Assembly (NCBI GenBank): GCA_964579295.1 | Contig: CAZOGK010000008.1 | Location: 4,974 to 68,973, forward strand | DNA: 64,000 nucleotides | DNA from: an uncultured Ardenticatenaceae bacterium | GTDB lineage: Bacteria; Chloroflexota; Anaerolineae; Promineifilales; Promineifilaceae | Direction of reading: 5' to 3' | Shown here: one piece after another, positions 1 to 64,000 of the stretch | Numbering within the stretch: position 1 is the first letter of the stretch | Layout of the letters: each line of letters opens with the position of its first letter | Program-made: the position numbers and the translations under genes | The notes under the pieces: generated by a model | The model's input: the letters and a program-made list of their open reading frames with translations, nothing else | Told to the model about the DNA's origin: nothing | The model's database searches: none

Positions 1-779
1 CGCTGGCGGCGCTCATCTACAGCCTGAGCGCGCTCATTGGCGTCGCCGCGTTTGCCTACCCGTTCATCCTGGTCTCCTTTCCCGGCGCCAGCGAGGAGGG
101 CATGCGCGCCGCGCCGCTGCTGACGACGACCCTGCTCGGCCTCTGCCTGCTGGCCCTGTTCATCGAGCTGCAGGGCGAGGCCGTGAGCGCCAAGGTCGTC
201 GCGGCGCTGGGGATGCTCGTGGCCCTGGCGTCCGTCCTGCGCTTTGTGGAGACTGCGATTCCAGGACCCGGCGGCTTCTCGCCCATCTTCGTGCCCATCA
301 TCCTCGGCGGCTACGTCTTCGGCAGCCGCTTCGGCTTCCTCATGGGGGCTATGACGCTGCTCGTCTCCGCCCTGCTGACCGGCGGCGTCGGGCCGTGGCT
401 GCCCTACCAGATTTTTGTCTCGGCCTGGGTTGGCTTCACGGCGGGCTGGCTGCCCCATCTGCGCCGGCCGCGCCTGGAGCTGGCATTGCTTACGTCTTTT
501 GGCGTCCTCTGGGGACTCCTCTACGGCGTGCTGACCAACCTCTACTTCTGGCCCTTCTTTGCTGGCGAGGCCGCGCTGCGCTACCAGCCGGGGGAAGGTC
601 TGCGCGTCGCCCTCGCCCACTACACGGCCTTTTACCTGGCCAGCTCCCTCTGGTGGGACCTGCTGCGCGGCGCCGGCACGGCATTCCTGCTGCTCGTCCT
701 GGGACAGCCAGCCATCCGCGCCCTGGCCCGTTTCCGCGACCGCTACCAGTTTACCGTCGTGGAGGCAGGCCGTGGCTAA
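1..779 (+). CDS. ECF transporter S (substrate-capture) component, 5' partial
   Basis: Frame 3 is open from nt 3 with helix-like residues (LAALIYSLSALIGVAAFAYPFILV) before the first ATG at 102, so the gene probably starts upstream of the window. The protein is polytopic and hydrophobic, and it is first in an S-T-A1A2 module. Confidence 0.6.
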   Translation, partial: LAALIYSLSALIGVAAFAYPFILVSFPGASEEGMRAAPLLTTTLLGLCLLALFIELQGEAVSAKVVAALGMLVALASVLRFVETAIPGPGGFSPIFVPIILGGYVFGSRFGFLMGAMTLLVSALLTGGVGPWLPYQIFVSAWVGFTAGWLPHLRRPRLELALLTSFGVLWGLLYGVLTNLYFWPFFAGEAALRYQPGEGLRVALAHYTAFYLASSLWWDLLRGAGTAFLLLVLGQPAIRALARFRDRYQFTVVEAGRG

Positions 780-1779
780 CGGCGGCAATGCCCGCGCCTG
801 GCTTGTCTGGACAGCCGCCGCGGCAATACTGGCCCTGGTGACGCGCAATCCTCTCTATGCCCTGCTGCTGATCCTGGCGGCGCGGCTGGTCGAGGCTGCC
901 TGCGGCCGCCGCGAGCCGGCGCTCGAGCTGCCCTGGCGGCGCATCGCCGTCGCCGTGCTGCTCTTCTCGACCCTGTTCAACGCCCTGCTGGTGCACACGG
1001 GCGAGACGATCCTATTCCGGCTGCCGCGCGCTTTGCCCGTCGTCGGTGGCCCCATTACCCTGGAGGCAGCCGTCTACGGGCTGACGACCGGTCTCGTCCT
1101 GCTGGCGCTGCTCTTCGTCTTCCTGGCCTTTAACCGCATCGTCCCTGTGAGCGAGCTGGTGCGCCTCGTGCCGCGCGCCTTCCACGACCTCGGCGTCGTG
1201 CTCCTGATCGCGGTGACCTACGTGCCGGAGACCGCGCGGCGGCTGGAGCATGTGCGCGAAGCACAGGCCATTCGCGGCCACCGCGTGCGCGGCCTGCGTG
1301 ATTGGCGCCCGCTCCTCGTTCCGCTGCTCGTCGGCGGCATGGAACGCGCGATGGGGTTGGCCGAAGCGATGGTCGCGCGCGGCTATGGCTCCGCCGCGCC
1401 ACGCGCCCATCAGCCGGCTGTCCTGGCCGGCGTGGCGCTCGGCCTGCTGCTGCTCCTCGGCGGCTGGCTCTACACCATTTGGGAGGGAACTCTGGGCTGG
1501 CTTTTCTTCATCGCCGGGGCGCTCCTCTTGCTGGCCCTCGTCTGGCGGCGCGGCCGCGCCGTGCAGCACACCCAATATCGCCAGCAGCCCTGGCGGCGCC
1601 AGGATAGCCTGCTCGTCGCCGTTTCGCTCGTCGTGCTCATCGCCGGCCTGTGGCAGCAGGAGGCAATCGCCGGCTACTCGCCTTATCCGCGCGTGCAGCT
1701 TCCGCCCTTCGCGCCCGGTGCCGGCGCCCTTTTCCTGCTGCTGGCGCTGCCGGCCCTGCTCTGCCGGAGGCCAGCATGA
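772..1779 (+). CDS. ecfT: ECF transporter transmembrane (T) component, CbiQ/EcfT family
   Basis: GTG at 772 overlaps the upstream stop (GTGGCTAA). It is a polytopic membrane protein with Arg-rich coupling-helix-like segments (ARRLEHVREAQAIRGHR, MERAMGLAEAMVARGY). The ORF-track start at 559 lies inside the upstream gene and is rejected. Confidence 0.7.
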   Translation: MANGGNARAWLVWTAAAAILALVTRNPLYALLLILAARLVEAACGRREPALELPWRRIAVAVLLFSTLFNALLVHTGETILFRLPRALPVVGGPITLEAAVYGLTTGLVLLALLFVFLAFNRIVPVSELVRLVPRAFHDLGVVLLIAVTYVPETARRLEHVREAQAIRGHRVRGLRDWRPLLVPLLVGGMERAMGLAEAMVARGYGSAAPRAHQPAVLAGVALGLLLLLGGWLYTIWEGTLGWLFFIAGALLLLALVWRRGRAVQHTQYRQQPWRRQDSLLVAVSLVVLIAGLWQQEAIAGYSPYPRVQLPPFAPGAGALFLLLALPALLCRRPA

Positions 1780-3449
1780 TTGAAGTCAGCCGGCTCACGT
1801 ACACGTTTCCCGGCCGCACGGAGCCGGCGCTGCGCGATATTTCGCTGCGCATTGAGCCGGGCGAATTTGTGCTGCTGACCGGCCCCTCGGCCGCCGGCAA
1901 ATCGACCCTGCTGCGTGCACTGAGCGGACTGGCGCCCCACTTTAGCGGTGGCCAGATTGCCGGGCGCATTCGCGTCGGCGGCCTGGACCCGGTGCGCCAG
2001 GGCCCGCGCCCGCTCAGCCAGGTCATCGGCCTGGTCTTCCAGGACCCGGAAGCCCAGGCTGTGGTCGAAGAAGTGGAAGCCGAGATCGCCTTTGGGCTGG
2101 AGAACGCTGCCATTCCCGCCGCCGAGATGCGGCTGCGCGTGGAAGAAGTGCTGAATCTCCTCGACCTGGAGCCGCTGCGTCACCGCCCCCTGCGCACCCT
2201 CTCCGGCGGCGAGCGGCAGCGCACGGCCATTGCCGCCGCGCTAGCCCTGCGGCCCCAGCTGCTCGCTCTCGACGAGCCGACCAGCCAGCTCGACCCAAAG
2301 TCGGCCGAGGATGTGCTCAGTGCCCTGGCCCGCCTCAACGAAGAGCTGGGCCTGACCATCATCCTCGCCGAACATCGCCTGGAGCGGCTGCTGCGCTACC
2401 CTGACCGGATTATCGCCCTGGCCGAGGGCCGCGTAGCCCTGGACGCTCCGTTCGGCGAGGCCCTGGCGGCCCTGCCCGATCCGCCGCCGCTGCTGCGGCT
2501 GGCCAGAGCCCGCGGCTGGGCGCCGCTGCCGCGTACGACGAAAGAGGCGCGCCGCTTTGCCGCCCGCGAAATGAAGGAGGGCGCCGCCCGGCGCCCTGAT
2601 CCGGCTCGCCCGGCGCCACAATCGCCCCTGCTGCAGGTCGAAGATCTGCATTTTTCCTACCCGGGCGCGCCGGTTCTGCGTGGGGTTCAGTTGGAGGTCC
2701 ACCAGGGTGAAATCGTGGCGCTGCTGGGGCGTAACGGCAGCGGCAAGACGACATTGCTGCGTCTGGTCATGGGACTGCTCAGGGCAGACCAGGGCCAGAT
2801 CCGCGTCGCCGGCGAGGCGATCAACGGCCGCGATGCGGCCAGCATCAGCCGCCAGGCGGCCTACCTGCCGCAGAATCCTGACGACCTGCTCTTTGCCGAG
2901 AGCGTCGCCGCCGAGCTGGCGATTACGTTGCGGAACCACGGCCGAGCGGCCGGCCAGCCAGGAATCGCCGCCTTTCTGCAGCGGCTCGGCCTCGATCGCG
3001 TGAGCCAGGTCTATCCGCGCGACCTGGCGGTGGGTCAGCGGCAGCGCGTTGCGCTGGGAGCGGTGACCGTTACGCGGCCGCCGCTGCTGCTGCTGGACGA
3101 GCCGACGCGCGGGCTTGACTACGCCGCCAAGCGACAGCTTGTCCGGCTCTGGCAGGAATGGCGCGCCGAGGGGAGGGGGCTGTTACTGGTGACCCACGAC
3201 GTGGAGCTGGTCGCCGAGGTCGCCGACCGCGTGCTGGTCCTCGGCGACGGCGAGATTATCGCCGCCGGCGCGCCGCAGCAGGTGCTGCCCGGCTCGCCGC
3301 TCTTCGCCCCACAGATTGCCCGCCTGTTCCCGGAACAGGGCTGGTTGACAGTCGCCGATGCCCTGGCCGGGTTAGCGCCGCGCCCCAATGGCACGGCCGG
3401 AGGAAAAGATGCCACGACTAACGAAGATTTACACACGCAAAGGGGATGA
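1776..3449 (+). CDS. ecfA: Fused double ABC ATPase of an ECF transporter (EcfA1-EcfA2 / YkoD-like)
   Basis: ATG 1776 overlaps the ecfT stop (ATGA). Two cassettes are present: Walker A GPSAAGKS and GRNGSGKT, signatures LSGGERQR and degenerate LAVGQRQR, Walker B LLALDEPT and LLLLDEPT. Confidence 0.9.
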
Positions 3450-3972
3450 GGGCCAGACGTCCCTCAGCGGCGGCCAGCGGGTGCGCAAAGATGCGCTGCG
3501 GGTTTCCGCCTACGGGTTGGTAGACGAGCTGAACTCCGTCCTGGGGATCGCCCTGGCGCATGGCCTCAGCCCGCGGCTGGCAGCTGTGCTGCCCGAGCTG
3601 CAGAACGAGCTGTTTCATCTCGGCTCGGACCTCTCCTTCGTCGAGACCGATAAGGCGAAATTCAGCGTGCCTCAGGTGGAAGCCCGTCACGTGGCCCGCC
3701 TGGAGCGACTCATCGACGAGCTGAATCAGATTGTCGGCCCGCTGCAGAACTTCATCCTGCCCGGGGGGAGCATCGGCGCCGCCCATCTGCATCATGCGCG
3801 CACCGTTTGCCGCCATGCCGAGCGCGCGGTTGTCTCGCTGGCCGCCGAGGAGCCAATCGGCGAGCAGACGCTGCCCTACCTCAACCGCCTCTCCGATGCG
3901 CTGTTCGTGATGGCCCGCTATGAAAACCACGCTAACGGCGTCGCCGAGCCGCTCTGGGACTCACGCGCCTAG
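3409..3972 (+). CDS. pduO: ATP:cob(I)alamin adenosyltransferase, PduO/MMAB type
   Basis: The N-terminus [19 protein letters not shown] is the hallmark of this family. GGAGG lies 5 nt upstream of ATG 3409. The gene overlaps the ecfA 3' end by 41 nt. Confidence 0.9.
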
Positions 3973-3985
3973 CCTGAAGCAAAAT

Positions 3986-4018
3986 GGGCGGCGCGCGTCG
4001 TGCCTGCCGCCCGCTTTT
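3986..4018 (+). terminator. Intrinsic terminator after the ECF-pduO operon
   Basis: GGGCGGC stem, 13-nt loop, GCCGCCC stem, followed by GCTTTTCG. Confidence 0.6.
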
Positions 4019-4090
4019 CGTGTAAACTGCTCTGCGGCGACGGCTGCCGCCCGGCTGCAGTCGGTGGATTCAACAGGGAATGAGGAAGGG

Positions 4091-4246
4091 ATGTTCGAGA
4101 ACCTGACACTACTGGCTGGTATCATCATCGTCGCTTGGGTAGCGGCATTGGTCTACTTCTTCTATACCTCGCGCCAGCAAACGGAGATACGCCGCGAGCT
4201 GGACGAACTGCGCGAACTGATGGACCGAAAGGAGAAGGAGGGGTAG
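4091..4246 (+). CDS. Small single-pass membrane protein, CcmD-like
   Basis: GAGGAAGGG RBS sits directly upstream of ATG 4091. The 51-aa product has one TM helix followed by a charged coiled tail (MFENLTLLAGIIIVAWVAALVYFFYTSRQQTEIRRELDELRE), as in alternative CcmD-family proteins. The upstream part of ORF 3920 is rejected. Confidence 0.45.
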   Translation: MFENLTLLAGIIIVAWVAALVYFFYTSRQQTEIRRELDELRELMDRKEKEG

Positions 4247-4247
4247 C

Positions 4248-4901
4248 GTGGCTCGGCCATTCCTGCTTTGCGCTATGCTCTGCTTGCTGGCGGCGGCGGT
4301 GGCCTGCCAGGGCGCCGAGGCGGATGCCTGTGACGAGGGCGGCGCCCTCTTCTTTGATGACTTCCGGGCCGACACCGATTGCGGCTGGGTACAGTACAAC
4401 CGCAGCGGCGCCAGCGTCCGCCTCGAAGGGGAGACGCTGCGCCTCGTTTCCAGCCAGCCGGGGCAGATCTGGTGGACGAACGTGGGACGCAACTTTGACG
4501 ATCTCATCCTCACCGCCGACATACAACATATCGACGGGCCGCCGGACAATGCCTACGGGCTCATCTGCCGCTACCAGAGCAGTGAGAACTTCTACGTCTT
4601 CCTGATCAGCAGCGACGGCTACTACGCCATCGGCAAATACCAGAGCGGAACGAGCCAGATTACCTACCTGAACGAGGGCGGGGAATATACCTTCAGTGAG
4701 GCTATCGACCAGGAATCGGGCGCCAATCGGCTGCGCGTCACCTGCATCGGCAGCGAGCTGACACTCTCGGTCAATGGCGTCTTGTTGGCAAGTGTCAGCG
4801 ATCCTACCTTTGTGACCGGGGATATTGGGCTGGCCGTCAGCACCTTCGAGCCCGGCCGTCTGGAGGTTGCCTTCGACAACGTGCGGGCCATTGCTCCATG
4901 A
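4248..4901 (+). CDS. Secreted lipoprotein of unknown function (jelly-roll/LamG-like guess)
   Basis: GTG start. Lipobox-like signal LLAAAVAC. It is a paralogue of the next gene, sharing AYGLICRY..ENFYVFLISSDGYY and a C-terminal VAFDNV motif. Confidence 0.55.
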   Translation: MARPFLLCAMLCLLAAAVACQGAEADACDEGGALFFDDFRADTDCGWVQYNRSGASVRLEGETLRLVSSQPGQIWWTNVGRNFDDLILTADIQHIDGPPDNAYGLICRYQSSENFYVFLISSDGYYAIGKYQSGTSQITYLNEGGEYTFSEAIDQESGANRLRVTCIGSELTLSVNGVLLASVSDPTFVTGDIGLAVSTFEPGRLEVAFDNVRAIAP

Positions 4902-5548
4902 GAAGCTGGCTCCCGGCTGCGGCTCTCTTGCTCGCCCTCGTCGCCTGCCGCCCGCAGCCGCCCAACGAGGCCGGGCTGAGCGCTGACGGCGCCGTCCTCT
5001 ATGCAGACGATTTCACGCCGGAGACGACCGGCAAATGGCAGCTAGAGGGGGATGAGCGCGGGCAAGCGCTGCTGCAGGACGGCCAGCTCGTCGTCGAGGT
5101 CAACGAGCCGAATACGGTGCAGTACGTGACGCTGGCCGAGCAGACGTTCAGCAACTTCGCGCTGGAAGTGGACGCGACTCTGCTCGCCGGCAGCGCCGAC
5201 AGCAGCTATGGCCTGCTCTTTCGCCTGACTGGCCCGGAGCAGTTTTACCGCTTCGACATCACCGGCAGCGGCCTTTTCCTCGTGGAGCGCTATGATGGCG
5301 GTGGCGTCTGGACGCGGCTCAGCGACGACTGGCAGGAGGCCGCCGGCCTGCAGACCGGCGCCGGCGCCGTCAATCGTCTGGGCGTGCTCGCCGTCGCCGG
5401 CACCTTTAGCTTCTACGGTAATGGCGAGCTGCTGCTGCAGGTGGCCGATGGCCGCTACAGTGAGGGCAGCATCGCCCTCGACGCCGGGACCTTCGGACAG
5501 CCGGGCCTTCGCGTCGCCTTCGACAACCTGGTGGTGCGCCGTCCTTAG
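4898..5548 (+). CDS. Secreted lipoprotein, paralogue of 4248-4901
   Basis: ATGA overlap with the upstream gene. Signal ALLLALVAC. Shared motifs are SYGLLFRL..EQFYRFDITGSGLF and RVAFDNLVV. Confidence 0.55.
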   Translation: MRSWLPAAALLLALVACRPQPPNEAGLSADGAVLYADDFTPETTGKWQLEGDERGQALLQDGQLVVEVNEPNTVQYVTLAEQTFSNFALEVDATLLAGSADSSYGLLFRLTGPEQFYRFDITGSGLFLVERYDGGGVWTRLSDDWQEAAGLQTGAGAVNRLGVLAVAGTFSFYGNGELLLQVADGRYSEGSIALDAGTFGQPGLRVAFDNLVVRRP

Positions 5549-5567
5549 CGCCTCCTGACCTACCGCC

Positions 5568-5599
5568 AAAAAAAAGAACCCGGCGTCATGGCCGGGTTC
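5568..5599 (-). terminator. Intrinsic terminator of rpsA (structurally bidirectional)
   Basis: GAACCCGGC stem, 6-nt loop, GCCGGGTTC stem. It is flanked by A8 on the plus strand, which is a U-run for the minus-strand transcript, 17 nt past the rpsA stop. Confidence 0.75.
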
Positions 5600-5615
5600 T
5601 CATCTGGCTGGACGA

Positions 5616-7022
5616 TCAGCCTGCTTGCTCATCCCCTTCATCGCCGGCGGCGACCTCCTCGCTGGCAGCAGACATCTCTACATCCGGCGCCGCCTCATCG
5701 GCGACGGCGACAGCCTCAGCGGGCTCCTCCGATTCGCTCTCGGCCTCGACTGCGGTCGTGGCCAGGTCACTCTCGCCGGCCTCGGCGCCGTTTTCCTGCT
5801 CAAGCGCCATCTCGGGCTGCTCGTCGCTGGCAGGCGCTTCCGCATCTTCTTCACCGGCCGCCTCTTGCGCCGCCGGTTGCCGCTGCATCCAGGCAATCTG
5901 CTCTTCCGGCGTAACGCGGCGCAGGCTCAGGCTCAGCCGCTCCTCAGCCGGTTCCATGTCGATAATACGCACCAACACCAGATCGCTCTCGTGGACCACG
6001 TCGGTAATCTTGGCCGGGCCAAATACGTCGATCTCGCTCACGTGGACCAGGCCAACCACGCCGCTCTGAACCTCGACAAAAGCGCCGAAATCCTCGACGT
6101 TGGTCACGCGGCCTTCGACCAGATCGCCAATATTGTAGCGCTCTTCGACCGTATCCCACGGATTAGGCAGGACCGCTTTGCGGCTCAGGCTGACCCGCTC
6201 GCGCTCCACGTCGACGTCCTGAATTTGCACGTCTATCTCCTCGCCGACGCTCAGCGCTTCGGACGGATGATCCACCCGATGCCAGGCCATTTCTGACACG
6301 TGCAGCAGGCCGCTGACGCCGCCGCCCAGGTCGACAAAGGCGCCATACTTGACGATATTGGCGACCCGTCCGCTGACGACACTACCGACTTCCAGCTCTT
6401 CCAGGGTCCTATGGCGATGCTCCTTGTGGGCCGCCTTGGCAGAAAGGATAAGCCGGCGCCGGTCCTGGTCTACCTCCAGCACCTTGAGCAGCAGCTCTTC
6501 GCCCATTTTGCGCGCCTTGCGCGACTCGGCGGCGGTCTGTCCGCCGCCATAGCGCAAATCGGGCACGTGCGAATTGGGCACGAAGCCCTGTAGCTGGCCG
6601 AACTGGACAATAAGCCCACCCTTGTTGTAGCCGACGACCTCAAGCTCGACTGTCGTCTCCTCATCCATGAGCTGCTCGGCCCGCTCCCAATCTTCCTGCT
6701 CCAATCCCTTGTTGATAGAGACGAGCAGATCCCCATCCCCTTCGGGAGAGGTCAGAATGTAGACGGGAAGCTCCTGGCCGCGCTCCAGGCTGGCGACAAG
6801 CTCCGGCTCCAGGCGCTCCAGGTCGTCGCGCGGCACAATGGCGTCACGCTTGGCGCCGACGTCAAGGAACACCACATCGTCGGCGACGCGGATAATGGTG
6901 CCGCGCACAATACGGCCGCGCTCGGGCATGCTGTATTCATAGTCGTCAAGCATTGCGGCGAAAGAGGCTTTTTCCTCTTCGAGCGAATGCAACTGGTTAT
7001 TCTCGGGAATGTCTGTGGTCAT
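5616..7022 (-). CDS. rpsA: 30S ribosomal protein S1 (four S1 domains plus acidic C-terminal tail)
   Basis: AAGGAGAT RBS precedes ATG 7022 (MTTDIPENN). Four S1 repeats are visible (GRIVRGTIIRV, VVGYNKGGLIVQF, GRVANIVKYGAFVDL, GRVTNVEDFGAFVEV). The ORF-track N-terminal extension to 7127 is rejected. Confidence 0.9.
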   Translation of the reverse strand: MTTDIPENNQLHSLEEEKASFAAMLDDYEYSMPERGRIVRGTIIRVADDVVFLDVGAKRDAIVPRDDLERLEPELVASLERGQELPVYILTSPEGDGDLLVSINKGLEQEDWERAEQLMDEETTVELEVVGYNKGGLIVQFGQLQGFVPNSHVPDLRYGGGQTAAESRKARKMGEELLLKVLEVDQDRRRLILSAKAAHKEHRHRTLEELEVGSVVSGRVANIVKYGAFVDLGGGVSGLLHVSEMAWHRVDHPSEALSVGEEIDVQIQDVDVERERVSLSRKAVLPNPWDTVEERYNIGDLVEGRVTNVEDFGAFVEVQSGVVGLVHVSEIDVFGPAKITDVVHESDLVLVRIIDMEPAEERLSLSLRRVTPEEQIAWMQRQPAAQEAAGEEDAEAPASDEQPEMALEQENGAEAGESDLATTAVEAESESEEPAEAVAVADEAAPDVEMSAASEEVAAGDEGDEQAG

Positions 7023-7110
7023 AATCTCCTTACTCGACAACATCTCTTGTGGTGGACGGCCGCTCGCGCGGGGCGAGCCGGCTGTCCCTGCAGCGCCAGG
7101 CCGTATTCTG

Positions 7111-7302
7111 TTACCCGGCGCGGTCACGGCGGCGCGCCCGGCGCAGCGCCTTCTTCATCTTTAGGCGCTTTAGCTCGCTCTTGGAGATATGCCAGCGCTT
7201 GCGGCGCGCCGAGCTAAGCACCTGGCTTGATACAACCTTCTTGCGGAAGCGCCGCAGAAGCTGTTCCTGGCTTTCACCCTGTCGTAATTCAACCTTTGGC
7301 AA
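7111..7302 (-). CDS. rpsU: 30S ribosomal protein S21
   Basis: Sequence PKVELRQGESQEQLLRRFRKKV...RRKRWHISKSELKR fits S21. AAGGAGG is followed by 8 nt and then TTG at 7302, giving the canonical MPKVEL N-terminus. The exact start is uncertain (track start 7323). Confidence 0.85.
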   Translation of the reverse strand: MPKVELRQGESQEQLLRRFRKKVVSSQVLSSARRKRWHISKSELKRLKMKKALRRARRRDRAG

Positions 7303-7480
7303 CGAATTCACCTCCTTGCTCACTGGTTTCTGCGGGCGGCGGACGATGATGACCGGCAGGCGCGGCCCAGCGGCGAGCCACGGCTGCAGTGGAAACCGGT
7401 CTAAGATGACTGCTTTTTTCGCTGGCCTTTGCGCGGATGGTCGCCTTCGCTGGACTCTCCCCCCGGCGAAGGCGCGCTGG

Positions 7481-7524
7481 CAAAAGGAAACGAAGCAAAC
7501 CCAGGGGACACGGTCCCGGCTGGG
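7481..7524 (-). terminator. Hairpin plus interrupted U-tract inside the rpsU upstream region
   Basis: Minus strand reads CCCAG-CC-GGGAC cgt GTCCC-CTGGG followed by TTTGCTTCGTTTCCTTTTG. Confidence 0.45.
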
Positions 7525-7653
7525 CTCATGAAGGGTTTACTCGATTAGCGGCCTGACAAGAAAAGCTGCCAGTGGTTCCGTCACCTGCCTTGATCTAATT
7601 GTGCCTGGCTACCTGGGCCCCAAGCAGCCAGATACCCATTGTGGGCATATTAG

Positions 7654-7682
7654 AGTATAACAACCGGGTCCACCTTTGTCGA
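7654..7682 (-). promoter_or_regulatory. Sigma-70-like promoter pointing toward rpsU
   Basis: Minus strand reads TCGACA, 17 nt, TATACT, preceded by TGt (extended -10). Predicted transcription start is near 7648. Confidence 0.45.
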
Positions 7683-7693
7683 CCGAGGGGCCG

Positions 7694-8542
7694 ATGCTGA
7701 GCGAAGAACTTAGGGAACGATTAGGCGCGGCTGTGCGCCGGCTCGAGCCGCTGCACGGCGGCTGCATCGGCGAGGTCTACCGGGCCGACCTCGACGATGG
7801 CCGGCGCGTCGTCGTCAAAGTCGCCCACGGGCCGGCCGCGCGGCTGGACGTAGAAGCCTATATGCTGCGCTATCTTGCCGCCAACAGCGAGCTCCCGGTT
7901 CCCCAGGTCACTTGGTCGCAGCCGGAGCTACTGGTCATGAACCACATTGCCGGCGAGAGCCGCTTTGACCGGCGCGCACAGGAGCACGCCGCTGAGCTCC
8001 TGGCGCGCCTGCACCAGAACAGCGCCGCACGCTTTGGTCTGGAGCGCGACACGCTTATCGGCGGCCTGCGTCAGCCGAATCCCTGGACGGCGTCATGGCT
8101 CGACTTCTTTGCCCAACAGCGCCTGGTCTACATGGCGCGCGAAGCTGAGGCGAAGGGTAGGCTGCCGGCCGCCGTGCGCCGCCGCGTTGAGGGGCTGGCC
8201 GCCGTACTGGGTCGCTGGCTGCAGGAGCCGGCGCAGCCCTCGCTGATTCATGGCGATGTCTGGACGACCAACGTGCTGGCCCAGGGCGGGCGCGTCACCG
8301 GCTTTCTCGACCCCGCTATCTACTATGCCGACGCCGAGATTGAGCTGGCCTTTATCACGCTGTTCGGAACTTTTGGCGAGCCCTTTTTCCGCCGTTACCA
8401 GCAGTTACGGCCACTTGCGCCCGGCTTCTTCGAGGAACGGCGCGCGCTCTATAACCTCTATCCACTCCTGGTCCACGCGCGTCTCTTCGGCGGCAGCTAC
8501 GTCAGCTCCGTCGAGCAGACGCTGCAGCAATTCGGATTTTAG
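7694..8542 (+). CDS. Fructosamine/ketosamine-3-kinase family protein
   Basis: Motifs LHGGCIGEVYRA, IHGDVWTTNVL and DPAIYYADAEIELAFITLFG. ATG 7694 has GAGGGG upstream. The track TTG at 7676 is an alternative start. Confidence 0.8.
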   Translation: MLSEELRERLGAAVRRLEPLHGGCIGEVYRADLDDGRRVVVKVAHGPAARLDVEAYMLRYLAANSELPVPQVTWSQPELLVMNHIAGESRFDRRAQEHAAELLARLHQNSAARFGLERDTLIGGLRQPNPWTASWLDFFAQQRLVYMAREAEAKGRLPAAVRRRVEGLAAVLGRWLQEPAQPSLIHGDVWTTNVLAQGGRVTGFLDPAIYYADAEIELAFITLFGTFGEPFFRRYQQLRPLAPGFFEERRALYNLYPLLVHARLFGGSYVSSVEQTLQQFGF

Positions 8543-8675
8543 CCGGGCCGTGCAACCCCGCTAACGGCCTGCAGATAGTGCCCGGCTATACTGCGCATAG
8601 CGTGGTGGCCGGCACTGCTATCAGACTAACGCTAACGTTATCAGAACGGGCCGACCGGCCGACCGATTGGAAAAC

Positions 8676-9446
8676 ATGGAAGAAGAAACGGAACGGAGAC
8701 TGTTAGCGCTTAATCGCAGCTTTTACGAGAGGCTGGCGCTGCCGTTCGCGCGCACGCGGGCGCAGCCGCAACCCGGCTTTGGCCGCCTGCTCACGTATCT
8801 ACCGCCACGCTGCGCCGCTGTCCTTGACGTCGGCTGTGGGGAAGGGCGCTTCGGGCGCTTTCTGGCCACAAATGGCTTCTCCGGCAGCTATCTAGGCCTG
8901 GATTTCAGCGAAGCGCTGCTGGTGCGCGCCGCCGCCGCGCTGCCGGACACACTCTGCAGCGCCTTCCTGGTGCGCGACCTCGCCGCCCCCCACGCGCTCG
9001 ACGGGCTGGAAAGCTTTGACCTCGTCGTCTGTCTCGCCGTGCTGCAGCATATTCCGGGGCGGGCGAACCGCGCGCGCCTGCTGCACGATATGGCACTCCG
9101 CGTGGCGCCAGGCGGGCGGCTCTTTCTCTCCACCTGGCAGTTCCTGGATAGCGAGCGGCAGCGGCGCAAGCTGATTCCCTGGCAGGACGCCGACCTGGAC
9201 CCAGCGGCGGTTGAGCCGGGTGATTACCTGTTGAGCTGGCAGAGCGGGGGCTCCGGCTATCGCTACGTGGCTCATATCGACGCCGCCGAGACAGAACGGC
9301 TCGCCGGCCCCGCCGGGCTGGACGTGGTCGCCCAGTTCCGCAGCGACGGCCGCGAGGGCGACCTCAATCTCTATACGGTGCTGAAGCGGCAGCGGCCGGG
9401 CGACGAAGCAGCGCTATTTGGGTCAGACAGACCGCTGGCGGCCTGA
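8676..9446 (+). CDS. Class I SAM-dependent methyltransferase
   Basis: Motif I VLDVGCGEGRF, followed by a DLVVCLAVLQHI block. Start is ATG 8676 or TTG 8667. Confidence 0.75.
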   Translation: MEEETERRLLALNRSFYERLALPFARTRAQPQPGFGRLLTYLPPRCAAVLDVGCGEGRFGRFLATNGFSGSYLGLDFSEALLVRAAAALPDTLCSAFLVRDLAAPHALDGLESFDLVVCLAVLQHIPGRANRARLLHDMALRVAPGGRLFLSTWQFLDSERQRRKLIPWQDADLDPAAVEPGDYLLSWQSGGSGYRYVAHIDAAETERLAGPAGLDVVAQFRSDGREGDLNLYTVLKRQRPGDEAALFGSDRPLAA

Positions 9447-9453
9447 GCAGGCG

Positions 9454-10167
9454 TTAGCGGCAGCCCGCCACTTCCGTCGCTCGTTCATAATGCACTTCCA
9501 TGCCCAGGTACGGGGATGGGTCCAAGGTGTTGGCGAACTCCAGCTCGTTACGATAGCCGCCGGAGCCATTGTCCTGGACGATGGAGAAGTGCAGGTGCGT
9601 CCATACGCTGCGGGCACTGCCGCCGTTGTAATCGCCCGTGTAGCCCAGCAGCGTGCCCTGCTCCACGAACTGCTCCCGCGCTCCCGGCGGGAAGGCAGCG
9701 ACGATAAAGCTGTCGCCGTCACGCGATGCCATGTGTGTATAGTAGAGCCATAGCGGCCGGCCTGGCTGCAGCGGGTCGTCCGGCACGCGCTGGATGAGGC
9801 TGCTGACCCACGACGCCTCGCGGGTGACGTAGCCGTCATAGGCGGCATAGACCGGGGTCACCCCCGGCTCGCCGGCGCTGAAGATGTCGATGCCCTGGTG
9901 CGGCCGGCTGGCCGAGTAGGGGCCGCGCGGGTCGGCGTAGAGCAGGCCGATGAAGCCATCGGCCGGCAGGATAAACGGCGCGCCCGGGCACGCATCGCGC
10001 TGCACCGTGACCAGCGCGGCGCGCGTCGCTTCGCCGCCGCGCCACCAGGCGACGAAACGGCGACCGGCCGGGTCGCGCAGCTCTAGCAGCAACCCGGCGG
10101 CGCGGATGCCAGCATAGAGGAGGGCAAGGGCCAGCAGGCCGGCGAGGAGACGTCGGCGCGTCAGCAT
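9454..10167 (-). CDS. M23 family metallopeptidase with N-terminal membrane anchor
   Basis: N-terminal TM segment LLAGLLALALLYAGI. M23 motifs HQGIDIF and HLHFSI. Confidence 0.8.
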   Translation of the reverse strand: MLTRRRLLAGLLALALLYAGIRAAGLLLELRDPAGRRFVAWWRGGEATRAALVTVQRDACPGAPFILPADGFIGLLYADPRGPYSASRPHQGIDIFSAGEPGVTPVYAAYDGYVTREASWVSSLIQRVPDDPLQPGRPLWLYYTHMASRDGDSFIVAAFPPGAREQFVEQGTLLGYTGDYNGGSARSVWTHLHFSIVQDNGSGGYRNELEFANTLDPSPYLGMEVHYERATEVAGCR

Positions 10168-10299
10168 AAGGCCGGAAGTGTAGCACGTCCCCGGCCGGCA
10201 GACATGCGGCCGATAGGCTGTGAGACCTGTCAGCTATCCCAAAACCTGCACTGGTCTTGCTAACGGTGTTCTGGCGTCGCCGGCGGCGTTCCTGCTAAA

Positions 10300-10593
10300 A
10301 TGGTCCCTATGGACCTCACGATTCTCGGACCGGCAGTACTGGGGGTGGCGCTGGGTTACATTCTCATGATGATGTTTGTAGACCCGGACTACGATGGCTA
10401 CTATGGCTTTTCCGACCGCTTTGAACCCTCCTGGAAAGGGGTGCTTATGTTTGTCGCGGTCGCCCTCAGCGCCGGCCTGATCGCCCAGTTCCCCGAATCA
10501 CTGCGGCCATTTTCCGGCTATGCGCTGGGGGTCGGCATTGGCGTCTTTGCGCGGGAGCTGGTCCGCGTCGTCGCCATGCGCTTCTTTGACTGA
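10300..10593 (+). CDS. Small membrane protein, unknown function
   Basis: 97-aa ORF with three hydrophobic segments and good GC3. No recognisable motif. Confidence 0.4.
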   Translation: MVPMDLTILGPAVLGVALGYILMMMFVDPDYDGYYGFSDRFEPSWKGVLMFVAVALSAGLIAQFPESLRPFSGYALGVGIGVFARELVRVVAMRFFD

Positions 10594-10602
10594 CCGTTCG
10601 CG

Positions 10603-10638
10603 CACCAGGGGCTGCCAGGCGCCTGGCAGCCCCTGGTG
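10603..10638. terminator. 36-nt perfect palindrome between convergent genes
   Basis: CACCAGGGGCTGCCAGGC|GCCTGGCAGCCCCTGGTG equals its own reverse complement. No U-tract on either side. Confidence 0.4.
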
Positions 10639-10644
10639 TGTCGC

Positions 10645-11607
10645 CTAACTTTGTGGTTCCAGCTCGAGGGCAAAGTCCATCCACGCTGGCTTGGGCTTAT
10701 AGCCAAGCTGCAGGTTGAGCTGGAACATCGGGTTGTTCTCCTCATTTCCCGTCTCAATCGCCTTAGCGCCGTAGGCCTGGGCGAAACGGACGCCGTGCAC
10801 CTTTAGCGCCGTGGCGATACCGCGCCGCCGGTAGCTGCGCTTCACGCCAGTCAGACCCGTGTTCAGCCGCTCAGGATTAGCCAGGTTGCGCCATAAGTTG
10901 CTCATGCCAACGTAGTCGTCGCCGTCGAGCGCGACGTAGTAGGCTTCCGGCAAGAACTCTGGATTCTGCAGGACCGTCCGCTCATAATGGTCCAGGGCGA
11001 TCGGCGTGAGCGGATCGGGCGAGGGAACATCTTCGGTGAGCGTCGATTCCAGGTCATACGCCTTCTGCTTCCAATCCTCATCCTCGTCCTGCAGGGTCGC
11101 CAGTGTTTTGATGGTGATGCCATTCTCCAGCACCGCGCTCACCGTTGGCTCAAACCGCTTGAAGTCGAAGGCGGCGACCTCCAGCTCGCTGATCGGGTAG
11201 CGCATCAGGGGCTGGAAGCCGTGCTTCTCCAGAAAGCGCACCCCCTCCACCTGGTCCTCGCGCGTCTCGGCGACGATCTTCGCCGGGCGGAGCGGCTGCA
11301 CCGTCTCGCAGAGCTGCTCGTAGAGGGCGCTGCCGATGCCGCGGCGGCGGTAGTCGGGATGGACGGAGACGATGAACAGGTACTTACCTTCCTGGAATGA
11401 CCATTCCGGCTGGCGTATCGTGGCCCAGGCTACCATGCGCCCGCTCTCTCTGGCAACGAAACGCCGGAAAAAGTAGTCCAGATTGCGATTTTCGTCCCCA
11501 TAGCGAATCTGGCCGACGGTATTCTTATCGTCGGGCCAAATCGCATTATAGACTTCCACCAGCTGCTGGTAGCTATCGTCATCTGGCTCGAAAGGCTCAA
11601 TTTGCAT
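10645..11607 (-). CDS. Double-GNAT N-acetyltransferase (paralogue 1)
   Basis: Two acetyl-CoA motifs, VHPDYRRRGIGSALYEQL and VKRSYRRRGIATALK, and a C-terminal NEENNPMFQLNLQLGY. ATG 11607 (MQIEPFEP) is preferred over the track start at 11685. Confidence 0.8.
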   Translation of the reverse strand: MQIEPFEPDDDSYQQLVEVYNAIWPDDKNTVGQIRYGDENRNLDYFFRRFVARESGRMVAWATIRQPEWSFQEGKYLFIVSVHPDYRRRGIGSALYEQLCETVQPLRPAKIVAETREDQVEGVRFLEKHGFQPLMRYPISELEVAAFDFKRFEPTVSAVLENGITIKTLATLQDEDEDWKQKAYDLESTLTEDVPSPDPLTPIALDHYERTVLQNPEFLPEAYYVALDGDDYVGMSNLWRNLANPERLNTGLTGVKRSYRRRGIATALKVHGVRFAQAYGAKAIETGNEENNPMFQLNLQLGYKPKPAWMDFALELEPQS

Positions 11608-11630
11608 CTTCAGTTCTTTTCCTATTCCTG

Positions 11631-12719
11631 TCACAGTTCGTGTTCCTCGTATTGATTGCGACACGGCGGGCCGTCGCTGATCCACATACGCCGTTGTGCG
11701 AGGTCCATGATGACCGAGGTGACGGTGCGGTATTGCTCGTCAATTGGCGCGGCCGGGTCCTCGTGGCGACAGATGGTGCGCGGCTCCGTGGTGTGGTCGC
11801 GCAGCGCCTCCTGCACATCCGCCAGCGTAACGGGCATGGCGGCGCGCAGCTGCTGCTCCAGCCGTTCGTGCCGGCCGCAGGAGTAGCGGCGAAAGTCCGG
11901 GTCCGGCGGCTCGACCACGCCCAGCGCCTCCGGATCGACAAAGTGGTTGGCGTGGACAATGCATCCCTCCTGCCACTGCAGCACATGGCTGCGCGTTGGC
12001 GCGGCTTCCACGTTGACGGCTGCGCCAGAGGCGGTGGCGATGAGGAAGTTGCCGGAACAGGCGCGTTCGCTGCTGTCCAGCACCGCCTGCGCCGCCGCCA
12101 GCGTCGTCTTTTGCAGGATCTCATAGCAGCGGACGTGAAAGGGCTTGTGCAGCCTGGCCCAGTTGTCGCCGATGGTCGATAGACCGTTAATAGCCAGACC
12201 AAGCCCGGCGTCGTTCAGCCCAATCTTGCCGCCAAAGATGCCGGCTTCGGTGAAAGCCAGCGTCGCCGGCTGGCCGGCAGCCGTCGTGTGCACCACCGCG
12301 CCCTGCACTTCGGGAATCCAGTCCCAGTTCTGCCCCAGCAGCAGGCGACCGCTGGCCGTGGCCTCCGGCGCCAGGGCGAAGGCGGTGCAGCCGTCGCCGT
12401 AAAGCTCCTGGGTGCGTACGACAAAGGCATCGTAAAGCAGCTCGTAGCGCACGTTCAGTGCTACAACCTCCAGCTCCGCGATGCCGGCGCCGGCGGCGAT
12501 GCCGCGCATACCCTCCACATAGGCAGGGTTATGCGCGGCCATCGCCTGCGCATAGAGGGCGGCGCGCCGCAGCACTTCGCCGCGCGCCACGCCGCCCTCT
12601 CGCCAGAAGCGGTCGAAGTAGACGTCACGATTGTGCAGGACACGGTCGCGCAGGGTTACCCCGTGCGCGCGGCCCTGCTCGTAGGGAGTGCCGCTGGCCC
12701 GCAGGAGAGGGAGCGTCAT
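11631..12719 (-). CDS. Peptidase C45 / acyl-CoA:6-aminopenicillanic-acid acyltransferase-like Ntn protein
   Basis: N-terminus LRASGTPYEQGRAHG and a Gly110-Cys111 site in YGDG|CTAFAL, placed like the autoprocessing nucleophile of IAT-type C45 enzymes. ATGA overlap with the upstream GNAT. Confidence 0.7.
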   Translation of the reverse strand: MTLPLLRASGTPYEQGRAHGVTLRDRVLHNRDVYFDRFWREGGVARGEVLRRAALYAQAMAAHNPAYVEGMRGIAAGAGIAELEVVALNVRYELLYDAFVVRTQELYGDGCTAFALAPEATASGRLLLGQNWDWIPEVQGAVVHTTAAGQPATLAFTEAGIFGGKIGLNDAGLGLAINGLSTIGDNWARLHKPFHVRCYEILQKTTLAAAQAVLDSSERACSGNFLIATASGAAVNVEAAPTRSHVLQWQEGCIVHANHFVDPEALGVVEPPDPDFRRYSCGRHERLEQQLRAAMPVTLADVQEALRDHTTEPRTICRHEDPAAPIDEQYRTVTSVIMDLAQRRMWISDGPPCRNQYEEHEL

Positions 12720-13771
12720 ACGCTTTCCTTTCCCTTAAGCTGGTTGCGGTACTCGACCATCGCGGGCAGCGAGCGGAAGCCAAGCTGCAGATTGAGGTCG
12801 AGCATCGGGTTGTTCTCTTCGTTGTCCGTGTCGACTTCGACCGCGCCGAAATCACGCGCATAGGTCAGTGCGCGCACCTTCATCGCCGTCGCTAGGCCGC
12901 GGCGGCGGTGGCTGCGCACCACGCCGGTCAGGCCGGTGCCCAGCTTGTCGCCGCGCGTCGAGTCGCGCCACAGACAGCTCAGTCCCACGTACTGGTCACC
13001 GTCGACGGCGATGAACCAGCCTTCGGCCAGGAAGTTGGGGCTGCTGAAGAGCTTCTTTTCCCACTCGTCAAACGGCATCTGGGTATGCCCATCCACCGAA
13101 GGTACGTCCTGTACGCAGGCCCAGTCGAGGTCGTACACCTTGCGCTTCCACTCCGGGTCGCTCTGGCTCAGGTCGGCCAGGCTCCTGACGACGATGCCGG
13201 CCTGCGCAACGCGAGCCACTTTGTCGGCAAAGGGCGCCGGGTCAAACTCTTGCGGGTTGATACGCGAGACAGGCATACGCAGGGCAGGGCTAAAGTCGCG
13301 CTTCTCCAGGAACTGCACGGCGCGCGTGCGGCTCTCGCGGGTCCAGCTGACAAGCTCTCCCGGTTCGCGCTGCGCCAGGTCGGCCATCAGGTAGCCCCAG
13401 AGAGCGCTGCCGTAGCCTTTGCGTTCCTGCTGCGGATGGACGCCGACCCAGATGAAGTATTTGTCCTCGCGAAACGACCACGACTGGTGGCCGTACTGGC
13501 CGAAGGCGACAACCTCGCCGTCGCGCTCGGCAATGAAGCGGCGCAGCAGGTGGGCGGGATTGCGACCGCTGTCCCAATGGCGCCAGTTCTCAACGGAATC
13601 GGCATGTTCCGGGTCAATGGCGTTGTCCACGCGCACTACCTCTTCGTAATCGGCGACACTGTTGAAGTCAAACGGCCGGACCGAAAGGGTCTTACCGCTG
13701 CGCAGCTTGAGGGAGGCGACGGCCTCTGCCGGTCGCTGCTGGACTGTTGTAGCTGACTGTTGTGAATACAT
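12716..13771 (-). CDS. Double-GNAT N-acetyltransferase (paralogue 2)
   Basis: Motifs VHPQQERKGYGSALWGYL, VVRSHRRRGLATAMK and NEENNPMLDLNLQLGF. About half identical by eye to 13774-14871. Confidence 0.8.
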   Translation of the reverse strand: MYSQQSATTVQQRPAEAVASLKLRSGKTLSVRPFDFNSVADYEEVVRVDNAIDPEHADSVENWRHWDSGRNPAHLLRRFIAERDGEVVAFGQYGHQSWSFREDKYFIWVGVHPQQERKGYGSALWGYLMADLAQREPGELVSWTRESRTRAVQFLEKRDFSPALRMPVSRINPQEFDPAPFADKVARVAQAGIVVRSLADLSQSDPEWKRKVYDLDWACVQDVPSVDGHTQMPFDEWEKKLFSSPNFLAEGWFIAVDGDQYVGLSCLWRDSTRGDKLGTGLTGVVRSHRRRGLATAMKVRALTYARDFGAVEVDTDNEENNPMLDLNLQLGFRSLPAMVEYRNQLKGKESV

Positions 13772-13773
13772 GG

Positions 13774-14871
13774 CTAATTCTCCTGAGCCGGTGAGTTGTC
13801 TGCTGGTAGCTGGCCGTTTGCATGTGCCAGCCTGCCGTCAAGTTGATTGGTCATGATCAGCTCGGCAGGAAGCGGCCGGAAGCCAAGCTGTAGATTAAGC
13901 TGGTACATCGGGTTGTTTTCCTCGTTGCCGGTGTCCACCGTGACGGCGCCGTAGGCGCGCGCAAACGAGAGGGCGTTGGCCTTCATGGCCGTCGCCACGC
14001 CGCGGCGGCGATGGCTGCGCTTGACGCCGGTAAAGCCGGTACCCAGGCGCCGGTCGTCGGTCAGGTCACGCCAGAGGACGCTGAGGCCCACGTACTCGTC
14101 GCCGTCCACGGCGACGAACCAGCCTTCGGGCAGCAGGTTGGGCATCCCCAACGTCTGCTGGTCGTAGACCTCGAACTCCACTTTCGTCACTTCGTCAATC
14201 GACGGGACATCCCTTTCGACTTCGGCCTCCAGCTCGTACATGCGGCGCTTCCAGTCCGGGTCGCGCTGCATCAGCTCGGCCAGGGTAACAACCCGGATTC
14301 CCGCGCGCTCGGCCGCAGCAATCTTCTCGGCAAACGGCGCCGGGTCGAACGTCTGCAAGTCGATGCGCGACATCTGTTCGCGCATGCGCAGCATGAAGCC
14401 CCGCTTCTGCAGGAAGTCGAGCGCCCGCGGGCGGTTCTCCCGCGTAAAGGTCACCAGCTCGGCCGGCTGGCGTTCGTCGAGCTGCTGCCGCAAGTAGTCC
14501 CACAAGGCGCGGCCGTAGCCCTTGCCCTGCTCGTCGGGATGGACGCCAACCCAGATATAGTAACGGTCGGGATGATAGGCCCAGTCGAGGTGGCCGTAGG
14601 AGCCATAGGCGACCATCTCATCATCCTGTTCCACGACGTAGCGACGGAAGAGATACTGAGGGTCGCGGTTCAGGTCCCAGTGCCGCCAGGAGTCGGCCGA
14701 CTCCGGGAAATCGGGGTCAATGGCGTTGTTAATCGCCACGACGCGGCTGTAGTCTGAGCTGGCGCCAAAGTCGAACGGGCGCACGCGCACGGCGGCGCCG
14801 CTGCGCAGGCTGAGTGTCTCGCCCTGAGTCGCCGCGCGGGGCAGGTCGCTACTGGTCTGTTCGCTAATCAT
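13774..14871 (-). CDS. Double-GNAT N-acetyltransferase (paralogue 3)
   Basis: Motifs VHPDEQGKGYGRALWDYL, VKRSHRRRGVATAMK and NEENNPMYQLNLQLGF. It has the same TAGCCATG junction with its upstream gene as paralogue 2. Confidence 0.8.
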   Translation of the reverse strand: MISEQTSSDLPRAATQGETLSLRSGAAVRVRPFDFGASSDYSRVVAINNAIDPDFPESADSWRHWDLNRDPQYLFRRYVVEQDDEMVAYGSYGHLDWAYHPDRYYIWVGVHPDEQGKGYGRALWDYLRQQLDERQPAELVTFTRENRPRALDFLQKRGFMLRMREQMSRIDLQTFDPAPFAEKIAAAERAGIRVVTLAELMQRDPDWKRRMYELEAEVERDVPSIDEVTKVEFEVYDQQTLGMPNLLPEGWFVAVDGDEYVGLSVLWRDLTDDRRLGTGFTGVKRSHRRRGVATAMKANALSFARAYGAVTVDTGNEENNPMYQLNLQLGFRPLPAELIMTNQLDGRLAHANGQLPADNSPAQEN

Positions 14872-14873
14872 GG

Positions 14874-15572
14874 CTACTTTTCCTCATCTTGATGTCGTTC
14901 TTCAGGTCGGGAAGGGCGGACGCCGAGGGCGGCCAGGGCCGCCGGCACGTCCAGGCCGGGCCGATAGTGCACGGCGTGCATACCAATGGCCTGGGCGGCG
15001 CCGACGTTGGCGGCGCTATCGTCGATAAAGACAGCCTCCGCGGGCTGCCGCCCGAGTCGGTCCAGGGTCAAGAGATAGATTTGTTCATCTGGTTTCATGA
15101 CTTTCTCCTCAGCCGAGACCACGATCAGGTCGAAGTCGCCGGCTATCGGGTAGGTCCGCTCGAGGCTCACACGCAGACTGTCATTGAAATTGCTGATGAT
15201 CGCCGTCTGGTATTGGGGTCGAAGCGAGCGAATATACGCTACCAATTCCTCGTCAAGGGCATCGCCGGCCCAGAAGTCGCTGCGAAAAGCGGCAAGCCGC
15301 TCTTCGTCAAGCTCTAGCTGGGCGGCCACGTCCTGCCACAAAGCGGCTTCTGTCATGCGCCCTAGCTGCGCCCGTAGGCCGGCCGTGCTGTGAAAGACGA
15401 GCCATTCTGCCTGGCCCGGCTGCAGCGCCAGCTCACGTTCCCAGCGTTGCCGGCCGCTCCAATCATGGGTACGGACCAGCACGCCGCCGACGTCGAAGAT
15501 GACCGCCCGGATGCCGGACGCAGACTCGCTGTAATTAGCGTGTGACATGATTTGCCTTGTGCCGCCTGTCAT
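14874..15572 (-). CDS. HAD-superfamily hydrolase (subfamily IA-like)
   Basis: Motif I is AVIFDVGGVLV, with Gly in place of the second Asp. Later blocks are ISNF and FIDDSAANV. GGAG lies 7 nt upstream of ATG 15572. ATG 15548 is an alternative start. Confidence 0.7.
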   Translation of the reverse strand: MTGGTRQIMSHANYSESASGIRAVIFDVGGVLVRTHDWSGRQRWERELALQPGQAEWLVFHSTAGLRAQLGRMTEAALWQDVAAQLELDEERLAAFRSDFWAGDALDEELVAYIRSLRPQYQTAIISNFNDSLRVSLERTYPIAGDFDLIVVSAEEKVMKPDEQIYLLTLDRLGRQPAEAVFIDDSAANVGAAQAIGMHAVHYRPGLDVPAALAALGVRPSRPEERHQDEEK

Positions 15573-15640
15573 TCAGGCGCTCCATCTCAACGACTGATGG
15601 CATCATGATGGTCATCTCCTGACTCACGGGGCGCCCAAAC

Positions 15641-15686
15641 AAAAAAGGACGCCGCTCCTGTCTCTCCAGGCGCCGGCGTCCTTTTT
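15641..15686. terminator. Bidirectional intrinsic terminator
   Basis: A6, GGACGCCG stem, 19-nt loop, CGGCGTCC stem, T5. A U-run follows the hairpin on both strands. Confidence 0.7.
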
Positions 15687-15724
15687 CGGGTCGGCTGGCG
15701 CGGGTCGCGCCAGCAAGATGGATC

Positions 15725-15761
15725 AAAAAGGGCCGCAGGCACCTGGTGGTGCGTGCGGCCC
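15725..15761 (-). terminator. Intrinsic terminator just after the 36-codon sORF
   Basis: Minus strand reads GGGCCGCAcGCACC acca GGTGCcTGCGGCCC, a 13-bp stem with one mismatch, followed by TTTTT. Confidence 0.7.
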
Positions 15762-15783
15762 TGACATTCACGGAATCGTTATG

Positions 15784-15894
15784 TCAACAGCGCGCAAGCG
15801 CACCACTCCCAGGCAGGGGGTAATCTCCGCCGGCACGGCTGCCGACGGCGGTGATGAAGTGACGGGTGTGGTCATTCACCTGGTACGCCTCCAT
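15784..15894 (-). CDS. Candidate 36-aa small ORF / leader peptide (MEAYQVNDHTRHFITAVGSRAGGDYPLPGSGALARC)
   Basis: GAGG, 6 nt, then ATG. About three quarters of codons end in G/C, like real genes here. It has its own promoter and terminator. It falls below the 60-aa cutoff of the ORF track. Confidence 0.35.
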   Translation of the reverse strand: MEAYQVNDHTRHFITAVGSRAGGDYPLPGSGALARC

Positions 15895-15939
15895 GCAAAA
15901 CCTCACAATACTGCTGCGCACAATCGCGCTAACCCAGAC

Positions 15940-15969
15940 ACTTTAGCATAGCCGTGGCGCGGCTGTCAA
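15940..15969 (-). promoter_or_regulatory. Near-consensus sigma-70 promoter with extended -10
   Basis: Minus strand reads TTGACA, 18 nt, TAAAGT, with TGc immediately upstream of the -10. Confidence 0.55.
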
Positions 15970-16027
15970 GAGGGCCCTGGAATTTGTGTGACTGTCTGGG
16001 ACTCACAGGGGTAGGAGGTGAAAAGTA

Positions 16028-16079
16028 GAACGTTGAAAGCGGCTTTCTTCCAGCCTCTTACTTCCAGCTTTCAACGTTC
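16028..16079 (-). terminator. 13-bp perfect inverted repeat 12 nt downstream of the stop of gene 16091-17797
   Basis: GAACGTTGAAAGC, 26-nt loop, GCTTTCAACGTTC. On the minus strand it is followed by TACTTTTC. The loop holds a direct repeat GCTGGAAG x2. Confidence 0.45.
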
Positions 16080-16090
16080 AATTCCCCAGC

Positions 16091-17797
16091 TCACTCATCC
16101 AACAAAATCACCGGCTCCTGGTAATAGCGCAGCCGGCTGCGCGCCAACTTCTGGGCCAGGAAGTCGTTGAACCAGGCGCGCTTGGCGGGGAGGGGCTCGT
16201 CGGCGCGCAGCCGGTCCAGGTCGGCGTTGAGCCGCAAGATGCGGCCGGGGATCACAAATCGTGTCAGGCCGGCCGGCAGCAAGCGCCCGTGGCTGGCCGT
16301 CTCGAATACCTGCTCTGGCGCAAACTGCGGAAAGACGGCGACAGCCGCCATCTCCGGGAACTGGCCGCGCAGGCGTTCAATCTCTGTAACCAGCGTGCGC
16401 TCCACGTCGCCCCACATCGTGTAGCGCGCCACAATCTCGTTCAATACCGCCAGCCTGTCGGCCCCGGCGCCGGCGGCGGCCAGCGTCGCCTGCCCATCTC
16501 GGTCCAGGAAGAAACAGAGACCGGCGCCCTCGTTCAGGGCGCTTTGCGCGGCGTCCACGTGCATGGGGCAGAGCGTCAGGCCGGGGACCGTTCCTAGCGC
16601 GGCCAGCAGCTCTGCGACCGGCCGGTCACTGGAGATAACGTGGTACCAGGTATGTAGCTGGAAGTCATCGCGCTGCGCGTCGACCACCTGCACGATGACG
16701 TGCGGGCAGCCGATTCGCTGCAGCGCCGTAAAGCGCGTGGCGCCGTCGAGAATGATATAGCGCTCGTTCCAGTAGGTGACGATGGGCGGGTTAATCAGCC
16801 GGCTCTCCTGTTCCAGCCGCTCGGCCAGGCGGCTGACGCGCTTCTCGTCAATCTGCTCGTGCGGCGAGACCTGCTCAGCCGGCACAACTTCCAGCGACAG
16901 CGTTTCGCTGGGCCGCTTCACGCGCAGCAGCTCGACAACCTGCCGCACCACCGCCAGCACGTCCTCGCGGCGCCGGCTGCCGATGATGCGCGTCACGTGC
17001 GGCGCCAGCAGCACGCGCGGGTGCTGCCGCACGCGCTCGCTCGCCGCGCCGGCAGTGACGCCGGCCGGAAGCTGGGACAGCGCCGCGCCGGCAATCTGCC
17101 CGCTGTCCAGCGCCCTCAGCAGCGCTTCGTCGTCCACCAGGTCGGTGTGCCCGGTGTTGACCAGGAAGGCATGGGGCTGCATCTGCGCCAATTGCGGGGC
17201 GCCAATGATGGCTTCCGTTTCGGTCGTGAAGGGCACATGCAGGCTAACAAAATCCGACCGCTGCAGCAAATCGTGGAAGTCTGCCTGGGCCACACCGGCC
17301 GCCAGCGCCAGCTCTGGCGTCAGGCGCGGCTGGTTGACCATGACCTGCATGTCGAAAGCCAGCGCGCGCCGGCCTACCTCACGGCCAATCCCGCCAAAGC
17401 CGACGATGCCCAGCGTCTTGCCCGCCAGGCCGGAGCCCGACTCGTCCTGGATAGCCAGCCGCAGCATGAAGGCCAGCGTATGCTCGGCAATTGCCACGGC
17501 GTTGCTGCCGCGGATATTGCATACTTCCACGCCCATCGTGCGCGCCGCGGTCACGTCCACGTTGTCCAGGCGCGGGCTGAGCGAGCCGATGACCCGTAGG
17601 TCCAGGCCCTCCTCGATGACGTCGTGCGTGATCGTCGCCTCCGGGCCGACAATGAGCGCGTGGTAGTCGCCAATGACCCGCTGGATTTCGGCGTCGGGCA
17701 GGCCCGGCCGCACGTCGACGGCGGCCACGGCCTGCAGCAGGCGCAGCGCCTCTTCGTCAAGCGCTTCACAGACGAGGATGCGTTGCGGCTGGGTCAT
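16091..17797 (-). CDS. Fusion protein: D-2-hydroxyacid (phosphoglycerate) dehydrogenase-like domain plus ParB/sulfiredoxin-like domain plus unknown C-terminal region
   Basis: The N-terminal half has the Rossmann motif GIVGFGGIGREVG and AEHTLAFML. The usual NxARG and LDVF..EP blocks read VNTGHTDLVD and GAALSQLP. The middle region LINPPIVTYWNERYIILDGATRFTALQRIG resembles the ParB/Srx DGxxR core. Confidence 0.6.
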   Translation of the reverse strand: MTQPQRILVCEALDEEALRLLQAVAAVDVRPGLPDAEIQRVIGDYHALIVGPEATITHDVIEEGLDLRVIGSLSPRLDNVDVTAARTMGVEVCNIRGSNAVAIAEHTLAFMLRLAIQDESGSGLAGKTLGIVGFGGIGREVGRRALAFDMQVMVNQPRLTPELALAAGVAQADFHDLLQRSDFVSLHVPFTTETEAIIGAPQLAQMQPHAFLVNTGHTDLVDDEALLRALDSGQIAGAALSQLPAGVTAGAASERVRQHPRVLLAPHVTRIIGSRRREDVLAVVRQVVELLRVKRPSETLSLEVVPAEQVSPHEQIDEKRVSRLAERLEQESRLINPPIVTYWNERYIILDGATRFTALQRIGCPHVIVQVVDAQRDDFQLHTWYHVISSDRPVAELLAALGTVPGLTLCPMHVDAAQSALNEGAGLCFFLDRDGQATLAAAGAGADRLAVLNEIVARYTMWGDVERTLVTEIERLRGQFPEMAAVAVFPQFAPEQVFETASHGRLLPAGLTRFVIPGRILRLNADLDRLRADEPLPAKRAWFNDFLAQKLARSRLRYYQEPVILLDE

Positions 17798-18765
17798 GGC
17801 GCGCCCTCCGGCTGGTTGGCAAGCTGCAGCGCCAGCGCCAACAGGTCCACATTGCCGCCGCTGATGATGACGCCGGCGCGCCGGCCCGCTTCCCGGTAGC
17901 GGCCGCCGAGCAGCGGCGCCAGGGCCACAGCGCTGCTGGGCTCGATCACAATCTTGAGACGCTGCCAGACAAAGCGCAGCGTATCCACAATCTCCGCCTC
18001 GCTCACCGTGAGCATGTCGTCAACTAGCCGGGTCATGACGGCCAGATTGCGCTCGCCAATGAAGCGGGTGCGCAGCCCATCGGCAAGCGTGGCGGGCGTC
18101 TCCTCCAGCCGGTGAATGGCCCCGGCGCGCCAGGAGATGCCGGCGTCGCCGCCCGCTTCCGGCTCGACGCCAACGACGCGGCAGCGCGGCGATTGTCCGG
18201 CCGCGGCCAGCGCGCAGCCGCTTATCAGCCCGCCGCCGCCTACCGGGACAAACAGGTAGTCCAGCTCGCCAACCTCCTCGAAAAGCTCCCACGCTGCTGT
18301 GCCCTGGCCGGCGATAATGTGGCTGTTGTCATAGGGATGGACAAGGGCCAGTCCTTCGTCGCTGGCAAGCTGCGCGGACAGCCGCTCCCGCTCGCGGGCC
18401 GGGCCGGAAACGATACGCGCACCGTAACCAGCCGTCGCCTCCCGCTTAACCGCCGGCGCGTCGTCCGGCATGACCACTGTAGCCGGCACGCCGAGGAGCC
18501 GGGCCGCCAGGGCGACCCCCTGCGCGTGGTTGCCGCTGGAATGGGTCACGACGCCAGCCGCCTGCTGAGCCGCGCTGAGCTGGCTGATGGCGTTGTAGGC
18601 GCCGCGGAACTTGAATGAGCCGGCTCGCTGGAAGTTCTCGCATTTGAGAAAGATCTGCACTCCGGCCCGCTCGTCCAGCGTGCGCGATGTGTGCACGGGC
18701 GTGCGGTGCGCCACCGGGGCAAGCCGGCCGGCGGCGGCGGCGACATCAGCGGGAGAGAGATTCAT
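17794..18765 (-). CDS. PLP-dependent serine/threonine dehydratase family protein (fold type II, no ACT domain)
   Basis: PLP-lysine motif FLKCENFQRAGSFKFRGAYNA and glycine loop VPVGGGGLISG. ATGA overlap with the downstream fusion gene. Confidence 0.85.
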   Translation of the reverse strand: MNLSPADVAAAAGRLAPVAHRTPVHTSRTLDERAGVQIFLKCENFQRAGSFKFRGAYNAISQLSAAQQAAGVVTHSSGNHAQGVALAARLLGVPATVVMPDDAPAVKREATAGYGARIVSGPARERERLSAQLASDEGLALVHPYDNSHIIAGQGTAAWELFEEVGELDYLFVPVGGGGLISGCALAAAGQSPRCRVVGVEPEAGGDAGISWRAGAIHRLEETPATLADGLRTRFIGERNLAVMTRLVDDMLTVSEAEIVDTLRFVWQRLKIVIEPSSAVALAPLLGGRYREAGRRAGVIISGGNVDLLALALQLANQPEGAP

Positions 18766-18814
18766 ACTGCTCCTCAGTCGGGGGTCGGCCTGGCAGCGCC
18801 ATGCTGTCCTGGCC

Positions 18815-19714
18815 TCAGTGGGCGCCTGGCTGCGCCTCGTCCTCCATTTCCTTCACCATCTCAATGCGCCGGAACGCCTCGAAGTAGCCGGCTTCGACAA
18901 AGCCGGCCCACTTCGGGTCGTCCACGGGGATATTCTCGGCAATGGCGTCCTGGGTCGGGTAGTAAGCGTGCAGCGTGCGCAGAATGGTCGCCGTAACGGC
19001 CGCCGGGTCGCCGCGCTGCACCTCGACGATGATGCGCGTGAGCCGCAGCAGGCTTGCTTTGTAGGTCACCCAGCCGGCGCCGCCCTCGTCGGTCTCTACC
19101 ACCAGGGCCGAAACGTCGGCGGCATTTTGCACCGACTCCGTCTGGTTGATCCAGTTGGGCGCGTCGCCGCGGCCGGCCAGGAGCTCTACCGTAGCGCGGT
19201 GGTCGAGCGTGCGCACGTCACGCACGTGCAGCTGCTGAGCGGTGTCTCCCGGCGCCATTTCCGGGAAGCGTGGCGGACGGCGGGCGACAATCAACATGCG
19301 CGTCTCGACAAAGTTGAGGCTGCGAAACAGCTCGTGCGCCGGGTTATTGCCGTCAATCACCTCCAGCCAGGTGCGCGGCGCGCCATGCCGGCAGGCCGCG
19401 TCGAGGAGAAAACCCATGATCGCCTTACCCACCCCCTGTCGCCGGCCGGAAGGCAGCACGCCTAGGCGCGTTACCCAGGCGCGGCGCGGCCGCAGACCGA
19501 GCATGCCGATGCCCAGAATCTCGTCGGCAGTCGCCGCCGCACAGGAAGAAGCGAGATCCACGTCGTAAACCTCGATATAGTCGCGCAGCCGCTGCACAGT
19601 CATCGGCATCGGGATGATGTAGTCGATGCGCGTCTCATTATAGGCATCGGCCAGTTCTTGCAGCGTGAACTCGGTTGCCGGGATCAGCTCTATGTCTGGA
19701 CTCTTACCATCCAT
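18815..19714 (-). CDS. GNAT family N-acetyltransferase
   Basis: Acetyl-CoA motif LGVLPSGRRQGVGKAIMGFLL. 299 aa with an extra C-terminal domain. Confidence 0.7.
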   Translation of the reverse strand: MDGKSPDIELIPATEFTLQELADAYNETRIDYIIPMPMTVQRLRDYIEVYDVDLASSCAAATADEILGIGMLGLRPRRAWVTRLGVLPSGRRQGVGKAIMGFLLDAACRHGAPRTWLEVIDGNNPAHELFRSLNFVETRMLIVARRPPRFPEMAPGDTAQQLHVRDVRTLDHRATVELLAGRGDAPNWINQTESVQNAADVSALVVETDEGGAGWVTYKASLLRLTRIIVEVQRGDPAAVTATILRTLHAYYPTQDAIAENIPVDDPKWAGFVEAGYFEAFRRIEMVKEMEDEAQPGAH

Positions 19715-19746
19715 GACTCAGCTTGTACAACGTCGAACTGTCTCTC

Positions 19747-20124
19747 TCACTCGCCTTCGGAAGATAGGTAACGGGAAATTTGCTTCGGGAAATTGCGCAC
19801 GCTGATCGGCTTGATGATCACGCCGTCATAGCCGTAGCGCCGGCACATATCGTGGGCAATGTCGGCAGGCCAGGCCGTAATCGCCACCAGCGGTACGCCG
19901 GCCAGCTCCGGAATCTGGCGCAGCAGGGCCACCACTGTGTGCCCGTCGATGTCGGGCAGGCCAATGTCGATGAGGATGAGGTCTGGCGTCTCGTCGATAG
20001 CCAGCTGGATACCCGACTCGCCATCGGCGGCAAAGCACATCTGGTAGCCGCTGGCGCCGAGGACCCGATCGACGAGGATGCGGCTTTCCATGCTGTCCTC
20101 GATAAGCAGTACCTTTTCAGCCAT
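19747..20124 (-). CDS. Stand-alone response-regulator receiver (CheY-like)
   Basis: GAAGGAG RBS precedes ATG 20124. Motifs are KVLLIEDS, phospho-acceptor context LILIDIGLPDIDG, and KPIS. No output domain. The track extension to 20361 is rejected. Confidence 0.85.
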   Translation of the reverse strand: MAEKVLLIEDSMESRILVDRVLGASGYQMCFAADGESGIQLAIDETPDLILIDIGLPDIDGHTVVALLRQIPELAGVPLVAITAWPADIAHDMCRRYGYDGVIIKPISVRNFPKQISRYLSSEGE

Positions 20125-20251
20125 GTCAGAGCGCTCCTTCTGGTTGCCTGACGATACCAGATAGGGCGGGTGCAGGCAAAGGAAACCGTCGCTGCGCCGG
20201 CGCGCCGGCGGTTCGGCAGCCGCCCCCGTCCGCGGTAAGATTCTGGGCGCG

Positions 20252-22252
20252 ATGTCCGCGTCACAGCACGGCCGGCAGGCCGCTTCCCCACCACGCACTC
20301 TCTGGCCCATCCTGACGGCGGGCGCCGTCGCCCTGGCGCTGCTCGGGCAGCGCCAGCTCACCGGCGAGCAGGCCGGCCGCGGGCTGCTGCTGCTTATTCC
20401 CGCGTTCCTTCTCTATCTGCACGTCAACCGGCGGTGCAACGGCCCGCTCACGCCGCCACGCCGGGACGAGCAGCCCCAGGGGCAACTGCTGGCGCCGTCC
20501 CGCCTCTGGCGGGCGCTCTTCCTGGTGGTGAGCCTCATCCTGGCGCTGCTGGCCTACCAGGGCTTTGCCGGCAACAACCTCGGCGGCGGCCTCTGGTATT
20601 GGCTGGGCAGCCTCTTCTATTTCGTGGCGGCAGTCGCCGAGCTGCCGCGGCGCCCGCGCCCCGCCGGCTCGCTGCGCTGGCCCGTCGCGCTGCTGGCTAT
20701 CACGGTCCTGGGCATCTTCTTCCGCTTCTACCAGCTGGAGGCCATCCCGGCGGAAATGACCAGCGACCATGCCGAGAAGCTGCTTGACGTTCACGACCTC
20801 CTGACCGGCGCGCGCCCCATCTTCTTCCCGCGCAATACGGGCCGCGAAGGGCTGCAGTTCTACCTGACAGCGGCCATGATCCGGCTCGGCGCGCTGCCGG
20901 AGAGTCATCTGGCGCTCAAGATCGGAACGGCCCTGTTCGGCGCGGTCACCGTGCCGCTCACCTACTTTTTGGGCCGGGAGCTGTTTGGCCGCCTGGCCGG
21001 CATCTATGCTGCGGCGCTCATCGCCATCTCGCACTGGCACGTGGCGATCAGCCGCGTGGGGCTGCGCTTTCCTTTCACGGCCGCCTTCACGGCGCCGGCC
21101 CTGGCTTTCCTCGTGCGCGCCCTGCGCGCCAACCGGCGCAATGATTGGCTGGCGGCGGGGCTCATCCTCGGCGTCGGCCTGCACAGCTATACGGCCATGC
21201 GCGTGGTTCCCGTGCTCTTTGCCCTGCTCGTGCTGCTCAAGGTCGCCGCCGACCTGCTGGCGCGGGCGCGCCGGCAGCCGCTCGCCGAAGCCAGCAGCCT
21301 CACCGTCCGCTTCTGGCACAACGCGGTGCTCGGCGCCGCGCTGTCTCTGCTTGCCTTCCTGCCGCTGCTGCGCTTTATGACCGAAGCGCCCGAACTGTTC
21401 TGGTTCCGGGCCGCCTCGCGGGCGCAGGGCGCACTGGCGCCCGGCGCCCTGTGGGCTACTTTCTGGAGCAATGTCGGCAACGCCCTGCTGATGTTTAACG
21501 TCCGCGGCGACGTGGTGCCGGCCAATACCATCCCCGGCTCGCCGCAGCTCGATCCCGTCACTGGCGCCCTCTTCTTGCTTGGCGCCGTCTACCTGCTCTG
21601 GCGCTGCCTCGCCTGCCGCGACCGGGCGGCCATTACGGTTCTCGTCAGCTTTGGCGTGCTGCTCCTGCCCAGCATCCTCAGCCTGGCCTTTCCGGAAGAG
21701 AACCCCAGCGCGGTCCGCACAGGCGGCGCCATCCCGATTGTGATGTTGATGGCTGCTCTGCCACTGGCGCAAATGACGGCCGCCGCTGCCGGCCGGCTGC
21801 GCGGCCGCGCCGGGCGTCTCTTCCTGCTGCTGCCGGCCGGCCTCGTCCTCGCCGCCATCGCGCTCAACGCCAACTGGTATTTCCAGCGCTACCGGCTGCA
21901 CGAGCTGTCCGCCTCCTGGAACGCGACGGAGATGGGCGCCGTCGTGCGCTCCTTTGTCGCGGAGGGCGGCGCGCTGGAGCACGTCTATCACATCGCCTAC
22001 CCGCACTGGGTTGACACGCGCAATATCGGGATCAACGCCGGGCGAGTTACGTGGGAGAACGCCGTGCTGGAGCTGGACGACATTGCCCTGCACGCCCTCG
22101 ACCCGGCGCCCAAGCTCTATCTGCTACACCCGCAGGACCAGGCCGCGGCGGGCCGGCTGGCCGATGTCTATCCGGCCGGCCACCTCGACCGCTATCAGTC
22201 GCCGCGGCCGGGCAAGGATTTTCTCCTTTTCAGAGTTGGGGCTGGCCCATGA
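20252..22252 (+). CDS. GT-C fold glycosyltransferase, family 39-like (ArnT/PMT type)
   Basis: 666-aa polytopic membrane protein with an early loop AEMTSDHAEKLLDVHDL. General resemblance to ArnT/PMT proteins. Confidence 0.6.
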   Translation: MSASQHGRQAASPPRTLWPILTAGAVALALLGQRQLTGEQAGRGLLLLIPAFLLYLHVNRRCNGPLTPPRRDEQPQGQLLAPSRLWRALFLVVSLILALLAYQGFAGNNLGGGLWYWLGSLFYFVAAVAELPRRPRPAGSLRWPVALLAITVLGIFFRFYQLEAIPAEMTSDHAEKLLDVHDLLTGARPIFFPRNTGREGLQFYLTAAMIRLGALPESHLALKIGTALFGAVTVPLTYFLGRELFGRLAGIYAAALIAISHWHVAISRVGLRFPFTAAFTAPALAFLVRALRANRRNDWLAAGLILGVGLHSYTAMRVVPVLFALLVLLKVAADLLARARRQPLAEASSLTVRFWHNAVLGAALSLLAFLPLLRFMTEAPELFWFRAASRAQGALAPGALWATFWSNVGNALLMFNVRGDVVPANTIPGSPQLDPVTGALFLLGAVYLLWRCLACRDRAAITVLVSFGVLLLPSILSLAFPEENPSAVRTGGAIPIVMLMAALPLAQMTAAAAGRLRGRAGRLFLLLPAGLVLAAIALNANWYFQRYRLHELSASWNATEMGAVVRSFVAEGGALEHVYHIAYPHWVDTRNIGINAGRVTWENAVLELDDIALHALDPAPKLYLLHPQDQAAAGRLADVYPAGHLDRYQSPRPGKDFLLFRVGAGP

Positions 22253-22277
22253 AAAAGGCGCCGCGCCGGCGCCTTTC
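22252..22277. terminator. Bidirectional terminator between convergent genes
   Basis: AAAAA, GGCGCCG stem, cgc loop, CGGCGCC stem, TTTCTCT. Confidence 0.6.
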
Positions 22278-22308
22278 TCTCCTACGATTTTCCGTCAGGC
22301 AGCCCCCA

Positions 22309-22578
22309 TCAGGCCGGCGGGGGCGGCACCGGCAGCTCCTCTTCGGCAACGTCCTTCCACTTTTCGCCCTCCTCGATGAGCATCACCGGGATGCCATCGC
22401 GGATAGGGTACTTGTAGCCTGAATCGTCGCTGACCAGCCAGCTATCCCTGACCAGCCGCAGCCGGCCGGGGTCGTCGCCATACTCATCCGACTGCACCGC
22501 TTTGGGGCAGCGCAGGATATCCAGCAGCTCGGCGCTAATCGCCATTTCGCCGCTACCTGTTTGCTCCTGTTCTGTCAT
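22309..22578 (-). CDS. Trm112 family protein
   Basis: Motifs LLDILRCPK and YPIRDGIPVMLIEE. GAGAGAGAGG RBS lies 6 nt before ATG 22578. Confidence 0.8.
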   Translation of the reverse strand: MTEQEQTGSGEMAISAELLDILRCPKAVQSDEYGDDPGRLRLVRDSWLVSDDSGYKYPIRDGIPVMLIEEGEKWKDVAEEELPVPPPPA

Positions 22579-22654
22579 GGGCATCCTCTCTCTCTTGGTC
22601 TGATTCGCCAATCATAGCGGCGTGGCGCGCGCCTGCAAATTGGCAGCGGCCCGC

Positions 22655-23362
22655 TCAGTGCGGCTCCACCAGAATCGCCTCGGCGACAGCACGCTCAATC
22701 GCCTGCTCACGGCCGCCGGCGACAATCGTCAGCGGCCCGTCCAGCGGCGCGACAGCGGTAACCGTAATCACGACCTCCGGCACCAGGTCAAGCTCCGCCA
22801 GATAGCGCAGCAGCTCGCTGTTGCTATCGTCGAGGATGCGGGCGATGGTAGCCTGGCTGCCGGGCGCCAGCGAAGCCAACGGCGCCAGCAGCCGCTGCGG
22901 CACCGTGCCATCGCGCGCCGGAATCGGGTCGCCATGCGGGTCCAGCGTGGGGTGGTTCAGCGCCGCCGCGATCCGCTCCTCCAGCTTCTCGCTGATGACA
23001 TGCTCCAGAATATCCGCCTGCTCATGCACCTCGTCCCAGGTGAAGCCCAGCGCTTCAATCAGGTACAGCTCAATCAGGCGGTGGTGGCGGATCACCTCCA
23101 GCGCAATCTGGCGGCCGGCCTCAGTCAGCGTTACGCCGTAATGTTTCTCGTAATCGACTAGGTTGAGGCTCGCCAGACGCTGGATCATGCTCGTGGCCGA
23201 CGCCGGCCGCACATCGCGCACCGCCGCAATACGCGAGGTGCTGACGGGACTTTCCTCTTCCGCGAGCATATAGATCGTTTTGAGGTAATCCTCTATCGCC
23301 TGGTGGTTGAGATTATTGCGTTGGGCCGACGAGCCGGCCGGGAGATTGTCAATACGCGGCAT
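22655..23362 (-). CDS. DtxR/IdeR-family metal-dependent transcriptional regulator with FeoA/SH3-like C-terminal domain
   Basis: AAAGGAGAG RBS precedes ATG 23362. Motifs IEDYLKTIY, RHHRLIELYL and HE..D..EH, with a C-terminal GSQATIARI...VVITV block. The track extension to 23626 is rejected. Confidence 0.85.
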   Translation of the reverse strand: MPRIDNLPAGSSAQRNNLNHQAIEDYLKTIYMLAEEESPVSTSRIAAVRDVRPASATSMIQRLASLNLVDYEKHYGVTLTEAGRQIALEVIRHHRLIELYLIEALGFTWDEVHEQADILEHVISEKLEERIAAALNHPTLDPHGDPIPARDGTVPQRLLAPLASLAPGSQATIARILDDSNSELLRYLAELDLVPEVVITVTAVAPLDGPLTIVAGGREQAIERAVAEAILVEPH

Positions 23363-23507
23363 AGCTCTCCTTTCTCGACGCCGCTGCCAGCATCCATTAT
23401 ACACGACCGGCAGCGGCTGGCGATGACGGCCAGGCTTTGTTGCTGGCGGCGACTTTGGCTTACAATGGAGCGTGGCTGCGCCCGGTGGCGCCGCCAGGAG
23501 TAGCTGT

Positions 23508-24509
23508 GTGAGACAGATCTGGATTACCCGCCCGGGCCCGCCGGAAGTGCTGCAGGAGCGCGAAGCGCCAGACCCGTTGCCGCGAGCCGGCGAGGTGCGT
23601 ATCCGCGTCGACGTGTGCGGGCTCAACTTTGACGACGTTCTGGCGCGTACGGGCGGCCTGCCCGGCGCGCCGGAGCTGCCCTTCGTGCCCGGCGCCGAGG
23701 TAGCGGGCGTGGTCGATATGGTGGGGCAGGGGGCGCCGGAGATTAAAGAGGGCGACCAGGTACTGGCGGCGACGCGTTTCGGCGGCTATAGCGACGTGGT
23801 CTGCGTTCCCTGGAAGCAGGTCTTTCGCCGTCTCGACTGGATGAGCGCGCGCGATGCAGCCGCCCTTCCCGTCAACTATATGCTGGCCTACGTCCTGCTC
23901 ATTGTCATGGGCTCCCTGCGCAAAGGGGATACCGTCCTCGTCCACCGGGCGGCGGGGGCCACGGGCCTGGCCGCGCTCGACATCTGCCGCATCGTCGGCG
24001 CCGAGACCTTTGGCACGGCCGGGCCCGACAAGCACGACTTCCTGCGCGCACGTGGGCTGGACCATGCTATCGACTACTATCACTACGATTATGAGCGGGA
24101 GATACGCGAGCTGCGCGGCGGGCGCGGCGTGCAGCTCATCCTCGACGGCTTTGGCAGTGACTGGCGCAAGAACTACCGCTTGCTTGAGCCCGCGGGCCGG
24201 CTGCTCCACTATGGCGCCAGCGGCGGCCGGCAGCGCTGGTGGCAGCGGCTCTACGCCTTCCTCAGCGCGCCTGCCTATACGCCGCAGCGGCTCATGCAAG
24301 ACAACAAAGGCGTGCTCGGCGTGCGCCTGAGCGAGCTATGGGAGCAGGGGGAGCTGGCGCGGGAATGGATGGCGCAGATTATTCGCTGGTACGACGAAGC
24401 GCTCTTCCGCCCCCACATCGACCGCACCTTCCCCTTCCACGAGGCCGCCGCCGCGCACGACTACCTGCAGAAGCGCAAGAACGTGGGAAAAGTGCTGCTC
24501 ATCCCCTGA
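23508..24509 (+). CDS. Medium-chain dehydrogenase/reductase, quinone oxidoreductase-like
   Basis: AGGAG lies 7 nt before GTG 23508. Motifs are PGPPEVLQ, GLNFDDV, HRAAGATGLAA and C-terminal RKNVGKVLL. Confidence 0.75.
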   Translation: MRQIWITRPGPPEVLQEREAPDPLPRAGEVRIRVDVCGLNFDDVLARTGGLPGAPELPFVPGAEVAGVVDMVGQGAPEIKEGDQVLAATRFGGYSDVVCVPWKQVFRRLDWMSARDAAALPVNYMLAYVLLIVMGSLRKGDTVLVHRAAGATGLAALDICRIVGAETFGTAGPDKHDFLRARGLDHAIDYYHYDYEREIRELRGGRGVQLILDGFGSDWRKNYRLLEPAGRLLHYGASGGRQRWWQRLYAFLSAPAYTPQRLMQDNKGVLGVRLSELWEQGELAREWMAQIIRWYDEALFRPHIDRTFPFHEAAAAHDYLQKRKNVGKVLLIP

Positions 24510-24832
24510 CGGCGCCGGCGCCACGCCCGTTTGCACCTTAGCCGGCAAGGTGGTTTCCTGGAAGCTAGGAAATCACGATAGCTGACCCCGAAACACAGTC
24601 CCTGTAGAGCGATTATTCCAGGTTTCTACCCAACGCACAGGATGCGATTTGGTTGGCCCTTTCCGAACTTTGAGACATTGGACCACCTACCCAGGTGACC
24701 GACACTTCCACAGCGCCGGTCACAGCTGTTGGTGAAAGCCACGTGCCCCTAAGAATGCCTCATATTTTAGCTAAATGACCAAGGGAATCGCGCTACGCCT
24801 CTGCAAGTACGTCGCTCTTTGATAAGGCTCAT

Positions 24833-25609
24833 TCAAGAGCCGGCCGGATGGGCGACGACGATCAGCCGGTGTGTGTTGTCGGTGCGCGGCCAGCAGGTAA
24901 CGATGGTGATGCGCTCATCCGGCTTGCGCTCCATCCAGTGGGCGTTGGCCCGGCGCAGTGCAATGGACTCATCCCGCTCCGGCACAAGTATCTGCTCACT
25001 GACCTCATAATGGTAGCGGTTGCCCCCCTCGTCGTAGAGGTAGATGTCGCCGCCGACCGGCAGGGAAATCAGGTCACCGAAAATGGCGCCATGCACGTTA
25101 TGATGGCCGTTGAGCACGGTGTTGCCGCGCCGGCCCAACGCGGCGCTGTCGTTATGCCAGCCGGCCGCAAATTCGTCGGGCACCCGCCAGCGGAACAATA
25201 TCTGGCCTTCGTCGTCAAAGGGCTCCAGCGCCACCTCGCGGATGGGCGCGTCTACGTCGAGCGCCGGGATAACAACGCGCGCCGGCCGGCCCGGCTCTGG
25301 CGCGTAGAGTATGGTAGGCGCCTCGCCGGCGCGCGCCTCCGAGGGCAGGCCGCCCGCCAGGAAGCGCGCCGGCCGGAACATCTCGCCGGCGTCGCCGTCG
25401 CCGGCGCGCGCCATCACGGTCGGCAGGGGGACAGGCGTGCTCACCCAGGAGCGCCCGGCAGGCGCGATGAGTTCCGGCAGCGGCGGCGGCGCCACCGGCA
25501 GCAGGGCATAAACGGCCGCGACCGTGGCGACGACCAGCGCGCCGATGGCGATGAAGACAACCCCCAGCGGTATTCTCGTCTCGCGCGGCCGCCTCTGTTT
25601 GCTCCCCAC
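24833..25609 (-). CDS. Sortase family transpeptidase (class E-like), membrane anchored
   Basis: N-terminal TM segment, catalytic His context VLNGHH, and TLxTC-type motif RITIVTCWP. Confidence 0.8.
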   Translation of the reverse strand: MGSKQRRPRETRIPLGVVFIAIGALVVATVAAVYALLPVAPPPLPELIAPAGRSWVSTPVPLPTVMARAGDGDAGEMFRPARFLAGGLPSEARAGEAPTILYAPEPGRPARVVIPALDVDAPIREVALEPFDDEGQILFRWRVPDEFAAGWHNDSAALGRRGNTVLNGHHNVHGAIFGDLISLPVGGDIYLYDEGGNRYHYEVSEQILVPERDESIALRRANAHWMERKPDERITIVTCWPRTDNTHRLIVVAHPAGS

Positions 25610-25613
25610 CAGG

Positions 25614-26390
25614 TCAGCTCCCGGCGACCCTGTCCGGCCAGGCGGCGGCCAGCAGCCGCGGCAGCACCACGCCCGCCGGCCCTTCGACCACGTAGTCCAT
25701 CATGATCGAGACGGCTGTCTGCTGCGGGTTTATCTCCACGGTGGTCGCGCCGTGCTCCACGGCTTCCAGGGGCAGGGCGGCCGCGGGATAGACGACGGAA
25801 GAGGTGCCGATAGAGAAGAACAGGTCGGCGTCCTTCGCGGCCGCGACGGCGCGGGCCAGCGCGTCAAACGGCAGCGCTTCGCCAAACCAGACCACGTCCG
25901 GCCGCAGCGCGCTGCCGCATTCGGCGCAGCGCGGCGGCGCCTCCGGCCCGTCCTCCCACTCGCGGGTCAGGTGATCGGCGTCCGCACAGCGGCAGCGGTG
26001 AATACTGCCGTGTAGCTCGATAGGGTCATGGCTGCCGGCGCGCTGGTGCAGCTCGTCAATATTCTGCGTAATCAGCGTGAGGCGTGGCACGTAGCTTTCC
26101 AGCGCCGCCAGCGCCAGGTGCGCCGGGTTCGGGTCGCACCGGCGGATGAGCTGGCGCCGATAATCGTACCAGTCCCAGACGAGCCGCGGATTGCGCGCAA
26201 AGGCCTCCGGCGTCGCCAGCTCCTGCGGGTCGTATTGCGCCCACAGCCCGGTCTGCGCATCGCGGAAGGTAGGCACGCCGCTTTCGGCGGAGGTGCCGGC
26301 GCCGGTAAGCACGACGACATGCTCGGCCTGGCGCAGCGCCGCCAGCAGCTTCTCGGGTATTTTTATGTTCGCATTCGCTGCGTCGTTCAT
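25614..26390 (-). CDS. cobB: NAD-dependent protein deacylase (Sir2 family)
   Basis: Motifs LTGAGTSAESGVPTFRD, QNIDELH and zinc ribbon CRC...CAECG. Confidence 0.9.
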   Translation of the reverse strand: MNDAANANIKIPEKLLAALRQAEHVVVLTGAGTSAESGVPTFRDAQTGLWAQYDPQELATPEAFARNPRLVWDWYDYRRQLIRRCDPNPAHLALAALESYVPRLTLITQNIDELHQRAGSHDPIELHGSIHRCRCADADHLTREWEDGPEAPPRCAECGSALRPDVVWFGEALPFDALARAVAAAKDADLFFSIGTSSVVYPAAALPLEAVEHGATTVEINPQQTAVSIMMDYVVEGPAGVVLPRLLAAAWPDRVAGS

Positions 26391-26392
26391 CT

Positions 26393-27763
26393 TTATAACC
26401 CCAGTATAAACCTGGCGAGACTGAAGTAAATCAGGAGCGCTGTGGCGTCGACGATAGTGGTAATGAGCGGCGCGCTGATGACAGCCGGGTCAATATTATA
26501 CTTGGCGGCGGCAATTGGCACGAGCGTGGCGACCGTATTGGACCAAAGCACTACCAGCGGCAGGCTCAGCCCCAGCACCAGTCCTAGCTTTGGGCTGCTG
26601 CCGGTCAACAGGGCGTGGAGCGCGCCAATCGCCATGCCGACCAGCCCCAGCAGGATGCCGAGCATGACGCCCACGGCCAGCTCGCGCCGCCAGGCGCGCA
26701 GGACATCGCTCGTACGCACCTCTTCGACGGCAATCGCCCGGATAATCGTGGTGACTGTCTGCGAGCCGGCATTGCCGCCGGTGCCCGTAATCAACGGGAT
26801 AAAACGGTTGAGCACGATGGCCGCCGCCAGTACCGTGCCTTCGTAGGCGCCGATGACCGCGCTCGTCAGCAGCGAGGCGACGAAGAGCAGCATCAGCCAG
26901 ACAATCCGCTTGCGCGCCATCTGCACGGCGGAGACGGCGAAGTAGGGGTTCGCCAGTGGCTGCGAACCGCCGAGCCGCTGAATGTCCTCGGTCGCTTCCT
27001 CTTCGAGGATGTCCAGCGCGTCGTCTACGGTGACCACGCCCAACAGCCGGTTGTCGGCGTCCACAATGGGGAGCGCCGTGAAATCATACCGGGAAATCTG
27101 CTCGGCCAGCTCTTCCTGATCGGCGTCCACGCGAACGCTGACCACGTCCGCATCCATAATCGAGGCAATGGTTGCTTGCGTTCCCGAAAGTATCAGCGAG
27201 CGAACGGGCACGACGCCGATGAGCCGTCTTTCGGGATCGACAACGTAGAGATAGTGTAGCGTCTCGATGTCACGCACTGCGCGCATATAGTCGAGCGCTT
27301 CGGCCACGGTCCAGTCCGGCTGCAGGGCGACGACGTCCGTAGACATGAGGCGGCCCGCCGTCTCCTCTTCGTAGCCGAGCAGCGCCTGCACTTCGCGCGC
27401 TTCTTCCGGCTCCATCAGGTCCAGCAGGCGCGCGGCGGTGACGATGGGCAGATCCTCCAGGAACTCGGCCGCGTCGTCCATCGGCAGCTCGTCGAGCAGA
27501 TCCGCAAGGCGCTCGTCGTCCACCCTTTCCACCAGCTCCTGGCGCACGAGACTGCCGGTCTCGTCCAGCACCTCGCTGGCAATCTCTACGTTGAGCAGGT
27601 TAAAGAGGACGACGGCGTCATCCGCGGGTAGCTGGTCCAGCAGGTCGGCAATATCGGCCGGGTGGTAGCCGTCCAGCAGCGCGTGCAGCGTGGCAAGCTG
27701 GCCCTGCCCGATGAGGAGGCGAATCTCCTCGGCGGTTGGAAACTCCGTGGGTTGCTCAGGCAT
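26393..27763 (-). CDS. mgtE: Magnesium transporter MgtE
   Basis: Acidic N-domain (HPADIADLLDQLP), tandem CBS region, and a C-terminal 5-TM domain with IPLITGTGGNAGSQ. Confidence 0.9.
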   Translation of the reverse strand: MPEQPTEFPTAEEIRLLIGQGQLATLHALLDGYHPADIADLLDQLPADDAVVLFNLLNVEIASEVLDETGSLVRQELVERVDDERLADLLDELPMDDAAEFLEDLPIVTAARLLDLMEPEEAREVQALLGYEEETAGRLMSTDVVALQPDWTVAEALDYMRAVRDIETLHYLYVVDPERRLIGVVPVRSLILSGTQATIASIMDADVVSVRVDADQEELAEQISRYDFTALPIVDADNRLLGVVTVDDALDILEEEATEDIQRLGGSQPLANPYFAVSAVQMARKRIVWLMLLFVASLLTSAVIGAYEGTVLAAAIVLNRFIPLITGTGGNAGSQTVTTIIRAIAVEEVRTSDVLRAWRRELAVGVMLGILLGLVGMAIGALHALLTGSSPKLGLVLGLSLPLVVLWSNTVATLVPIAAAKYNIDPAVISAPLITTIVDATALLIYFSLARFILGL

Positions 27764-27816
27764 GGCGCTCTTCCTCCATGGTGAGGTGTAGGGTTAGCTC
27801 GACCGCGCCGCCGGTC

Positions 27817-27846
27817 ATTATAGCCTACCGGTGTCATCCACAACAA
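27817..27846 (-). promoter_or_regulatory. Candidate mgtE promoter
   Basis: Minus strand reads TTGTTG, 18 nt, TATAAT, about 50 nt upstream of ATG 27763. Confidence 0.45.
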
Positions 27847-27982
27847 AGAAAACGCAGCCCCGCGACCTGTGACGGACGCGGCGCGGACGGCTTTTAGCGC
27901 CCAGGCCAACAATGTACGATAATCTGGCGCGCCGGGCGGCCGCTGCCGGCAACCCAGACGGCCACCGGGCGTATAGAGGGCA

Positions 27983-28834
27983 ATGATTTACCTGCTGTAT
28001 ACCCTAAGTGTATTGTTGATGCTGGCTATGCCGCTGGCGCTGGCGCGCTGGCTCGCGCGCCGCTACCGGTTAAGCTGGGGTCTGTTTGGCATCGGCGTGG
28101 CGGCCTTCATCGGCAGCCAGGTTCTGCACCTCCCCTTCAACGGCGCCGTGGCGAGGGCCGGCGTGCTGCCCGATCCCGCGCTGGGGCTGCGCAACCTGCT
28201 TATCTATGCCGCCTTCCTCGGCCTGTCGGCCGGTTTCTTTGAAGAAACGGCCCGCTACGTGGTCTATCGCTGGTGGGCGCGCGATGCCCGCAGCTGGGCC
28301 CAGGGGCTCATGGTGGGCGCCGGGCACGGCGGAATCGAGTCGATCGTGCTCGGCTTTCTTCTTGCGCTGAACATCATCGCCCTGGCCGGCGTGCAGGCGG
28401 GCCTCTTCGCCAGCCTCTTCCCCGGCGAGCAACTGGCCCTGGTGCGGGCGCAGGCCGAGGCACTTTTTGGCGGCCCGGTCATCATGGGCATTCTGCCCGC
28501 CGTGGAGAGGGCGCTGGCGATTATTCTGCACCTCTCGCTCTCCCTGCTCGTCCTCCAGGTGCTGGTGCGCGGACAGCGGCGCTGGTGGTTGTATGCAGTC
28601 GGCTGGCACGCGCTGGTGAACGCGCTGGTGTTGATCGTCGCCGTGCACTATGGCGCAGTCGCCTCCGAAGGCGTGCTGGCTCTTCTGACGGTTGTCAGTG
28701 TCCTGATTATTCTACGGCTGCGTCCGCCCGCTTCCCCGGTTGTCGAGCCGGTTGAGGACGCCCCTGCCGGACCTATCAGGCTGGAAGCCGCGCCGCTTAC
28801 CTCGGAGAAGCTGGACGAAAGCCGCTACACATAA
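27983..28834 (+). CDS. YhfC-family intramembrane metalloprotease
   Basis: Polytopic protein with FFEETARYVVY and GAGHGGIES motifs. Confidence 0.65.
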   Translation: MIYLLYTLSVLLMLAMPLALARWLARRYRLSWGLFGIGVAAFIGSQVLHLPFNGAVARAGVLPDPALGLRNLLIYAAFLGLSAGFFEETARYVVYRWWARDARSWAQGLMVGAGHGGIESIVLGFLLALNIIALAGVQAGLFASLFPGEQLALVRAQAEALFGGPVIMGILPAVERALAIILHLSLSLLVLQVLVRGQRRWWLYAVGWHALVNALVLIVAVHYGAVASEGVLALLTVVSVLIILRLRPPASPVVEPVEDAPAGPIRLEAAPLTSEKLDESRYT

Positions 28835-28861
28835 TGTCCGCCGAGCCGCGAGATCTAGACT

Positions 28862-29767
28862 ATGATTGAAACACAGAATCTGACGAAGCATTTTGGGGAC
28901 ACCGTCGCCGTCGATGGCCTTACGCTCTCTATCCCGGCAGGTGAAGTCTTTGGCTTCCTGGGGCCCAACGGCGCCGGCAAGACGACGACCGTGCGCATGC
29001 TGACGACCCTGATTGCGCCGACGGACGGAACCGCCACGGTCGCCGGCTACTCGCTCGACGGCGAGGAACAGGAGATCCGGCGGCGTGTGGGCATTCTCAC
29101 CGAGACTCCAGGACTTTACGACCGGCTGACGGCGCTGCGCAATCTAGAGATTTTCGCCCGGCTCTACGAAGTAGAGGATGTCGACGGCCAGGTCGAAAAA
29201 TATCTGCGCATGCTCGGCCTCTGGGAGCGCCGTCACGAAGCGGCCGGCGGTTTCAGCAAAGGTATGAAGCAGAAGCTGGCGATTGCCCGCGCGTTATTGC
29301 ACGAGCCGCAAATCCTTTTTCTGGACGAGCCGACGGCCGGCCTCGACCCGGAGGCGTCGCGCCTGGTACGCGATTTTGTGCTGGAGCTGCGCTCGGAAGG
29401 GCGGACCATCTTCCTGACCACACATAATCTGGACGAGGCAGAGCGCCTCTGTGACCGCATCGCCGTGATTAACCAGCGGCTGCGCGTGGTCGATAGCCCG
29501 ACGGGCCTGCGGCGCGGTCTGTATGGGCGGCAGGTCGTCTTCCACCTTCGCGAGGTGGCCGATCCCTTTGTTAGCGCGCTCTCGTCCCTGGACGCCGTGC
29601 AGACAGTCAACCAGGTAGACAACAAGCTGGTTGTAGCCGTCGCCGACCCGGAGCAAGAGAACCCGGATCTGATTCGCGCCCTGGTCGCTGCCGGCGCCGA
29701 CATTCAGTTCGTCGGCGAGCTGCGTCACTCGCTGGAAGATATCTACCTGCAAATTGTCAATACGTAG
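28862..29767 (+). CDS. ABC transporter ATP-binding protein (ABC-2 exporter type)
   Basis: Walker A GPNGAGKTT, signature FSKGMKQK, Walker B ILFLDEPTAGLD. Confidence 0.9.
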   Translation: MIETQNLTKHFGDTVAVDGLTLSIPAGEVFGFLGPNGAGKTTTVRMLTTLIAPTDGTATVAGYSLDGEEQEIRRRVGILTETPGLYDRLTALRNLEIFARLYEVEDVDGQVEKYLRMLGLWERRHEAAGGFSKGMKQKLAIARALLHEPQILFLDEPTAGLDPEASRLVRDFVLELRSEGRTIFLTTHNLDEAERLCDRIAVINQRLRVVDSPTGLRRGLYGRQVVFHLREVADPFVSALSSLDAVQTVNQVDNKLVVAVADPEQENPDLIRALVAAGADIQFVGELRHSLEDIYLQIVNT

Positions 29768-29778
29768 GAGACGCCGCC

Positions 29779-30570
29779 GTGAAAAAAGTATGGACCATTA
29801 TTAGCAAAGAGTGGGCCGAGGTCTTTAAGAACCGGCTCGTCCTCTTCTCGGTCGCTTTCCTGCCGCTGATGTTCATCGCCCTGCCGCTGATTACGGTGCT
29901 CACCACATCCGGCCTGAGCGAGGGCGAGGCTGAGAGCGTCGGCGGCGCCGACTTCCCGGGCCTGTCCGAGCTTTGCGCCGGCATGTCGGATGCGGATTGT
30001 GCGCAGGTCTACATGCTCAACCTCTACACGATGATGTTCATGATTTTGCCCGTGGCGATTCCGGTGACCATCGCCGCCTACAGCATCGTCGGCGAGAAGA
30101 CGACGCGCAGCCTGGAACCTTTGCTGGCGACGCCGATTACGACGGTCGAGCTGCTTGCCGGCAAAGCGCTGGCAGCCATCATTCCTGCCGTGGTTGCTAC
30201 GTGGCTCAGCTTCGCCATCTACATCATCAGCATGCGCTTCCTGGTCAGCGACGCCGTATTTGCGATTCTCCTGGACCCGGTCTGGCTGCTGGCTATCTTT
30301 GTGGTCGGGCCGCTCCTGACCTTCCTTTCGGTCAGCGTGGCCATCATGATTTCGTCAAGAGTCTCTGATCCGCGCGTGGCCGAACAGCTCTCTATGGTGG
30401 TGATCTTGCCGGTGATGGTCGGGGTGATCGGCCAGTCCGTGGGCCTCTTTCTGGTTGACCGCAGCACCATCGTCCTGGTCGGCGTGGCCGTGCTGCTGTT
30501 GGACCTGGTATTGGGTTACCTCGCTCTGCAGGCGTTCCAGCGCGAAACGATTCTCACACGCTGGAAGTAG
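29779..30570 (+). CDS. ABC-2 type transporter permease
   Basis: Six-TM hydrophobic protein immediately after the ATPase gene. GTG start. Confidence 0.7.
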   Translation: MKKVWTIISKEWAEVFKNRLVLFSVAFLPLMFIALPLITVLTTSGLSEGEAESVGGADFPGLSELCAGMSDADCAQVYMLNLYTMMFMILPVAIPVTIAAYSIVGEKTTRSLEPLLATPITTVELLAGKALAAIIPAVVATWLSFAIYIISMRFLVSDAVFAILLDPVWLLAIFVVGPLLTFLSVSVAIMISSRVSDPRVAEQLSMVVILPVMVGVIGQSVGLFLVDRSTIVLVGVAVLLLDLVLGYLALQAFQRETILTRWK

Positions 30571-30594
30571 GGATGAGCCGCCTCTGAGCACTTT

Positions 30595-30622
30595 TTGCAC
30601 CGGCAGGGAGCATGGCTATAAT
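30595..30622 (+). promoter_or_regulatory. Candidate rpsB promoter
   Basis: TTGCAC, 16 nt, TATAAT. This leaves a 5' UTR of about 190 nt before rpsB. Confidence 0.5.
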
Positions 30623-30816
30623 CGTCCCGCTGCCCTATGGTAGTTGCTGCCTCATGGCAGAAAATAAACACGCGCCTCGACTGTTGCAGCTGTGCTCGTA
30701 TTGTTTCCCGGTCAGAAGCCACTTCCCCGGCGGCTGGCAGGGTACACCGGCCGTACGAGTTCTGCGACGGAAAGAAAGGCGCGGAGGCCAGAACAGATAA
30801 AAGGAGAATAGACCCC

Positions 30817-31659
30817 ATGGCCGTAGTTTCGATGAAAGCACTGCTGGAAACCGGCGTGCATTTTGGTCACCGTACCCGCCGTTGGAACCCGAAGATGAAG
30901 CCATACATCTTCACCGAGCGCAACGGCATCCACATTCTTGACCTGCAGCAGACAATCGTCATGATTGACGAAGCCTACAATCTGGTGCGGGACATCGTCG
31001 CCGACGGCGGCGCCGTCCTCTTTGTGGGTACCAAGCGGCAGGCGCAGGACACTATTGCCCGCGAAGCCTCGCGCGCCCGCCAGCCCTACGTCAACGAGCG
31101 CTGGCTGGGCGGCATGCTCACCAACTGGCAGACGATGAAACAGCGCATCCGCCACCTGGAAGAGCTGGAGCGGCGGCGTGATGCCGGTGAGTTCGCCCTG
31201 CTCAAGAAGAAAGAGCGCCTCATGGTCGAGCGCGAAATTGAAAAGCTCAACCAGAGGCTCGGCGGTATTCGCAACATGGGCGGCCTGCCTGACCTGCTCT
31301 TTGTCGTGGACGTGAATAACGAAGAAACGGCCGTGCGCGAAGCCAACGTGCTGAAGATCCCGGTCGTGGCGATGGTCGATACAAATTGCGACCCGGACGT
31401 GATTGACTATGTGATCCCGTCCAACGACGACGCCATCCGCGCTATCAAGCTGATTATCAGCAAGATGGCCGACGCGGCCATCGAAGGGATGGCGATGCGC
31501 GAGGCGGCGCTAGTAGACGAGATCCGCGACTACGAGGATCGCGACTACGAAGATTTCAGCGGCTACGAGGACGACGAAGAGCTCTCTGACGAGGCGCTGC
31601 TCGGCGAAGCCACCCTGGCTAAGATTCGCCGCGCCGGTGGCGTTGAAGAGGAAGAATAA
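30817..31659 (+). CDS. rpsB: 30S ribosomal protein S2 with acidic C-terminal tail
   Basis: AAAGGAGAA RBS. N-terminus [27 protein letters not shown]. The track extension from 30637 is rejected. Confidence 0.95.
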
Positions 31660-31750
31660 GCGGCGGGCTGACTGCTGACAGGACAGGGTGAGCCGCCACC
31701 GGCGGCTCGCCCTTTATTCGCAAGCGATATACTCCCTGGAGAAGGAACTC

Positions 31751-32353
31751 ATGGAAATTACAGTTGAGAAGATTAAACAGCTGCGCGAGGCCACCGGGGC
31801 CGGCGTGCTGGATGCCAAGAAGGCTCTGGAAGCCGCCCAGGGTGACTTCGACAAAGCGGTAGATACCCTGCGTGAGAAGGGGCTGGCCCGCGCCGCCAAG
31901 CGCGCCGACCGTGTCGCTAAAGAAGGCATTATCGAGATGTACGCGCATCTGGCGAACCGCGTCGGCGTCATGCTGGAGCTGAACTCGGAAAGCGACTTTG
32001 TGGCCCGGACCGATATGTTCCGCGCCCTGGCGCACGAGATCGCGCTGCACATTGCCGCTATGGACCCCAAATATCTCTCGCGCGACGAGGTGCCCCAAGG
32101 CGACCTCGACCGGGAGCTGGATGTGCTGCGCGCGCAGGCCAAGGCTGAGGGCAAGCCGGATGCTATTGTCGAGAAGATCGTCAGCGGCCGCCTGGAAAAG
32201 TTCTACGAAGAGACAGTCTTGCTGGAGCAGCCGTTCGTCAAAGACGACAAGAAGACGATTCAGGATCTGATTAACGACGCGGTCGCCCAGCTGGGCGAGA
32301 ATATCGTATTGCGCCGGTTCATCCGCTATGAGCTTGGCGAGGCCATCGAATAA
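31751..32353 (+). CDS. tsf: Elongation factor Ts (short form)
   Basis: N-terminus MEITVEKIKQLREATGAGVLDAKKALE. 200 aa. Confidence 0.95.
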   Translation: MEITVEKIKQLREATGAGVLDAKKALEAAQGDFDKAVDTLREKGLARAAKRADRVAKEGIIEMYAHLANRVGVMLELNSESDFVARTDMFRALAHEIALHIAAMDPKYLSRDEVPQGDLDRELDVLRAQAKAEGKPDAIVEKIVSGRLEKFYEETVLLEQPFVKDDKKTIQDLINDAVAQLGENIVLRRFIRYELGEAIE

Positions 32354-32368
32354 GACCGGCCGACAGAG

Positions 32369-32400
32369 AAAGGGCGTTCGCTAGAGCGCCCTTTGTTTTA
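32369..32400 (+). terminator. Intrinsic terminator after tsf
   Basis: AAGGGCG stem, 10-nt loop, CGCCCTT stem, then TGTTTTATTCTT. Confidence 0.7.
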
Positions 32401-32460
32401 TTCTTACCGCGCTCCGCGCCGTGACCGTGGCCCGGGCCGCGACCAGTGGGAGAGGAGATC

Positions 32461-33222
32461 ATGTCAAGCCCTGTATACAGGCGGATATTGCTGAAGCTGG
32501 GGGGGGAAGCCCTGGCCGGCCCTGGCGGAGTCGGGATCGATCCCAGTCGCGCGGCCGCGGTTGCCGAGATCGTCAAGGATGTTTATGATCTCGGTGTTCA
32601 GGTTGCGATTGTCATTGGCGCCGGTAACCTCTGGCGCGGTTCTATGGGCGTAGACCACGGTATGGAGCCCGCCACTTCCGACCATATTGGCATGATTGCC
32701 ACGGTCATGAACGCTCTTGCCCTGCAGGATGCATTGGAGCGCCTGGGCATCGCAACGCGAGTGCAGACGGCCATTGAGATGCGCACCATTGCCGAGCCCT
32801 ACATCAGGCTGCGAGCCATCCGCCATCTGGATAAGGGGCGGGTGGTTATTATTGGCGCCGGTACGGGCAACCCCTACTTTACCACCGACACGGCCGGCGC
32901 CCTGCGCGCTATGGAAATAGGCGCCGATGTCCTCGTCAAGGCCACGAAAGTGGACGCCATTTATGACGACGACCCCGTTCGTAATCCTGACGCCCAGCGC
33001 TTCGAGCGCCTGTCTTACATCGACTTCTTGAACCAACGCCTGCGCGTCATGGATACCACGGCCATCTCGCTCTCGATGGAACATAACGTGCCCGTAGTGG
33101 TGCTCGACTTCTGGCAGAAAGACAGCGTCAAGCGGCTGGTGATGGGTGAATCGGTGGGGACAACGATCGGCCATTTTCAGACGGTTCGGGCGGGCGCCGA
33201 CGCGGCCGCCGGTGCGGGCTAA
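32461..33222 (+). CDS. pyrH: UMP kinase
   Basis: GAGAGGAG RBS. Motifs [13 protein letters not shown] and [10 protein letters not shown]. Confidence 0.95.
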
Positions 33223-33261
33223 ATCGGGACGAAGAAGTGTGAGTCGCACAAGGAGATAACC

Positions 33262-33819
33262 ATGATCCGCGACGTGTTGCAGGAAACAGAGCTACGGATG
33301 ATGACAGCCATCGACGCCCTGGAGTCTGATCTGGCGACATTTCGCACCGGCCGCGCCTCGCCGGGCCTGCTTGATCGCGTCGTCGTCGAGGCTTACGGAG
33401 CGGAGGTTAATCTCAAGCAGATCGCCCTGGTGAGCATCCCCGAGCCCCAGCAGCTGGCCATCCGGCCCTACGACCCCAAGCTGCTGGGCGCTATCGAAAA
33501 GGCGATCCTCAAGTCCGACATTGGCATTACACCCAACAACGACGGGCACGCCATCTGGCTGACGATGCCGCGCCTAACGGAAGAGCGCCGGCGCGACCTG
33601 GTGCGCCAGGTTGGGCGCCGGGTGGAAGAGGCCAAGGTTGCCGTGCGCAATATCCGGCGTGACGCCCTCAACGAGCTGCGCAGCCTGAAGAACCAGCACC
33701 AGGTGGCGGAGGATGATTTCTACGACGGGCAGGAAAACCTACAGAAGTTAACCGACCGCTACAATAGCCAGCTAGACGAAATCGGCGAGAAGAAAGCGGC
33801 TGAGATCATGGAAGTGTAA
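33262..33819 (+). CDS. frr: Ribosome recycling factor
   Basis: Motifs FRTGRASPGLLDRVVVEAYG and LTEERRRDLVRQV. Confidence 0.95.
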   Translation: MIRDVLQETELRMMTAIDALESDLATFRTGRASPGLLDRVVVEAYGAEVNLKQIALVSIPEPQQLAIRPYDPKLLGAIEKAILKSDIGITPNNDGHAIWLTMPRLTEERRRDLVRQVGRRVEEAKVAVRNIRRDALNELRSLKNQHQVAEDDFYDGQENLQKLTDRYNSQLDEIGEKKAAEIMEV

Positions 33820-34553
33820 TGCGCGCAAGCAAAAAGCCGCTGGACCTGAAAGGGCTGCGTGTGCCGCAGCATGTGGCAATCATCATGGACGGCAACGGCC
33901 GCTGGGCCCATAAGCGCGGCCTGCCGCGCATTGCCGGCCACCGCGCCGGGGCCGAAAATCTGCGTCGCATTATCAACGCCTGTGTCGAGTTCGGCATCAA
34001 AATCCTCACCATCTATGCCTTCTCCACCGAGAATTGGGACCGTCCCGAGCGTGAGATTCGTGGCCTGATGAACATTTTCACACGCGTGCTGGACCAGGAG
34101 CTGGGCGAGATGCACGCGCAGGGCGTCTGTCTCCACCACCTGGGCGACCTCAATGGCATCGAGCCGGCCCTGCAGCAGAAGGTCCGCGATGCGCTGGAGC
34201 TGACCCAGAACAACGACCGGCTCATACTCAACGTGGCCTTTAACTATGGCGGCCGGGCCGAAATCCTGCACGCCGTGCGCCAGATGCTGGCCGACGGCGT
34301 TTCGCCGGACGACCTGACGGAAAAGCTGTTCAGCAAATACCTGTTCACCCGGGACTTACCCGATCCCGATCTTGTCATTCGTACCAGCGGCGAGCTGCGC
34401 ATCAGCAACTTCCTCATCTGGCAGGCTGCCTACGCCGAGTATCTGGCAGCGCCGGAATATTGGCCGGATTTTGGCCGGGAGCAGCTGTACGAGGCAATCG
34501 TCGCCTATAGCCAGAGAGAGCGCCGCTATGGCCGTGTTCCCGAAGAGGGTTAG
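33819..34553 (+). CDS. uppS: Isoprenyl transferase (undecaprenyl-diphosphate synthase)
   Basis: TAATG overlap with frr. Motifs HVAIIMDGNGRWA, FSTENWDRP and RTSGELRISNFLIWQ. Confidence 0.95.
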   Translation: MRASKKPLDLKGLRVPQHVAIIMDGNGRWAHKRGLPRIAGHRAGAENLRRIINACVEFGIKILTIYAFSTENWDRPEREIRGLMNIFTRVLDQELGEMHAQGVCLHHLGDLNGIEPALQQKVRDALELTQNNDRLILNVAFNYGGRAEILHAVRQMLADGVSPDDLTEKLFSKYLFTRDLPDPDLVIRTSGELRISNFLIWQAAYAEYLAAPEYWPDFGREQLYEAIVAYSQRERRYGRVPEEG

Positions 34554-35379
34554 CTCTGTTTCCCTGCCGTCTATGTTCGTCAAACGTGCCGCCACGACCT
34601 TCACTGTGGGTCCGCTTGCTCTGCTCCTGATTTACCTCGGGGGCTTCTTTTATTTTATCCCGCTGCTCCTGATTATCTCCCTGGCGACCTATGAGTACGC
34701 GACGCTGCTGCGCGCGGTGCGCATCCGCGTGCCCCTCTTCCTACTCATGCCCGCCGTCTGGCTTCAGCTCACGGCCAGCTACTGGCCGGAGCGCCAGCTG
34801 ACCGAGCTGTTTATGGTCATCAGCCTGCTGGCCGTTATGGTCTACGCCCTCTGGTCCTATGAGAAGCAGCGGACTGACTCGGCGCCGGCTGAGCTGGTCG
34901 CCACGATGGCCGGCATCCTGCTCCTGGGCTGGGTCGGCGGCCACTTCTTCCGCCTGCGGCAGATAGACCTTGCCGACGTCGAAGCTGCCAAATGGACGAT
35001 TCTGGCGCTGGTGTCCACCTGGCTGGCTGACTCCTTTGCCTATCTCATCGGTAGCTGGCGTGGCAAACACAAGCTGGCCCGCCGCCTCAGCCCTAACAAG
35101 ACCATTGAAGGGTACGTCGCCGGCATCGTCCTGGGCACCGGCTTTACGCTGCTTCTCGGCTACTTCCTGGGGCTGCCCTGGCCGCTCGTGCTGCTGATCG
35201 CGCTGCTGGTCTCCGTGATCAGCCCGGCAGGCGACCTCGGCATCAGCCTCTTTAAGCGGGAAGCCGGCGTTAAGGATTCCGGCAATTTGCTGCCAGGACA
35301 CGGCGGCGCGCTTGACCGTATTGATAGCCTGCTCTGGTCGGTGACCATGGCCTATTACGTGGTCCGCTTTCTGGTGTAG
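34528..35379 (+). CDS. cdsA: Phosphatidate cytidylyltransferase
   Basis: Polytopic protein with C-terminal signature SLFKREAGVKDSGNLLPGHGGALDRIDS. The start is uncertain (ATG 34528 or 34573). The track start at 34372 lies inside uppS. Confidence 0.85.
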   Translation: MAVFPKRVSSVSLPSMFVKRAATTFTVGPLALLLIYLGGFFYFIPLLLIISLATYEYATLLRAVRIRVPLFLLMPAVWLQLTASYWPERQLTELFMVISLLAVMVYALWSYEKQRTDSAPAELVATMAGILLLGWVGGHFFRLRQIDLADVEAAKWTILALVSTWLADSFAYLIGSWRGKHKLARRLSPNKTIEGYVAGIVLGTGFTLLLGYFLGLPWPLVLLIALLVSVISPAGDLGISLFKREAGVKDSGNLLPGHGGALDRIDSLLWSVTMAYYVVRFLV

Positions 35380-35414
35380 TGAACTGACTATCCCCGAGGA
35401 ATGGAGGAGTCCTC

Positions 35415-36458
35415 ATGCCCACTGGTATCCAGCCCAAGAAAATAGTCACCATCGAGCGTTTCATCCTGGACCATCAGCCCAGTGAGGCGCGCGGCGAATT
35501 CACCAACCTGCTCTATGACATTGCGCTGGCCGCCAAGCTGATCGCCCACAAGACGAACCGGGCCGGCCTGCTCGACGTGTTAGGTGGCGCGGGCCAGACC
35601 AACGTGCAGGGCGAGCATCAGCAGAAGCTCGACGTCTATGCCGACCAGGTCATGTTCCGCCTGTGCGACCACACGGGCCGCGTCTGCGTCATGGCCTCGG
35701 AAGAGCACGAGCATCCGCTATTTCTGCCCGCCGGCTTCGAGAAAGGGGGCTACGTTCTCGTCTACGACCCGCTCGATGGCTCCTCGAACATTGACGTCAA
35801 CGTCAGTATCGGCACCATTTTTGCCATTTTCCGCTGCCTGGACTGGGATAAGCGCGGCCGTTTGGAAGACATTCTGCAGCCCGGGCGCGACCTGGCGGCG
35901 GCCGGCTATATCCTTTACGGCGCCAGCACGATGATGGTCTATACGACCGGGGCCGGCGTGCACGGCTTCACCCTGGACCCCGAGATTGGTGAGTTCCTGC
36001 TGACACACGAGTATATGACGCTGCCGGAGAAACCCGTCTACTATAGCGTTAACCACGGCTACTTTAGCCGCTGGTCGCCCGGCGTGCAGAGGTTCATCCG
36101 CTGGCTGCAAGGCTCCGAGGAGGATTCGCCCCGCCTGTCCGAGCGCTATATCGGTTCGCTGGTCGCCGACTTCCACCGCAACCTGCTGCGCGGCGGCGTC
36201 TTTGCCTACCCGGCGGAAGCAACCAAGCCAGACGGTAAGATTCGGCTCCTGTACGAAGCGGCCCCGCTGGCCTTTCTCATCGAGCAGGCGGGCGGCAAGG
36301 CATCGGATGGGCGACGCCGTATCATGGACATTGAGCCAGAGCATCTGCATCAGCGGGTGCCCTTTTACATTGGCGACCGCGGGCTGGTCGAGCGCGCCGA
36401 GCAATATCTGCGCGAAGAGGCGGCCCAGCTGGAGCAGCCAGCCGGGCGGCTATCATAG
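35415..36458 (+). CDS. fbp: Class 1 fructose-1,6-bisphosphatase
   Basis: Motifs [23 protein letters not shown] and [14 protein letters not shown]. Confidence 0.9.
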
Positions 36459-36494
36459 GCGCCGAGAAGGCGAGTGTAGGAGAGTGATAAGACA

Positions 36495-36523
36495 ATTGAC
36501 GCTCTGAAAGGCCCGTGCTATAC
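36495..36523 (+). promoter_or_regulatory. Candidate rho promoter
   Basis: TTGACG, 17 nt, TATACT, with TGc extended -10. Confidence 0.55.
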
Positions 36524-36529
36524 TGAGGT

Positions 36530-36856
36530 CGCCCAGAATTGATTTCCGGCCTACTCCTCGAGAGCCGCTTTCAAATTAGCAAAAATCTTGCCCACCTTTC
36601 CGTCTATCGCCAGAAAGTCCCTCTGCCATCATGTTGGCGCCGCCAACTGATCCCTCACCTCTCTTGAGATTGAGTTAGCCGACGGGTCCTGACTGTTGTT
36701 AGTGGAAAGTAGCTAAACCTGAGGGTCAGGGAAACACTACCCGATACCTTGTCTAACCACATAAATCAACGGCGCGCATGACAGACGCAGTCTGCTGATC
36801 CGCGCGCGAACCCAATCCTGAGCTGCGGCTGGCAGGCTGTAGCTGGAGAAAATCGG
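36530..36856 (+). promoter_or_regulatory. Long rho 5' leader with a C-rich/G-poor (rut-like) tract
   Basis: About 330 nt without an ORF. By hand count, 36541-36660 has C=44 and G=20. Confidence 0.4.
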
Positions 36857-38137
36857 ATGGATATTGCTGAATTAGAATCACAACGACTGACAGAGTTGCG
36901 CGAGACGGCGCGTGAGATGGACATCTCCGGCTTCAGCACCATGAAGAAGCAGCAGCTCGTTTATGAAATCATGCGCGCCGATGCGCGCAAGAAAGGGCTG
37001 GAGTTTCGCGGCGGCGTCCTGGAGATTATCCAGGACGACAAGCAGCCGATGGGCTTCCTGCGCGCCGACCGCAACTATCACCCAAACCCGGAAGACATCT
37101 ACGTCTCCAACTCGCAGATTCGCCGGCTTGGCCTGCGCACGGGTGATATGATCATCGGCCAGGTGCGCGAGCCGAAGGACAATGAGAAGTATCATAGCCT
37201 GCTGCGCGTCGAGGCGGTGAACGGCCTCGACCCGGAGACGGCGCGCCGCCGCCCGCGCTTCGAGAAGCTGACGCCCATCTTTCCCGATCACAAGATTAAG
37301 CTGGAAACGAAGCCGCACATTCTTTCCACGCGGCTGCTCGACCTGGTGGCGCCCATCGGCCGTGGCCAGCGCGGTCTCATCGTCTCCCCGCCCAAGGCCG
37401 GCAAAACCACCGTGCTCAAGGAAATCGCCAACGGCATTTCTGAGAACTATTCTGACATTTTCATGATTATCGCCCTCATCGGCGAGCGGCCGGAAGAAGT
37501 GACCGACATGGAACGCTCGGTCGAGGGCGAAGTGGTCAGCTCTACCTTTGACGAGCCGGTCAAGAACCACTGCGCCGTGGCCGAGATGGCCCTGGAGCGC
37601 GCCAAGCGGCTGGTTGAATCGGGCAAGGATGTCGTCATCCTGCTCGACTCGATTACGCGGCTGGCCCGCGCCTACAACCTTACCGTCGCCCCCAGCGGCC
37701 GTACCCTCTCCGGTGGTCTCGATCCGACCGCTCTCTATCCGCCCAAGCGTTTCTTCGGCGCCGCCCGTAACCTGGAAGAAGGCGGCAGCCTGACGATTAT
37801 GGGCACCTGCCTCGTCGATACCGGCAGCCGTATGGACGACGTCATCTATGAGGAGTTCAAGGGCACGGGTAACATGGAGCTGGTGCTGAGCCGCCGGCTG
37901 CAGGAGCGCCGTATCTTCCCGGCCTTTGACATTGAGCGCTCCAGCACCCGTCGTGAAGAGCTGCTCATGTCCGGCGACGAGCTGCAGCGCGTCTACATGA
38001 TGCGCCGTATGCTGGCCCACCTGATGGACACGCCTGGCTACGACATCAGCAGCGCCACCAACGCCGTGCTGCAGCGGCTGCGCGGCACCAACGATAACTA
38101 CGAGTTCCTGGAGACGCTGACCAAAGACATGGGCTAA
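36857..38137 (+). CDS. rho: Transcription termination factor Rho
   Basis: N-terminal [25 protein letters not shown], Walker A SPPKAGKT, and [24 protein letters not shown]. Confidence 0.95.
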
Positions 38138-38169
38138 TCCCCCGCCAGGGATGAGTTCTCTTTTAATAA

Positions 38170-38200
38170 ACGGGCCTCTACACGAGGCCCGTTTTCGTTT
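38170..38200 (+). terminator. Intrinsic terminator after rho
   Basis: ACGGGCCTC stem, 5-nt loop, GAGGCCCGT stem, then TTTCGTTT. Confidence 0.75.
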
Positions 38201-38273
38201 GGTTCTCCCTTTGTGGTAGCATCCACAATGGTCAGGCCTGGAAGAGGGCTGGCTCCTGAAGGAGGATCCACTG

Positions 38274-39362
38274 ATGGATGACAACCGAACGCTTTGGGAG
38301 CGCTTCGGCGGCCATATTGTCATGCTGCTGGTCGCTGTGATGGTGTTGGCCGCCAGCAAGACGACAACCGTGCGCAACCTGCTCGCCTTCGACCGCGCCG
38401 AGGAACCCGCCGCCGCCGACTTCGCCTGGCAGACGAGCGCCGCCGAGCCGGCGGCGGGCGAGAGCGCCGAGCCGGTAGAAGCCGAGGACGGCGCGGCCGG
38501 CTTTGACGTGAGCAGCGTGCCCGTCCTCACCGACAGCAGTCTCGTCGCCGCGCCCATGCCCATTACCTACAAACCGGCGGTGCCAGAGCACGAGCTAACC
38601 ATCTACCGCGTGCAGAGCGGTGACACGGCCATTCGTATCGCCGACCGCTTCGGCATCCGCGAAGAGACGATCCTGGGCGGGAACAGCTTCCTGAGCAACG
38701 ACGCCGGCCAGCTTATGACCGGCGTGGACATCGTCATCCTACCGGTAGACGGCGTGCTGCACGACGTGACCGAAGGGGAAACGGTGGAGAGTATTGCCGG
38801 GTTCTATGGGGTGCCCGTCGAGGACATCATCGCTTACGAGCCAAACAGGCTCGAGTTTCCTTACCGCCTCTTTCCCGGCACGCAGATTCTCGTCCCCGGC
38901 GCCATCCGCGAGGAGTTCTACTGGGACCCGCCGGTCATGGTCAGCTCCTCCAGCTCGCCCGAAGCGGGCCAGGGTGGCGTCTTCGTCGCTGTCCCCGGCA
39001 CCGGCACCTATATCTGGCCCACCGGCGGGCGCACCATCACCCAGTATTCCTGGTACGGACACACGGCGCTGGACGTGGCCCTGCCCAACGGCTCCCCGAT
39101 TTACGCTTCGGACACGGGCACGGTAACCTACGCCACCTGGAGCCCGCACTGCTATGGCAACCTGGTCGTCATCAACCACGGCAACGGCTACGAAACCTTC
39201 TACGCTCACCTCAGCAGCTTCAATGTCTTGCCGGGGCAGACCGTCTACCAGGGGAATACCATTGCCTTTTCCGGCAATACCGGCTGCTCCTCTGGCCCGC
39301 ATCTGCACTTTGAGATCCGCTATAACAAGGCGCGCTATAACCCGCTCAGCTATCTGCCCTGA
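38274..39362 (+). CDS. LysM-domain M23 peptidase, membrane anchored
   Basis: N-terminal TM segment, LysM motifs YRVQSGDTAIRIADRFGI and HDVTEGETVESIAGFYGV, and M23 motifs HTALDVA and GPHLHFEIR. Confidence 0.85.
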   Translation: MDDNRTLWERFGGHIVMLLVAVMVLAASKTTTVRNLLAFDRAEEPAAADFAWQTSAAEPAAGESAEPVEAEDGAAGFDVSSVPVLTDSSLVAAPMPITYKPAVPEHELTIYRVQSGDTAIRIADRFGIREETILGGNSFLSNDAGQLMTGVDIVILPVDGVLHDVTEGETVESIAGFYGVPVEDIIAYEPNRLEFPYRLFPGTQILVPGAIREEFYWDPPVMVSSSSSPEAGQGGVFVAVPGTGTYIWPTGGRTITQYSWYGHTALDVALPNGSPIYASDTGTVTYATWSPHCYGNLVVINHGNGYETFYAHLSSFNVLPGQTVYQGNTIAFSGNTGCSSGPHLHFEIRYNKARYNPLSYLP

Positions 39363-39384
39363 CGCGCGGCGCAGCAAATCGTCA

Positions 39385-39441
39385 GTCAGGTTGAAAACCT
39401 GACCTACCAGCTGGGCTGGTAGGTCGGGTCTGTAGCCCGAC
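39385..39441. repeat. Three abutting GC hairpins between convergent genes
   Basis: GTCAGGTT/AACCTGAC (39385-39403), CCTACCAGC/GCTGGTAGG (39403-39423) and GTCGGG/CCCGAC (39423-39441). No U-tracts. Confidence 0.5.
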
Positions 39442-39451
39442 AGCGCGAGCT

Positions 39452-40537
39452 CTACTCCTCTTCCTCCCCTAGCAGCCCCTGGCGCGCGGCCCGGTCGCGC
39501 ACCATCCTGTCGCGCAGCTGCCCGCAGCCCGCCTGGATGTCGATGCCGCGCCGCACGCGCACGGTGCTGCTGACGCCATAGCGCTCCAGCGTGTCGCGGA
39601 AGGCGGCAACGCGCGCCCGCGAGCTGGGGGCGCCGCCATAGCCCGCCGTCGGGTTGAGCGGAATCAGGTTGACGTGTACCAGCATGCCCTGCAGCAGCTT
39701 GCCCAGCTTCTCCGCCTGCTCGCTCGTGTCATTCTCGCCGGCGATGAGCGCCCACTCAATCGTCACCTGCCGGCCTGTTTTCTCAATGTAATAGCGCAGT
39801 GTATCCATCAGCTCGGCGATCTTCCAGCGACGGTTGATTGGAATCAGCCGGTCGCGCTCTTCGTCGGTGGCGGCGTGCAGCGAGACGGCGAGGCCGACCT
39901 GGCGCTCTTCGTCGGCAAAGCGGCGAATCGCCGGGACCAGGCCGACCGTGGAGAGTGTGATGCGCCGCGCGCCCAGGTTAAACCCTTCGTCGTCGGTCAG
40001 CCGGTCGATGGCAGATAGCGTCTGGTCGTAGTTGTGCAACGGCTCGCCCATGCCCATGAGCACGATATTGGTCACGCGCTCGCCCTCGGCGCCCAGCTCG
40101 CGCGCGAAGTGCATCACCTGGGCCACAATCTCGCCGTCCGTCAGGTGGCGGAAGAAACCCATCTGGCCTGTCGCGCAGAAGACGCAACCCATGGCGCAGC
40201 CGGCCTGCGTACTGATACAGAGCGTGTGGCGTTCGTCATAGTCCATACGCACCGTCTCGATGAGCTGACCATCGGGCAGCTGAAAGAGCACCTTGGTCGT
40301 CTGTCCGTCGTTGGACTTCATCACACTGACCGGCTGCAGCAGGTCGAGCCGCGCCGCCTGCGCAAGCTTCTCGCGCAGCGACCGCGGCAGGTTGGTCATG
40401 CTGTCGAAGTCGGCAACATGGCGCCGGTAGAGCCAGCTCCACACCTGCTCGGCGCGAAAGGCAGGCTCGCCCAGCCCTTGCAGCAGCTCCTGCAGCTCAG
40501 ACCGGCTCAGGTCATAGAGATTAACCCGTGCGTCCAC
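39452..40537 (-). CDS. rlmN: 23S rRNA (adenine2503-C2)-methyltransferase, radical SAM
   Basis: GAGGAG lies 7 nt before GTG 40537. Motifs are FRAEQVWSWLY, radical-SAM CAMGCVFC and MGMGEPL. Confidence 0.9.
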   Translation of the reverse strand: MDARVNLYDLSRSELQELLQGLGEPAFRAEQVWSWLYRRHVADFDSMTNLPRSLREKLAQAARLDLLQPVSVMKSNDGQTTKVLFQLPDGQLIETVRMDYDERHTLCISTQAGCAMGCVFCATGQMGFFRHLTDGEIVAQVMHFARELGAEGERVTNIVLMGMGEPLHNYDQTLSAIDRLTDDEGFNLGARRITLSTVGLVPAIRRFADEERQVGLAVSLHAATDEERDRLIPINRRWKIAELMDTLRYYIEKTGRQVTIEWALIAGENDTSEQAEKLGKLLQGMLVHVNLIPLNPTAGYGGAPSSRARVAAFRDTLERYGVSSTVRVRRGIDIQAGCGQLRDRMVRDRAARQGLLGEEEE

Positions 40538-41369
40538 TGACCGGCTCCTCATGCGCCGCGCGCAGCCGCTGCGCCAGCTCGCGGATATCTTCCAGGACCA
40601 TGTCTGCCTGCACCACCGCACCGGCCAGCTGCTCACGCCCGGTCACACCGGAAAGGAGCAGGATACCGGCCAGGCCGGCTCGCCGCGCGCCAGCTATGTC
40701 CGTATCCAGCCGGTCGCCAACCACGGCCGTGGCGGCGGCCGCCCCGCCCAGCCACCGTAGCGCCTCTTCATACATAGCCGGCGCCGGCTTGCCCATAATC
40801 TGCGGCGCGACGCCCGTCGCCGTCTCCACCAGCGCCAGCAGCGCCCCGGCGCCAGGCAGCGGCCCCATCTCCGTGGGGTAGCTCACGTCGCCGTTGGTGC
40901 CGACAAAGTGGGCGCCGTTCTGAACGAGATAGCAGGCGCTGGCAAGCTGCTCCCAGCAGGCGCGCCGGTCAAGGCCGACCACGACCAGCTCCACGCGCGT
41001 GCCGGGTACAACCAGGCCCTCATGGGCGGCAAGGGTAAAGCCCTGCGCCGCCAGCGCCTGCCGCAGCCCATCCTCGCCGACGACATACATGCGCGCCTGC
41101 GGTGGGTAGCGGCGCGCGAGATTGGCCGCCGTGACCTCGGCCGAGGTCATGATCCGCTGCGGCGGCACGGCGACGCCGAAGCCGGCCAGCTTGTCGCTGT
41201 ATTGCGCCGCCACCCGCGTGGCGTTGTTCGTCGCCAGCACATAGCCGATGCCCAGCTCGTCGAGTGTGGCAAAGAAAGCGCCCAGCCCGGGCAGGGGCGT
41301 ATCGCCGTGCCAGAGCACGCCGTCCATGTCGATGATCAGATTCTCAATCGTCTGCAAATCCAAGCTCAT
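40521..41369 (-). CDS. HAD-IIA family hydrolase (NagD-like sugar/pyridoxal phosphatase)
   Basis: Motifs LIIDMDGVLWHG, ATNNA and VGDRLDTDI. The 3' end overlaps the rlmN start by 17 nt. Confidence 0.8.
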   Translation of the reverse strand: MSLDLQTIENLIIDMDGVLWHGDTPLPGLGAFFATLDELGIGYVLATNNATRVAAQYSDKLAGFGVAVPPQRIMTSAEVTAANLARRYPPQARMYVVGEDGLRQALAAQGFTLAAHEGLVVPGTRVELVVVGLDRRACWEQLASACYLVQNGAHFVGTNGDVSYPTEMGPLPGAGALLALVETATGVAPQIMGKPAPAMYEEALRWLGGAAAATAVVGDRLDTDIAGARRAGLAGILLLSGVTGREQLAGAVVQADMVLEDIRELAQRLRAAHEEPVSGRTG

Positions 41370-41482
41370 AGGGCGCGATTATAGCGGCTGGCGCACTGCT
41401 GCCCATGTCTGGAGACGCGATGTTAACGCTTTCATGTATAATGCCGCGCGGCGTGCCGTACACCATAGTTGTCAGGGAAGAG

Positions 41483-42931
41483 ATGCGAGGACTGAGCCGT
41501 CACTGGCTGGTAGCGATTATTCTGCTCGGAGCGCTGCTGCGCTGGCCGTCGCTATTCGCCAATACCTTTCATGCCGACGAGGCGCTCTTCGCGTCTTGGG
41601 CCCGGCTCATTGCCGTCTGGCGCGATCCCTTGCTCGAAAGTCAGCTCGTGGATAAGCCGCCACTCCTCTTCTACCTGCAGGCGCTCTTCTACCCCGTGCT
41701 CGGCACGCCCGCGCCGTGGGTAGCCCGGCTACCCAACTTCATCGCCTCACTCCTGCTTATCCCGCTCACGGCCCAGCTGGGCTGGCGGCTCTATCGCTCC
41801 TGGCTGCCCGCTCTGGCCGCCGGGCTTTTCGTCGCCCTCTCGCCCTACACCGTGCAGTTCAGCGCCACTGCCTTTACCGACCCGCTGCTGGCGTCGCTGC
41901 TGGCCGCTTCCCTGCTGGCGACCGTTGTTGTGCGGTCAGCGCGCCGCGCCTGGTGGGCCGGGCTGCTGCTGGGGCTGGCTCTGGCTACCAAGCACCAGGC
42001 GCTCCTTGCCGCGCCGCTGCTGCTGGCGGCCGGCTGGATGCACAGCTGGCCGCGGCGGCGCTGGGCGGCCTGGCTGGCCGGCCTGCTGGCGCCGCTCGCC
42101 GCGCTGCTCATCTGGGACGCCGCGCGCGCGGCGCCCGCGCTCTGGGCCGTGCAGGGCCAGAACTATGGCGCGCTGCGGCTCGCCTGGTCGTGGGAATTGT
42201 GGCCGCGGCTGGAAGAATGGGCCGGCTGGTGGCAGCTCATGTTCGGCTCCCAGCTCCTCGGCTTTGCTCTGTTGCTGGCGCTGCCCGTCTTCCTTGCCCT
42301 GCTGATTTACGACCGCGACTGGTCTACCGCCTATGACCAGCTCCTGCTGCTCTACGTGTTGGTCTATGCTGGGCTGCACTGGTTCCTGGCCGTGCCCGTG
42401 TGGGACCGCTATCTGCTGCCGCTGGCGCCGCTGGTCGCGCTGCTGCTCGGCCGCTTTGGTGCGCGCGTCATCACCTTTATCGGGCCGCATCTCGGCTCGG
42501 CGCGCCGGGTCGCGGCCGTGCGCGTCGCCGCCCTCCTCTTTCTCTTCCTGCTGCTGCTGCCGCCGGGGTGGGCGGCGCGGCGCGGCGCCTTTCCCGTGGG
42601 CGGCTTTGCGACGGCCGACGGCGGCGCGGCGTCCCTTACCGCCCTTCTCTATGATGCACCCTATGGCACCGTCCTCTACGACCACTGGTATAGCTGGCAG
42701 TGGCGCTACTACCTCTTTGATAGAGGGGTGCTGATCCACTGGTTCCCCGACCCGGCCGCGCTGGCTACCGACCTGGAAGCGTTCGGCGCGCAGGGGAGCC
42801 GCTACCTGGCGCTGCCGGCCGGCCCGGCCGGTGTCCCGGCCCGCCAGGCGGCGGCGGACGCCGGTTTTTCCACCGTCCCGCTGCAAGCGGCGGGCAGCAT
42901 TGTCCTCTATCGCCTGGAGGCCGCGCCATGA
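41483..42931 (+). CDS. GT-C fold glycosyltransferase, family 39-like
   Basis: Polytopic protein with early loop FHADEALFASWAR..DKPPL, typical of ArnT/PMT-like enzymes. ATG 41483 has GGGAAGAG upstream. The track start is 41405. Confidence 0.6.
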   Translation: MRGLSRHWLVAIILLGALLRWPSLFANTFHADEALFASWARLIAVWRDPLLESQLVDKPPLLFYLQALFYPVLGTPAPWVARLPNFIASLLLIPLTAQLGWRLYRSWLPALAAGLFVALSPYTVQFSATAFTDPLLASLLAASLLATVVVRSARRAWWAGLLLGLALATKHQALLAAPLLLAAGWMHSWPRRRWAAWLAGLLAPLAALLIWDAARAAPALWAVQGQNYGALRLAWSWELWPRLEEWAGWWQLMFGSQLLGFALLLALPVFLALLIYDRDWSTAYDQLLLLYVLVYAGLHWFLAVPVWDRYLLPLAPLVALLLGRFGARVITFIGPHLGSARRVAAVRVAALLFLFLLLLPPGWAARRGAFPVGGFATADGGAASLTALLYDAPYGTVLYDHWYSWQWRYYLFDRGVLIHWFPDPAALATDLEAFGAQGSRYLALPAGPAGVPARQAAADAGFSTVPLQAAGSIVLYRLEAAP

Positions 42932-45651
42932 AGCTGCCGCGCTGGCTGCCCTTCCTCTTGCTGGCCGCGGCCATCGTCCTCTTCCTGCACCGGCTGACCC
43001 TGACCAACCGCATTCTCGCGCGCGGCGACGTCTTTCTCTACTTCTATCCGTACTGGGAAGCCGCGTCGGCGGCGCTGCGCCAGGGGCGGCTGCCGTTGTG
43101 GAACCCGTACTTGTTCATGGGCGCGCCGCTGCTGGCAAATAGCCAGGTGGGCTTCTTCTACCCGCTCAACTGGCCGCTCTGGCTGCTGCTGCCCGTGCCC
43201 TATGCTGCCACGGCGACCATTCTACTGCATCTGTTGTTGGCCGGCGCCGGCTGCTATCTGCTGGCGCGCCGCGCGCTGCGCCTGAGCGCCGCCGCCGGGC
43301 TGCTGGCCGCCCTCGTGTTTGCCCTCGGCGGCTACCTCACCGCGCAGGTAGAGCATCTCAACCAGCTGCAGGGGCTTGCCTGGCTGCCCTGGGCGCTGCT
43401 CGTTATGGGCGTGCCCGGCGACTGGCGCGGGCAGCGCGCTTTCACCCGTCGCCTCGCCGCCCTCGCCTTCGTCCTGGCGCTGCAGCTTGCCGCCGGCCAC
43501 AGCCAGACCGTGCTGATTACCGGCGTCGCGCTCTTCCTCTGGGGACTGGGTAGCATTGCGCCGGCGCGGTCGTGGCGCGCCGGCCTCACGCCGCTGGCCG
43601 GCCTGGCCAGCGCCGCCGCTCTGGCCGCCGCGCTGGCGGCCGTGCAGCTGCTGCCGACGCTGGAGCTGGCGCGCCTGTCCAGCCGCCAGGGTGGGCTGCC
43701 GCTTGACGAGGCGCTCAGCTTCTCGCTGCACCCGCTTCTGCTCGGCCGGGCGTTGCTGCCCGGCTATGGCGAGGCGCTCTTCACCGAATATGTCACCTTT
43801 CTGCCGCTCACGGCGCTGCTGCTGGCGGCTGCTGGCGCCTGGCGCTGGCGCGCCGAGCGTTCGCTGGCGCCACCACTGCTGCTGCTGGCGGCCGGCCTTT
43901 TCCTGGCGCTGGGGCGCTTCAACCCCGTAGCCATTGGGCTGGCCTGGCTGCCCGGCTTCAATCTCTTTCGCGCTCCGGCGCGCTGGCTGGCGCTCTATGC
44001 GCTCGGCGCGGCGCTCCTGGCCGGCGCTGGCTGGCAGCGCTGGCGCGGCGCAGACGAGCTGCCGGCGCGCCCTATGAAATGGGCGGTCGCTGCCATCCTT
44101 TTGCTTGGAGGCTGGAGCATTCTCGCGCCCACGTTGGCCCGCTTCGTGCCCACGGCGGCGGAGGCGCCGGTAACGCTGCCCTTGCCGCTGACGCTGGTGG
44201 GCTGGCTGCTGGAGCTGCTGCTGGCCTCTTTCCTGGTGCGGCAAAGACGGCGGCGCTGGGCCCCGCTGGCGCTGCTGGCGCTGGCCCTCGCCGCTCTCTA
44301 TCTCGGCGGGCGCGCGCTGCCCTACCACCGGCTGGCGACCGCGCCGCAGGCCTATTTCTCGCTGCGCCCGCCGGTTGCCCGGCTGCAGGCAGCGGCTTGT
44401 GTTGGCGCAGCCGGTTGCCCGCAGCCGCCGGGCCGCGTGCTCAGCCTCTCCAACATCTTCTTCGACGTGGGTGATATGGCCGAGCTACAGGGCGCTTATG
44501 GTCCCTACCTCGACGAACCCGCCTTCCAGCAATTGCTCGTCGCCGTCAAACATAAAGAGGTGCTGGACCCCAACCTGCCGCTGGCCTATCGCCTGCCCTC
44601 TGTCGATGGCTTTGACGGCGGCATCCTGCCACTGCAGGCCTACAGCCAGCTTACCGCCCTCCTGCTGCCGCCCGGGCAGATGACGACCGATGGCCGGCTG
44701 CGCGAGTTCCTGCCGGCTGTCCCCGAGGCCCGCTGGCTGGACCTGTTCCAGGCGCAATATCTGATTACAGACAAGACGGCCGATGTCTGGCGCGATGGTG
44801 TCTTCTTCGACCGCCAGCATCCCGTGCGGCTTGCCGTGGGGGAGGCGGCGCCGGTGGGATCCCTGCCGCCCTTTGCGGCCACAGCCATCTGGCTGCTGGC
44901 GGACGGGCCGGGGGCGCTGCTGGCAACGGCCGGCGAAAGCCGCTGGGAGCTGGCGGCGGTAGAGCGCGCCGCCGGTCTCTGGGAGGCGCGCCTGCCGCAG
45001 CCCGCGACGCTCGACAGCCTGACGCTGCAGGCGACGGCTGCGCCGTGGCAGGTGGAAGGGCTGGCCCTGGTAGACGAGCATGACGGGGCATTCCAGCCGC
45101 TGGTCCCCGGCGCTTACCGGCTGCTCCACTCTGGCGACGTGAAAATCTATGAGAACGGCGACGTGTTGTCGCGCGCTTTTGTCGTCCACCGCTGGCAATG
45201 GCAGCCCGACGTTACCGCCAGCGTCGCCGCGCTGGCAGCGCCAGACTTTGACGTGCGGCGCGAGGCCGTGCTGCTGGGTGAGGGGCAGGCGGCGGGCGGC
45301 GCGGACGCGAGCGGTGCGGCCCTCAGCAGCCGGGCGACGATTACCGCCTACGAGCCGGAGCTGGTGCGCATCGCAGTGGAGATGGCCGGCGACGGCCTGC
45401 TCCTGCTCACCGACGCGGCCTATCCGGGTTGGACGGCTACCGTGGACGGCGCGCCGGCGACCATCTACCAGGCGAACGGGCTGTTCCGCGGCGTGCTGCT
45501 GGCGGGCGGGACCCACGAGGTCGTCTTTCGCTATGAGCCGGCCTCGCTGCGGCAAGGCACGGCCATCTCGACGCTGGCCCTGCTCGTCTGGCTGGCGCTG
45601 CTTACGGCTGGCAGGGTGGGCCGTGCCGGTCGAGCAGATATTCGGAAATAG
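42928..45651 (+). CDS. YfhO-family membrane protein (putative glycosyl carrier-dependent transferase)
   Basis: ATGA overlap with the upstream GT. 907 aa with an N-terminal block FLYFYPYWEAA..LPLWNPYLFMGAPLLANSQ, many TM helices, and a large C-terminal extracytoplasmic domain. Confidence 0.65.
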   Translation: MKLPRWLPFLLLAAAIVLFLHRLTLTNRILARGDVFLYFYPYWEAASAALRQGRLPLWNPYLFMGAPLLANSQVGFFYPLNWPLWLLLPVPYAATATILLHLLLAGAGCYLLARRALRLSAAAGLLAALVFALGGYLTAQVEHLNQLQGLAWLPWALLVMGVPGDWRGQRAFTRRLAALAFVLALQLAAGHSQTVLITGVALFLWGLGSIAPARSWRAGLTPLAGLASAAALAAALAAVQLLPTLELARLSSRQGGLPLDEALSFSLHPLLLGRALLPGYGEALFTEYVTFLPLTALLLAAAGAWRWRAERSLAPPLLLLAAGLFLALGRFNPVAIGLAWLPGFNLFRAPARWLALYALGAALLAGAGWQRWRGADELPARPMKWAVAAILLLGGWSILAPTLARFVPTAAEAPVTLPLPLTLVGWLLELLLASFLVRQRRRRWAPLALLALALAALYLGGRALPYHRLATAPQAYFSLRPPVARLQAAACVGAAGCPQPPGRVLSLSNIFFDVGDMAELQGAYGPYLDEPAFQQLLVAVKHKEVLDPNLPLAYRLPSVDGFDGGILPLQAYSQLTALLLPPGQMTTDGRLREFLPAVPEARWLDLFQAQYLITDKTADVWRDGVFFDRQHPVRLAVGEAAPVGSLPPFAATAIWLLADGPGALLATAGESRWELAAVERAAGLWEARLPQPATLDSLTLQATAAPWQVEGLALVDEHDGAFQPLVPGAYRLLHSGDVKIYENGDVLSRAFVVHRWQWQPDVTASVAALAAPDFDVRREAVLLGEGQAAGGADASGAALSSRATITAYEPELVRIAVEMAGDGLLLLTDAAYPGWTATVDGAPATIYQANGLFRGVLLAGGTHEVVFRYEPASLRQGTAISTLALLVWLALLTAGRVGRAGRADIRK

Positions 45652-46510
45652 TCAGCTGATTTTCGTATAGCAGAGTGGCAAGCTCCGGGCCGACATAGCG
45701 GAAATGCCACGGCTCATAGTTGAAGCCGGTCTCTTCATAACGCCCGTCGGGGTAGCTCATGGTGAAGCCATAGTCGTGGGCGTGCGCCGCCAGCCATTTG
45801 CCCTCGCCGGAAACGGCAAAGGCCGGGTGGAACTCGATGAATGGCTCGCCGACCATAGTGGGCAGGTCGGGCGTGCTAAAATCTACCGTGGTGCCTAACT
45901 GGTGCTCGCTGTGGCCGGCGCGGGCGCTGATATTCTGTACCCAGTCGGGAAACTGCTCGGCCCACTTGTTGCGCGCCGCCGCCTGGTCGTAGTAGCTGCG
46001 GAAGCCGGAGACGACGAACGGACGCAGCTCGGCTTCGTGCATGGCGGCGATCAGCTCCTGCAGTGGCGCGATAATCAACGCTCGCACCTGGGTCGGGTAG
46101 CCGCGGGTGACCGCCGAGGGAAAGTAGTCGCCCAGGGCTACCAGGTCGTCGGGCCGGTACGCGGCGCTCAGCCCATACTCATGGCTGACCAGCGGCAGCA
46201 AGTCGTTGGCGGCGGGAGTTCGCTCCTGGCAGAGGGGGATGGCCGTGGCGGTCGGCCTCGGCGTCACCGTGGGCGTGGGTGTGCTGGTTGGCGTAAGCGT
46301 GGGCGTATCCGTCGGCGTGGGCGTGCGCGTGCCTGTCGGCGACGGCTCCGGGGACGGCGTGGGGGTCTGGGCCGCGGCCGCCATGGTGGCCGTCGCGGCG
46401 ACCGTGGGCGCGGCAGCCACGGCAGTGCCCGCCGCCGGCTCAGTCGTGGGAGAGGGTGCGCAGCCGGCGAGCGCCAGCAGCAGGATGAGCGCCAGAAAGA
46501 TGGTGCGCAC
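45602..46510 (-). CDS. M15B (VanY-type) D-alanyl-D-alanine carboxypeptidase lipoprotein
   Basis: Lipobox LALAGC, Pro/Thr-rich linker, and motifs SGFRSY, SEHQLGTTVDF and EPWHFRYVG. Confidence 0.85.
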   Translation of the reverse strand: MRTIFLALILLLALAGCAPSPTTEPAAGTAVAAAPTVAATATMAAAAQTPTPSPEPSPTGTRTPTPTDTPTLTPTSTPTPTVTPRPTATAIPLCQERTPAANDLLPLVSHEYGLSAAYRPDDLVALGDYFPSAVTRGYPTQVRALIIAPLQELIAAMHEAELRPFVVSGFRSYYDQAAARNKWAEQFPDWVQNISARAGHSEHQLGTTVDFSTPDLPTMVGEPFIEFHPAFAVSGEGKWLAAHAHDYGFTMSYPDGRYEETGFNYEPWHFRYVGPELATLLYENQLTISEYLLDRHGPPCQP

Positions 46511-46518
46511 GCCGGCTC

Positions 46519-48102
46519 TCAGGATTCGGGCGCGCCCCAGCCGCCGCCGCCCGGCGTCGCCACGTGCAGGATAGCGCCCGCCGGGAGTGCCAGCGTGGCC
46601 TTGCCCGCTACTTCGCTACGTTCTCCCGCCAGCTCCAGCCAGTTTTCGCCGCATTGGCCAGGCTCGCCGTCCTGCAGGCCATACGGCGGGCGGCGGCGGC
46701 GCTCGCTGGTCACGGTGACCGTGGCCGGCGCCAGGAACTGTAGCGCGCGAACAACGCCGTCACCGCCCGCGTAGCGCCCGCGGCCGCCCGACCCGGCGCG
46801 CAGGCAATAGGCCGTCACTCGCACCGGCAGGCTGTGTTCCAGCGCTTCCACCGGCGTATTGCGTGTATTGCTCATGTGCACGTGCAAGCCGCTGGCGCCG
46901 GCTGCAGCCGGGCCGGCGCCGCCGCCGCCGCCAATCGTCTCATAATAGGCAAATGGCTCGCCATCGACGACGCCGCCAAAGCTGACATTGTTCATCGTTC
47001 CCTGGCTGGCGGCAGGGATGATGGCGGGCAGCGCCTGGGCCAGGGCGCCAAAGACGACGTCGACCACGCGCTGCGACGTTTCTACGTTGCCGGCGGCCAC
47101 CGCGTGCGGCGGAGCCGGGTCGAGCAGAGAGCGCGGCGGAATCCGCACGCTCAGCGGCTGAAAGGCGCCCTCATTCATGGGCAGCTCGCTGCCCAGCAGC
47201 GCCAGCGCCACACAGCGCACACAATAGGCCACCGCCGACTGCACGATGGCCGGCACGGCGTTGAGGTTGCCGGCGACGGCCGGCGCCGTGCCGCGGAAAT
47301 CGGCCGCCAGCCGCCCCTCGCCAATCTCCAGCGTCACCGCGATGGGCACGGCACTATCACTTTGCCCGTCGTCGTCCAGGTAGTCGCGGAAGCTGTAGCG
47401 CCCCGGCGGGCAGCGGCGCAGCGCTGCTTCCGTCATCTGGCGCGCATAGCCGATAAGCGCAGCCGCCTGCGCCAGCATCGTCTCCAGGCCGTAGCGCTCG
47501 CGGATGGCTTCCAGGCGGGCGGCCCCGGTGGCGTGCGCCGCCAGCTGGGCGGCCAGGTCGCCAGCCCGCTCGCCCGGCGTGCGCACATTGCGCAGGATCA
47601 GCCGCCAAAGCGCCTCATTGCGCTCGCCCGCGGCGACCAGTTTCACCGGTGGGATAATCAACCCTTCCTGGTAGAGTTCAACGCTGCTGGGCATGGAGCC
47701 GGGCGCCATGCCGCCCACGTCGGCGTGGTGCGCGCGGCTGGCGACAAAGAAGGCGGGCTCGTGCGCGCCGGGGGCAAAGACCGGCGAGACCAGGGTTATG
47801 TCCGGCAGATGCGTGCCGCCCAGATAGGGATCGTTGAGAATGACGACGTCGCCCGGCGCAAACGGCGCGGCGTGGGCCAGGGCGGCGCGCACGGAAGCGG
47901 GCATAGCGCCGAGATGGACGGGGATGTGCGCCGCCTGCCCCAGCATTTGTCCATCGCCGAGGAAGAGGGCGCAGCTAAAATCCAGCCGCTCTTTGATATT
48001 GGGGCTGTAGGCCGCCCGCTCCAGCGTGAGGCCCATCTCTTCGGCCACGGAGGCAAAGAGGTGGTGGAAAATGGAGAGCGTCGCCGCCGCTGGAGCCTGC
48101 AC
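46519..48102 (-). CDS. Hydantoinase B / oxoprolinase family protein (HyuB-like)
   Basis: Motifs [40 protein letters not shown] and [13 protein letters not shown]. The GTG start shares one nt with the upstream stop (TAGTG). Confidence 0.85.
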
Positions 48103-48656
48103 TAGCTGGCTTCGACGAAGACAGGCAGGTTGCCCAGCGCCACGATGTCTCCCCAGTCGTTCTCGCCCTCGGTAAATACGGCTGCCACTCTGGCAACGCT
48201 GCCGCCCGCCTTGCGCACGACCTCCTGCATCCCTTCTAGCGTGCTGCCGGTGCTGACCACATCGTCTATGACGATGGCCCGTTTGCCGTGCACGCGCTCA
48301 AAATCTTTCTCGTCCAGGTAGAGCGTCTGCTTCTTGCCCGTGGTAATCGACACCGTATCGGCGCTAATTGCCTGGCCCATATAGGTCTTATAGGCCTTGC
48401 GCAGGACGACATAGGGCAGCCCCATCAGCGCGCTCATCTCGTAGACCAGCGGCATGCTCTTCGCTTCCGCCGTCAGCAGCACGTCGGCCTCTACGTCTTT
48501 CAGCCGTTCGGCCAGCGCCGCCGCCGCCGCCTTTGCCACGTAGGTATCGCCGAGCATGTTGAAAATGGCAATACGCACCCCGGGCGCCACTTCAAAGAGG
48601 GGCAGGTGACGTGTGAGGCCGGCGACTTCAACAGTGTAGACGTCCCGCGTGCTCAT
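48102..48656 (-). CDS. Type I phosphoribosyltransferase family protein (APRT/XPRT-like)
   Basis: GAAGGAG RBS precedes ATG 48656. PRPP loop AIVIDDVVSTGSTL. Confidence 0.75.
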   Translation of the reverse strand: MSTRDVYTVEVAGLTRHLPLFEVAPGVRIAIFNMLGDTYVAKAAAAALAERLKDVEADVLLTAEAKSMPLVYEMSALMGLPYVVLRKAYKTYMGQAISADTVSITTGKKQTLYLDEKDFERVHGKRAIVIDDVVSTGSTLEGMQEVVRKAGGSVARVAAVFTEGENDWGDIVALGNLPVFVEAS

Positions 48657-48793
48657 GGACGGCAGCTCCTTCTCGGCGAACTCCAGGCAAGAAAACAGTA
48701 GTGACCGCGAAAGTTTACCTGTTCCCGGCAGCGGTGCCAACTCGCCTGAGCCCGGCTACAATGGTGCTCGATAACCGCGTCAAGGAGGCAGCC

Positions 48794-49777
48794 ATGCGCG
48801 CAATCACAGTATACGGGGGCCGGCCCGGCGAACCGCCCGCGCTTGTCTGGGAGGAGGCGCCCGATCCAACCTACGGCCCGGAGGAAGTCCTGGTCGAGGT
48901 TCGGGCTGCCGGCGTTAACCGCGCCGATCTGCACCAGGCGCGTGGCGGCTATGCCCCGCCGGCCGGCGCCAGCGACATCCTCGGCCTGGAGATTGCCGGC
49001 GACATCGTGGCTGTGGGCGCGCAGGTAACGGGCTGGCAGCCCGGCGACCGGGTCTGCGCGCTGCTGCCCGGCGGCGGCTACGCCACACTGGCGGCGGTCC
49101 CGGCGGCGATGCTGCTGCCGCTTCCGGACGACTGGGATTACGTGCAGGGGGCCGCCGTACCCGAAGCCTGGTATACGGCATTTATCAACCTGTTTATGGA
49201 GGGGGAGCTGAAAGCGGGCCAGCGCGTGCTCATCCATGCCGGCGGCAGCGGCGTGGGCACGGCCGCCATTCAGCTAGCCCGCGTGGCCGGCGCCGACGTG
49301 TTCATCACCGCCGGCCAGGAGCAGAAGCTGGCCCGCGGCCGCGAGCTTGGCGCCCGGCTGGCCGTGAACTACAAGGAGAGCGATTTCGGCGAGCTCATCC
49401 ATGCCGCGACGGAGGGCGAGGGCGTCGATCTCATCCTCGATCCGGTTGGCGCCGACAACCTGGAGCGCAACCTGAAGCTGCTGCGCGCCAACGGGCGTCT
49501 CGTGCAGATTGGCCTGCTCAGCGGCGCCAGGGCATCCATTGACCTGGGACTGGTGCTGGGGAACTCCCTGCACATTGTCGGCTCGCGCCTGCGACCCCGC
49601 CCGCTTGCCGAGAAGATCGCCATCACCCGGCGCTTTGCAGCGGAGGTCTGGCCCCTCTTGCTCAGCGGCGAACTGGCGCCGGTGATAGACAGCGTCTTTG
49701 CCATGGAGGATGCCGGCGCCGCCCACGACTACGTGCGGCAGAATCGCAACCTGGGCAAGGTCATCCTGCGCCGTTAG
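48794..49777 (+). CDS. NAD(P)H:quinone oxidoreductase, PIG3/Qor family
   Basis: AAGGAGG RBS. Motifs VRAAGVNRADLHQARGGYAPPAGASDILGLEIAG and HAGGSGVGTAAIQLA. Confidence 0.85.
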   Translation: MRAITVYGGRPGEPPALVWEEAPDPTYGPEEVLVEVRAAGVNRADLHQARGGYAPPAGASDILGLEIAGDIVAVGAQVTGWQPGDRVCALLPGGGYATLAAVPAAMLLPLPDDWDYVQGAAVPEAWYTAFINLFMEGELKAGQRVLIHAGGSGVGTAAIQLARVAGADVFITAGQEQKLARGRELGARLAVNYKESDFGELIHAATEGEGVDLILDPVGADNLERNLKLLRANGRLVQIGLLSGARASIDLGLVLGNSLHIVGSRLRPRPLAEKIAITRRFAAEVWPLLLSGELAPVIDSVFAMEDAGAAHDYVRQNRNLGKVILRR

Positions 49778-50481
49778 CCGCCGCCCATCTGGATCAGATT
49801 GCGCAGGGCGCGCTCGTCCAGAATCGTGATCTGCCGTCCTTTCACGGCCACCCACTGGGCGCGGCGGAAGCGGCCCAGCGTCTTGTTGATGCTGACCCGC
49901 GTGGCGCCCGTCATCTCGGCCAGGTCTGTCTGCGTCAGCGTCAGGTCAATCACCATCCCGTCGCCGCTCTTGCGCCCGTAGCGCTGCGAAAGGTTGAGCA
50001 GCGTCCGCGCCAGCCGGCCATTGAGGTCGAGGAAAAAGACGTCGTTAATCTGGTCGTTGAGGTGGCGGATGCGCCGCGCCAGTGTCTGCAGGACGTGGTA
50101 GGCGAATTCCGGGTTTTCGCCGAGAAAGCGAATGAAGTCATCGCGGTGCAGCGTTACGGTCTGCGTCGGCTGCAGCGCTTCCGCCGTGGCCGAGCGCGGC
50201 GCATCGTCCAGCAGCGCCAGCTCGCCGAAGAAATCGCCGGCGCCGAGGATGGCAAGCAGCGCTTCCTGCCCATCGGGCGTCGCGCTGAAGATTTTCACGG
50301 TTCCTTCGGTGATGATGTACAGCAGCCCGCCGGGGTCGCCGAGGTGAAAGATGACCTGCCCGCTGCTGAAGCGGCGCGGTACGAGTCGCTCCGCAAGTTC
50401 GCGCAATTCATCCGGCGCAAGCCGGACGAAGAAAGGCACGTTTTTCAACGCCTCGGCCGAGGGTTCAATTTGACCTGGCAT
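49774..50481 (-). CDS. Crp/Fnr family transcriptional regulator
   Basis: cNMP-binding fold (FFGELALLDDAPRSATA) plus a C-terminal HTH (TQTDLAEMTGATRVSINKTL). Confidence 0.85.
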   Translation of the reverse strand: MPGQIEPSAEALKNVPFFVRLAPDELRELAERLVPRRFSSGQVIFHLGDPGGLLYIITEGTVKIFSATPDGQEALLAILGAGDFFGELALLDDAPRSATAEALQPTQTVTLHRDDFIRFLGENPEFAYHVLQTLARRIRHLNDQINDVFFLDLNGRLARTLLNLSQRYGRKSGDGMVIDLTLTQTDLAEMTGATRVSINKTLGRFRRAQWVAVKGRQITILDERALRNLIQMGGG

Positions 50482-50676
50482 TTCCTCGCTCTTCCTCATC
50501 CATCTTCCCAATGGATCGTCTGGCTGGCTGTAACCAGCGCAGATGGGTAACCGCATTGTAACTCAATGGCAGCCAAAGCGGAAACAAGTTCTGCGCCTAT
50601 GGGTGAGATTCTGGCTCTCGCGCGGCGGCGAAGAGAGTTGCCGTGTCCGCAGCGCCGGCGTCCCGTTGGCCAGCGG

Positions 50677-51888
50677 TTAGGGCAACTGTGCCAACAGCAG
50701 TTTCTCGGCCTGGGCCAGCGCCCGCTCGACCAGGCCGGCCGGCGCCGGCGGCCCGCCGCCCTGCGCAAACTGCGCCGAGCCGCCGCCGCCCGCTGTGCCC
50801 AGCAGCGGCAACACCTGCTTCAGCAGCTGGTCCATCTGCCCCGGCGCGTCGGCCGCGCGGCTGAGAATGAGCAGCGAGCGCTGGCCGCCGGTCCCCAATA
50901 AGGCGATGGCCCCACTGCGCGCGCTGATACGGCTGGCCAGCGCCTTTAGCTCCGCCGCATCGCGATTGTCGAAGGCGCAGCGGACAATGCGCAGGTCGCC
51001 AACCTCCAACGCGGCATCCAATAGCCCGTCCGCTTCGAAGTCGAGCAGCCGGTTATCCTGGTGGCGCAGCTGGCGCCGCGCCGCCTGCAGCTCGTCGCGC
51101 AGGTTCTCCACGCTGGCGGCAATCTGCTCGGCCCCGGTTGTTAGCGTGGCCGAAAGCTGGTTCACCAGGCTATTCTTTTGCCTGTAGTCGAGTAGGGCGC
51201 GGCGGCCGCAGAGAAAACCTACTCGCAGGTGGCCGCGCTGGCGCTCCAGCTTGATGAGCTTGATCATGCCAACTTCGCCGGTGCGGGCCACGTGCGTGCC
51301 GCCGCAGGCGGAGAGGTCAAAGCCGGCGATGTCAATCAGGCGCACCAGCTCGCCGGCGCCCGGCGGCAGCTTGCGCAGCGGCAGCGACGCCGCCTCGTCT
51401 CGGCTGACCATACGCACCGCCACCGGCCGGTCTTCCCAGATGATCTGATTTGCCAGCAGCTCAGCCGCTTCCACCTGCTGCGGCCGCAGCGCGTCGCTAT
51501 CCAGGTCGATGGTCACGCTATTGTCGCTCAGGTGGAAGGAGACCGTCTCCGCCTCGGCCACGCGAATAAATGCCTGCGAGAGAATATGCTGGCCCGTGTG
51601 CTGCTGCATATGGTCAAAGCGGCGCGCCCACTCTATCTCCCCCGTGACGGCATCATCCCAGACTTCGCCGGCGACGACGTGGACAATAGCCCCGTCCTCT
51701 CGGATGAAGACGTCATGTACCGGCTGCCCGTTGAGCCGCCCCTGGTCGGCCGGTTGCCCGCCCGAAGTGGGGTAAAAATACGTGCCGTCGAGAACTAGCG
51801 CCAGATTGCCCTCGTGCTGTCTGCGCTCGACCACACGCGCAGCGAATGTGGTGCAGTAGGCGTCCTGGTAGTAGCGCCGGCTCTCCAC
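50677..51888 (-). CDS. alaX: Alanyl-tRNA editing protein, AlaX-L type (with DHHA1 domain)
   Basis: Zinc and editing motifs HTGQHILS and CGGTHV. C-terminal GGGGSAQFAQGGG. Confidence 0.8.
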   Translation of the reverse strand: MESRRYYQDAYCTTFAARVVERRQHEGNLALVLDGTYFYPTSGGQPADQGRLNGQPVHDVFIREDGAIVHVVAGEVWDDAVTGEIEWARRFDHMQQHTGQHILSQAFIRVAEAETVSFHLSDNSVTIDLDSDALRPQQVEAAELLANQIIWEDRPVAVRMVSRDEAASLPLRKLPPGAGELVRLIDIAGFDLSACGGTHVARTGEVGMIKLIKLERQRGHLRVGFLCGRRALLDYRQKNSLVNQLSATLTTGAEQIAASVENLRDELQAARRQLRHQDNRLLDFEADGLLDAALEVGDLRIVRCAFDNRDAAELKALASRISARSGAIALLGTGGQRSLLILSRAADAPGQMDQLLKQVLPLLGTAGGGGSAQFAQGGGPPAPAGLVERALAQAEKLLLAQLP

Positions 51889-51893
51889 GCTGC

Positions 51894-54587
51894 TCAGCTC
51901 CCGTACGCTGCCGGCGCTCCGGCGCGGGTCGGCAGGGTAAACCAGAAACAGGCCCCGCCGCCCGGCGCATCCTCAATCCCGATAGCGCCGCCATGTGCTT
52001 CCACGGCGAGCCGGCAGAAGGCCAGCCCCAGCCCCAGCCCCTTGGGCGCGCCTTCTCCCTGGCCGCGGCGGAACTTGTCGAAAATCACCTCGCGGAAGTG
52101 CAGGGGCACGCCGCCGCCCCTGTCGCTGACCGTCACGCGCAGGAAACCGCCCGCGTCTGGCCCGGCGGCCGTGACCGTCACAGGATTACCCTCCGGCGTG
52201 TACTTGCTGGCGTTATCCAGCAGATTGATGAAGACGCGCCGGATCATATCGGGATCGACGTAGACAGGGGCCAGGTCGGGCGGAAGGTCGGCCTCCAGCG
52301 CAGCTTGGCGGCGCTGAAAGATGGGCTGCACCGCCTCGAACGCGTCTGCAATGAGCCGCCGCAGGTCGACGAACTCCAGGTCGGTAATCGAGCCGCCCGC
52401 CTCTAGATGCGAAATGTCCAGCAGCGAGCGGATTAAGGTCTGCAGCCGGCCGCTGCTGCGCACGGCAATATCTACGATGGAGAATGTGACCTCATCGCTG
52501 TCCGGCGGCAGCTCGTAGCGCAGCAGCTCAAGGCTGGAGATGATGTTGCCCAGCGGGCTTTGCAGGTCGTGGACCAGCATCGCCATGAGGTCGCTCCGCA
52601 TCTCCTCCAGCTCCACCTGCTCGGTAATGTCACGGTAGATCCACTGCAGCAGCTCGACGCCCGCCGAGAGTGTCCGCTTGACGTAGCCTTCCACCGGGAT
52701 GGCGAGGCCGTCGGCGGCGACGATTTCCGTGGTGAATGTCCGGGCCTTATCGGCGTTAATCTTCTCCAGCGGCGGCAGCGCCGCTGCCCGTTCCTTGCCA
52801 TGCAGCGCCGCAATCGGCAGCCCCAACAGCTCGTCGTGGCTGATGCGCAGGAAGTCTCCGGCCCGCCGGTTCGCTTCCACGATATAGCCCTGCGGATCGG
52901 TTAGCAGAATCGGGTTGATGCTGTCTTCAAAGAGGTCCAGATAGCGTTCTTCGGCGGCCTGCGTCCGCGCAAACTGCCGGGCATTGTTCAGCGCGCTGCT
53001 TGCCAGATTCGCCAGGTTGACCAGCAGCAGCAGGTCGGTCTCGGAAAAGGAGCCCTTGCGCGGATTGATAGCCTGAATCGTGCCCAGGACTTCGTCCTTT
53101 ACCTGCAGCGGGGCGCAAATCATCGCCCGCGTTGTCTGACCGGTGCGCCGGTCGCCTTCGGCGTCGAAGCGCGGGTCCTGGCTCATATCAGGAACCAGGG
53201 CCGGCTCGCCGTGCTTCATCACCCAGCCGGAAACACCCTGATTGGAGGGCAGGCGCAGGCCAACGATCTCCTGGCTGCCGATACCCGCGGCGACCGTATA
53301 GACCAGCTCGTCCTGCTGCGCGTCGACCAGCGCAATCGAGATGGCTTCGGCGTTGAGCAGCTCGTTCATCTGCGTCAGCAGCGATTGCAGGATCTCGCTC
53401 GTGTTCAGCGAGGAGTTGATAACCTTGCTGGCCTCGTTGAGCAGGGCCGAGACGCGCAGCTGGCGCTGCGTGTCTTCATAGAGCCGGGCGTTGTGCACCG
53501 CGATCGTCGCATGGTTCGCCAGCATCCGCGCCGCCTCCACTTCCGGGGGCGTAAAGTGGCGCGCCTGCTTGAGGTCGAGCAGAATGAGTAGCCCGATGGG
53601 CCGCTCCGAGGCGATGAGCGGCAGCAGCAGCAGCGCGTGTATCCCGGCCTCGGCCATCCGTTCCTGCTCGGCCGCGTGCAGACGTTCGTCATCCCCCCTG
53701 ATTTCCACCGGCGCGCCTTCCTCGAGGAGCTGGCGCACGGCGTCAGTATATTCCAGGGAGCCTAACGCCCGATCAATCGCAGCCGCCGCCTCCTCGCCCT
53801 CCGTGGCGAAGAGGAGGAGCGGCGTTAGCTCCAGCCCGCTCTCATGCCAGTCATAAATAAGGCAGACGTCGAGCGCCAGCAGGCGCGTCATCTGCTCGGC
53901 CATGATTTTCAGCACCTGTTCGCGCTCGAGGCTGGTGGAGACGACGGCTGTCGCCGCGACCAGCGCGGCAAGCACTTCCGCCCGCTGCTGGCTCTCCTGA
54001 TACAGGCGCGCGCTCTCGATGGTCGTCGCCGCATAGCCTGCAATGGCTTCCAGCAGCTCTACCTCGCGCCGCCCAAAGCGGTTGGTCCCCTGCCGCGTCA
54101 TGGTGATCGCGCCGGTGGGCCGGCCGCGCACAATTAGCGGCGTGCAGACGGCCGACCAGGAATCCTGCGCCGTAGGATGTTCCGAGTGCGGCAGCCAGCG
54201 CTCGTCGCGGCGCGTGTCGGCGACGACCTGGGTCTGCTGCAGTCGCATGGCCCAGGCCATCAGGCCGCGAGCGGCGACCTCTTGCAGGAAGGGCGAGCTG
54301 CTCTCTGCCGAGCCACCGTCTTCCAGCAGCCAGGCGTGCTGCACGACGTTGGCTTCGTCCACGACGATGATGCTACCGGCCGCCGCCTGCAGCTCGTCCG
54401 ACGCGACGCGCAAGACGCCGGGCAATATTTCCGCCATGTCCAGCCCGCCGGAGACCACCTGGCGCAGCAACTGGTTGACCGTGTAGAGGGTCCGCAGGCG
54501 ACCATCGTCGCCAGTGCTGAGCAACTGAGGGGTAGTTTGCGAGCCGGGCATGGGTCCTATTGTAGTCGTGCGCAGGGCCGCCTTCAA
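51894..54587 (-). CDS. Cytoplasmic multi-GAF/PAS sensor histidine kinase
   Basis: No TM segment. Several GAF-like repeats and a PAS region are followed by the H-box MLVHDLQSPLGN, N-box INLLDNASKY, and G-boxes DRGGGVP and GLGLGLAFC. The start is TTG 54587 or ATG 54551. Confidence 0.85.
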   Translation of the reverse strand: MKAALRTTTIGPMPGSQTTPQLLSTGDDGRLRTLYTVNQLLRQVVSGGLDMAEILPGVLRVASDELQAAAGSIIVVDEANVVQHAWLLEDGGSAESSSPFLQEVAARGLMAWAMRLQQTQVVADTRRDERWLPHSEHPTAQDSWSAVCTPLIVRGRPTGAITMTRQGTNRFGRREVELLEAIAGYAATTIESARLYQESQQRAEVLAALVAATAVVSTSLEREQVLKIMAEQMTRLLALDVCLIYDWHESGLELTPLLLFATEGEEAAAAIDRALGSLEYTDAVRQLLEEGAPVEIRGDDERLHAAEQERMAEAGIHALLLLPLIASERPIGLLILLDLKQARHFTPPEVEAARMLANHATIAVHNARLYEDTQRQLRVSALLNEASKVINSSLNTSEILQSLLTQMNELLNAEAISIALVDAQQDELVYTVAAGIGSQEIVGLRLPSNQGVSGWVMKHGEPALVPDMSQDPRFDAEGDRRTGQTTRAMICAPLQVKDEVLGTIQAINPRKGSFSETDLLLLVNLANLASSALNNARQFARTQAAEERYLDLFEDSINPILLTDPQGYIVEANRRAGDFLRISHDELLGLPIAALHGKERAAALPPLEKINADKARTFTTEIVAADGLAIPVEGYVKRTLSAGVELLQWIYRDITEQVELEEMRSDLMAMLVHDLQSPLGNIISSLELLRYELPPDSDEVTFSIVDIAVRSSGRLQTLIRSLLDISHLEAGGSITDLEFVDLRRLIADAFEAVQPIFQRRQAALEADLPPDLAPVYVDPDMIRRVFINLLDNASKYTPEGNPVTVTAAGPDAGGFLRVTVSDRGGGVPLHFREVIFDKFRRGQGEGAPKGLGLGLAFCRLAVEAHGGAIGIEDAPGGGACFWFTLPTRAGAPAAYGS

Positions 54588-55366
54588 CTAGACGAGGCGC
54601 GGGCCAGGTGGCGCCGGAGCAGCTCAACCTGCTCAGGCTTGTCGGCGTCCATGGCCAGGTCGGCGTGCGGGCTCAGCAGCACGCGCACCGGCGCGCCGAA
54701 AAGACGGCTGGCCGTCGCCTCAATTTCGGCGATGGTCAGGCGACGGGTGAGCAGGCGCAACAGCGTAATCGGCCCCACCAGCCAGGCCAGCCGCCAGGCA
54801 TGCTTGCGCGCATCTGCCAGCGCCTGCCACAATGCCTCGTTGCTCTCCACGACTGTGGACTTGACCAGAACAATGTCGCCGCCCGCGACTTCGGCGTCGC
54901 GCAGCCGCACGAAGGTGCGCCGCGACTGGGGAAAACGGGCTTCCATTGTCTCGCGGGTGACCAGATTATAGTAGGCGAGATGGTCAAACGGCCGGCATTG
55001 CTCGACAAAGGTATCGACCAGCTCGGCAGTCAGGAGCGGAATATCGCCGGTCGTAATCAGAATCTCGCCCCCTGGCCGGCCGTGCTCCAGCCGCCAGCCC
55101 AGGCCGGCCTTGACGTTGCTGATCAGCCCGCCCGTGTCGGGCAGCGCCGCCAGCAGCGGCGGCAGCGCCAGGCCGTCCAGCTCATTGGGGCCGAGCCCGA
55201 CGATAATCAGGCCGTCCACGTAGCGGCTGCCGGCGCAGGCGGCGGCTACGCGCTCCAGCATGGTGCTCCCGCCCATGTCGATGAGCGCTTTTGGCCGGCC
55301 GAGGCTGTAGGGAAAGAGTGGGTCATCCGGCCCGATGCTCCCGCCGGCGGCAATGATGCAGTCCAT
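54584..55366 (-). CDS. MobA-like nucleotidyltransferase family protein
   Basis: N-terminus MDCIIAAGGSIG...GRPKALIDMGG and a TTGDIPLL block. TAATG overlap with the upstream gene. Confidence 0.6.
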   Translation of the reverse strand: MDCIIAAGGSIGPDDPLFPYSLGRPKALIDMGGSTMLERVAAACAGSRYVDGLIIVGLGPNELDGLALPPLLAALPDTGGLISNVKAGLGWRLEHGRPGGEILITTGDIPLLTAELVDTFVEQCRPFDHLAYYNLVTRETMEARFPQSRRTFVRLRDAEVAGGDIVLVKSTVVESNEALWQALADARKHAWRLAWLVGPITLLRLLTRRLTIAEIEATASRLFGAPVRVLLSPHADLAMDADKPEQVELLRRHLARASSS

Positions 55367-56268
55367 TACGCGCTGCCTCCCAGAGCATGCAGGGTTGGCT
55401 CCAGCCCCAGCCGCTGCAGCCACCGGCCCATCTCGGCGTCGTCGAGCGGGCGCTGCTGGCCGGCGACCGCCGTAATACCCGCCTCCAGCAGGTTGGTGCC
55501 AAAGGTGCGGCCGGCGAACTGCGGCGTCGTCGTGAGGACGTAATGCACGCCGCGCTCGCCAAAGGCGGCCAGGTCGGCGCTCGTCGTCGTGTTGGTCACA
55601 ATGATTTTGCCGCGCAGGTCATCCGGCATGTGGCGGCGGATATAGTGCAGGTCGCCGGCAATGATATCCGCCCAGCGATACCAGCGCTGGAAGCGGGGGC
55701 GAATCTCCTCCTGGCGGCTGCCGGTCGGATAGAGCAGGGCAAAGGGCATACGCCCCAGGACCGGGAGCAAGAGCCGGGCCATAGCGTGCAGGCTGCCGAG
55801 CCGGCGCAACGGGATAGGCAGCCCCAGGCCGAACATGAGGTCGGCGCAGATAACGTCGTGCCCGGCGTCGAAGAAGCCGCGCGCCATGCCGTAGCGGTCG
55901 ACGGCAGCCGTCACCAGGACCCGCGCCGGCCCCACCTGCAGGCAGCGGGCCAGCGTCGCCGCGCACTGGTATTCCAGGCTGTTCTTCAAGCCGCTGCCGT
56001 CGACAACCGGCGTCTGGGTCACGCCTGCGACCAGGCGGTGGGCGCTATGCAGCGGCGAGCGCCGCCCGTTTACGGTGAGCCACAGGTCTATGCCGCCAAC
56101 GCCGAGCGCGTCTACCTGGCCGTCGAGGGCGCGAAAGAGGGCGGCGGCCCGGCCCGCGTCGCCGTCTGTGCCCCGGCGCTCCAGGCTGACGGCAACGCCG
56201 CCCAGCTCGGCCTCGACGCGCTTATCACGCGTGGAGCTGCCGAGACTGACGCTGACTGCCTGCTTCAT
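55366..56268 (-). CDS. Conserved protein of unknown function
   Basis: Motifs SLGSSTRDKRVE..ERRGTDGD..LDGQVDALGVGGIDL and TTTPQFAGRTFGTNLLEA. From memory, similar proteins are sometimes auto-annotated as quinate 5-dehydrogenase. I cannot support a function. Confidence 0.35.
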   Translation of the reverse strand: MKQAVSVSLGSSTRDKRVEAELGGVAVSLERRGTDGDAGRAAALFRALDGQVDALGVGGIDLWLTVNGRRSPLHSAHRLVAGVTQTPVVDGSGLKNSLEYQCAATLARCLQVGPARVLVTAAVDRYGMARGFFDAGHDVICADLMFGLGLPIPLRRLGSLHAMARLLLPVLGRMPFALLYPTGSRQEEIRPRFQRWYRWADIIAGDLHYIRRHMPDDLRGKIIVTNTTTSADLAAFGERGVHYVLTTTPQFAGRTFGTNLLEAGITAVAGQQRPLDDAEMGRWLQRLGLEPTLHALGGSA

Positions 56269-58520
56269 GGCTCATTTGACATGATGGGCAGGTGGAGCGA
56301 ATAGCCGGTCTCTTCGGCGAGGATCGGCGTATGTACCGGCGTTCCACTGCGCGCCTCCACCTGGTCGCTGCTCACCATGTATATCTCGTTGACGACCTCG
56401 CCAATAGCATCGGGCGCCACGTCCACGACGAAAGTGACTTCCCAGCTTTCGCCCACCGGCAATGAGGCCCGCGTCCAGGTTAGCGTGTCGCCATCCTGCA
56501 TATACGGCTCCGTGGCGGACACAAGCGTGACGTTGGCCGGCAGCGTGTCCGTGAGGACGAGCCCGGTGGCAGGCGCAGAGGCATGCGCATCGTTGACGCT
56601 GATCGTGTAGGTAAGCGGCTCGCCGGCAGAGACTTCGGCGGGTTCGGCAACCTTGTCGATGAACAGCTCGTGCGTGTTGCTGATGATCGGTGTCTGCACC
56701 GGCGTTCCACTGCGCGCCTCCACCTGGTCGCTGCTCACCATGTATATCTCGTTGACGACCTCGCCAATAGCATCGGGCGCCACGTCCACGACGAAAGTGA
56801 CTTCCCAGCTTTCGCCCACCGGCAATGAGGCCCGCGTCCAGGTTAGCGTGTCGCCATCCTGCATATACGGCTCCGTGGCGGACACAAGCGTGACGTTGGC
56901 CGGCAGCGTCTCGGTCAGGACCAGCCCGGTAGCCGGGTCGAGCGGCTGCGGGTCGCTGACGCTGATGGTGTAGGTGAGCTGCTCGCCCGCATTGACGGCG
57001 GCGGGTTCGGCCACCTTGTCGATGAAGAGCTCGTGGCTGTCTTCAAGCATCCGCAGCGCATCGATGCGCCCGTAGCCGTAGACGTGATTAGGTACGGCCG
57101 CCGGTTCGAGGCCGCCGCAACCAGCGGAGCTGGTCAGGGGGACCGCCGTTTCTCGTATGAGCGTCTCAATGGCCTCCACGTCCCCGTCCAGATCGGGACG
57201 GGCCTGTAGCAGCAAAGCGACCAGGCCCGCGACGTGCGGGGTCGCCATGCTGGTGCCGCTCTTGCTGGTGTAGCTGGTGCCCAGACCGCTGGAGCGCACA
57301 CCGGAGCCCGGCGCCGTGACGTCTGGCTTGAGGCGGTTGCTGCCGTCGATCAGGACGGGGCCGCGGCTGCTGAAGCTGGCAATGACATCGGAATTGGTGG
57401 TTGCGCCGATGGTGAACGAATCATCGTAGATAGCGGGCGGCGTGTTGATGGTGCTGCAGCCCGGCCCGCTGTTGCCCGCGGCCGCGACGACGACGATGCC
57501 CGCCTGACGCACATTGGCGACCACCGTCTGTAGCGCCTGGGGAGTGACACAGCCTTCATCTGGCGGGCAGGACCACGAGTTTCCGATGGCGGCGGGGGCC
57601 AGCGCCGGCTGGGGATTGTCTCCCTCAAGGTCAGTCGGGGCAATGAACCACTGGAAACACTCGCTGTAGGTAGCCGGCGTGCCAACGCCCTGCTCCATGT
57701 TGCGGCAGCCAATCCAGCGCGCGCCCGGCGCTACGCCAATCTGATTGACGCCGCCGTCGTCGCCCAGGATGGTGCCCATTGTGTGCGTTCCGTGGCTGTT
57801 ATCATCGCAGGGTACCTGCGAATCAAAGCCGCAGGGATTTGTCCCATTGCCGCTCAGGTCAAAGTGGACGGCATCATACCAGTTGTAGTCATGGTTGGCC
57901 TGCGCGCCGTTCCAGCCGCGATATTGGTTGATCAGCGCCGGGTGGTTCCAGACATAACCGGTGTCCTGCCCCCCGACGACAACACCGGAGCCGTCGATAC
58001 CCGCCGCCCAGGCAGCCGGCGCCTGAATAACGCTGATGTTCGGCTCGACGGCGGTCGCGCTCATCGGCGCCTCTTCCGACTCCGGCAGGGCCATCTGCAC
58101 CCGCGGATTGGCATAGAGGTGAGCGACGTCGCCGCGCTGCGCCAGCAGCTCCACCGCTGCGGCGTCGCCGCGCACCCAGATCATGTTGGCGACCCAGTAG
58201 GGGCGGTAGTCCACGCCCAGGCGCTCCAGCTCCGCCAGCACGGCGGGCTGGGTGCGCTCGGCCACGGCCCGTAGCTCCTGCATCACGTAGGCGCCGCGAG
58301 CCGCCCTATCGCCGAAGGCCGCGGCGGCCGAGAGATCGGCTTGCTCCGACAGGAAGACCAGGAACTCGGCCTCCCCTGTTTCCGCGACTCTCTCCAGGAC
58401 CCAACCGTCTACCGCCGCGTGCCACGCCGGCGCGGAGAGAGCCGGAAAGGCGCTCCAGATGATGGTCAGTAGCAAGAGCGGCAGAGCCGCGAGGGCAGCG
58501 AAGCGATTCCAGAAGCGCAC
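56265..58520 (-). CDS. Secreted S8 (subtilisin-family) serine protease with duplicated C-terminal repeat domains
   Basis: GTG start and a signal peptide. The catalytic triad contexts are GGQDTGY, DNSHGTHTMGT and GTSMATPHVAG. Two 121-aa C-terminal repeats are present (HELFIDKVAEPA...). Confidence 0.9.
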   Translation of the reverse strand: MRFWNRFAALAALPLLLLTIIWSAFPALSAPAWHAAVDGWVLERVAETGEAEFLVFLSEQADLSAAAAFGDRAARGAYVMQELRAVAERTQPAVLAELERLGVDYRPYWVANMIWVRGDAAAVELLAQRGDVAHLYANPRVQMALPESEEAPMSATAVEPNISVIQAPAAWAAGIDGSGVVVGGQDTGYVWNHPALINQYRGWNGAQANHDYNWYDAVHFDLSGNGTNPCGFDSQVPCDDNSHGTHTMGTILGDDGGVNQIGVAPGARWIGCRNMEQGVGTPATYSECFQWFIAPTDLEGDNPQPALAPAAIGNSWSCPPDEGCVTPQALQTVVANVRQAGIVVVAAAGNSGPGCSTINTPPAIYDDSFTIGATTNSDVIASFSSRGPVLIDGSNRLKPDVTAPGSGVRSSGLGTSYTSKSGTSMATPHVAGLVALLLQARPDLDGDVEAIETLIRETAVPLTSSAGCGGLEPAAVPNHVYGYGRIDALRMLEDSHELFIDKVAEPAAVNAGEQLTYTISVSDPQPLDPATGLVLTETLPANVTLVSATEPYMQDGDTLTWTRASLPVGESWEVTFVVDVAPDAIGEVVNEIYMVSSDQVEARSGTPVQTPIISNTHELFIDKVAEPAEVSAGEPLTYTISVNDAHASAPATGLVLTDTLPANVTLVSATEPYMQDGDTLTWTRASLPVGESWEVTFVVDVAPDAIGEVVNEIYMVSSDQVEARSGTPVHTPILAEETGYSLHLPIMSNEP
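56335..57060. repeat. Tandem 363-nt duplication inside the S8 protease gene
   Basis: 56335-56546 is identical over 212 nt to 56698-56909. The remaining ~150 nt of each unit is clearly diverged. Confidence 0.9.
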
Positions 58521-58543
58521 GATTCTTTTCTCTCCTTTGTCAG

Positions 58544-59398
58544 TTACAGGCCCCAGTCACGCAGATAGCGGAAGTCGTGACCGATACTGCGCGCGCTAAT
58601 TTTGGGGATGATCGTCATGGTTCGTTTGAACTGCGAGCGCTGCACCATGCGCAGCACCGTATCGACAAAGCTCTCCGCAAAACCGGCGGCAATCGCCTCC
58701 CGGCGTGAATAGCGCTCGTCCACGAGCAAGTAAAGGAGCCGGTCCACCCGGTCATAGGTGAAGCCGAAATCCCCCTCGTCAGTTTGGCCGGGAATGAGAT
58801 CGGCGCTGGGCGGCTTGTCGATAATGACCTGGGGCACGCCGACCCGCACTGCGAGCTGGCGCAGCTGCGTCTTGTAGAGGTCGCCCAGCGGATTGACCGC
58901 CGAAGCCAGGTCGCCAAAGAGGGTGCCGTAGCCGAGCAGTAACTCCGTCTTGTTGCTGGTGCCCACGACCAGAGCATCCCAGGCCGCCGACCGATCGTAG
59001 AGGACGATCATGCGCGCCCGCGCCATCACATTGCCCATGCGGTTGGGGCTGATGTCCGGCGTCACGGCGAACAGCGGCTCGACAAGCGGCGTGATATCCA
59101 CCGTCTCACTCTGCACGCCGAGGTCGTCAATCACCAGCTGGGCGTGTTCCAGGCTTGCCGGCGACGAAGCCGCGTACGGCAGGCGCATGGCCAGCACATT
59201 CTCCGCGCCCAAAGCGGCTGCCGCCAGGTAGCAGGAGACGGCCGAATCGACGCCGCCCGACAGGCCGAGCACGGCCCGCTGAAAGCCGGCTTTGGTCAGC
59301 TCGTTGTGGATGAACTGGGTCAGGAGATGGTAGACGACATCGCCTTCAATCTGCAGCTTCTCGGCAGCGCGCTGCATCCCTCCGTTGGCATGTGCCAT
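58544..59398 (-). CDS. nadE: Ammonia-dependent NAD+ synthetase
   Basis: PP-loop GLSGGVDSAV. 284 aa with no glutaminase domain. Confidence 0.9.
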   Translation of the reverse strand: MAHANGGMQRAAEKLQIEGDVVYHLLTQFIHNELTKAGFQRAVLGLSGGVDSAVSCYLAAAALGAENVLAMRLPYAASSPASLEHAQLVIDDLGVQSETVDITPLVEPLFAVTPDISPNRMGNVMARARMIVLYDRSAAWDALVVGTSNKTELLLGYGTLFGDLASAVNPLGDLYKTQLRQLAVRVGVPQVIIDKPPSADLIPGQTDEGDFGFTYDRVDRLLYLLVDERYSRREAIAAGFAESFVDTVLRMVQRSQFKRTMTIIPKISARSIGHDFRYLRDWGL

Positions 59399-59512
59399 GG
59401 TTGTCTCTTCCCTTCAGACTGGTCGGGCGGCCCTGGTCGCCGCCGGCTTGAATTGTAGCTTTGGCCGCAGCGGGCGGCAATATGGCTCCAGAGTCAGGCG
59501 ACTCTGGCCGAA

Positions 59513-61117
59513 TTAGGACTGCACCTCGACGATGACGCCGGCTTCCGCCCATTCGTAGAGCAGCGCCTGGTTCTCGTTGGCGACGAGAATGCAGCCGTAA
59601 GTGACCGGGCGGCCGATGCTGTTCGTCCACAGCAGATTATAGCCGTTGCGCGTGGGAAAGCCGTGGAAGCCGTTCATGAAGTCGCTGCTGGGCACGGGCC
59701 GGTAAATGCCAATAAACTGCGGCATCCACAAATCCCAGTTGGCCGCGTAGGCGTTTTCCTCGTGGCTCTGTACCTGGAAGACGCCGGGCGCGGTCGGGCT
59801 CGTCTCGATGCCGGTGCTGACCGGCCACTCCCACTTGAGCGCGCCGTTCTCATAAGCCCACATGCGCTGCTGGCTGAGGCTGACGACAATACGCTTCGAC
59901 TCGACCACCGGCAGCGGCAGCAGCACGTCTGGCGAGGGGATGGTAATCGTCTGGCCCACGCGCAGGGCGTCGTCCACGCCGGGGTTCGCCTGCTGTACCC
60001 AGGGGTAGGGGATGCCGTAGTCGCGGCCGATGCTGGAGAAGGTCTCACCGGGGCCGACGGTGTGGGCGCGCTCATGATGATAGAGACGCAGCCGCAGCGC
60101 CAGCGTCTCGCCGGCGATGGCCTGCTCGATAGCCGCGGCCGCCTCCTTCTCGCCCACGTAGCGGGCGTCGCCCAGGGCGGCCACCTGCTCGTTCAGGTAG
60201 GCCACGGCCGGCGCCGTGTTCACGTCCAGCCGGTAGCCGCTGGGGCGCGCCGCATCAGCCGCCAGCGCCAGCCAGCCGGCCCATACTTCCGGCGCGATCT
60301 CCGCTTCGCGCTGCTCATTGCGCACCGGGTCAAAGAGCGTCACCGCCAGCGGCCGCGACAGCAGCCTGTTCGCCTCGGCGACGAGCGCGCTGCTGTCGGC
60401 GATAGCCGGGGCTACTTCGGTCAGCGTCAGCGGCAGCCGTCCCTGCTGCACCACCTGCACGGCATTTTGCTGCAGCCAGGCCAGGGTCGCCGCCACGTCG
60501 AGCGCCTGACCGGGCAGGGCCGGCGTGGCGACCACGCGCCCGTTCTCCAGGGCAATGCCGGCATCGACCGGGGCCACGGCCAATTGCGGCGCCATGCTCT
60601 CGAGCGCCGCGCGGGCCATTTCCGGGTTGAACGCCCATACGGGCGGAAAGCCCTGCTCCGAACTGCGGTATTGCAGCGCCTGCGGCAGAGTCGCCAGGTC
60701 GCGCCCCTGCGCGTGGGCGCGGCTGGCCGTCGCTTCACTGTCCAGAATCAGTCCCAGCTCGGCCGGCGGCAGGGCGCGGCGCACGTCGCCGCCTTCGACG
60801 CTAATACTTCTCGCCTGCCAGCTCGACGCCAGCGCCGACGCCGCGCCCTGCTCGGTGCGGCCGCCCAGCGCCACGCCCAGCGTGTGCACGCCGGGAAAGA
60901 TGCGCGGGCTGCGGTAGGCGAGGAAGCCGGCGCCGGCAACCACGACGACCGCGCCCAGCAGCAGGAAGGCCAGGAGCAGCAGCGGCAGCCAGAGCGAGCG
61001 GCGCGGCTGCTGCACCGGCACGTATAGGTCCGGCGGCGCGGGCGGGGCCGGCCGATGGGCCGGGCGTCGCCCGTAGACGCGAGTAGGCTGTTCGGCAATC
61101 GGTGTGCGCTTACTCAT
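59513..61117 (-). CDS. L,D-transpeptidase (YkuD) with LysM domain and N-terminal membrane anchor
   Basis: TM segment LWLPLLLLAFLLLGAVVVVAG, LysM motif HTVGPGETFSSIGRDYGI, and YkuD core FHGFP...GCILVANE. Confidence 0.8.
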   Translation of the reverse strand: MSKRTPIAEQPTRVYGRRPAHRPAPPAPPDLYVPVQQPRRSLWLPLLLLAFLLLGAVVVVAGAGFLAYRSPRIFPGVHTLGVALGGRTEQGAASALASSWQARSISVEGGDVRRALPPAELGLILDSEATASRAHAQGRDLATLPQALQYRSSEQGFPPVWAFNPEMARAALESMAPQLAVAPVDAGIALENGRVVATPALPGQALDVAATLAWLQQNAVQVVQQGRLPLTLTEVAPAIADSSALVAEANRLLSRPLAVTLFDPVRNEQREAEIAPEVWAGWLALAADAARPSGYRLDVNTAPAVAYLNEQVAALGDARYVGEKEAAAAIEQAIAGETLALRLRLYHHERAHTVGPGETFSSIGRDYGIPYPWVQQANPGVDDALRVGQTITIPSPDVLLPLPVVESKRIVVSLSQQRMWAYENGALKWEWPVSTGIETSPTAPGVFQVQSHEENAYAANWDLWMPQFIGIYRPVPSSDFMNGFHGFPTRNGYNLLWTNSIGRPVTYGCILVANENQALLYEWAEAGVIVEVQS

Positions 61118-61161
61118 TTATTCCACCATACGGGATAATCCGCTCTCGGCTCCCGAAACAT

Positions 61162-61170
61162 AGTATAGCA
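61162..61170 (-). promoter_or_regulatory. Extended -10 element upstream of the L,D-transpeptidase gene
   Basis: Minus strand reads TGcTATACT, about 45 nt upstream of ATG 61117. No good -35. Confidence 0.35.
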
Positions 61171-61284
61171 GATAGGTTGCGCAATGGAGCCAACGCCAAG
61201 CATCAGTTCAGCCGCCGCTTGCCCTACGGCGTGGCACCCCGGCCTGTTTTGTTATCTGTCTGGGAGACGGTGCGCGGCGCCGGC

Positions 61285-63108
61285 TCAGCGCCAGCGCAGC
61301 GAGAAGGGGAGCAGCAATAACGCCTCCTGCTGCAACCGCCGCAGCGCCGCCGCCAGCTCGGCCACCTGTCCGCCTGGGCGCGCCGGCAGCGGCAGACGGA
61401 ATCCGCCGCGGCCGTGGTGCAGGTTTGCCACTGGAACGCGCTGGTACGGGCCGGCCTGCAGCTCGGCCAGCTCCGCCGCTTTCGCCACCGCGTCGGCCAT
61501 GTCGCCAAAGCTATCGACCAGCCGGTATTGCGCCGCCTGCCGCCCCGTCCACACGCGCCCGCCCGCGACCGGCTCCAGCTCTTCCCGGCTGAGCCCCCGC
61601 CCCGCGGCGACCACGTCCAGAAACTGGCCGTAGACTTGCTCGATGCGCTGCCAGAGCAGCCCTCGCTCCTCGGGCGCCAGCAGCCCGGCATCGCTATGGA
61701 GATGGGCATGCTCGCCGCGCTGCAGCACAGTGCGGTTGATGCGCAGCCGCTCGTACAGCCCATCGGTGTTAAGGCGGGCGGACACGACCCCGATGGAGCC
61801 CGTGACAGTCGTCGGCTGGCACATGATGTGCGCGGCGCCGGCGCTGACATAGTAGCCGCCCGACGCTGCCACGTTGCCCATGTAGGCCAGCACCGGCTTC
61901 TTGCGGGCCAGGCGCTGCACCTGGCGCCAGATCAGGTCGGAAGCCAGCGCCGACCCACCCCCTGAATCGACGTGAAAGACGACGGCCGCCACGCGCTTGC
62001 TGCGCTCCGCCCGGCGCAGCAAGCGAGTAATCGTCTCGTGCCCGGCCAGCACGCCGCCGACAAACGGGATCGGTACGTCCACCGGCGGCTGTTGGCTCTC
62101 ACCGGTAACAATCATGCCTTCGAGGCTGACGACGGCGACGTAGCGCGGCAGCGGCAGCCACACGCGCTCGGTCAGCAGCGGCGCCGCGCGCTTCCAGCCG
62201 AGGAGCCGCGCCTTGGGCCGCTCTGGCTCGCCACCCGGCTCGTCCTGCGGAATGCCTTCATCGCCTTCATCCACATGGGTCGGGGCCGTCTCTGTGGCTG
62301 GTTTATCCGCCAGCAAATAAGGCAGTTCGTCCTCGTAGGCCAGCGCGTCGACCAGCCCGGCCGTCAGCGCCTCGGCGGGGGTCAGCGGCGCGCGGTCAAT
62401 CAGCTCCCGCACCGCCTCCTGGCTCAACCCGCGATTTTCGGCGATGGCGGCTGTCAACAGGTCGTAGTTGTCGTCCAGCAGCCATTCAAGCTGTTGGCGC
62501 TGCTCCGGCGTTATCTCCGCCTTGTCGAGCATATTGGCGGCCGTCTTGTAGGGCGAAATCTGTAGGACATCGGCCTGCACGCCAATCACATCCAGCGCTT
62601 CCTTCAGAAAAAGCGCTTCCACGCGCAGCCCCAGCAGGTCGAACTCGGCGCTGGGCGGGATGACGATGCGGTCGCCGGCAGCCGCCACAAAGTAGTGAGC
62701 CAGGTCGAGGTAGGGGGTGAAGACAATGGCCTCTTTGCCGGCGGCGCGCAGCCGCTGCAGCGAGCGGCGCAGGTTCTGCAGGGTCGCCAGGCCGGCCGGG
62801 CTATAGTCGCCCAGCAGGAAGACAACGCCGCGCACATTATCGGCTTCGCCAATGGCGCGCAGCCGGGCGTTCAGCGCCTGCAGGCTGAGCGGCTCCGGCG
62901 GCAGCAGCCGGCGCTGCAGGAAGCCGCGCGGCGGTCCCGCCCGCTCTGGCAGGGGTCCAGAGATGGGCAGAACTACGTAGTCCAGCCGCTGCCTCCGGGC
63001 GCGCCGCAGCCCGTTGCGCAGGCCGACCACGCCCCTGGCCCACCACAGCCGGGCATCCCGCACCAATGCGTCAAGTTCACGGTCTAACGCCTGCCAGTAT
63101 GTTGCCAT
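61285..63108 (-). CDS. sppA: Signal peptide peptidase SppA, 67K type (two S49 domains)
   Basis: GAGGT RBS precedes ATG 63108. It has a duplicated ClpP/S49 fold, with the second domain carrying YMGNVAASGGYYV. The track extension to 63189 is rejected. Confidence 0.8.
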   Translation of the reverse strand: MATYWQALDRELDALVRDARLWWARGVVGLRNGLRRARRQRLDYVVLPISGPLPERAGPPRGFLQRRLLPPEPLSLQALNARLRAIGEADNVRGVVFLLGDYSPAGLATLQNLRRSLQRLRAAGKEAIVFTPYLDLAHYFVAAAGDRIVIPPSAEFDLLGLRVEALFLKEALDVIGVQADVLQISPYKTAANMLDKAEITPEQRQQLEWLLDDNYDLLTAAIAENRGLSQEAVRELIDRAPLTPAEALTAGLVDALAYEDELPYLLADKPATETAPTHVDEGDEGIPQDEPGGEPERPKARLLGWKRAAPLLTERVWLPLPRYVAVVSLEGMIVTGESQQPPVDVPIPFVGGVLAGHETITRLLRRAERSKRVAAVVFHVDSGGGSALASDLIWRQVQRLARKKPVLAYMGNVAASGGYYVSAGAAHIMCQPTTVTGSIGVVSARLNTDGLYERLRINRTVLQRGEHAHLHSDAGLLAPEERGLLWQRIEQVYGQFLDVVAAGRGLSREELEPVAGGRVWTGRQAAQYRLVDSFGDMADAVAKAAELAELQAGPYQRVPVANLHHGRGGFRLPLPARPGGQVAELAAALRRLQQEALLLLPFSLRWR

Positions 63109-63279
63109 ATGAATACCTCGGCGTGTAATGATAGGGGCCATTGCCCGCCCAGGCAACGCGCGGGTCAGGCATGCCGGAACAACGTCCATTCGCTTCCTGC
63201 CAACGCCTGGCCGGCATGCTTTCCCCCTACAGTCCGCCGCGCCCCCTGTAACCTGTACCTTGTACCCTGCACCCTGCCA

Positions 63280-63309
63280 TTCGCCATTCGCCCCCTCCCT
63301 CGTTATAAT
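63280..63309 (+). promoter_or_regulatory. Candidate promoter of the TPP-riboswitch transcript
   Basis: Perfect TATAAT at 63304-63309. The -35 is weak (TTCGCC, 18-nt spacer). Confidence 0.4.
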
Positions 63310-63332
63310 GGAACCAACAAACCTACCTTATG

Positions 63333-63424
63333 CGCACAGGGAGCCGGGGTTAGCCCGGCTGAGAGGGTGGCCGTCTGCCGCCGACCTGCGAACCTGATCC
63401 GGGTAATGCCGGCGTAGGGATGTG
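63333..63424 (+). promoter_or_regulatory. TPP (THI-box) riboswitch
   Basis: GGGGUUAGCCCGGCUGAGAGGG...ACCUGCGAACCUGAUCCGGGUAAUGCCGGCGUAGGGA matches the conserved CUGAGA and ACCUGAUC..GGUAAUGCC.GCGUAGGGA cores. Confidence 0.9.
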
Positions 63425-63438
63425 AGAACATGCTTACG

Positions 63439-63462
63439 AAGCTACCCACAGGTAGCTTTTTT
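63439..63462 (+). terminator. Riboswitch expression-platform terminator
   Basis: AAGCTACC stem, caca loop, GGTAGCTT stem, running into T6. Confidence 0.75.
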
Positions 63463-63497
63463 GTTGGCCCGCGCCGGAGCCGTGATGACGAAAGGAG

Positions 63498-64000
63498 ATG
63501 GCTGTGACGGTGTTCGTCCTCGCCAATGGCGACCTGGAATCGCTCGAATGGGCCCGCTCGCTGCTGGCCGGAGCCAGCGCGATTATCGGCGCCGATGGCG
63601 GCGCCGCGCACGTGCTTGCCGCCGGCTTCTGGCCGGATGTCGTCGTTGGCGACATGGATTCACTCGCCACCGCCGACCGCGGCCGGCTGGACGACCGCGG
63701 CGTCGCCCTGCTGCAGTACCCGGAGGCCAAAGACGAGACCGACCTGGAGCTGGCGCTGCTGCATTCCGTCGCCGCCTACGAGCGGCCGGTGCGCGTGCTC
63801 GCCGGTCTGGGCGGCCGTCTGGACCAGTGGCTTGCCAATATTCTGCTGCTGCTGCACCCGGCACTGCGCGGGCGAGACATCCGATTCCTCTCGCCCTACC
63901 AGCAGCTCTGGGTGGTGCAGGGCCGCACGGAGATTCGAGGCGCGCCCGGCGATAAAGTGTCGCTCATCCCCCTCGGCGGCGATGTTCAGGTACTGGAGAC
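63498..64000 (+). CDS. thiN: Thiamine pyrophosphokinase, 3' partial
   Basis: This frame is open to the window end, so it is absent from the ORF track. Motifs are VFVLANG, GADGGA, VVGDMDS, KDETDLELAL and GGRLDQ. AAAGGAG RBS; the start is ATG 63498 or, with better spacing, GTG 63504. Confidence 0.8.
   Translation, partial: MAVTVFVLANGDLESLEWARSLLAGASAIIGADGGAAHVLAAGFWPDVVVGDMDSLATADRGRLDDRGVALLQYPEAKDETDLELALLHSVAAYERPVRVLAGLGGRLDQWLANILLLLHPALRGRDIRFLSPYQQLWVVQGRTEIRGAPGDKVSLIPLGGDVQVLE

Follow-up and report, generated by a model that had tools for sequence, protein, structure and literature searches.

Why would a bacterium encode a HAD hydrolase, three paralogous tandem acetyltransferases and a C45-family Ntn enzyme end to end, and what turns such a set of genes on? 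This five-gene operon occupies the minus strand at 10645-15572 of the window, the 64,000-nt stretch that we analysed, in a Chloroflexota, Ardenticatenaceae-like genome context. We propose, with a probability of roughly 45%, that it is an attenuator-driven module for amine or amide modification, probably for detoxifying compounds that inhibit translation. The feature that says most about its function is the RNA leader that precedes it, which was overlooked when the locus was first read from sequence alone.

The genes are tightly packed. They encode, in order of transcription, HAD (14874-15572 as the ORF was called), GNAT-A (13774-14871, 365 aa), GNAT-B (12716-13771, 351 aa), the C45 enzyme (11631-12719, 362 aa) and GNAT-C (10645-11607, 320 aa counted from its ATG). 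HAD may start at its second ATG, 15548, as its orthologue was called in locus L004. The junction TAG-CC-ATG (TAGCCATG) occurs at 14876-14869 and is repeated at 13776-13769, an ATGA overlap (12719-12716) joins GNAT-B to C45, and a 23-nt gap (11608-11630) precedes GNAT-C, which would overlap the C45 gene if it used an alternative GTG start at 11685. The sequence-only reading had claimed five packed genes in one operon with coupled junctions, and the ORFs and every junction are as it described them. Immediately past the GNAT-C stop, we read from the sequence a 36-nt palindrome (CACCAGGGGCUGCCAGGCGCCUGGCAGCCCCUGGUG, 10603..10638, assigned to neither strand), which lacks a U-tract; the operon's 3' end probably lies there. 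The stretch 10603-15969 would then form a single transcription unit.

The HAD protein matches PF00702 and TIGR01509, and its sequence places it as a predicted HAD-IA (variant 3) hydrolase of the YihX/3cnh type. Its motif I (FDVGGVL) is accompanied by K-P-D and F-I-D-D-S. The DVGG in motif I had been singled out earlier; it is indeed present, but it is no oddity, being normal for the YihX/3cnh/2i6x subgroup of HAD-IA.

The C45 protein matches PF03417 and NF040521 (257 bits, cut-off 85) and appears to be an Ntn proenzyme resembling isopenicillin-N acyltransferase (IAT). Alignment sets its Gly110-Cys111 against the processing site Gly102-Cys103 of P. chrysogenum IAT, and D109-G110-C111-T112 is invariant in 29 homologues, bearing out the nucleophile proposed before and predicting processing at Gly110|Cys111.

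GNAT-A, GNAT-B and GNAT-C each contain two PF00583 stretches in the domain search. GNAT-A is 55% identical to GNAT-B, its sister clade, and 42% identical to GNAT-C, which belongs to a separate, deeper clade; the three are the double-GNAT paralogues they had been taken for. The shared blocks listed for them are real, and two (TGxTGV.RS.RRRG.ATA.K and NEENNPM) show little or no variation in 32 family members. The AF2 model of GNAT-A (pLDDT 90.7) confirms, at the level of a model, the tandem-GNAT fold: its nearest solved folds are 7q3a, 2wpw, 5kf1, 3tt2 and 1ozp (Foldseek E 1e-15 to 1e-18, TM 0.6-0.74, identity 12-20%). The C-terminal domain is the more conserved and probably the catalytic one. 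Six acetyl-CoA sites had been counted across the three proteins. Each protein does have two GNAT stretches, but the count holds only at the level of motifs, because the P-loop of the GNAT-B N-domain reads E-R-K-G-Y-G in place of the expected Q/R-x-x-G-x-G. None of the three is MshD (TIGR03448 21-23 bits, cut-off 163).

Where did the copies come from? The 3' tail of GNAT-A (..AQEN, then stop) and its junction are homologous to the HAD tail and junction in relatives that lack GNAT-A, which supports the duplication in place suggested earlier; the C-terminal tail of GNAT-A seems, by its sequence, to derive from that of HAD. The GNAT duplication is older than the split from 70%-identical relatives. 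The wider family comprises about 865 clusters (50% identity, E<=1e-30) and strongly tends towards arrays of tandem paralogues.

The association of the genes is recurrent. HAD-GNAT(1-3)-C45 is found in Ardenticatenaceae, Promineifilaceae and Sulfomarinibacteraceae MAGs, and the order leader-HAD-GNATn-C45(-GNAT)(-ABC2) is kept in L004, L007-L009 and L011-L021. Some of this synteny was seen in fairly near relatives that also share synteny in the wider flanks, which weakens it as evidence. The co-occurrence by which the earlier proposal was to be checked holds across several Chloroflexota families, where HAD, GNAT and C45 remain adjacent, their junctions overlapping or 2 nt long, at protein identities of 45-60%, and on a contig labelled 'Binatia' (L087) that keeps the module between different flanks. 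A C45 gene again adjoins a GNAT gene in a Fraserbacteria MAG (L043) and in Herpetosiphonaceae (L088), there 1 nt from a single-domain GNAT. Such conservation, and the placing of the whole set under one dedicated attenuator, argue against a set of housekeeping genes with nothing in common but their transcript, with RimI-like or lysine protein acetyltransferases beside an independent C45 and HAD. We consider that explanation improbable, even though the top NCBIfam matches of the GNATs are weak RimI hits, C45 orthologues about 55% identical occur away from any GNAT gene (for example L089), and linkage of C45 and HAD to the GNATs is restricted to certain lineages, most other phyla carrying the GNATs as arrays of 2-7 paralogues with neither partner.

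Upstream of HAD lies the conserved leader (15641-15969, minus strand), in which a promoter, a short upstream ORF (uORF) served by a Shine-Dalgarno sequence and two terminators, T1 and T2, follow one another in the same order at 16 aligned loci. The sigma-70-like promoter (15940..15969; TTGACA, 18-nt spacer, TG-n-TAAAGT) has 10/12 matches and an extended -10, and its boxes TTGACA and TATGCTAnAGT are conserved. The uORF (MEAYQVNDHTRHFITAVGSRAGGDYPLPGSGALARC, then stop; 15784..15894) has 36 codons and is preceded by GAGG.

Is the uORF really translated, or is the leader a metabolite- or protein-binding RNA in which it is incidental? The leader is highly structured (z = -6.0 for the fold in the window), GGYGG...CUGCC and the block UGUUGACAUAA are conserved as nucleotides, and a second reading frame also appears conserved, all of which would suit a riboswitch-like element. 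Yet the Shine-Dalgarno sequence and ATG are found in all relatives, the final 17 codons (51 nt) align without indels in 15 loci, and the stop stays in one column, whether TGA, TAA or TAG, amid otherwise divergent contexts. Moreover, upstream of the G-G codons neither sequence nor length is constant, which leaves no conserved multi-helix aptamer; leaders with different uORFs share the architecture, and the leader matches no Rfam family. We therefore give the riboswitch-like reading little weight.

The 3' part of the uORF has a second role. A strand within its last 10 codons (CCUGGGAGUGGUGCGC, 15798..15813) can base-pair with T1 along the 5' arm and loop, the pairing being GUGGUGCG/CGCACCAC. This antiterminator duplex has an energy of -26.2 kcal/mol in the window (shuffles -18.8 +/- 3.8) and -20 to -27 kcal/mol at every locus; it is the RNAalifold consensus choice, across 15 sequences 91% of its cells pair and 4 of these sequences carry a compensatory change from GC to AU, and at divergent loci cognate pairs are stronger than non-cognate ones. 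T1 itself (GGGCCGCACGCACC-ACCA-GGUGCCUGCGGCCC then UUUUU, 15725..15761; hairpin -29 kcal/mol) has 89% of cells paired across loci and a conserved loop. Covariation supports both structures, and since they share bases 15742-15754 they are mutually exclusive. Downstream, the minimum-free-energy fold contains a hairpin (GCUGGCGCG-ACC-CGCGCCAGC, 15694..15714) whose sequence varies between loci. T2 (15641..15686) consists of an A-tract, GGACGCCG...CGGCGUCC and UUUUUU; its stem base AAAGGACG(C/U)...(G/A)CGUCCUUUUUU is kept at almost every locus, and base changes deeper in the stem preserve pairing as judged by eye. No antiterminator for T2 was identified, which counts against the proposed read-through into HAD. 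The regulatory architecture is well supported, and the leader is a previously undescribed short-ORF/terminator switch.

Could the short ORF instead encode a RiPP-like precursor, a substrate for acylation by the GNATs and trimming by the C45 'peptidase', with export through an ABC-2 pump and with T1 as a leaky terminator fixing the ratio of precursor to enzyme? RiPP loci typically place a short ORF, equipped with a Shine-Dalgarno sequence, ahead of a hairpin, modifying enzymes and an exporter; NpuN, a tandem GNAT, acylates a lanthipeptide; and the peptide tail is conserved (G-G-[DG]..P.R-[GS]-A...C, then stop), often ending in Cys. We think this very unlikely. What is conserved of the ORF, its 3' part, coincides exactly with the strand that complements the terminator, and it covaries with the terminator, pointing to a regulatory role; a variable N-terminus with a conserved C-terminus inverts the usual leader/core pattern. 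A RiPP recognition element or known maturase is absent, and the same leader type precedes GNAT-only arrays that have no peptidase or exporter (L051, L049). Indeed, divergent copies or leaders of the same design and different sequence lie directly 5' of double-GNAT genes without HAD or C45 in L051, L057, L049, L052, L070, L074 and L083, and different-sequence leaders of this build precede double-GNAT genes in other Chloroflexota. Neither the leader model nor a hairpin scan found a leader at the GNAT arrays of Eisenbacteria, Armatimonadota and other phyla, which counts against the main proposal.

We infer the direction of the switch, its inducer and all substrates as follows. The sigma-70-type promoter would yield a leader of roughly 360 nt with the translated uORF, T1 and T2, under ribosome-mediated attenuation. 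A ribosome reaching the end of the uORF would mask the antiterminator strand, allowing T1 to form and transcription to stop. A ribosome stalled some 11 codons or more short of the stop, near the conserved Gly-Gly-Asp codons, would leave the strand free to pair with the T1 5' arm, and RNA polymerase would continue into the operon. The leader thus suggests that ribosome stalling turns the operon on. The stall site is a guess, because the constraint on the G-G and L-P codons could act on the RNA, where GGYGG pairs with CUGCC, and not on the peptide.

The operon encodes a YihX-type phosphohydrolase, three paralogous acyl-CoA N-acyltransferases of the tandem-GNAT kind and one Cys-Ntn amidohydrolase/acyltransferase resembling IAT; the module would be inducible and would act on small molecules that bear amines or amides. 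The best fit would be translation-inhibiting compounds or amino-acid antimetabolites: the GNATs would N-acetylate free amines, C45 would cleave or exchange an N-acyl or peptidyl group, HAD would remove phosphate and, in relatives, an exporter would expel the product. A DrrAB-like ABC-2 exporter does follow the module in most relatives, a feature also overlooked before. Its absence from the window counts against detoxification, as does the profile search, in which no operon GNAT rose above noise against characterised resistance acetyltransferase families, and the identity of only 12-20% to any solved tandem GNAT. The phosphatase and Ntn amidase, too, have no obvious place in simple acetylation-type resistance. 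The earlier interpretation, a module for amine or peptide (de)acylation, is partly supported overall; the function it offered, whether tailoring, detoxification or peptide modification, was broadly drawn.

A biosynthetic or tailoring module would instead build or finish an endogenous exported metabolite, such as an N-acetylated amino-sugar, thiol or peptide-like compound, on the model of mycothiol (phosphatase MshA2, deacetylase MshB, tandem-GNAT MshD) or clavulanate ORF14. In that case export would fall to the ABC-2 pump, and the leader would monitor the supply of a precursor amino acid. Three steps of mycothiol synthesis use a phosphatase, an amidase and a tandem GNAT, a trio paralleled here. 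Among solved tandem GNATs, MshD, the clavulanate ORF14 protein and a glucosamine N-acetyltransferase have a similar fold; IAT, the sole characterised close C45 relative, is biosynthetic; and the exporter is highly conserved (75-95% identical). We find this reading doubtful. A glycosyltransferase, ligase, NRPS/PKS or other scaffold gene is absent from the operon and its recurring neighbours, the MshD score is far under its cut-off, and GNAT number varies from 1 to 3 among close relatives and up to 7 elsewhere, which is unusual in a fixed pathway. Classical amino-acid attenuators, moreover, govern synthesis of the amino acid they sense, not acetyltransferases.

How does the proposed detoxification module compare with known systems? 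Self-resistance to puromycin (pac/napH/pur3/pur8) and microcin C (MccE/MccF) combines an N-acetyltransferase, an amide hydrolase, a phosphatase and an exporter against a translation inhibitor. The likeness would be functional only, the GNAT superfamily aside. IAT (MEROPS C45; PDB 2x1c/2x1d) resembles the operon C45 over its full length (E 6e-20) and in fold (TM 0.88), and the two have in common a conserved NWD motif as well as the Gly|Cys processing site; the operon enzyme, at 25% identity, differs in its bacterial host, in the lack of beta-lactam genes and in belonging to a large bacterial clade of >1700 homologues. YihX-type HAD-IA phosphatases, 3cnh and 2i6x share with the operon HAD the variant 3 core and a motif I of D-x-G-G/N rather than D-x-D, whereas in the profile search it missed every equivalog cut-off.

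The operon GNATs share the two-GNAT fold, and P-loop motifs in both domains, with MAB_4324c (7q3a, the closest structure), clavulanate ORF14/CBG (2wpw), C. acetobutylicum GlcN N-acetyltransferase (5kf1), MshD (1ozp) and Sphaerobacter 3tt2. Their low identity to these proteins and their signature (TGxTGVxRSxRRRGxATAxK, NEENNPM) set them apart as a family. WhiB7 induces GNATs including Eis2 and the tandem GNAT MAB_4324c, a member of its regulon; ribosome-targeting drugs induce MAB_4324c, which shows weak acetyltransferase activity on amikacin (PMC10727445). Control of resistance genes by a uORF and terminator has precedents in B. subtilis bmrB-bmrCD (PMC4191407) and vmlR (PMC9226507) and in mycobacterial whiB7 (PMC10274678): as here, each has a promoter, a short translated uORF and a terminator that depends on ribosome position, and drug-handling functions lie downstream. 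The leader described here has no sequence relationship to these. Unlike them, it has two consecutive conserved terminators, its uORF is longer and has a conserved C-terminal tail at a fixed distance from the stop, and it would directly control acetyltransferase, amidase and phosphatase genes.

The five genes of the operon lie on the minus strand and, by the ORF list and the reverse-strand sequence, run in the order HAD (14874-15572), GNAT-A (13774-14871), GNAT-B (12716-13771), C45 (11631-12719) and GNAT-C (10645-11607, with its ATG at 11607). The tight packing described in the sequence-only reading holds at every junction: TAG-CC-ATG occurs twice (14876-14869 and 13776-13769), ATGA is found at 12719-12716, and the single 23-nt gap, which precedes the GNAT-C start codon, carries AGGAAAAG. 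HAD may start at either 15572 or 15548. A second small ORF, M(TIM)MPSVVEMERLNDRRHKANHVTR and a stop codon, overlaps the HAD start in another frame (~15540-15620, minus strand), 3' of the second leader terminator; comparable peptides are confined to the closest relatives, L004 and L008 (L numbers denote related loci in MAGs or metagenomic contigs). Literature searches on tandem GNAT, peptidase C45 and 'C45 family' returned no paper addressing a HAD-GNAT-C45 module. None of the five proteins matches a PADLOC model, and a known anti-phage defence system was rejected on that ground. A plasmid-borne resistance context was also considered, and the four weak plasmid matches (26-31% identical) were uninformative.

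The three GNAT proteins each contain two Pfam PF00583 (Acetyltransf_1) stretches and thus have a tandem-GNAT architecture. GNAT-A is 55% identical to GNAT-B and 42% identical to GNAT-C. An acyl-CoA pyrophosphate-binding loop (Q/R-x-x-G-x-G/A) is predicted in the proteins, reading QGKGYG, ERKGYG (in which the first residue deviates) and RRRGIG in the N-domains of GNAT-A, -B and -C, and RRRG[VLI]A in the C-domains of all three. The sequence blocks earlier noted as shared by the three proteins show little or no variation across an alignment of 32 family members. In that alignment the invariant positions of the C-terminal GNAT domain outnumber those of the N-terminal domain about two to one. The analogy of MshD and VipF makes the C-terminal domain the probable catalytic one.

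Along its whole length the AF2 model of GNAT-A (pLDDT 90.7) resembles tandem GNATs of solved structure, with TM scores of 0.6-0.74 at only 12-20% identity. These are Mycobacterium abscessus MAB_4324c, which is the top match, the clavulanate ORF14 protein, a clostridial glucosamine N-acetyltransferase, a Sphaerobacter structural-genomics protein, MshD and VipF. The presence of ORF14 and MshD among them is consistent with a rival reading, in which the operon is a biosynthetic tailoring module with MshD/ORF14-like logic. JGI labels some homologues as MshD/mycothiol synthase, but that identity (TIGR03448) was rejected for the operon GNATs: GNAT-C scores 21 bits against a cut-off of 163, and GNAT-A and GNAT-B have no match. 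No other curated NCBIfam equivalog fits the three proteins, and matches to RimI and ArsN1/PAT/AAC(3) are at noise level.

An exhaustive HMMER scan (E<=1e-30) places the GNATs in a family of 865 clusters at 50% identity, or about 900. It is a distinct, medium-sized and uncharacterised family. One 644-aa representative (P0241) has two full query matches and looks like two tandem GNATs fused into a four-domain protein. The window encodes a further GNAT protein (18815-19714, minus strand; 299 aa) with one clear GNAT domain and ~20% identity to the operon GNATs. Its gene lies 3' of a response-regulator gene, is syntenic in relatives and scores 23 bits against the TIGR03448 cut-off of 163.

C45 belongs to the family for which it is named, scoring 257.5 bits with NF040521 (C45_proenzyme; cut-off 85) and 53.3 bits with PF03417 (cut-off 23.2). 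It aligns over its full length with acyl-CoA:isopenicillin N acyltransferase (IAT) of Penicillium chrysogenum (E 6e-20), and its AF2 model (pLDDT 91.9) has a TM score of 0.88 to the IAT precursor. The proposal that Gly110-Cys111 is the nucleophile site stands: the pair aligns with IAT Gly102-Cys103 and is invariant in 29 homologues as part of D109-G110-C111-T112, and N131-W132-D133 is invariant in them as well. C45 is a predicted IAT-like Ntn proenzyme with a Gly-Cys autoprocessing site, at which the Cys would become the N-terminal nucleophile. To our knowledge, no member of the large bacterial clade of IAT-like C45 enzymes has a known substrate.

HAD is a HAD-IA variant 3 protein (TIGR01509, 67.7 bits against a cut-off of 29.4) with all four motifs: the nucleophile Asp of motif I (FDVGG), the Ser of motif II (IISN), the Lys of motif III (KPD) and the DD of motif IV (FIDDS). 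Motif I reads FDVGGVL, with Gly at the D+2 position where the second Asp, the general acid/base, would stand. The sequence-only reading had pointed out DVGG in place of DxDG; the motif is there, but it is no oddity. The same D-x-G-G occurs in the best solved homologues, 3cnh (FWDIGGVLL) and 2i6x (FDLGGVLI), and Gly is also found in YihX-type enzymes, with YihX-type glucose-1-phosphatases among the homology matches. As the norm of a known subgroup, DVGG does not mark the protein as an unusual or inactive HAD.

How did three GNAT genes arise? In a neighbour-joining tree GNAT-A and GNAT-B fall into sister clades, both of which include orthologues from L004 and from L007, and GNAT-C belongs to a separate clade. 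A recent duplication can be ruled out, as orthologues in 70%-identity relatives are closer than the paralogues are to one another. Duplication in place, suggested earlier from the identical junctions, is supported as an old event, because relatives without GNAT-A have a HAD tail and junction homologous to the 3' tail of GNAT-A (ending in AQEN and a stop) and the junction that follows it. Between the GNAT-A tail of L004 and the HAD tail of L008, for example, 33 of 40 nt are identical. The duplication thus took along the HAD 3' end.

We surveyed synteny with GNAT as the anchor, taking one genome per species and mapping HAD, GNAT and C45 by tblastn. Ardenticatenaceae MAGs, at 80% identity, are the nearest relatives. 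The order HAD-GNAT(1-3)-C45 is found at 45-60% protein identity in Ardenticatenaceae, Promineifilaceae, Sulfomarinibacteraceae and Anaerolineae-labelled MAGs (L011-L021), and the module is also present in metagenomic contigs L004 and L007-L009. Elsewhere the association loosens. A Fraserbacteria MAG (L043) has a GNAT-C45 pair, a single-domain GNAT gene lies 1 nt after the Herpetosiphonaceae C45, and Eisenbacteria, Armatimonadota, Caldilineaceae, Cloacimonadota and others carry tandem-GNAT arrays of 2-7 paralogues without C45 and HAD. The co-occurrence of HAD, tandem GNATs and C45 that was put forward as a check thus recurs in several Chloroflexota families; the three-way association is real but confined to certain lineages. 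The general trait of the GNAT family is tandem paralogue expansion. Head-to-tail arrays of 5-7 paralogues occur in Eisenbacteria and Anaerolineae MAGs (L045, L051, L030 and L026).

A rival reading holds that these are unrelated housekeeping genes, and some C45 orthologues do stand alone with no GNAT neighbour. A search anchored on C45 found the whole module with its leader in a 'Binatia'-labelled contig (L087) among different flanking genes, from which we conclude that the module moves as a unit.

In most relatives the module is followed by an exporter. A DrrAB-like ABC-2 ATPase/permease gene pair, 75-95% identical between loci, lies 3' of it in L004, L008, L009, L011, L017 and L087, and the L014 contig ends inside an ABC-2 ATPase gene. 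The pair, at 14321-16106 in L004, is absent from the window. GNAT-C of the window is directly adjoined (10168-10645) by a 97-aa membrane ORF (10300-10593, plus strand) and an M23 peptidase gene, and it is these two genes that border the ABC pair in L004. When the neighbours of the GNAT arrays in other phyla were clustered, lineage-specific synteny appeared and no universal partner. An 'MDR-type ABC' cluster was rejected as a loose single-linkage group that is not consistently adjacent to the arrays.

Upstream of HAD lies a leader that the sequence-only reading did not report. It occupies the space between HAD and the end of the upstream gene at 16091, and all its elements are on the minus strand: a promoter-like site, TTGACA-18-TAAAGT (15969-15940); a 36-codon upstream ORF (uORF) with a GAGG Shine-Dalgarno sequence (15894-15784); a first terminator, T1, with a strong hairpin and U-tract (15761-15725); a variable hairpin; and a second terminator, T2, with A- and U-tracts (15686-15641). 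The leader is much more stably folded than shuffled sequences (z = -6.0), and an alignment of the region upstream of HAD from 16 loci shows that every element is conserved. The upstream gene itself (16091-17797, minus strand) encodes a 568-aa fusion of a phosphoglycerate-dehydrogenase-like 2-hydroxyacid dehydrogenase with a C-terminal ParB_N/SbnI/SerK-like domain (NF033589, E 7e-25; NF053625 L-serine kinase, E 2e-10). A 4-nt overlap joins it to a gene for a threo-3-hydroxy-L-aspartate ammonia-lyase-like PLP enzyme (17794-18765; 440 bits, cut-off 452), and the two form an unusual Ser/Gly-related pair that is syntenic in Ardenticatenaceae relatives.

The uORF is conserved in a particular way. 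Its N-terminal part varies among loci in length and sequence, and its last 17 codons align without indels in 15 loci. In these 15 the stop codon falls in the same column although it may be TGA, TAA or TAG, and the conserved tail, G-G-[DG]-x3-4-P-x-R-[GS]-A-x3-C, keeps a fixed distance from the stop. By this pattern the uORF behaves like a translated ORF. Codon-position entropy on the G-G and L-P codons is ambiguous between peptide-level and RNA-level selection, because GGYGG can pair with CUGCC and wobble positions tolerate G-U. The Gly content of 14%, compared with 6.8%, is only suggestive because the uORF sequences are related to one another. A block at the stop codon, (U)GUUGACAUAA (UGA then C; 15784-15794, minus strand), is near-invariant and at the same position in 12 loci. 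Its conservation exceeds what the peptide or the antiterminator pairing would need, and a termination-context effect or a binding site is possible.

The 3' part of the uORF also contains an antiterminator strand, CCUGGGAGUGGUGCGC (15813-15798), complementary to the 5' arm and loop of T1, with GUGGUGCG pairing with CGCACCAC. The antiterminator and T1 share bases and therefore cannot form together. Both terminators, which separate the uORF from the first structural gene, are conserved, T1 at -21 to -29 kcal/mol with its U-tract; of the two, only T1 has an identified antiterminator. The antiterminator duplex is comparable to T1: its energy is -20 to -27 kcal/mol at each of the loci, and that of shuffles is -13 to -19 kcal/mol. 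Moreover, in the divergent loci L019, L020, L077 and L084 cognate antiterminator pairs beat non-cognate pairs. The RNAalifold consensus structure is the antiterminator helix. Pair counts for this helix give 91% of cells paired (89% for T1), a GC-to-AU compensatory change in four sequences, and a covariation score reached by only 1 of 500 shuffles.

Two rivals concern this region. One treats the short ORF as RiPP-like: it shares with attenuation the conserved peptide tail, and it must accommodate an antiterminator strand within the same codons. The other makes the leader a ligand-binding RNA, which would account for its strong fold, and would have to explain the fixed frame and stop of the uORF. 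No known riboswitch or sRNA was found in the leader: the best Rfam match across 15400-16200 has E = 0.28 and all such matches are implausible. The sole gathering-level Rfam match in the window is a TPP riboswitch far away (RF00059; 63327-63437, plus strand; 67.7 bits against a gathering threshold of 54.3).

Our preferred reading is attenuation controlled by the ribosome on the uORF. With a ribosome on the stop codon or anywhere in the final ~10 codons, the antiterminator strand would be covered and T1 would form. Stalling on the G-G-D codons, or earlier in the uORF, would leave the strand free. We infer this direction of the switch from the geometry.

The GNAT family has similar leaders at other loci. 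Searching with a covariance model of the leader alignment recovered the leader in L087 and L086, and gave weak matches directly 5' of double-GNAT genes in L057 and L051, whose uORFs end in GGSDPGRSAPVG and GRSVSTCR, respectively. The L051 leader precedes a seven-gene GNAT array without HAD. A leader-anchored metagenome scan for other types of downstream gene had a single match, L086, which is again uORF-HAD-GNAT. A hairpin scan uncovered a second class of leader 5' of double-GNAT genes in Caldilineaceae and Anaerolineae MAGs (L049 ~4330-4560, L052 ~1640-1870 and L070 ~9745-9975). It consists of a TTGACA promoter, AAAGGAGG, a 21-codon uORF, a terminator (GGCCACGGGCGCA...UGCGCCCGUGGCC) and U7. 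The second-class uORF encodes MLR..F.GI..L..RP(E/D).A.G (MLRSIFPGIRLLHARPEPAIG and variants); its GCGCCC is complementary to GGGCGC of the next terminator, and the first GNAT gene is immediately 3'. L074 and L083 have other uORF-plus-terminator leaders. A lone gene 80% identical to GNAT-A in an Ardenticatenaceae MAG (L010, 9790-10000) has kept the promoter and T2, but its uORF and T1 are gone. An ORF that begins with ATG at this locus continues through T2, and the same MAG carries the HAD-GNAT-C45 module on another contig (L021). From these loci we conclude that uORF-plus-terminator control is recurrent in the GNAT family of Chloroflexota. The covariance model and the hairpin scan detected no such leaders in Eisenbacteria or other phyla.

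What might the operon do? We lean towards an inducible module for modifying or detoxifying translation inhibitors or antimetabolites that bear amines, because the operon combines expansion-prone acetyltransferases, an IAT-type amidase/acyltransferase and a phosphatase with, in most relatives, a DrrAB-like exporter. A bolder proposal, to which we give about one chance in four, has three parts. The uORF would encode a new regulatory nascent peptide that stalls the ribosome when a particular translation inhibitor is present or an aminoacyl-tRNA runs short; the tandem-GNAT family would be widespread, unrecognised inducible modifiers of antibiotics or antimetabolites in Chloroflexota and several candidate phyla; and the Ardenticatenales-type module would be a complete sense-modify-export system with an IAT-like amidase, a HAD phosphatase and a DrrAB-like pump.

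If this proposal is true, poorly studied environmental phyla possess a self-contained system for sensing, modifying and exporting a compound, built from an Rfam-absent leader-peptide attenuator and an uncharacterised, paralogue-expanding tandem-GNAT family. It would for the first time place the large bacterial clade of IAT-like C45 enzymes in a functional setting, and would extend to Chloroflexota the ribosome-stalling control of resistance genes so far found in Firmicutes and Actinobacteria. A leader-fused reporter offers a handle for finding the compound that induces the operon and, through it, the enzyme substrates. Were the genes housekeeping instead, the result would still be a clean annotation of a conserved operon and a new attenuator motif.

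One familiar setting for attenuators that combine a uORF with a terminator is the amino-acid biosynthesis operon. Translation-stress genes are another: such attenuators control bmrCD (PMC4191407), vmlR (PMC9226507) and whiB7, whose uORF answers both ribosome-targeting drugs and amino-acid starvation (PMC10274678). The WhiB7 regulon contains Eis2 and MAB_4324c, the latter drug-induced and a weak acetylator of amikacin (PMC10727445). The operon GNATs do not fit the Eis type of aminoglycoside multi-acetyltransferase. Eis is hexameric and has two GNAT domains followed by a C-terminal SCP2-like domain, whereas the operon proteins stop after the second GNAT domain, without the SCP2-like domain, and the GNAT-A model reaches a TM score of only 0.45-0.49 with Eis (3sxn). 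The superfamilies of all four protein types and the regulatory principle are already known. What is new is the module as such, the way the GNATs behave as a family, the genomic setting now available for bacterial IAT-like C45 enzymes, and a conserved attenuator absent from Rfam.

Follow-up and report, generated by a model that had tools for sequence, protein, structure and literature searches.

We found that an operon encoding HAD, GNAT and C45 proteins is preceded by a leader of about 330 bases that probably acts as a ribosome-dependent (leader-peptide) transcription attenuator, gating the HAD-GNAT-C45 operon by means of six RNA segments (seg1 to seg6). A leader-peptide attenuator had been proposed for this locus in a sequence-only reading, and our comparison supports that proposal at the level of predicted RNA structure. 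The arrangement in the window (the whole 64,000-nt stretch of DNA that was analysed), namely a promoter, a small open reading frame (sORF), two terminators (T1 and T2) and a set of complementary segments, was confirmed as real, and as a whole it recurs in 16 other leaders beyond the window's own. Together these make up the comparison set of 17 leaders, drawn from nine clades of Chloroflexota MAGs and metagenomes, in which the parts are conserved and the segments form mutually exclusive pairings with covariation. All features lie on the minus strand:

15940..15969, minus strand: promoter, with the -35 box TTGACA (15969-15964), an 18-nt spacer and the extended -10 box TGcTAAAGT (15948-15940).
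15916..15929, minus strand: 5' hairpin P0, just past the presumed transcription start.
15879..15892, minus strand: seg1, the Shine-Dalgarno sequence (SD) GGAGG plus CGUACCAGG; putative anti-antiterminator, pairs with seg2.
15784..15879, minus strand: leader sORF of 31 codons, GTG 15879 to TGA 15786-15784.
15823..15828, minus strand: candidate stall codons GGA-GAT (Gly18-Asp19), singled out by codon rarity.
15788..15813, minus strand: seg2, CCUGGGAGUGGUGCGCUUGCGCGCUG, the 3' end of the sORF; predicted antiterminator strand.
15778..15787, minus strand: invariant 10-mer TTGACATAAC, which holds the sORF stop TGA in the window.
15725..15761, minus strand: terminator T1, consisting of seg3 (15761-15742) and seg4 (15745-15725, including the T5 run).
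15694..15714, minus strand: spacer hairpin, GCUGGCGCG-ACC-CGCGCCAGC.
15641..15687, minus strand: terminator T2, consisting of seg5 (15687-15669, A-tract and 5' arm) and seg6 (15658-15641, including T6).
15535..15606, minus strand: uORF2, encoding MMPSVVEMERLNDRRHKANHVTR up to its stop; it lies after T2 and overlaps the probable HAD start, ATG 15548.

The TTGACA/18 nt/TGcTAAAGT promoter, picked out earlier by inspection, is the sole promoter-like match in 14500-17000, where shuffled sequences give 0.3. In 15/17 leaders the pattern TTGAC-N17/18-TATGCTAAAGT is kept at a fixed distance, and transcription would start about 7 nt past the -10 box (15940). The leader is always found directly upstream of the HAD-GNAT operon, and only there, whatever gene precedes it; the genes on its upstream side vary (2-Hacid_dh, S8 peptidase, transposase-like, histidine kinase, SpoIIE and SBP), and synteny with GNAT and C45 is maintained. 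In the window, L015, L018 and L023, no promoter-like site was present between T2 and the HAD gene. The constant position before HAD-GNAT and the lack of a promoter-like site after T2 support the suggestion, made from the window, that the operon depends on read-through. That suggestion had been right about the missing promoter and had placed the HAD start at 15572; the gene probably begins at ATG 15548, given that the majority of its homologues do not exceed about 225 aa. L028 has no leader, and a promoter-like sequence resembling that of the leaders lies directly before its HAD RBS (read by eye from the sequence). No second copy of the leader was found elsewhere in the window, and the DNA-pattern matches L011 and L012 were discarded as false positives inside coding sequence.

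As to the function of the operon, Pfam, NCBIfam and PDB yielded generic names only. NCBIfam gave a generic HAD-IA, weak rimI-like GNAT matches and a C45 proenzyme, and the PDB neighbours were Orf14 of the clavulanate cluster and isopenicillin-N acyltransferase. The GC-rich clades share a conserved uORF2 peptide, which the low-GC clades lack; between the window and L001, 6/13 codon changes in uORF2 are synonymous (hand count, alignment A1).

The sORF had been described as GAGG, 6 nt and ATG 15894, with the stop TGA at 15786-15784 closing 36 codons, and the window sequence reads exactly so. Its presence is borne out by the relatives and its start is not: the equivalent of ATG 15894 lies in another frame in L013 and L017 and is blocked by a stop in L018, and the conserved start is GTG 15879. 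An ORF of 23-31 codons with an SD is present in all 17 leaders, the last GGAG/GAGG lying 7-13 nt before the start in 15 of them, 19 nt before it in L006 and 2 nt before it in L025. It is open in 17/17, with no in-frame stop against 28 and 21 stops in the other two frames, and the chance product for an open sORF over the nine clades is about 6e-9. In every leader it keeps the same frame with respect to seg2, and its stop lies 14-20 nt after the start of the seg2 core. Loss of both the sORF and the complementary segments in related genomes had been named beforehand as an outcome that would speak against an attenuator; both are conserved.

The "gene-like GC3" ascribed to the sORF applies to its first 17 codons from GTG 15879, of which 14 end in G or C (hand count from the codon table), and not beyond; over all 31 codons GC1/2/3 is 0.71/0.61/0.68, against 0.70/0.44/0.81 in the neighbouring genes. 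The codons before GGA and GAT are mostly optimal, and these two have a relative use of 0.09 and 0.24, respectively, in the neighbouring genes. In 15/17 leaders an Asp codon precedes the seg2 core by 13-22 nt. Gly18-Asp19 may be a ribosome stall site. There is no consistent codon run for one amino acid in the sORF, only the single conserved Gly-Asp, and amino-acid sensing by codon runs is unsupported, as no amino acid is repeated consistently. The peptide drifts (39% column identity), and the substitutions between the window and L001 are distributed 5/4/5 over codon positions 1/2/3 (hand count, alignment A1). With no codon run, little peptide conservation and this substitution pattern, no sensed molecule can be named.

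These data bear on the possibility that the sORF is a separate gene for a small protein or precursor peptide, equipped with a promoter of its own and a double terminator, whose peptide works with or is modified by GNAT/C45, the operon being expressed by constitutive leak-through. We regard this as very unlikely. The substitutions by codon position, counted by hand, give no sign of purifying selection on the peptide, which has no conserved core, no Cys/Ser/Thr pattern and no Pfam match; the best-conserved codons are rare and are nucleotide-constrained to pair with T1; and the covariation of seg2 with seg1 and seg3, and of seg4 with seg5, would be left unexplained, although the ORF is conserved as an ORF, the synteny of GNAT and C45 is kept, and partial terminators are known after precursor genes in RiPP operons.

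T1 reads GGGCCGCA-C-GCACC-ACCA-GGTGC-C-TGCGGCCC followed by T5, a hairpin of 13 bp with one C.C mismatch, and the sORF stop lies 22 nt before it, exactly as first observed. It is present in 17/17 leaders (-23.6 kcal/mol in the window), with the outer helix 97% and the inner helix 85% paired and compensatory changes at five pairs. Both T1 and T2 escaped a terminator scan for the sole reason that it accepts loops of no more than 8 nt, and theirs are longer. The complementarity between 15813-15799 and 15753-15742, from which an antiterminator had been proposed, is real; its extent had been underestimated, as the pairing spans the whole 5' arm of T1. The seg2:seg3 duplex has an energy of -24.5 kcal/mol in the window and -17 to -28 kcal/mol over all 17 leaders, about the strength of T1; its core is 86% paired against at most 48% when slid, and cognate duplexes are better than foreign-clade ones in 197/218 comparisons. 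The competing seg1:seg2 duplex (-23.6 kcal/mol in the window) is 79% paired over ten columns in the 17 leaders, against at most 45% when slid, with six pairs changing on both sides. This helix is clear in 11-13/17 leaders and weak or displaced in L008, L010, L016 and L023. In the L002/L013/L017 clade, seg1, seg2, seg3 and seg4 show four-way covariation (C/U, G/A, C/U and G/A, respectively).

The second hairpin with T6 ends at 15641, as had been noted, and begins at 15686. It has an energy of -23.7 kcal/mol in the window and is predicted by RNAalifold. The T2 hairpin is found in 15-16/17 leaders and an uninterrupted U-tract in 14; no T2 can be recognised in L010, and L018 and L024 have interrupted U-tracts. 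The middle hairpin is present as well, with 9 bp (15714-15694) rather than the 8 bp first counted. It is limited to the GC-rich clades; elsewhere the spacer is about 4 to 48 nt, and no ORF was found between T1 and T2.

The 3' arm and U-tract of T1 (seg4) are complementary to the 5' arm of T2 (seg5). The seg4:seg5 pairing has an energy of -21.9 kcal/mol in the window (z -2.9) and -16 to -23.5 kcal/mol in 16 leaders; 13 columns are 83% paired with five covarying pairs, and cognate arms are better than other-clade arms in 183/218 comparisons. In 15/16 leaders, 2-8 of the 13-18 seg4 bases engaged in seg4:seg5 are unpaired within T1, so that the pairing there is no mere echo of the similarity between T1 and T2. 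Direct antitermination of T2 by seg2 was also considered; that pairing is no better than in shuffles (z +1.2 to -2.0), and seg4:seg5 is therefore preferred as the T2 antiterminator. Judged by these predicted pairings, T2 is no separate obstacle and is coupled to T1 via seg4:seg5.

Examination of the two alternative structures across homologous loci had been recommended as a check, and pair counts, covariation, duplex energies and RNAalifold all support both states. Since plain MAFFT alignment of whole leaders shifts the 5' arm of T1 by one column in the GC-rich clade, we used a block alignment of our own making, anchored on motifs (A3). In the OFF structure 86.8% of cells are paired, against at most 42% when slid, and in the ON structure 84.3%, against at most 48%. 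Eleven pairs change on both sides in OFF and nine in ON, numbers reached in 2/500 shuffles each, and neither covariation score was reached in any shuffle; the sample behind these values is small (17 sequences in nine clades), its paired columns are mostly conserved with fewer covarying, and related sequences without structure can exceed shuffle controls. A 306-nt stretch folds at -156 kcal/mol (z = -6.7), and 0/100 shuffles were as stable. RNAalifold of full leaders gave seg1:seg2, T2 and part of T1, and for transcripts without seg1 and seg6 it gave seg2:seg3 and seg4:seg5, the latter appearing once seg6 was omitted.

Under the proposed mechanism, RNA polymerase would have to pass two intrinsic terminators before reaching the operon. 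The OFF fold would consist of seg1:seg2, seg3:seg4 (T1) and seg5:seg6 (T2). In the ON fold seg2 would pair with seg3, so that seg4 would be free for seg5 as soon as the latter is made; seg4:seg5 would then leave seg6 partnerless, and neither terminator would form. The single decision would be the position of the ribosome on the sORF when polymerase has made seg3. A ribosome at the last codons or the stop would cover seg2, and T1 and T2 would form; with no ribosome, seg1:seg2 would form first, which would also give OFF. A ribosome keeping the SD open while lagging or stalled in codons 1 to about 19, with the rare, conserved Gly-Asp codons as the candidate site of stalling, would leave seg2 free to capture seg3, and the relay would carry read-through past both T1 and T2. 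T2 would thus multiply OFF-state termination at no cost to induction. The scheme presupposes that the sORF is translated and that the folding order is kinetic, and the signal would be slowed translation or a shortage of one charged tRNA.

In predicted nascent folds with a ribosome placed on the SD through codon 17, seg2:seg3 forms in 17/17 leaders. Masking the stop region removes it in 13/17, in line with the earlier idea that a ribosome at the stop codon masks the antiterminator. When the transcript ends at seg5, seg2:seg3 with seg4:seg5 is the minimum-energy fold in 11/16. In ribosome-free nascent equilibrium folds seg2:seg3 is often more stable than seg1:seg2; as the latter is weak or displaced in four leaders and often loses to seg2:seg3, the proposition that no translation means OFF rests on folding order. 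Full-length minimum-energy folds retain T1 and T2 in most leaders even with a masked ribosome, and the ON state must therefore be kinetic and is argued from nascent transcripts.

The attenuator model gives no role to TTGACATAAC, which is better conserved than any other part of the leader and lies in the apical loop of the seg2:seg3 helix. It is identical in 15/17 leaders, although the frame or position of the stop codon differs in six of them. No consistent pairing partner was found for it; the sole recurring complement, the FDVGG-coding motif of the HAD gene, involves G-U pairs and is probably due to chance. Nor does it look like part of a promoter, as no -10 box lies at 16-18 nt in any leader (read by eye).

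It is unlikely, in our judgement, that the leader is instead a factor-dependent switch in which a protein, a small RNA or a ligand binds it, for example at the single-stranded UUGACAUAAC, the translation of the sORF being incidental or a matter of tuning. Such a switch would give a function to a 10-mer that neither coding nor pairing explains and that sits in an apical loop, and it would suit the poor conservation of the peptide sequence; but it needs no ORF, SD, invariant frame or stop just past seg2, all of which are kept in 17/17 leaders, and L025 has lost the 10-mer yet retains the sORF, the pairings and both terminators. Moreover, the interval between seg1 and seg2 is too variable for an aptamer, and there is no Rfam match to the leader: a gathering-score search of the whole window with Rfam release 15 matched only a TPP riboswitch elsewhere, and a permissive search of 15400-16200 gave at best 16.9 bits against a gathering score of 40 (E = 0.28). 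A tRNA/tmRNA search found none.

The same 10-mer could be the seed (UUGACAUAAC) of a trans-acting small RNA, the terminated leader (about 210 or 290 nt) serving mainly in that capacity, which would be compatible with attenuation. Attenuator-derived small RNAs have a precedent in rnTrpL of Sinorhizobium (PMC7968998), and the strong promoter, the efficient-looking terminators and a conserved, unpaired 10-mer would fit. We nevertheless hold a mainly trans-acting role to be extremely unlikely, as no conserved target emerged, the FDVGG-coding complement being probably due to chance, and the leader is strictly linked in cis to one operon, as expected of a cis element.

Leader-peptide attenuation is textbook knowledge, nearly all of it from Proteobacteria, Firmicutes and Actinobacteria. 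Our literature search found no paper on such a leader in Chloroflexota, and the present one would be a well-conserved example there. The attenuators of amino-acid operons, of the E. coli trpL type, are described (PMC4191407, PMC3082878) with a short ORF and a terminator before the structural genes, overlapping 1:2, 2:3 and 3:4 pairings, masking of segment 2 by a ribosome at the stop codon and a super-attenuated fold without translation, all as proposed here. The present leader differs from them in that it has no single-amino-acid codon run, its seg1 overlaps the SD rather than lying inside the ORF, its two terminators are joined by a fourth and a fifth pairing, and its operon is no recognisable amino-acid biosynthesis operon. 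An ORF without a codon run is also found in ribosome-mediated attenuators that respond to antibiotics or translation stress, namely bmrB-bmrCD of Bacillus subtilis (PMC4191407), ermK and mef/mel (PMC5418344, PMC4335068), and the bmrB leader ORF, like our sORF, contains rare codons (a section in PMC4191407). Leaders of this type share anti-antiterminator, antiterminator and terminator helices with ours, and slowing of the ribosome is expected to bring about read-through. The ermK leader, too, is said to have two terminators. In contrast to these systems, the phylum here is Chloroflexota and no recognised resistance-type gene lies downstream: NCBIfam and PDB revealed no recognisable resistance determinant, the GNATs being generic or rimI-like only. 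The Salmonella mgtCBR leader (PMC3641672) resembles ours in its length and in containing multiple attenuation points and multiple short ORFs; there, each attenuator has its own ORF and signal and the effects are independent and additive, whereas here a single ORF precedes both terminators, T2 appears to be coupled to T1 by base pairing, and uORF2 lies after T2.

The architectural twist would be a dual use of the T1 3' arm, which would also serve as antiterminator of T2, an arrangement of which we found no description in the literature. We tentatively go one step further, with a proposal that we consider slightly more likely to be wrong than right: that the leader is a "domino" attenuator, in which one decision on ribosome position is passed via seg2:seg3 and then seg4:seg5 through two terminators; that it represents an undescribed cis-regulatory RNA family of Anaerolineae-type Chloroflexota sensing slowed translation at Gly-Asp; and that UUGACAUAAC is a programmed pause or factor site synchronising polymerase and ribosome. 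If true, the OFF state would be very tight and induction nevertheless full, all with a single sensor. The relay suggests that serial terminators can widen the dynamic range of one sensor without a second sensor, a design that may be of interest to RNA synthetic biology. The leader would also mark the HAD-GNAT-C45 operon as tightly conditionally expressed, which offers a handle on its function. At the very 5' end, a hairpin at the position of P0 is present in most leaders, with differing sequences.

The leader of the HAD-GNAT-C45 operon covers about 330 nt of the minus strand of the window. Its features, from 5′ to 3′, are as follows.

15969-15940, minus strand: promoter TTGACA-18 nt-TGcTAAAGT, the sole promoter-like site within 14500-17000
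15894-15784, minus strand: small ORF (sORF), GAGG-6 nt-ATG 15894, 36 codons, stop TGA 15786-15784
15761-15725, minus strand: terminator T1, 13 bp including one C.C mismatch, then T5
15714-15694, minus strand: spacer hairpin, 9 bp
15686-15641, minus strand: terminator T2, with an A-tract 5′ of the hairpin and T6 after it

The promoter, the 36-codon ORF and the two tandem terminators were found just as the sequence-only reading had placed them, and the spacer hairpin, correctly located, has 9 bp rather than 8. T1 and T2 were absent from a consensus terminator scan solely because the loop limit of that scan is 8 nt. A 306-nt stretch folded far better than its shuffles (z = -6.7). An Rfam search matched no family to the leader, and no tRNA or tmRNA match to it was obtained.

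Related loci (L001-L029, contigs of MAGs or metagenomes) were sampled via the contigs of HAD homologues and by one exact-pattern scan each of a genome and a metagenome collection, using a motif from the first three loci. Every true match lay directly 5′ of a HAD gene of the same family in the same orientation; two pattern matches inside coding sequence were rejected as leaders. The matched operons carried tandem GNATs and often a C45, ABC transporter or MFS gene too. The upstream neighbour varied (2-Hacid_dh, S8 peptidase, a transposase-like gene, histidine kinase, SpoIIE or solute-binding protein), indicating that the leader travels with the operon and not with the gene upstream. As noted earlier for the window, no promoter-like site was seen between T2 and the HAD gene, and the same held for L015, L018 and L023. 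Given this and the tie between leader and operon, we conclude that the promoter described as orphan is the operon promoter and that expression needs read-through. The leader was absent at three HAD loci, L027, L028 and L029. L027 and L029 have no GNATs; L028 has them, and its sequence reads TTGCCT-18 nt-TGATACAGT, a promoter-like arrangement, roughly 25 nt upstream of the HAD RBS (L028:2440-2510). The L028 RBS, GGGAGACGCATG, matches GGAGACGCA of the first leader segment. Judging from these sequences, the leader may owe its origin to an insertion or duplication between promoter and RBS; alternatively, the L028 lineage may have lost it by deletion. Two near-identical leader-plus-HAD copies, L013 and L017, lie on two contigs of one MAG (JAAYYY010000269 and JAAYYY010000316), which could reflect strain heterogeneity of the bin or a true duplication.

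The leader set comprised 17 representatives of nine clades, with neighbouring HAD proteins down to 58% identity. All 17 have an ORF of 23-31 codons, and the last GGAG/GAGG stands 7-13 nt before its start in 15 (19 nt in L006 and 2 nt in L025). There were no in-frame stops, versus 28 and 21 in the other two frames. In a deliberately permissive shuffle test, the chance of an open ORF was 0.08-0.2 per leader, with a product over the nine clades of about 6e-9. The frame relative to the conserved nucleotides of segment 2, at the sORF 3′ end, is the same in 17/17, and the stop follows the start of the segment 2 core by 14-20 nt. The ORF seen in the window was thus open throughout the set; the start common to all clades is the equivalent of GTG 15879 (31 codons), not the ATG at 15894 that had been proposed. 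This ATG shares the sORF frame in the window clade, lies in another frame in L013/L017 and is cut off from the ORF by a stop in L018. Column identity of the peptide was 39% over the 17 leaders, and substitutions between the window and L001 were spread 5/4/5 over codon positions 1/2/3 (hand count, alignment A1). Peptide drift in an open frame fits an ORF that would be translated of necessity, its product being of little importance. Among the first 17 codons in the window, 14 have a relative use of at least 0.7 and 14 end in G/C; a rare GGA-GAT follows, and then rare codons in segment 2, where RNA pairing dictates the sequence. An Asp codon, mostly GAT and mostly beside Gly, stands 13-22 nt before the segment 2 core in 15/17 leaders. 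This is approximately the last place where a stalled ribosome would leave segment 2 free, so the geometry agrees with a stalling model. The sORFs show no codon run that would single out one amino acid.

Three of the conserved stretches are alike in sequence, GGAGACGCAC (seg1, 15892-15879, including the SD), GCAGCGCAC (seg3, 15761-15742, the T1 5′ arm) and GGACGCAGG (seg5, 15687-15669, the T2 5′ arm), and complementary to them are GUGCGUCUGCC (seg2, 15813-15788), CCUGCGGCC-U(n) (seg4, 15745-15725) and CCUGCGUCC-U(n) (seg6, 15658-15641). Most leaders show a clear 1:2 pairing; in four it is weak. The 2:3 duplex was calculated at -17 to -28 kcal/mol in 17/17, about equal to the T1 hairpin (-18 to -26); the pairing of the sORF 3′ end with T1 had been recognized before as a 12-bp antiterminator, and in fact spans the entire T1 5′ arm. 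The seg4:seg5 duplex (-16 to -23.5 kcal/mol) had z of -2 to -4.9 in 15/16 leaders and p <= 0.007 in 14/16. Pairing of seg2 with seg5 was not significant in the duplex calculation. The segments are thus predicted to form two mutually exclusive global folds, OFF (1:2 with 3:4, which is T1, and 5:6, which is T2) and ON (2:3 with 4:5, seg6 being single-stranded). T2, previously read simply as a second terminator, would be coupled to T1 by 4:5.

Both folds were examined in A3, an ungapped, motif-anchored alignment of five blocks joined by NNN, whose length of 121 columns was preserved by MAFFT. Standard pairs filled 86.8% of cells for OFF and 84.3% for ON, falling to 30-42% and 19-48% when partners were slid 1-3 columns. 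Eleven OFF pairs had changed on both sides (shuffled mean 6.2; 2/500 shuffles reached 11), as had nine ON pairs (mean 4.7; 2/500 reached 9), five of the latter within helix 4:5; the covariation score was reached by 0/500 shuffles for either fold. In the L002/L013/L017 clade, seg1 to seg4 carry U, A, U, A where other leaders have C, G, C, G. Cognate arms paired better than arms from other clades, with means of -22.1 versus -17.8 kcal/mol for 2:3 (197/218 comparisons) and -23.1 versus -18.8 for 4:5 (183/218). Helix 4:5 engages 13-18 seg4 bases, and 2-8 of these are unpaired in T1 (loop or U-tract) in 15/16 leaders, so that in those 15 the pairing is more than a by-product of the likeness of T1 and T2. 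Given the natural, unedited sequences, RNAalifold returned 2:3 and 4:5 instead of T1 from seg2 to seg5 (18 pairs, 7 compensatory) and 1:2, T2 and part of T1 from SD to T2 (23 pairs, 10 compensatory), an independent prediction in agreement with both folds.

At equilibrium, full-length leaders folded into OFF, and masking part of the sORF mostly did not change this; ON must hence arise during transcription, as it does in classical attenuators. When the nascent transcript reached seg3, 2:3 formed in 17/17 with a ribosome over SD to codon 17 and was lost in 13/17 with the ribosome at the stop; when it reached seg5, 2:3 with 4:5 was the minimum-energy fold in 11/16. From this folding and the Asp-codon geometry we propose that termination at T1, with T2 as backup, would follow both when the sORF is efficiently translated to its stop and when it is not translated. 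With seg1 opened by a ribosome that falls behind or stalls ahead of roughly codon 19, 2:3 and then 4:5 would form, and both terminators would be read through. The architecture of a putative leader-peptide attenuator with a relayed double terminator is well supported by the comparison of related leaders, in which sORF and complementary segments are conserved; its operation in vivo is a prediction of the model. The attenuator proposed in the sequence-only reading is upheld with four corrections, to the start codon, the antiterminator extent, the role of T2 and the HAD start.

The proposed logic is that of trpL, a leader-peptide attenuator. It also matches bmrB-bmrCD, ermK and mef/mel, ribosome-mediated attenuators without codon runs that are induced by slowed translation (PMC4191407, PMC5418344, PMC4335068). 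The tandem attenuators of mgtCBR differ in that each has its own ORF and its own signal (PMC3641672). A literature search of incomplete coverage yielded neither an account of a terminator 3′ arm serving as antiterminator of the next terminator nor a paper on a comparable leader in Chloroflexota.

The 10-mer TTGACATAAC (15787-15778, minus strand) at the sORF end is identical in 15/17 leaders. Some leaders have the sORF stop inside the 10-mer; in others the stop precedes it by 3-9 nt and is in a different frame. Two frames have stops within the 10-mer itself, the remaining one being closed just upstream. In L013 (2854-2970) and L017 the upstream ATG equivalent to 15894 is shifted +1 and opens a 38-codon ORF ending at TAA within TTGACATAAC; translation would therefore end at the 10-mer whichever ATG a ribosome had used. 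Neither a consistent pairing partner nor a coding explanation was found among the leaders, and L025 has lost the 10-mer with all other leader features kept. It may be a binding site for a factor, the seed of an sRNA, or a polymerase pause site some 11 nt beyond the 1:2 helix.

Downstream of the leader are genes for a HAD-IA phosphatase, three tandem-GNAT proteins and a C45 acyltransferase/hydrolase, with no recognisable resistance gene. The HAD homologues, from MAGs of Promineifilaceae, Ardenticatenaceae and Sulfomarinibacteraceae, assign the organism to the Anaerolineae-type Chloroflexota. Since most of these proteins have about 225 aa or fewer, the HAD start is likely ATG 15548 and not 15572 as first assigned. 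PDB neighbours of the operon proteins included Orf14 of the clavulanate cluster and isopenicillin-N acyltransferase, too distant for naming a pathway. Upstream in the same orientation are a PLP dehydratase gene and a 568-aa fusion gene (16091-17797, minus strand), whose product joins a phosphoglycerate-dehydrogenase-like part to an SbnI/SerK-like (phosphoserine-forming) part. A PALP-2-Hacid_dh fusion stands immediately 5′ of the HAD gene in L027 and L029; this order and the 568-aa fusion hint that the HAD enzyme may belong to serine/phosphoserine-type metabolism. A perfect 13-bp inverted repeat (GAACGTTGAAAGC...GCTTTCAACGTTC, 26-nt loop, 16028-16079, minus strand) sits directly 3′ of the 568-aa gene's stop codon, with TACTTTTC behind it; the repeat is probably a terminator that keeps transcription of the upstream operon apart from the leader promoter.

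Downstream of T2, a second small ORF, uORF2 (MMPSVVEMERLNDRRHKANHVTR, then stop; 15535-15606, minus strand, alternative start 15615), ends 11 nt beyond the probable HAD ATG 15548 and may be translationally coupled to the HAD gene. Its peptide is kept in GC-rich clades (L001, L002, L013/L017) with many synonymous changes and is missing from low-GC clades, where the HAD protein begins MIKAIIFD. In L025 (2380-2500; Ardenticatenaceae), a third terminator-like hairpin (CCTCCCGGAGG...CCTCCGGGAGGC, then T6) follows T2, its 5′ arm within a uORF (MNGGTPPRMKANLPEVINSRFAA, then stop); it could be a further, translation-opened checkpoint. The T2-HAD spacer of L015 (700-830) and L016 has direct repeats (GGCAAGT, GCAGGTTTGCA) and complements (CTTGCA) able to form a long imperfect hairpin just 5′ of the HAD RBS. 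Elsewhere in the window, a full-length TPP riboswitch aptamer was found at 63327-63437 on the plus strand (67.7 bits, the gathering score being 54.3; E = 3.8e-11).

Follow-up and report, generated by a model that had tools for sequence, protein, structure and literature searches.

The last gene of a four-gene operon encodes a protein in which a SerA-like dehydrogenase that has lost its catalytic residues is followed by what is modelled as a complete free-serine-kinase fold, and the gene is translationally coupled to that of a PLP enzyme. We propose, with moderate confidence, that the protein is a catalytically active serine kinase carried on a dead dehydrogenase scaffold and that, together with a serine racemase or dehydratase, it determines what becomes of free serine.

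Layout of the operon

The genes lie in a window of 64,000 nucleotides, the whole stretch of Chloroflexota DNA analysed (Table 1). Four open reading frames on one strand, gaps of 49 and 32 nt and an ATGA overlap had been noted in the initial annotation, and all of these matched the coordinates and the sequence: the receiver and GNAT genes are separated by 32 nt, the GNAT and PLP enzyme genes by 49 nt, and the PLP enzyme gene stops and the fusion gene starts within one ATGA, read as gcgccATGAccc. The hairpin beyond the fusion gene (fold −29.2 kcal/mol, z −3.1) is likely the end of the receiver-GNAT-PLP-fusion operon; it was missed by a simple terminator scan, probably because of its large loop. 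The GNAT gene product has an N-terminal GNAT fold followed by about 150 unassigned residues, and searches of the PDB gave generic GNAT matches only. The HAD-IA gene opens a separate downstream unit and is followed by two tandem double-GNAT genes (13774-14871 and 12716-13771). Among relatives, 35 of 53 loci had a HAD homologue no more than 5 kb downstream, and 13 of 46 had a double GNAT there; the hydrolase is a loosely linked, often syntenic neighbour, and its membership in a serine module is putative.

Table 1. Features of the fusion locus, in window coordinates
Feature	Position	Strand	Description
Receiver gene	19747-20124	minus	CheY-like, stand-alone, 125 aa; Response_reg 2.4e-17 (Pfam); first gene of the operon
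GNAT acetyltransferase gene	18815-19714	minus	299 aa; Acetyltransf_1 1.8e-12 (Pfam)
PLP enzyme gene	17794-18765	minus	323 aa; PALP 6e-77 (Pfam)
Fusion gene (568-aa protein)	16091-17797	minus	2-Hacid_dh and 2-Hacid_dh_C (Pfam)
Degenerate SerA-like dehydrogenase domain	16922..17797	minus	residues 1-292; 2-Hacid_dh_C 2.7e-40 (Pfam)
SbnI/SerK-type kinase module	16094..16921	minus	residues 293-568, 276 residues; ParB/Srx-like N-domain and SerK C-domain
Terminator-like hairpin	16015..16090	minus	13-bp perfect stem, U-rich tail, directly 3' of the fusion gene stop
HAD-IA hydrolase gene	14874..15572	minus	232 aa, DxGGV-type motif I; Hydrolase and HAD_2 (Pfam); TIGR02247/TIGR01509

The kinase fold and its PLP partner

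The initial pointer to a ParB/Srx fold in free-serine kinases proved the right lead, as SbnI and SerK profiles matched the C-terminal half from end to end. The NCBIfam SbnI model matched at 7e-25 over profile positions 7-253 of 254 and the SerK model at 1.8e-10, with scores that fell far below the equivalog cut-offs (88 against 350 for SbnI and 40 against 380 for SerK). Searches of PDB chains found SbnI at 4e-18 and SerK at 3e-8, and an A4 profile matched SbnI chains at 2e-33. For an AF2 model of this half (pLDDT 89), the best nine Foldseek matches were all crystal structures of SbnI or SerK, with TM values of 0.70-0.80; ParB, Noc and Srx lay far below these, with matches to only about 77 residues. 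The ParB/Srx-like core is present as first reported, but it starts near residue 296-300 and not at about 330, and the approximately 230 residues then left unassigned form, by profiles and Foldseek, the C-terminal domain of the SbnI/SerK fold; what lies at the C terminus is a predicted kinase rather than an unrelated known domain. We conclude that the C-terminal 276 residues are, as modelled, one complete SbnI/SerK free-serine-kinase fold. Glu314, in a PHE motif, aligns to E30 of SerK, the residue mutated in PDB entries 5x0e, 5x0g, 5x0j and 5x0k, and Asp351 aligns to Asp58 of SbnI; the motifs LDGATR (Asp351, Arg355), LHTWYH and GLTRFVIPGR are also present. All 45 of the 45 triple fusions keep the kinase motifs unchanged, including the catalytic Glu and DGxxR, and no architecture departs from the catalytic Glu or from the nucleotide- and substrate-binding motifs.

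The PLP enzyme matched the Schizosaccharomyces pombe serine racemase 1v71 at E 1.2e-96 and scored 440.5 bits with NCBIfam PRK07048 (cut-off 452), whereas the SbnA family model gave only 62.5 bits. It retains the PLP Lys and the SSGNH, GGGG and E..D Mg-site motifs, and is predicted to be of the serine-racemase/threo-3-hydroxyaspartate-dehydratase type. The original suggestion of a serine kinase or sensor on a SerA relic, coupled to serine deamination, stands with the PLP partner refined to this type.

Decay of the dehydrogenase half

Residues of the dehydrogenase half were called from alignments to plant PGDH 9jcm (phmmer) and to the SerA of the same genome (BLASTP). SerA is its closest family within the D-2-hydroxyacid dehydrogenases: identity to the genome's own SerA was 36% across 307 aa, PGDH structures were matched at E 1e-26 (Foldseek), and TIGR01327 gave 191.6 bits against a cut-off of 454. 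The initial annotation had read by eye an intact GFGGIG, NTGHT for NxARG, LSQLPAGV for the Glu block and a surviving His, all of which the alignments upheld without restoring the catalytic Arg or Glu. The catalytic Arg block NvARG has become NTGHT, with the Arg replaced by His217, and the ALDVxxxEP block has become ALSQLPAGV, with the LDV Asp and the Glu both gone; the catalytic His of the PH motif is retained as His267, and the Rossmann GFGGIG and an NQPRLTPELA motif are kept. Three changes lay beyond those first listed: both substrate-binding Arg (VRSG, GRAG) are absent, about 16 residues (a hinge segment) are missing ahead of the Rossmann motif, and the NAD-ribose Asp position (yDP) is Gln156, which is common to catalytically intact relatives and so does not belong to the decay. 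We read the N-terminal half as a pseudo-enzyme in which the catalytic residues are lost and the oxidation of 3-phosphoglycerate is predicted to be lost with them. On another contig of the same genome, serA, which scores 640 bits and has intact motifs and a C-terminal regulatory part, clusters with a serC-like gene and a DxDxT phosphatase, and the fusion locus is therefore an added module; with these separate genes present, the fusion was rejected as the housekeeping SerA or SerB.

In GTDB, relatives were present in the genomes of 307 species, and each of the 80 loci examined was from Chloroflexota; fusion and neighbourhood recur in many genomes and are not peculiar to one. The PLP enzyme was fused in 47 of the 80 species loci (one protein of about 910 aa, PLP domain N-terminal) and adjacent in 11; within the PALP-coupled clade it was missing only in one paralogous subclade. 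Of the 56 PALP-coupled loci that could be assessed, 40 had a receiver homologue upstream, 39 had a GNAT, and 39 had both (about 70%). The triple fusion often stands alone (for example, L006); at one locus the order is SHMT-fusion-GcvH-GcvP (L075), and at another a stand-alone kinase adjoins a CysK+CBS-domain protein (L052). In basal relatives (Caldilineaceae, Roseiflexaceae) the dehydrogenase-kinase fusion is catalytically intact, often with serC adjoining (upstream at L072, G210/L043, L137, L138 and L146), and the decay of the dehydrogenase can therefore be traced; more distant degenerate relatives have H, S, G, D or N at the Arg position, and some have lost the NAD lobe wholly. We conclude that the SerA relic derives from an ancestral intact SerA-like/SerK fusion, often beside serC. 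Such an ancestor could have carried out the first and last steps from serine through phosphoserine and phosphohydroxypyruvate to 3-phosphoglycerate.

Proposed fates of serine and phosphoserine

In the mechanism that we propose, the kinase half would convert free L-serine to O-phosphoserine, as its complete fold and invariant catalytic motifs suggest, with ATP, ADP and CTP as candidate donors; a SerK-like archaeal protein has been reported to bind CTP, not ATP (PMC12704722). The phosphoserine could enter sulfur-amino-acid synthesis or return to 3-phosphoglycerate via SerC and SerA, and the PLP enzyme would racemise serine or deaminate it to pyruvate. Because the PLP partner is translationally coupled here and covalently fused in most relatives, we infer that the two proteins act in one complex. 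The dehydrogenase half would be retained for scaffolding or oligomerisation, and probably also as a nucleotide-binding regulatory domain, roles suggested because its Rossmann lobe is better conserved than the former substrate lobe (identity 0.61 against 0.44). By their synteny, the receiver and GNAT are probable regulators of the module. In keeping with a sulfur link, CysE was not found in this genome, the sole CysK-family enzyme of which is of the cystathionine-beta-synthase type; among Chloroflexota, CysE was present in 5 of the 38 genomes that bear the kinase and in 215 of the 363 that make up the rest, as raw counts uncorrected for phylogeny.

Alternatively, the kinase-like domain might run from phosphoserine to serine, either as a kinase in reverse (serine + ATP formed from phosphoserine + ADP) or in place of a phosphatase, making the module the last step of serine biosynthesis in the manner of the SbnI-like DUF1015 'SerBK'. 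The position of intact ancestral fusions directly downstream of serC would suit this direction, as would genome G210, in which the single serC-like gene lies beside the fusion and no SerB-like HAD was found at E<=1e-10. SbnI-like DUF1015 proteins encoded beside serA complement serB (GapMind 2026; PMC13759103), but the same paper notes that the reverse reaction is thermodynamically unfavourable, and the Pfam search of our protein gave no DUF1015 match. As a PSP-like DxDxT HAD is present in the serA-serC cluster of this genome and its family mates, the dehydrogenase half is dead, and the module is coupled here to a serine-consuming enzyme and not to serC, we regard this direction as unlikely.

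In line with a dead dehydrogenase, this domain evolves fastest of the three, at a mean pairwise identity of 0.54 where the flanking domains reach 0.70 and 0.65. In the 45 triple fusions (37-70% identity), GxGxxG, NQPR, His187, His217, Arg257 and His267 were at least 95% conserved; in the PALP-coupled clade GxGxxG and NQPR were strongly conserved, His217 replaced the Arg in 62 of 64 and His267 was retained in 55 of 64. This conservation suggests that the middle domain may bind a ligand or catalyse something new rather than serve as a passive scaffold. It might, for example, bind NADP(H) and use a new His/His site on the product of the PLP enzyme (such as 2-imino acid to D-amino acid) or on a phosphoserine-derived intermediate, in a three-domain channelled pathway. 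Conservation of the Rossmann lobe close to that of the kinase (0.61 against 0.65) and the covalent fusion of three cofactor-dependent domains, typical of channelling, are consistent with this, as is the QPR after strand beta-2, which we take to resemble the NADPH site of glyoxylate/hydroxypyruvate reductases. However, the GRAGxG substrate-carboxylate loop is lost together with both substrate-binding Arg, conservation is lowest in the substrate lobe (0.44), the former Glu region is variable and gap-rich, and sister lineages that lack the PLP enzyme show free drift at the same positions and can be without the NAD lobe; nor are we aware of imine reduction by any member of the D-2-hydroxyacid dehydrogenase family. 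We consider such a repurposed enzyme quite improbable.

Very improbable, in our view, is a kinase-like half that is mainly a sensor, a serine- or nucleotide-binding switch over the PLP enzyme or, as with the bifunctional SbnI, over gene expression together with the receiver. Canonical SerA has a C-terminal serine-binding regulatory (ACT) domain where this protein has a serine-binding kinase fold, about 70% of loci have a receiver as the first gene of the operon, ParB-fold proteins serve as nucleotide switches (PMC12704722), and SbnI itself, besides being a kinase, is a heme-sensitive regulator that binds DNA (PMC7139808). Pure binding would not need a catalytic Glu and nucleotide and substrate motifs that are invariant in every architecture, Pfam detected neither an HTH nor any other DNA-binding domain, and the occurrence of the same fold alone beside a CysK/CBS-type enzyme and within SHMT/glycine-cleavage operons fits a metabolic role. 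An analogue of SbnI-SbnA-SbnB, in which the kinase makes phosphoserine, the PLP enzyme performs beta-replacement and the NAD domain processes the adduct to a non-proteinogenic amino acid (2,3-diaminopropionate, for example) that neighbouring GNATs modify, has hardly any likelihood. The trio of kinase, fold-type-II PLP enzyme and NAD-type domain does recall the route to the staphyloferrin B precursor (PMC7139808), the nearest characterised relative of the kinase half is SbnI, and GNAT genes are common neighbours. Against this, the PLP enzyme is close to serine racemases/dehydratases (E 1e-96) and does not belong to the CysK/SbnA beta-replacement type, catalytic residues are missing from the dehydrogenase domain, synthetase, siderophore and transporter genes were not seen among the immediate neighbours checked, and the module is much more widespread, and its synteny much more minimal, than a specialised secondary pathway would lead one to expect.

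The preferred reading thus remains a serine kinase on a dehydrogenase scaffold acting with a serine racemase or dehydratase. We know of no pathway that explains why one polypeptide should combine a serine kinase with a PLP enzyme that consumes serine; no published description of the fusion/PLP arrangement was found, and we conclude that it is widespread yet undescribed. It points to an unstudied mode of serine/phosphoserine handling. Among known systems, SerK of T. kodakarensis supplies cysteine synthesis and the assimilation of serine to 3-phosphoglycerate (PMC5120207), and SbnI produces phosphoserine for a PLP enzyme (PMC7139808).

Organization of the operon and its flanking genes

The gene for the 568-aa fusion protein, P0001, lies in a head-to-tail set in the order receiver, GNAT, PLP enzyme, and fusion gene, with intergenic gaps of 32 and 49 nt and, at the last junction, an ATGA in which the stop of the PLP-enzyme gene overlaps the start of the fusion gene. 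Pfam assigned Response_reg, Acetyltransf_1, PALP, and 2-Hacid_dh/2-Hacid_dh_C to the four products, and the coordinates and motifs that the initial annotation had given for this set all proved correct by ORF calls, Pfam, and alignments. The receiver scored 63.5 bits against the Pfam gathering score of 30.2 for Response_reg, and inspection of its translation by eye located IEDS, LILIDIGLPD, AITAW, and IIKP as the acidic pocket, phospho-acceptor Asp, Thr/Ser, and Lys, respectively. A stable hairpin whose tail is U-rich (−29 kcal/mol, z −3.1) follows the fusion-gene stop on its 3' side. When window positions 12000-21000, comprising the operon and its gaps, were searched with Rfam for a riboswitch or other known RNA, there were zero matches at E ≤ 1. 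A role in anti-phage defence was rejected, as PADLOC gave only weak receiver noise.

A gap separates the fusion gene from a HAD-IA hydrolase gene that begins a separate unit. The gap contains a promoter-like TTGACA-18-TAAAGT and, ~200 nt downstream of it, a highly stable hairpin (z −6.7) bearing a U-run. The hairpin shows 75-76% conservation in two further genomes, where it likewise precedes the HAD gene (12323-12435 in locus L007 and 11107-11162 in locus L005); a second, bidirectional-looking terminator comes next (z −5.7). Rfam had no match for this gap element, which may be a small RNA or the leader/attenuator of the HAD-GNAT-GNAT unit. Directly after the HAD gene are two tandem paralogous genes, each encoding a double GNAT.

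Coordinates of the operon, the downstream unit, and associated elements in the window
Feature	Positions	Strand	Length
Receiver	19747-20124	minus	125 aa
GNAT	18815-19714	minus	299 aa
PLP enzyme	17794-18765	minus	323 aa
Fusion protein P0001	16091-17797	minus	568 aa
NQPRLTPELA motif of P0001	about 17309-17335		
Gap, fusion gene to HAD gene	15573-16090	minus	518 nt
Promoter-like motif	15969-15940		
Conserved part of gap	about 15724-15840		
HAD-IA hydrolase	14874-15572	minus	
Double GNAT	13774-14871	minus	365 aa
Double GNAT	12716-13771	minus	351 aa

The kinase half and its PLP-enzyme partner

Kinases of free serine have so far been described in a small number of hyperthermophilic archaea and in one staphylococcal siderophore pathway. 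As a fold search with full-length P0001 was dominated by its PGDH half, residues 293-568 were modelled separately with AlphaFold (AF2; pLDDT 89, pTM 0.84). In a Foldseek search of the PDB with this model, the top nine matches were all SbnI or SerK, with TM 0.70-0.80 over 242-273 columns; for ParB, Noc, and sulfiredoxin (Srx) only ~77 residues could be aligned. By sequence, the kinase half covered positions 7-253 of the 254 in the NCBIfam SbnI profile (7e-25) and matched SerK at 1.8e-10; a search of PDB sequences gave SbnI at 4e-18 and SerK at 3e-8, and a nine-sequence kinase profile matched the SbnI chains in the PDB at 2e-33. The kinase half is a complete SbnI/SerK-type free-serine-kinase fold, with a ParB/Srx-like N-domain and a SerK-specific C-domain. 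The initial annotation had recognized the ParB/Srx-like core, which stands, but had left the following 230 aa unassigned; since the top nine structure matches were all SbnI or SerK, we concluded that this stretch is the kinase's own C-domain (NCBIfam, Foldseek) and not a separate domain of new type. A ParB-type CTPase or DNA clamp was rejected as well, because the likeness to ParB and Noc was confined to the N-domain and the full-length fold was that of SbnI/SerK. Pfam found no HTH in P0001.

Glu314 of P0001 aligned with SerK Glu30 (5x0b) and with SbnI Glu20, in the HE motif; the deposited E30A and E30Q structures are of SerK mutants at this position. LDGATR (Asp351, Arg355) aligned with viDGvhR of SbnI, whose Asp58 corresponds to Asp351, and with vDGhhR of SerK. 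SbnI Glu20 is the catalytic Glu, in keeping with the names of the SerK E30 mutants in the PDB, and SbnI Asp58 belongs to the nucleotide-binding DGxxR motif. Glu314, LDGATR, LHTWYH, and GLTRFxIPGR were invariant across all architectures examined. The kinase half fell short of both NCBIfam equivalog cut-offs (SbnI, 87.8 bits vs 350; SerK, 40.4 bits vs 380), and because these scores are so far below the cut-offs, we regard it as a separate subfamily, orthologous to neither. Its predicted activity is nucleotide-dependent phosphorylation of free L-serine.

The PLP enzyme is, by its PDB matches and motifs, of the serine-racemase type: its best match was S. pombe serine racemase (1v71, E 1.2e-96), followed by the plant and mammalian serine racemases, and the PLP Lys, the Ser of SSGNH (the residue used for racemisation), the GGGG loop, and the Mg2+ site were all present. 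These motifs were invariant in 45 triple fusions, proteins of ~910 aa that join the PLP enzyme, the dehydrogenase-like domain, and the kinase. With 440.5 bits against a cut-off of 452, the PLP enzyme narrowly missed the NCBIfam equivalog PRK07048 (threo-3-hydroxyaspartate ammonia-lyase). The triple fusions carry a Pro/Ala/Ser-rich linker of 20-35 residues between the PLP and dehydrogenase-like domains, at the junction where the window has the ATGA overlap. We know of no biochemical rationale for joining a serine racemase/dehydratase covalently to a serine kinase.

The dehydrogenase-derived half and its evolutionary series

Residues 1-292 were compared with solved PGDHs by phmmer and with SerA of the same genome by BLASTP, the latter giving 36% identity over 307 aa. 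The two-lobe D-2-hydroxyacid-dehydrogenase fold was kept (Pfam 2-Hacid_dh and 2-Hacid_dh_C; Foldseek to PGDH, E 1e-26), as was the GxGxxG motif (GFGGIG), and the catalytic residues were lost. VRSG reads VGPE and GRAGxG reads GSLSPR, which places Gly51 and Ser72 at the substrate-binding Arg positions, both of them variable across the PLP-coupled clade (PLP enzyme fused or adjacent); NvARG reads NTGHT, with His217 replacing the catalytic Arg; ALDVxxxEP reads ALSQLPAGV, without the Asp and Glu; and TPH reads APH, leaving His267 as the only member of the Arg-Glu-His triad. The triad was broken likewise across the PLP-coupled clade, with Arg changed to His in 62 of 64 sequences and the His kept in 55 of 64. 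About 16 residues of the hinge segment are missing ahead of the Rossmann motif, and the TIGR01327 score was 191.6 bits (cut-off 454) vs 639.7 bits for the genome's true SerA. The hydride-transfer site for 2-oxo acids has been lost.

The NAD-ribose Asp (yDP) is replaced by Gln156, within the invariant motif NQPRLTPELA. This motif (residues 155-163) follows strand beta-2 and is found in the fused dehydrogenases whether they are intact or degenerate. Because catalytically intact fused relatives share the Gln, we rejected it as a sign of decay and regard it as a subfamily trait. NQPR resembles the NADPH-type sites of enzymes such as glyoxylate/hydroxypyruvate reductases, and by this analogy NQPRLTPELA may point to a change of cofactor to NADP(H).

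Constraint was measured in the 45 triple fusions as mean pairwise identity per domain, which was 0.70 for the PLP domain, 0.65 for the kinase, and 0.54 for the whole dehydrogenase-like domain (0.44 in the former substrate lobe and 0.61 in the Rossmann lobe). GxGxxG, NQPRxT, His187, His217, Arg257, and His267 were at least 95% conserved in the same set. The nucleotide-binding lobe and the His/His pair are still under selection in the PLP-coupled clade.

The family is widely distributed. A protein database gave more than 1,000 matches, the top 120 of which were at least 56% identical and mostly ~910 aa long with the PLP enzyme at the N-terminus; current annotations of the family go no further than 'NAD(P)-dependent oxidoreductase', 'phosphoglycerate dehydrogenase-like', or 'threonine dehydratase'. 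When a single genome was scanned for each GTDB species, relatives turned up in 307, and the best 80 were all from Chloroflexota MAGs (Ardenticatenaceae, Promineifilaceae including Ca. Promineofilum glycogenicum and Ca. Trichofilum, Caldilineaceae, and one Roseiflexaceae). Ca. Promineofilum is an abundant filament of activated sludge. Stop-to-stop frames and domain matches at these 80 loci showed 47 triple fusions, 11 with an adjacent PLP gene split as in the window, 11 cut by a contig end, and 11 without a PLP enzyme. Among the assessable loci of the 58 with a coupled PLP enzyme, a receiver (40/56) and a GNAT (39/56) lay upstream and a HAD hydrolase lay within 5 kb downstream (35/53); the arrangement of HAD and double GNAT downstream of the fusion recurred at 13 of 46.

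A search with the kinase half against 1.8 billion representative proteins yielded 1,029 relatives (E ≤ 0.001). The best 150 of these gave a tree in which all dehydrogenase-bearing forms fell in one clade (SH-aLRT 97), and the other clade consisted of free-standing kinases throughout. The dehydrogenase-derived part occurs in three states. It is catalytically intact (R R GGG Q R D E H) in P0133, P0144, P0145, the protein of genome G210, and six Caldilineaceae/Roseiflexaceae loci, and several of these intact fusions have a serC-type aminotransferase directly upstream. It is degenerate in others, where lineages differ in the residue at the Arg position (H, S, G, D, N) and have frequently lost the His too. 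In forms of ~390 aa, the NAD-binding lobe is gone, and the kinase is preceded by no more than the initial ~120 residues of the substrate lobe. These short forms are P0141, P0152, P0154, P0156, and P0149 (locus L075, 925-2124), the last in an operon with the order SHMT, fusion, GcvH, and GcvP. In a tree of the 80 loci the intact Caldilineaceae forms were basal, followed by degenerate forms without a PLP enzyme and then by the PLP-coupled forms, all in one clade with 100% support, inside which fusion or fission of the PLP enzyme occurred at least four times; the window locus belonged to an all-split clade of eight (98% support).

Two MAGs each carried two paralogues (L104 and L128 in bin30017; L081 and L130 in D1.bin.20), one a triple fusion and the other a degenerate dehydrogenase-kinase fusion without a PLP enzyme. 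The former active-site residues of the PLP-less paralogues were different yet conserved (G Y .. H F E Y), and both L128 and the related L131 had serC upstream. Among the free-standing kinases, one in G362 lay beside an intact 2-hydroxyacid dehydrogenase. In G210 the intact SerA-like/SerK fusion (locus L043, contig C1, 6995-10003) directly follows the genome's only serC-type gene; G210 also has a separate canonical serA, and a SerB-like HAD was not found there at E ≤ 1e-10. G210 is a candidate case, by its gene content, of the kinase domain replacing phosphoserine phosphatase or of a dedicated serine-assimilation operon.

A proposed role in serine metabolism and comparison with known systems

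The window's own genome (3.85 Mb, 97% complete) has on another contig a cluster of serA, a class-V aminotransferase of serC type, and a DxDxT HAD phosphatase. The clustered serA is canonical (640 bits), with intact NVARG/ALDVYSQEP/TPH and a regulatory C-terminal part. P0001 as the housekeeping SerA or SerB was therefore rejected, and the fusion operon is a module added beside the housekeeping serine pathway. CysE was not found in this genome, and its sole CysK-family protein (C7:20299-21855) met the cystathionine-beta-synthase equivalog and carries a CBS pair. In the Chloroflexota genomes G290 and G386 a free-standing kinase adjoins a CysK+CBS-domain enzyme (L052, 7828-9360; L048) that is 53.5% identical to this protein; because this relative lies directly beside a SerK-like gene, there is a hint that such cystathionine-beta-synthase-type enzymes may use phosphoserine. 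CysE was present in 5 of 38 kinase-bearing Chloroflexota genomes vs 215 of 363 others (odds ratio 0.10, p 5e-8, by a test that ignores phylogeny).

The reading we favour, with a confidence only a little above even, is that of a serine kinase built on a dead dehydrogenase scaffold and working with the PLP enzyme to divide the fate of free serine. The relic would provide the scaffold and might also act as a regulatory lobe that binds NAD(P)(H). One part of the serine would become phosphoserine, used for sulfur-amino-acid synthesis or returned to 3-phosphoglycerate via SerC and SerA, and the other would be racemised or deaminated. We infer that in a cell making cysteine without O-acetylserine, serine feedback on SerA would starve phosphoserine unless the kinase remade it; the rarity of CysE in kinase-bearing genomes is in line with this rationale.

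Four other readings were weighed. A reverse or SerB-replacing role, as for the DUF1015 'SerBK' (PMC13759103), would suit a genome such as G210; the window's genome has the DxDxT phosphatase in its serA cluster. The middle domain might instead be a repurposed, NADP(H)-binding redox domain with a new His217/His267 site, making with the PLP enzyme and kinase a single channelled machine. The machine might carry out a hitherto unknown three-step conversion of serine, for instance one that passes through phosphoserine or a 2-imino acid and ends in a reduced or D-configured product; alternatively, it might use the redox state to toggle serine between phosphorylation and deamination. We consider this improbable; the conservation of the Rossmann lobe and of both His residues bears on it, as does the loss of the hydride-transfer residues. 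A kinase half that is mainly regulatory would have to be reconciled with its invariant motifs. A biosynthetic trio like SbnA/SbnB would share the tie of kinase to PLP enzyme but would have a partner of another type. The fusions act as a Rosetta stone that ties a serine kinase to the phosphorylated serine pathway, and the intact SerA-like fusions with serC neighbours support the idea of serine assimilation through phosphoserine outside the archaea. The relatives form a whole bacterial branch of the free-serine-kinase family, and within one family they give a pseudo-enzyme series from intact, through catalytically dead but retained, to deletion of the NAD lobe.

Among known systems, the one closest to residues 293-568 in both sequence and structure was SbnI (S. 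aureus/S. pseudintermedius), which phosphorylates free L-serine with ATP in staphyloferrin B synthesis. The two share the two-domain fold (TM 0.74-0.80), the HE Glu and DG..R Asp, and a genetic tie of the kinase to a fold-type-II PLP enzyme. In contrast to SbnI, the kinase half is only ~23-24% identical to it in structural alignment (88 bits vs the equivalog 350), is fused to a dehydrogenase-derived domain, has a serine-racemase-type rather than SbnA-type partner, and lies outside any siderophore context, and P0001 shows no sign of DNA or heme binding. SerK of Thermococcus kodakarensis (TK0378), the ADP-dependent archaeal free serine kinase, has the same fold (TM 0.70-0.79) and Glu30, whereas P0001 is bacterial, fused rather than free-standing, weakly similar (E 1e-8 to 1e-10), and joined in the window to a dead dehydrogenase. 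The physiology of SerK is perhaps shared, as the ancestral fusions adjoin serC and carry an intact SerA-like domain; in Thermococcus, SerK makes phosphoserine from serine for cysteine and is proposed to assimilate serine via SerC and SerA to 3-phosphoglycerate (PMC5120207). According to Makino et al., bacteria lack clear homologues of SerK (PMC5120207). The DUF1015 'SerBK' (GapMind 2026, PMC13759103) is also kinase-like with an SbnI-like structure, but it is tied to serA by operon rather than fusion and its SerA partner is active; P0001 had no DUF1015 match in Pfam at E ≤ 0.1. Type I SerA with ASB/ACT regulatory domains shares the two-lobe fold, GxGxxG, and a serine-binding domain after the core; in P0001 the ASB/ACT part is replaced by the kinase, the catalytic and substrate-binding residues are lost, the hinge is shortened, and the NAD-ribose Asp is Gln, a change found in the intact fused relatives as well. 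The PLP enzyme keeps the PLP Lys, SSGNH Ser, tetraglycine loop, and Mg2+ site of serine racemase/L-threo-3-hydroxyaspartate dehydratase (1v71), but in most relatives, unlike enzymes of that type, it makes up the N-terminal part of a ~910-aa protein with three domains. This architecture was not described in the texts returned by full-text literature searches or in the main text and accessible supplements of a 2025 survey of ParB-fold fusions. The novelty lies in the setting: a kinase fold already known occurs widely as one of three parts, alongside a pseudo-enzyme whose decay can be traced.
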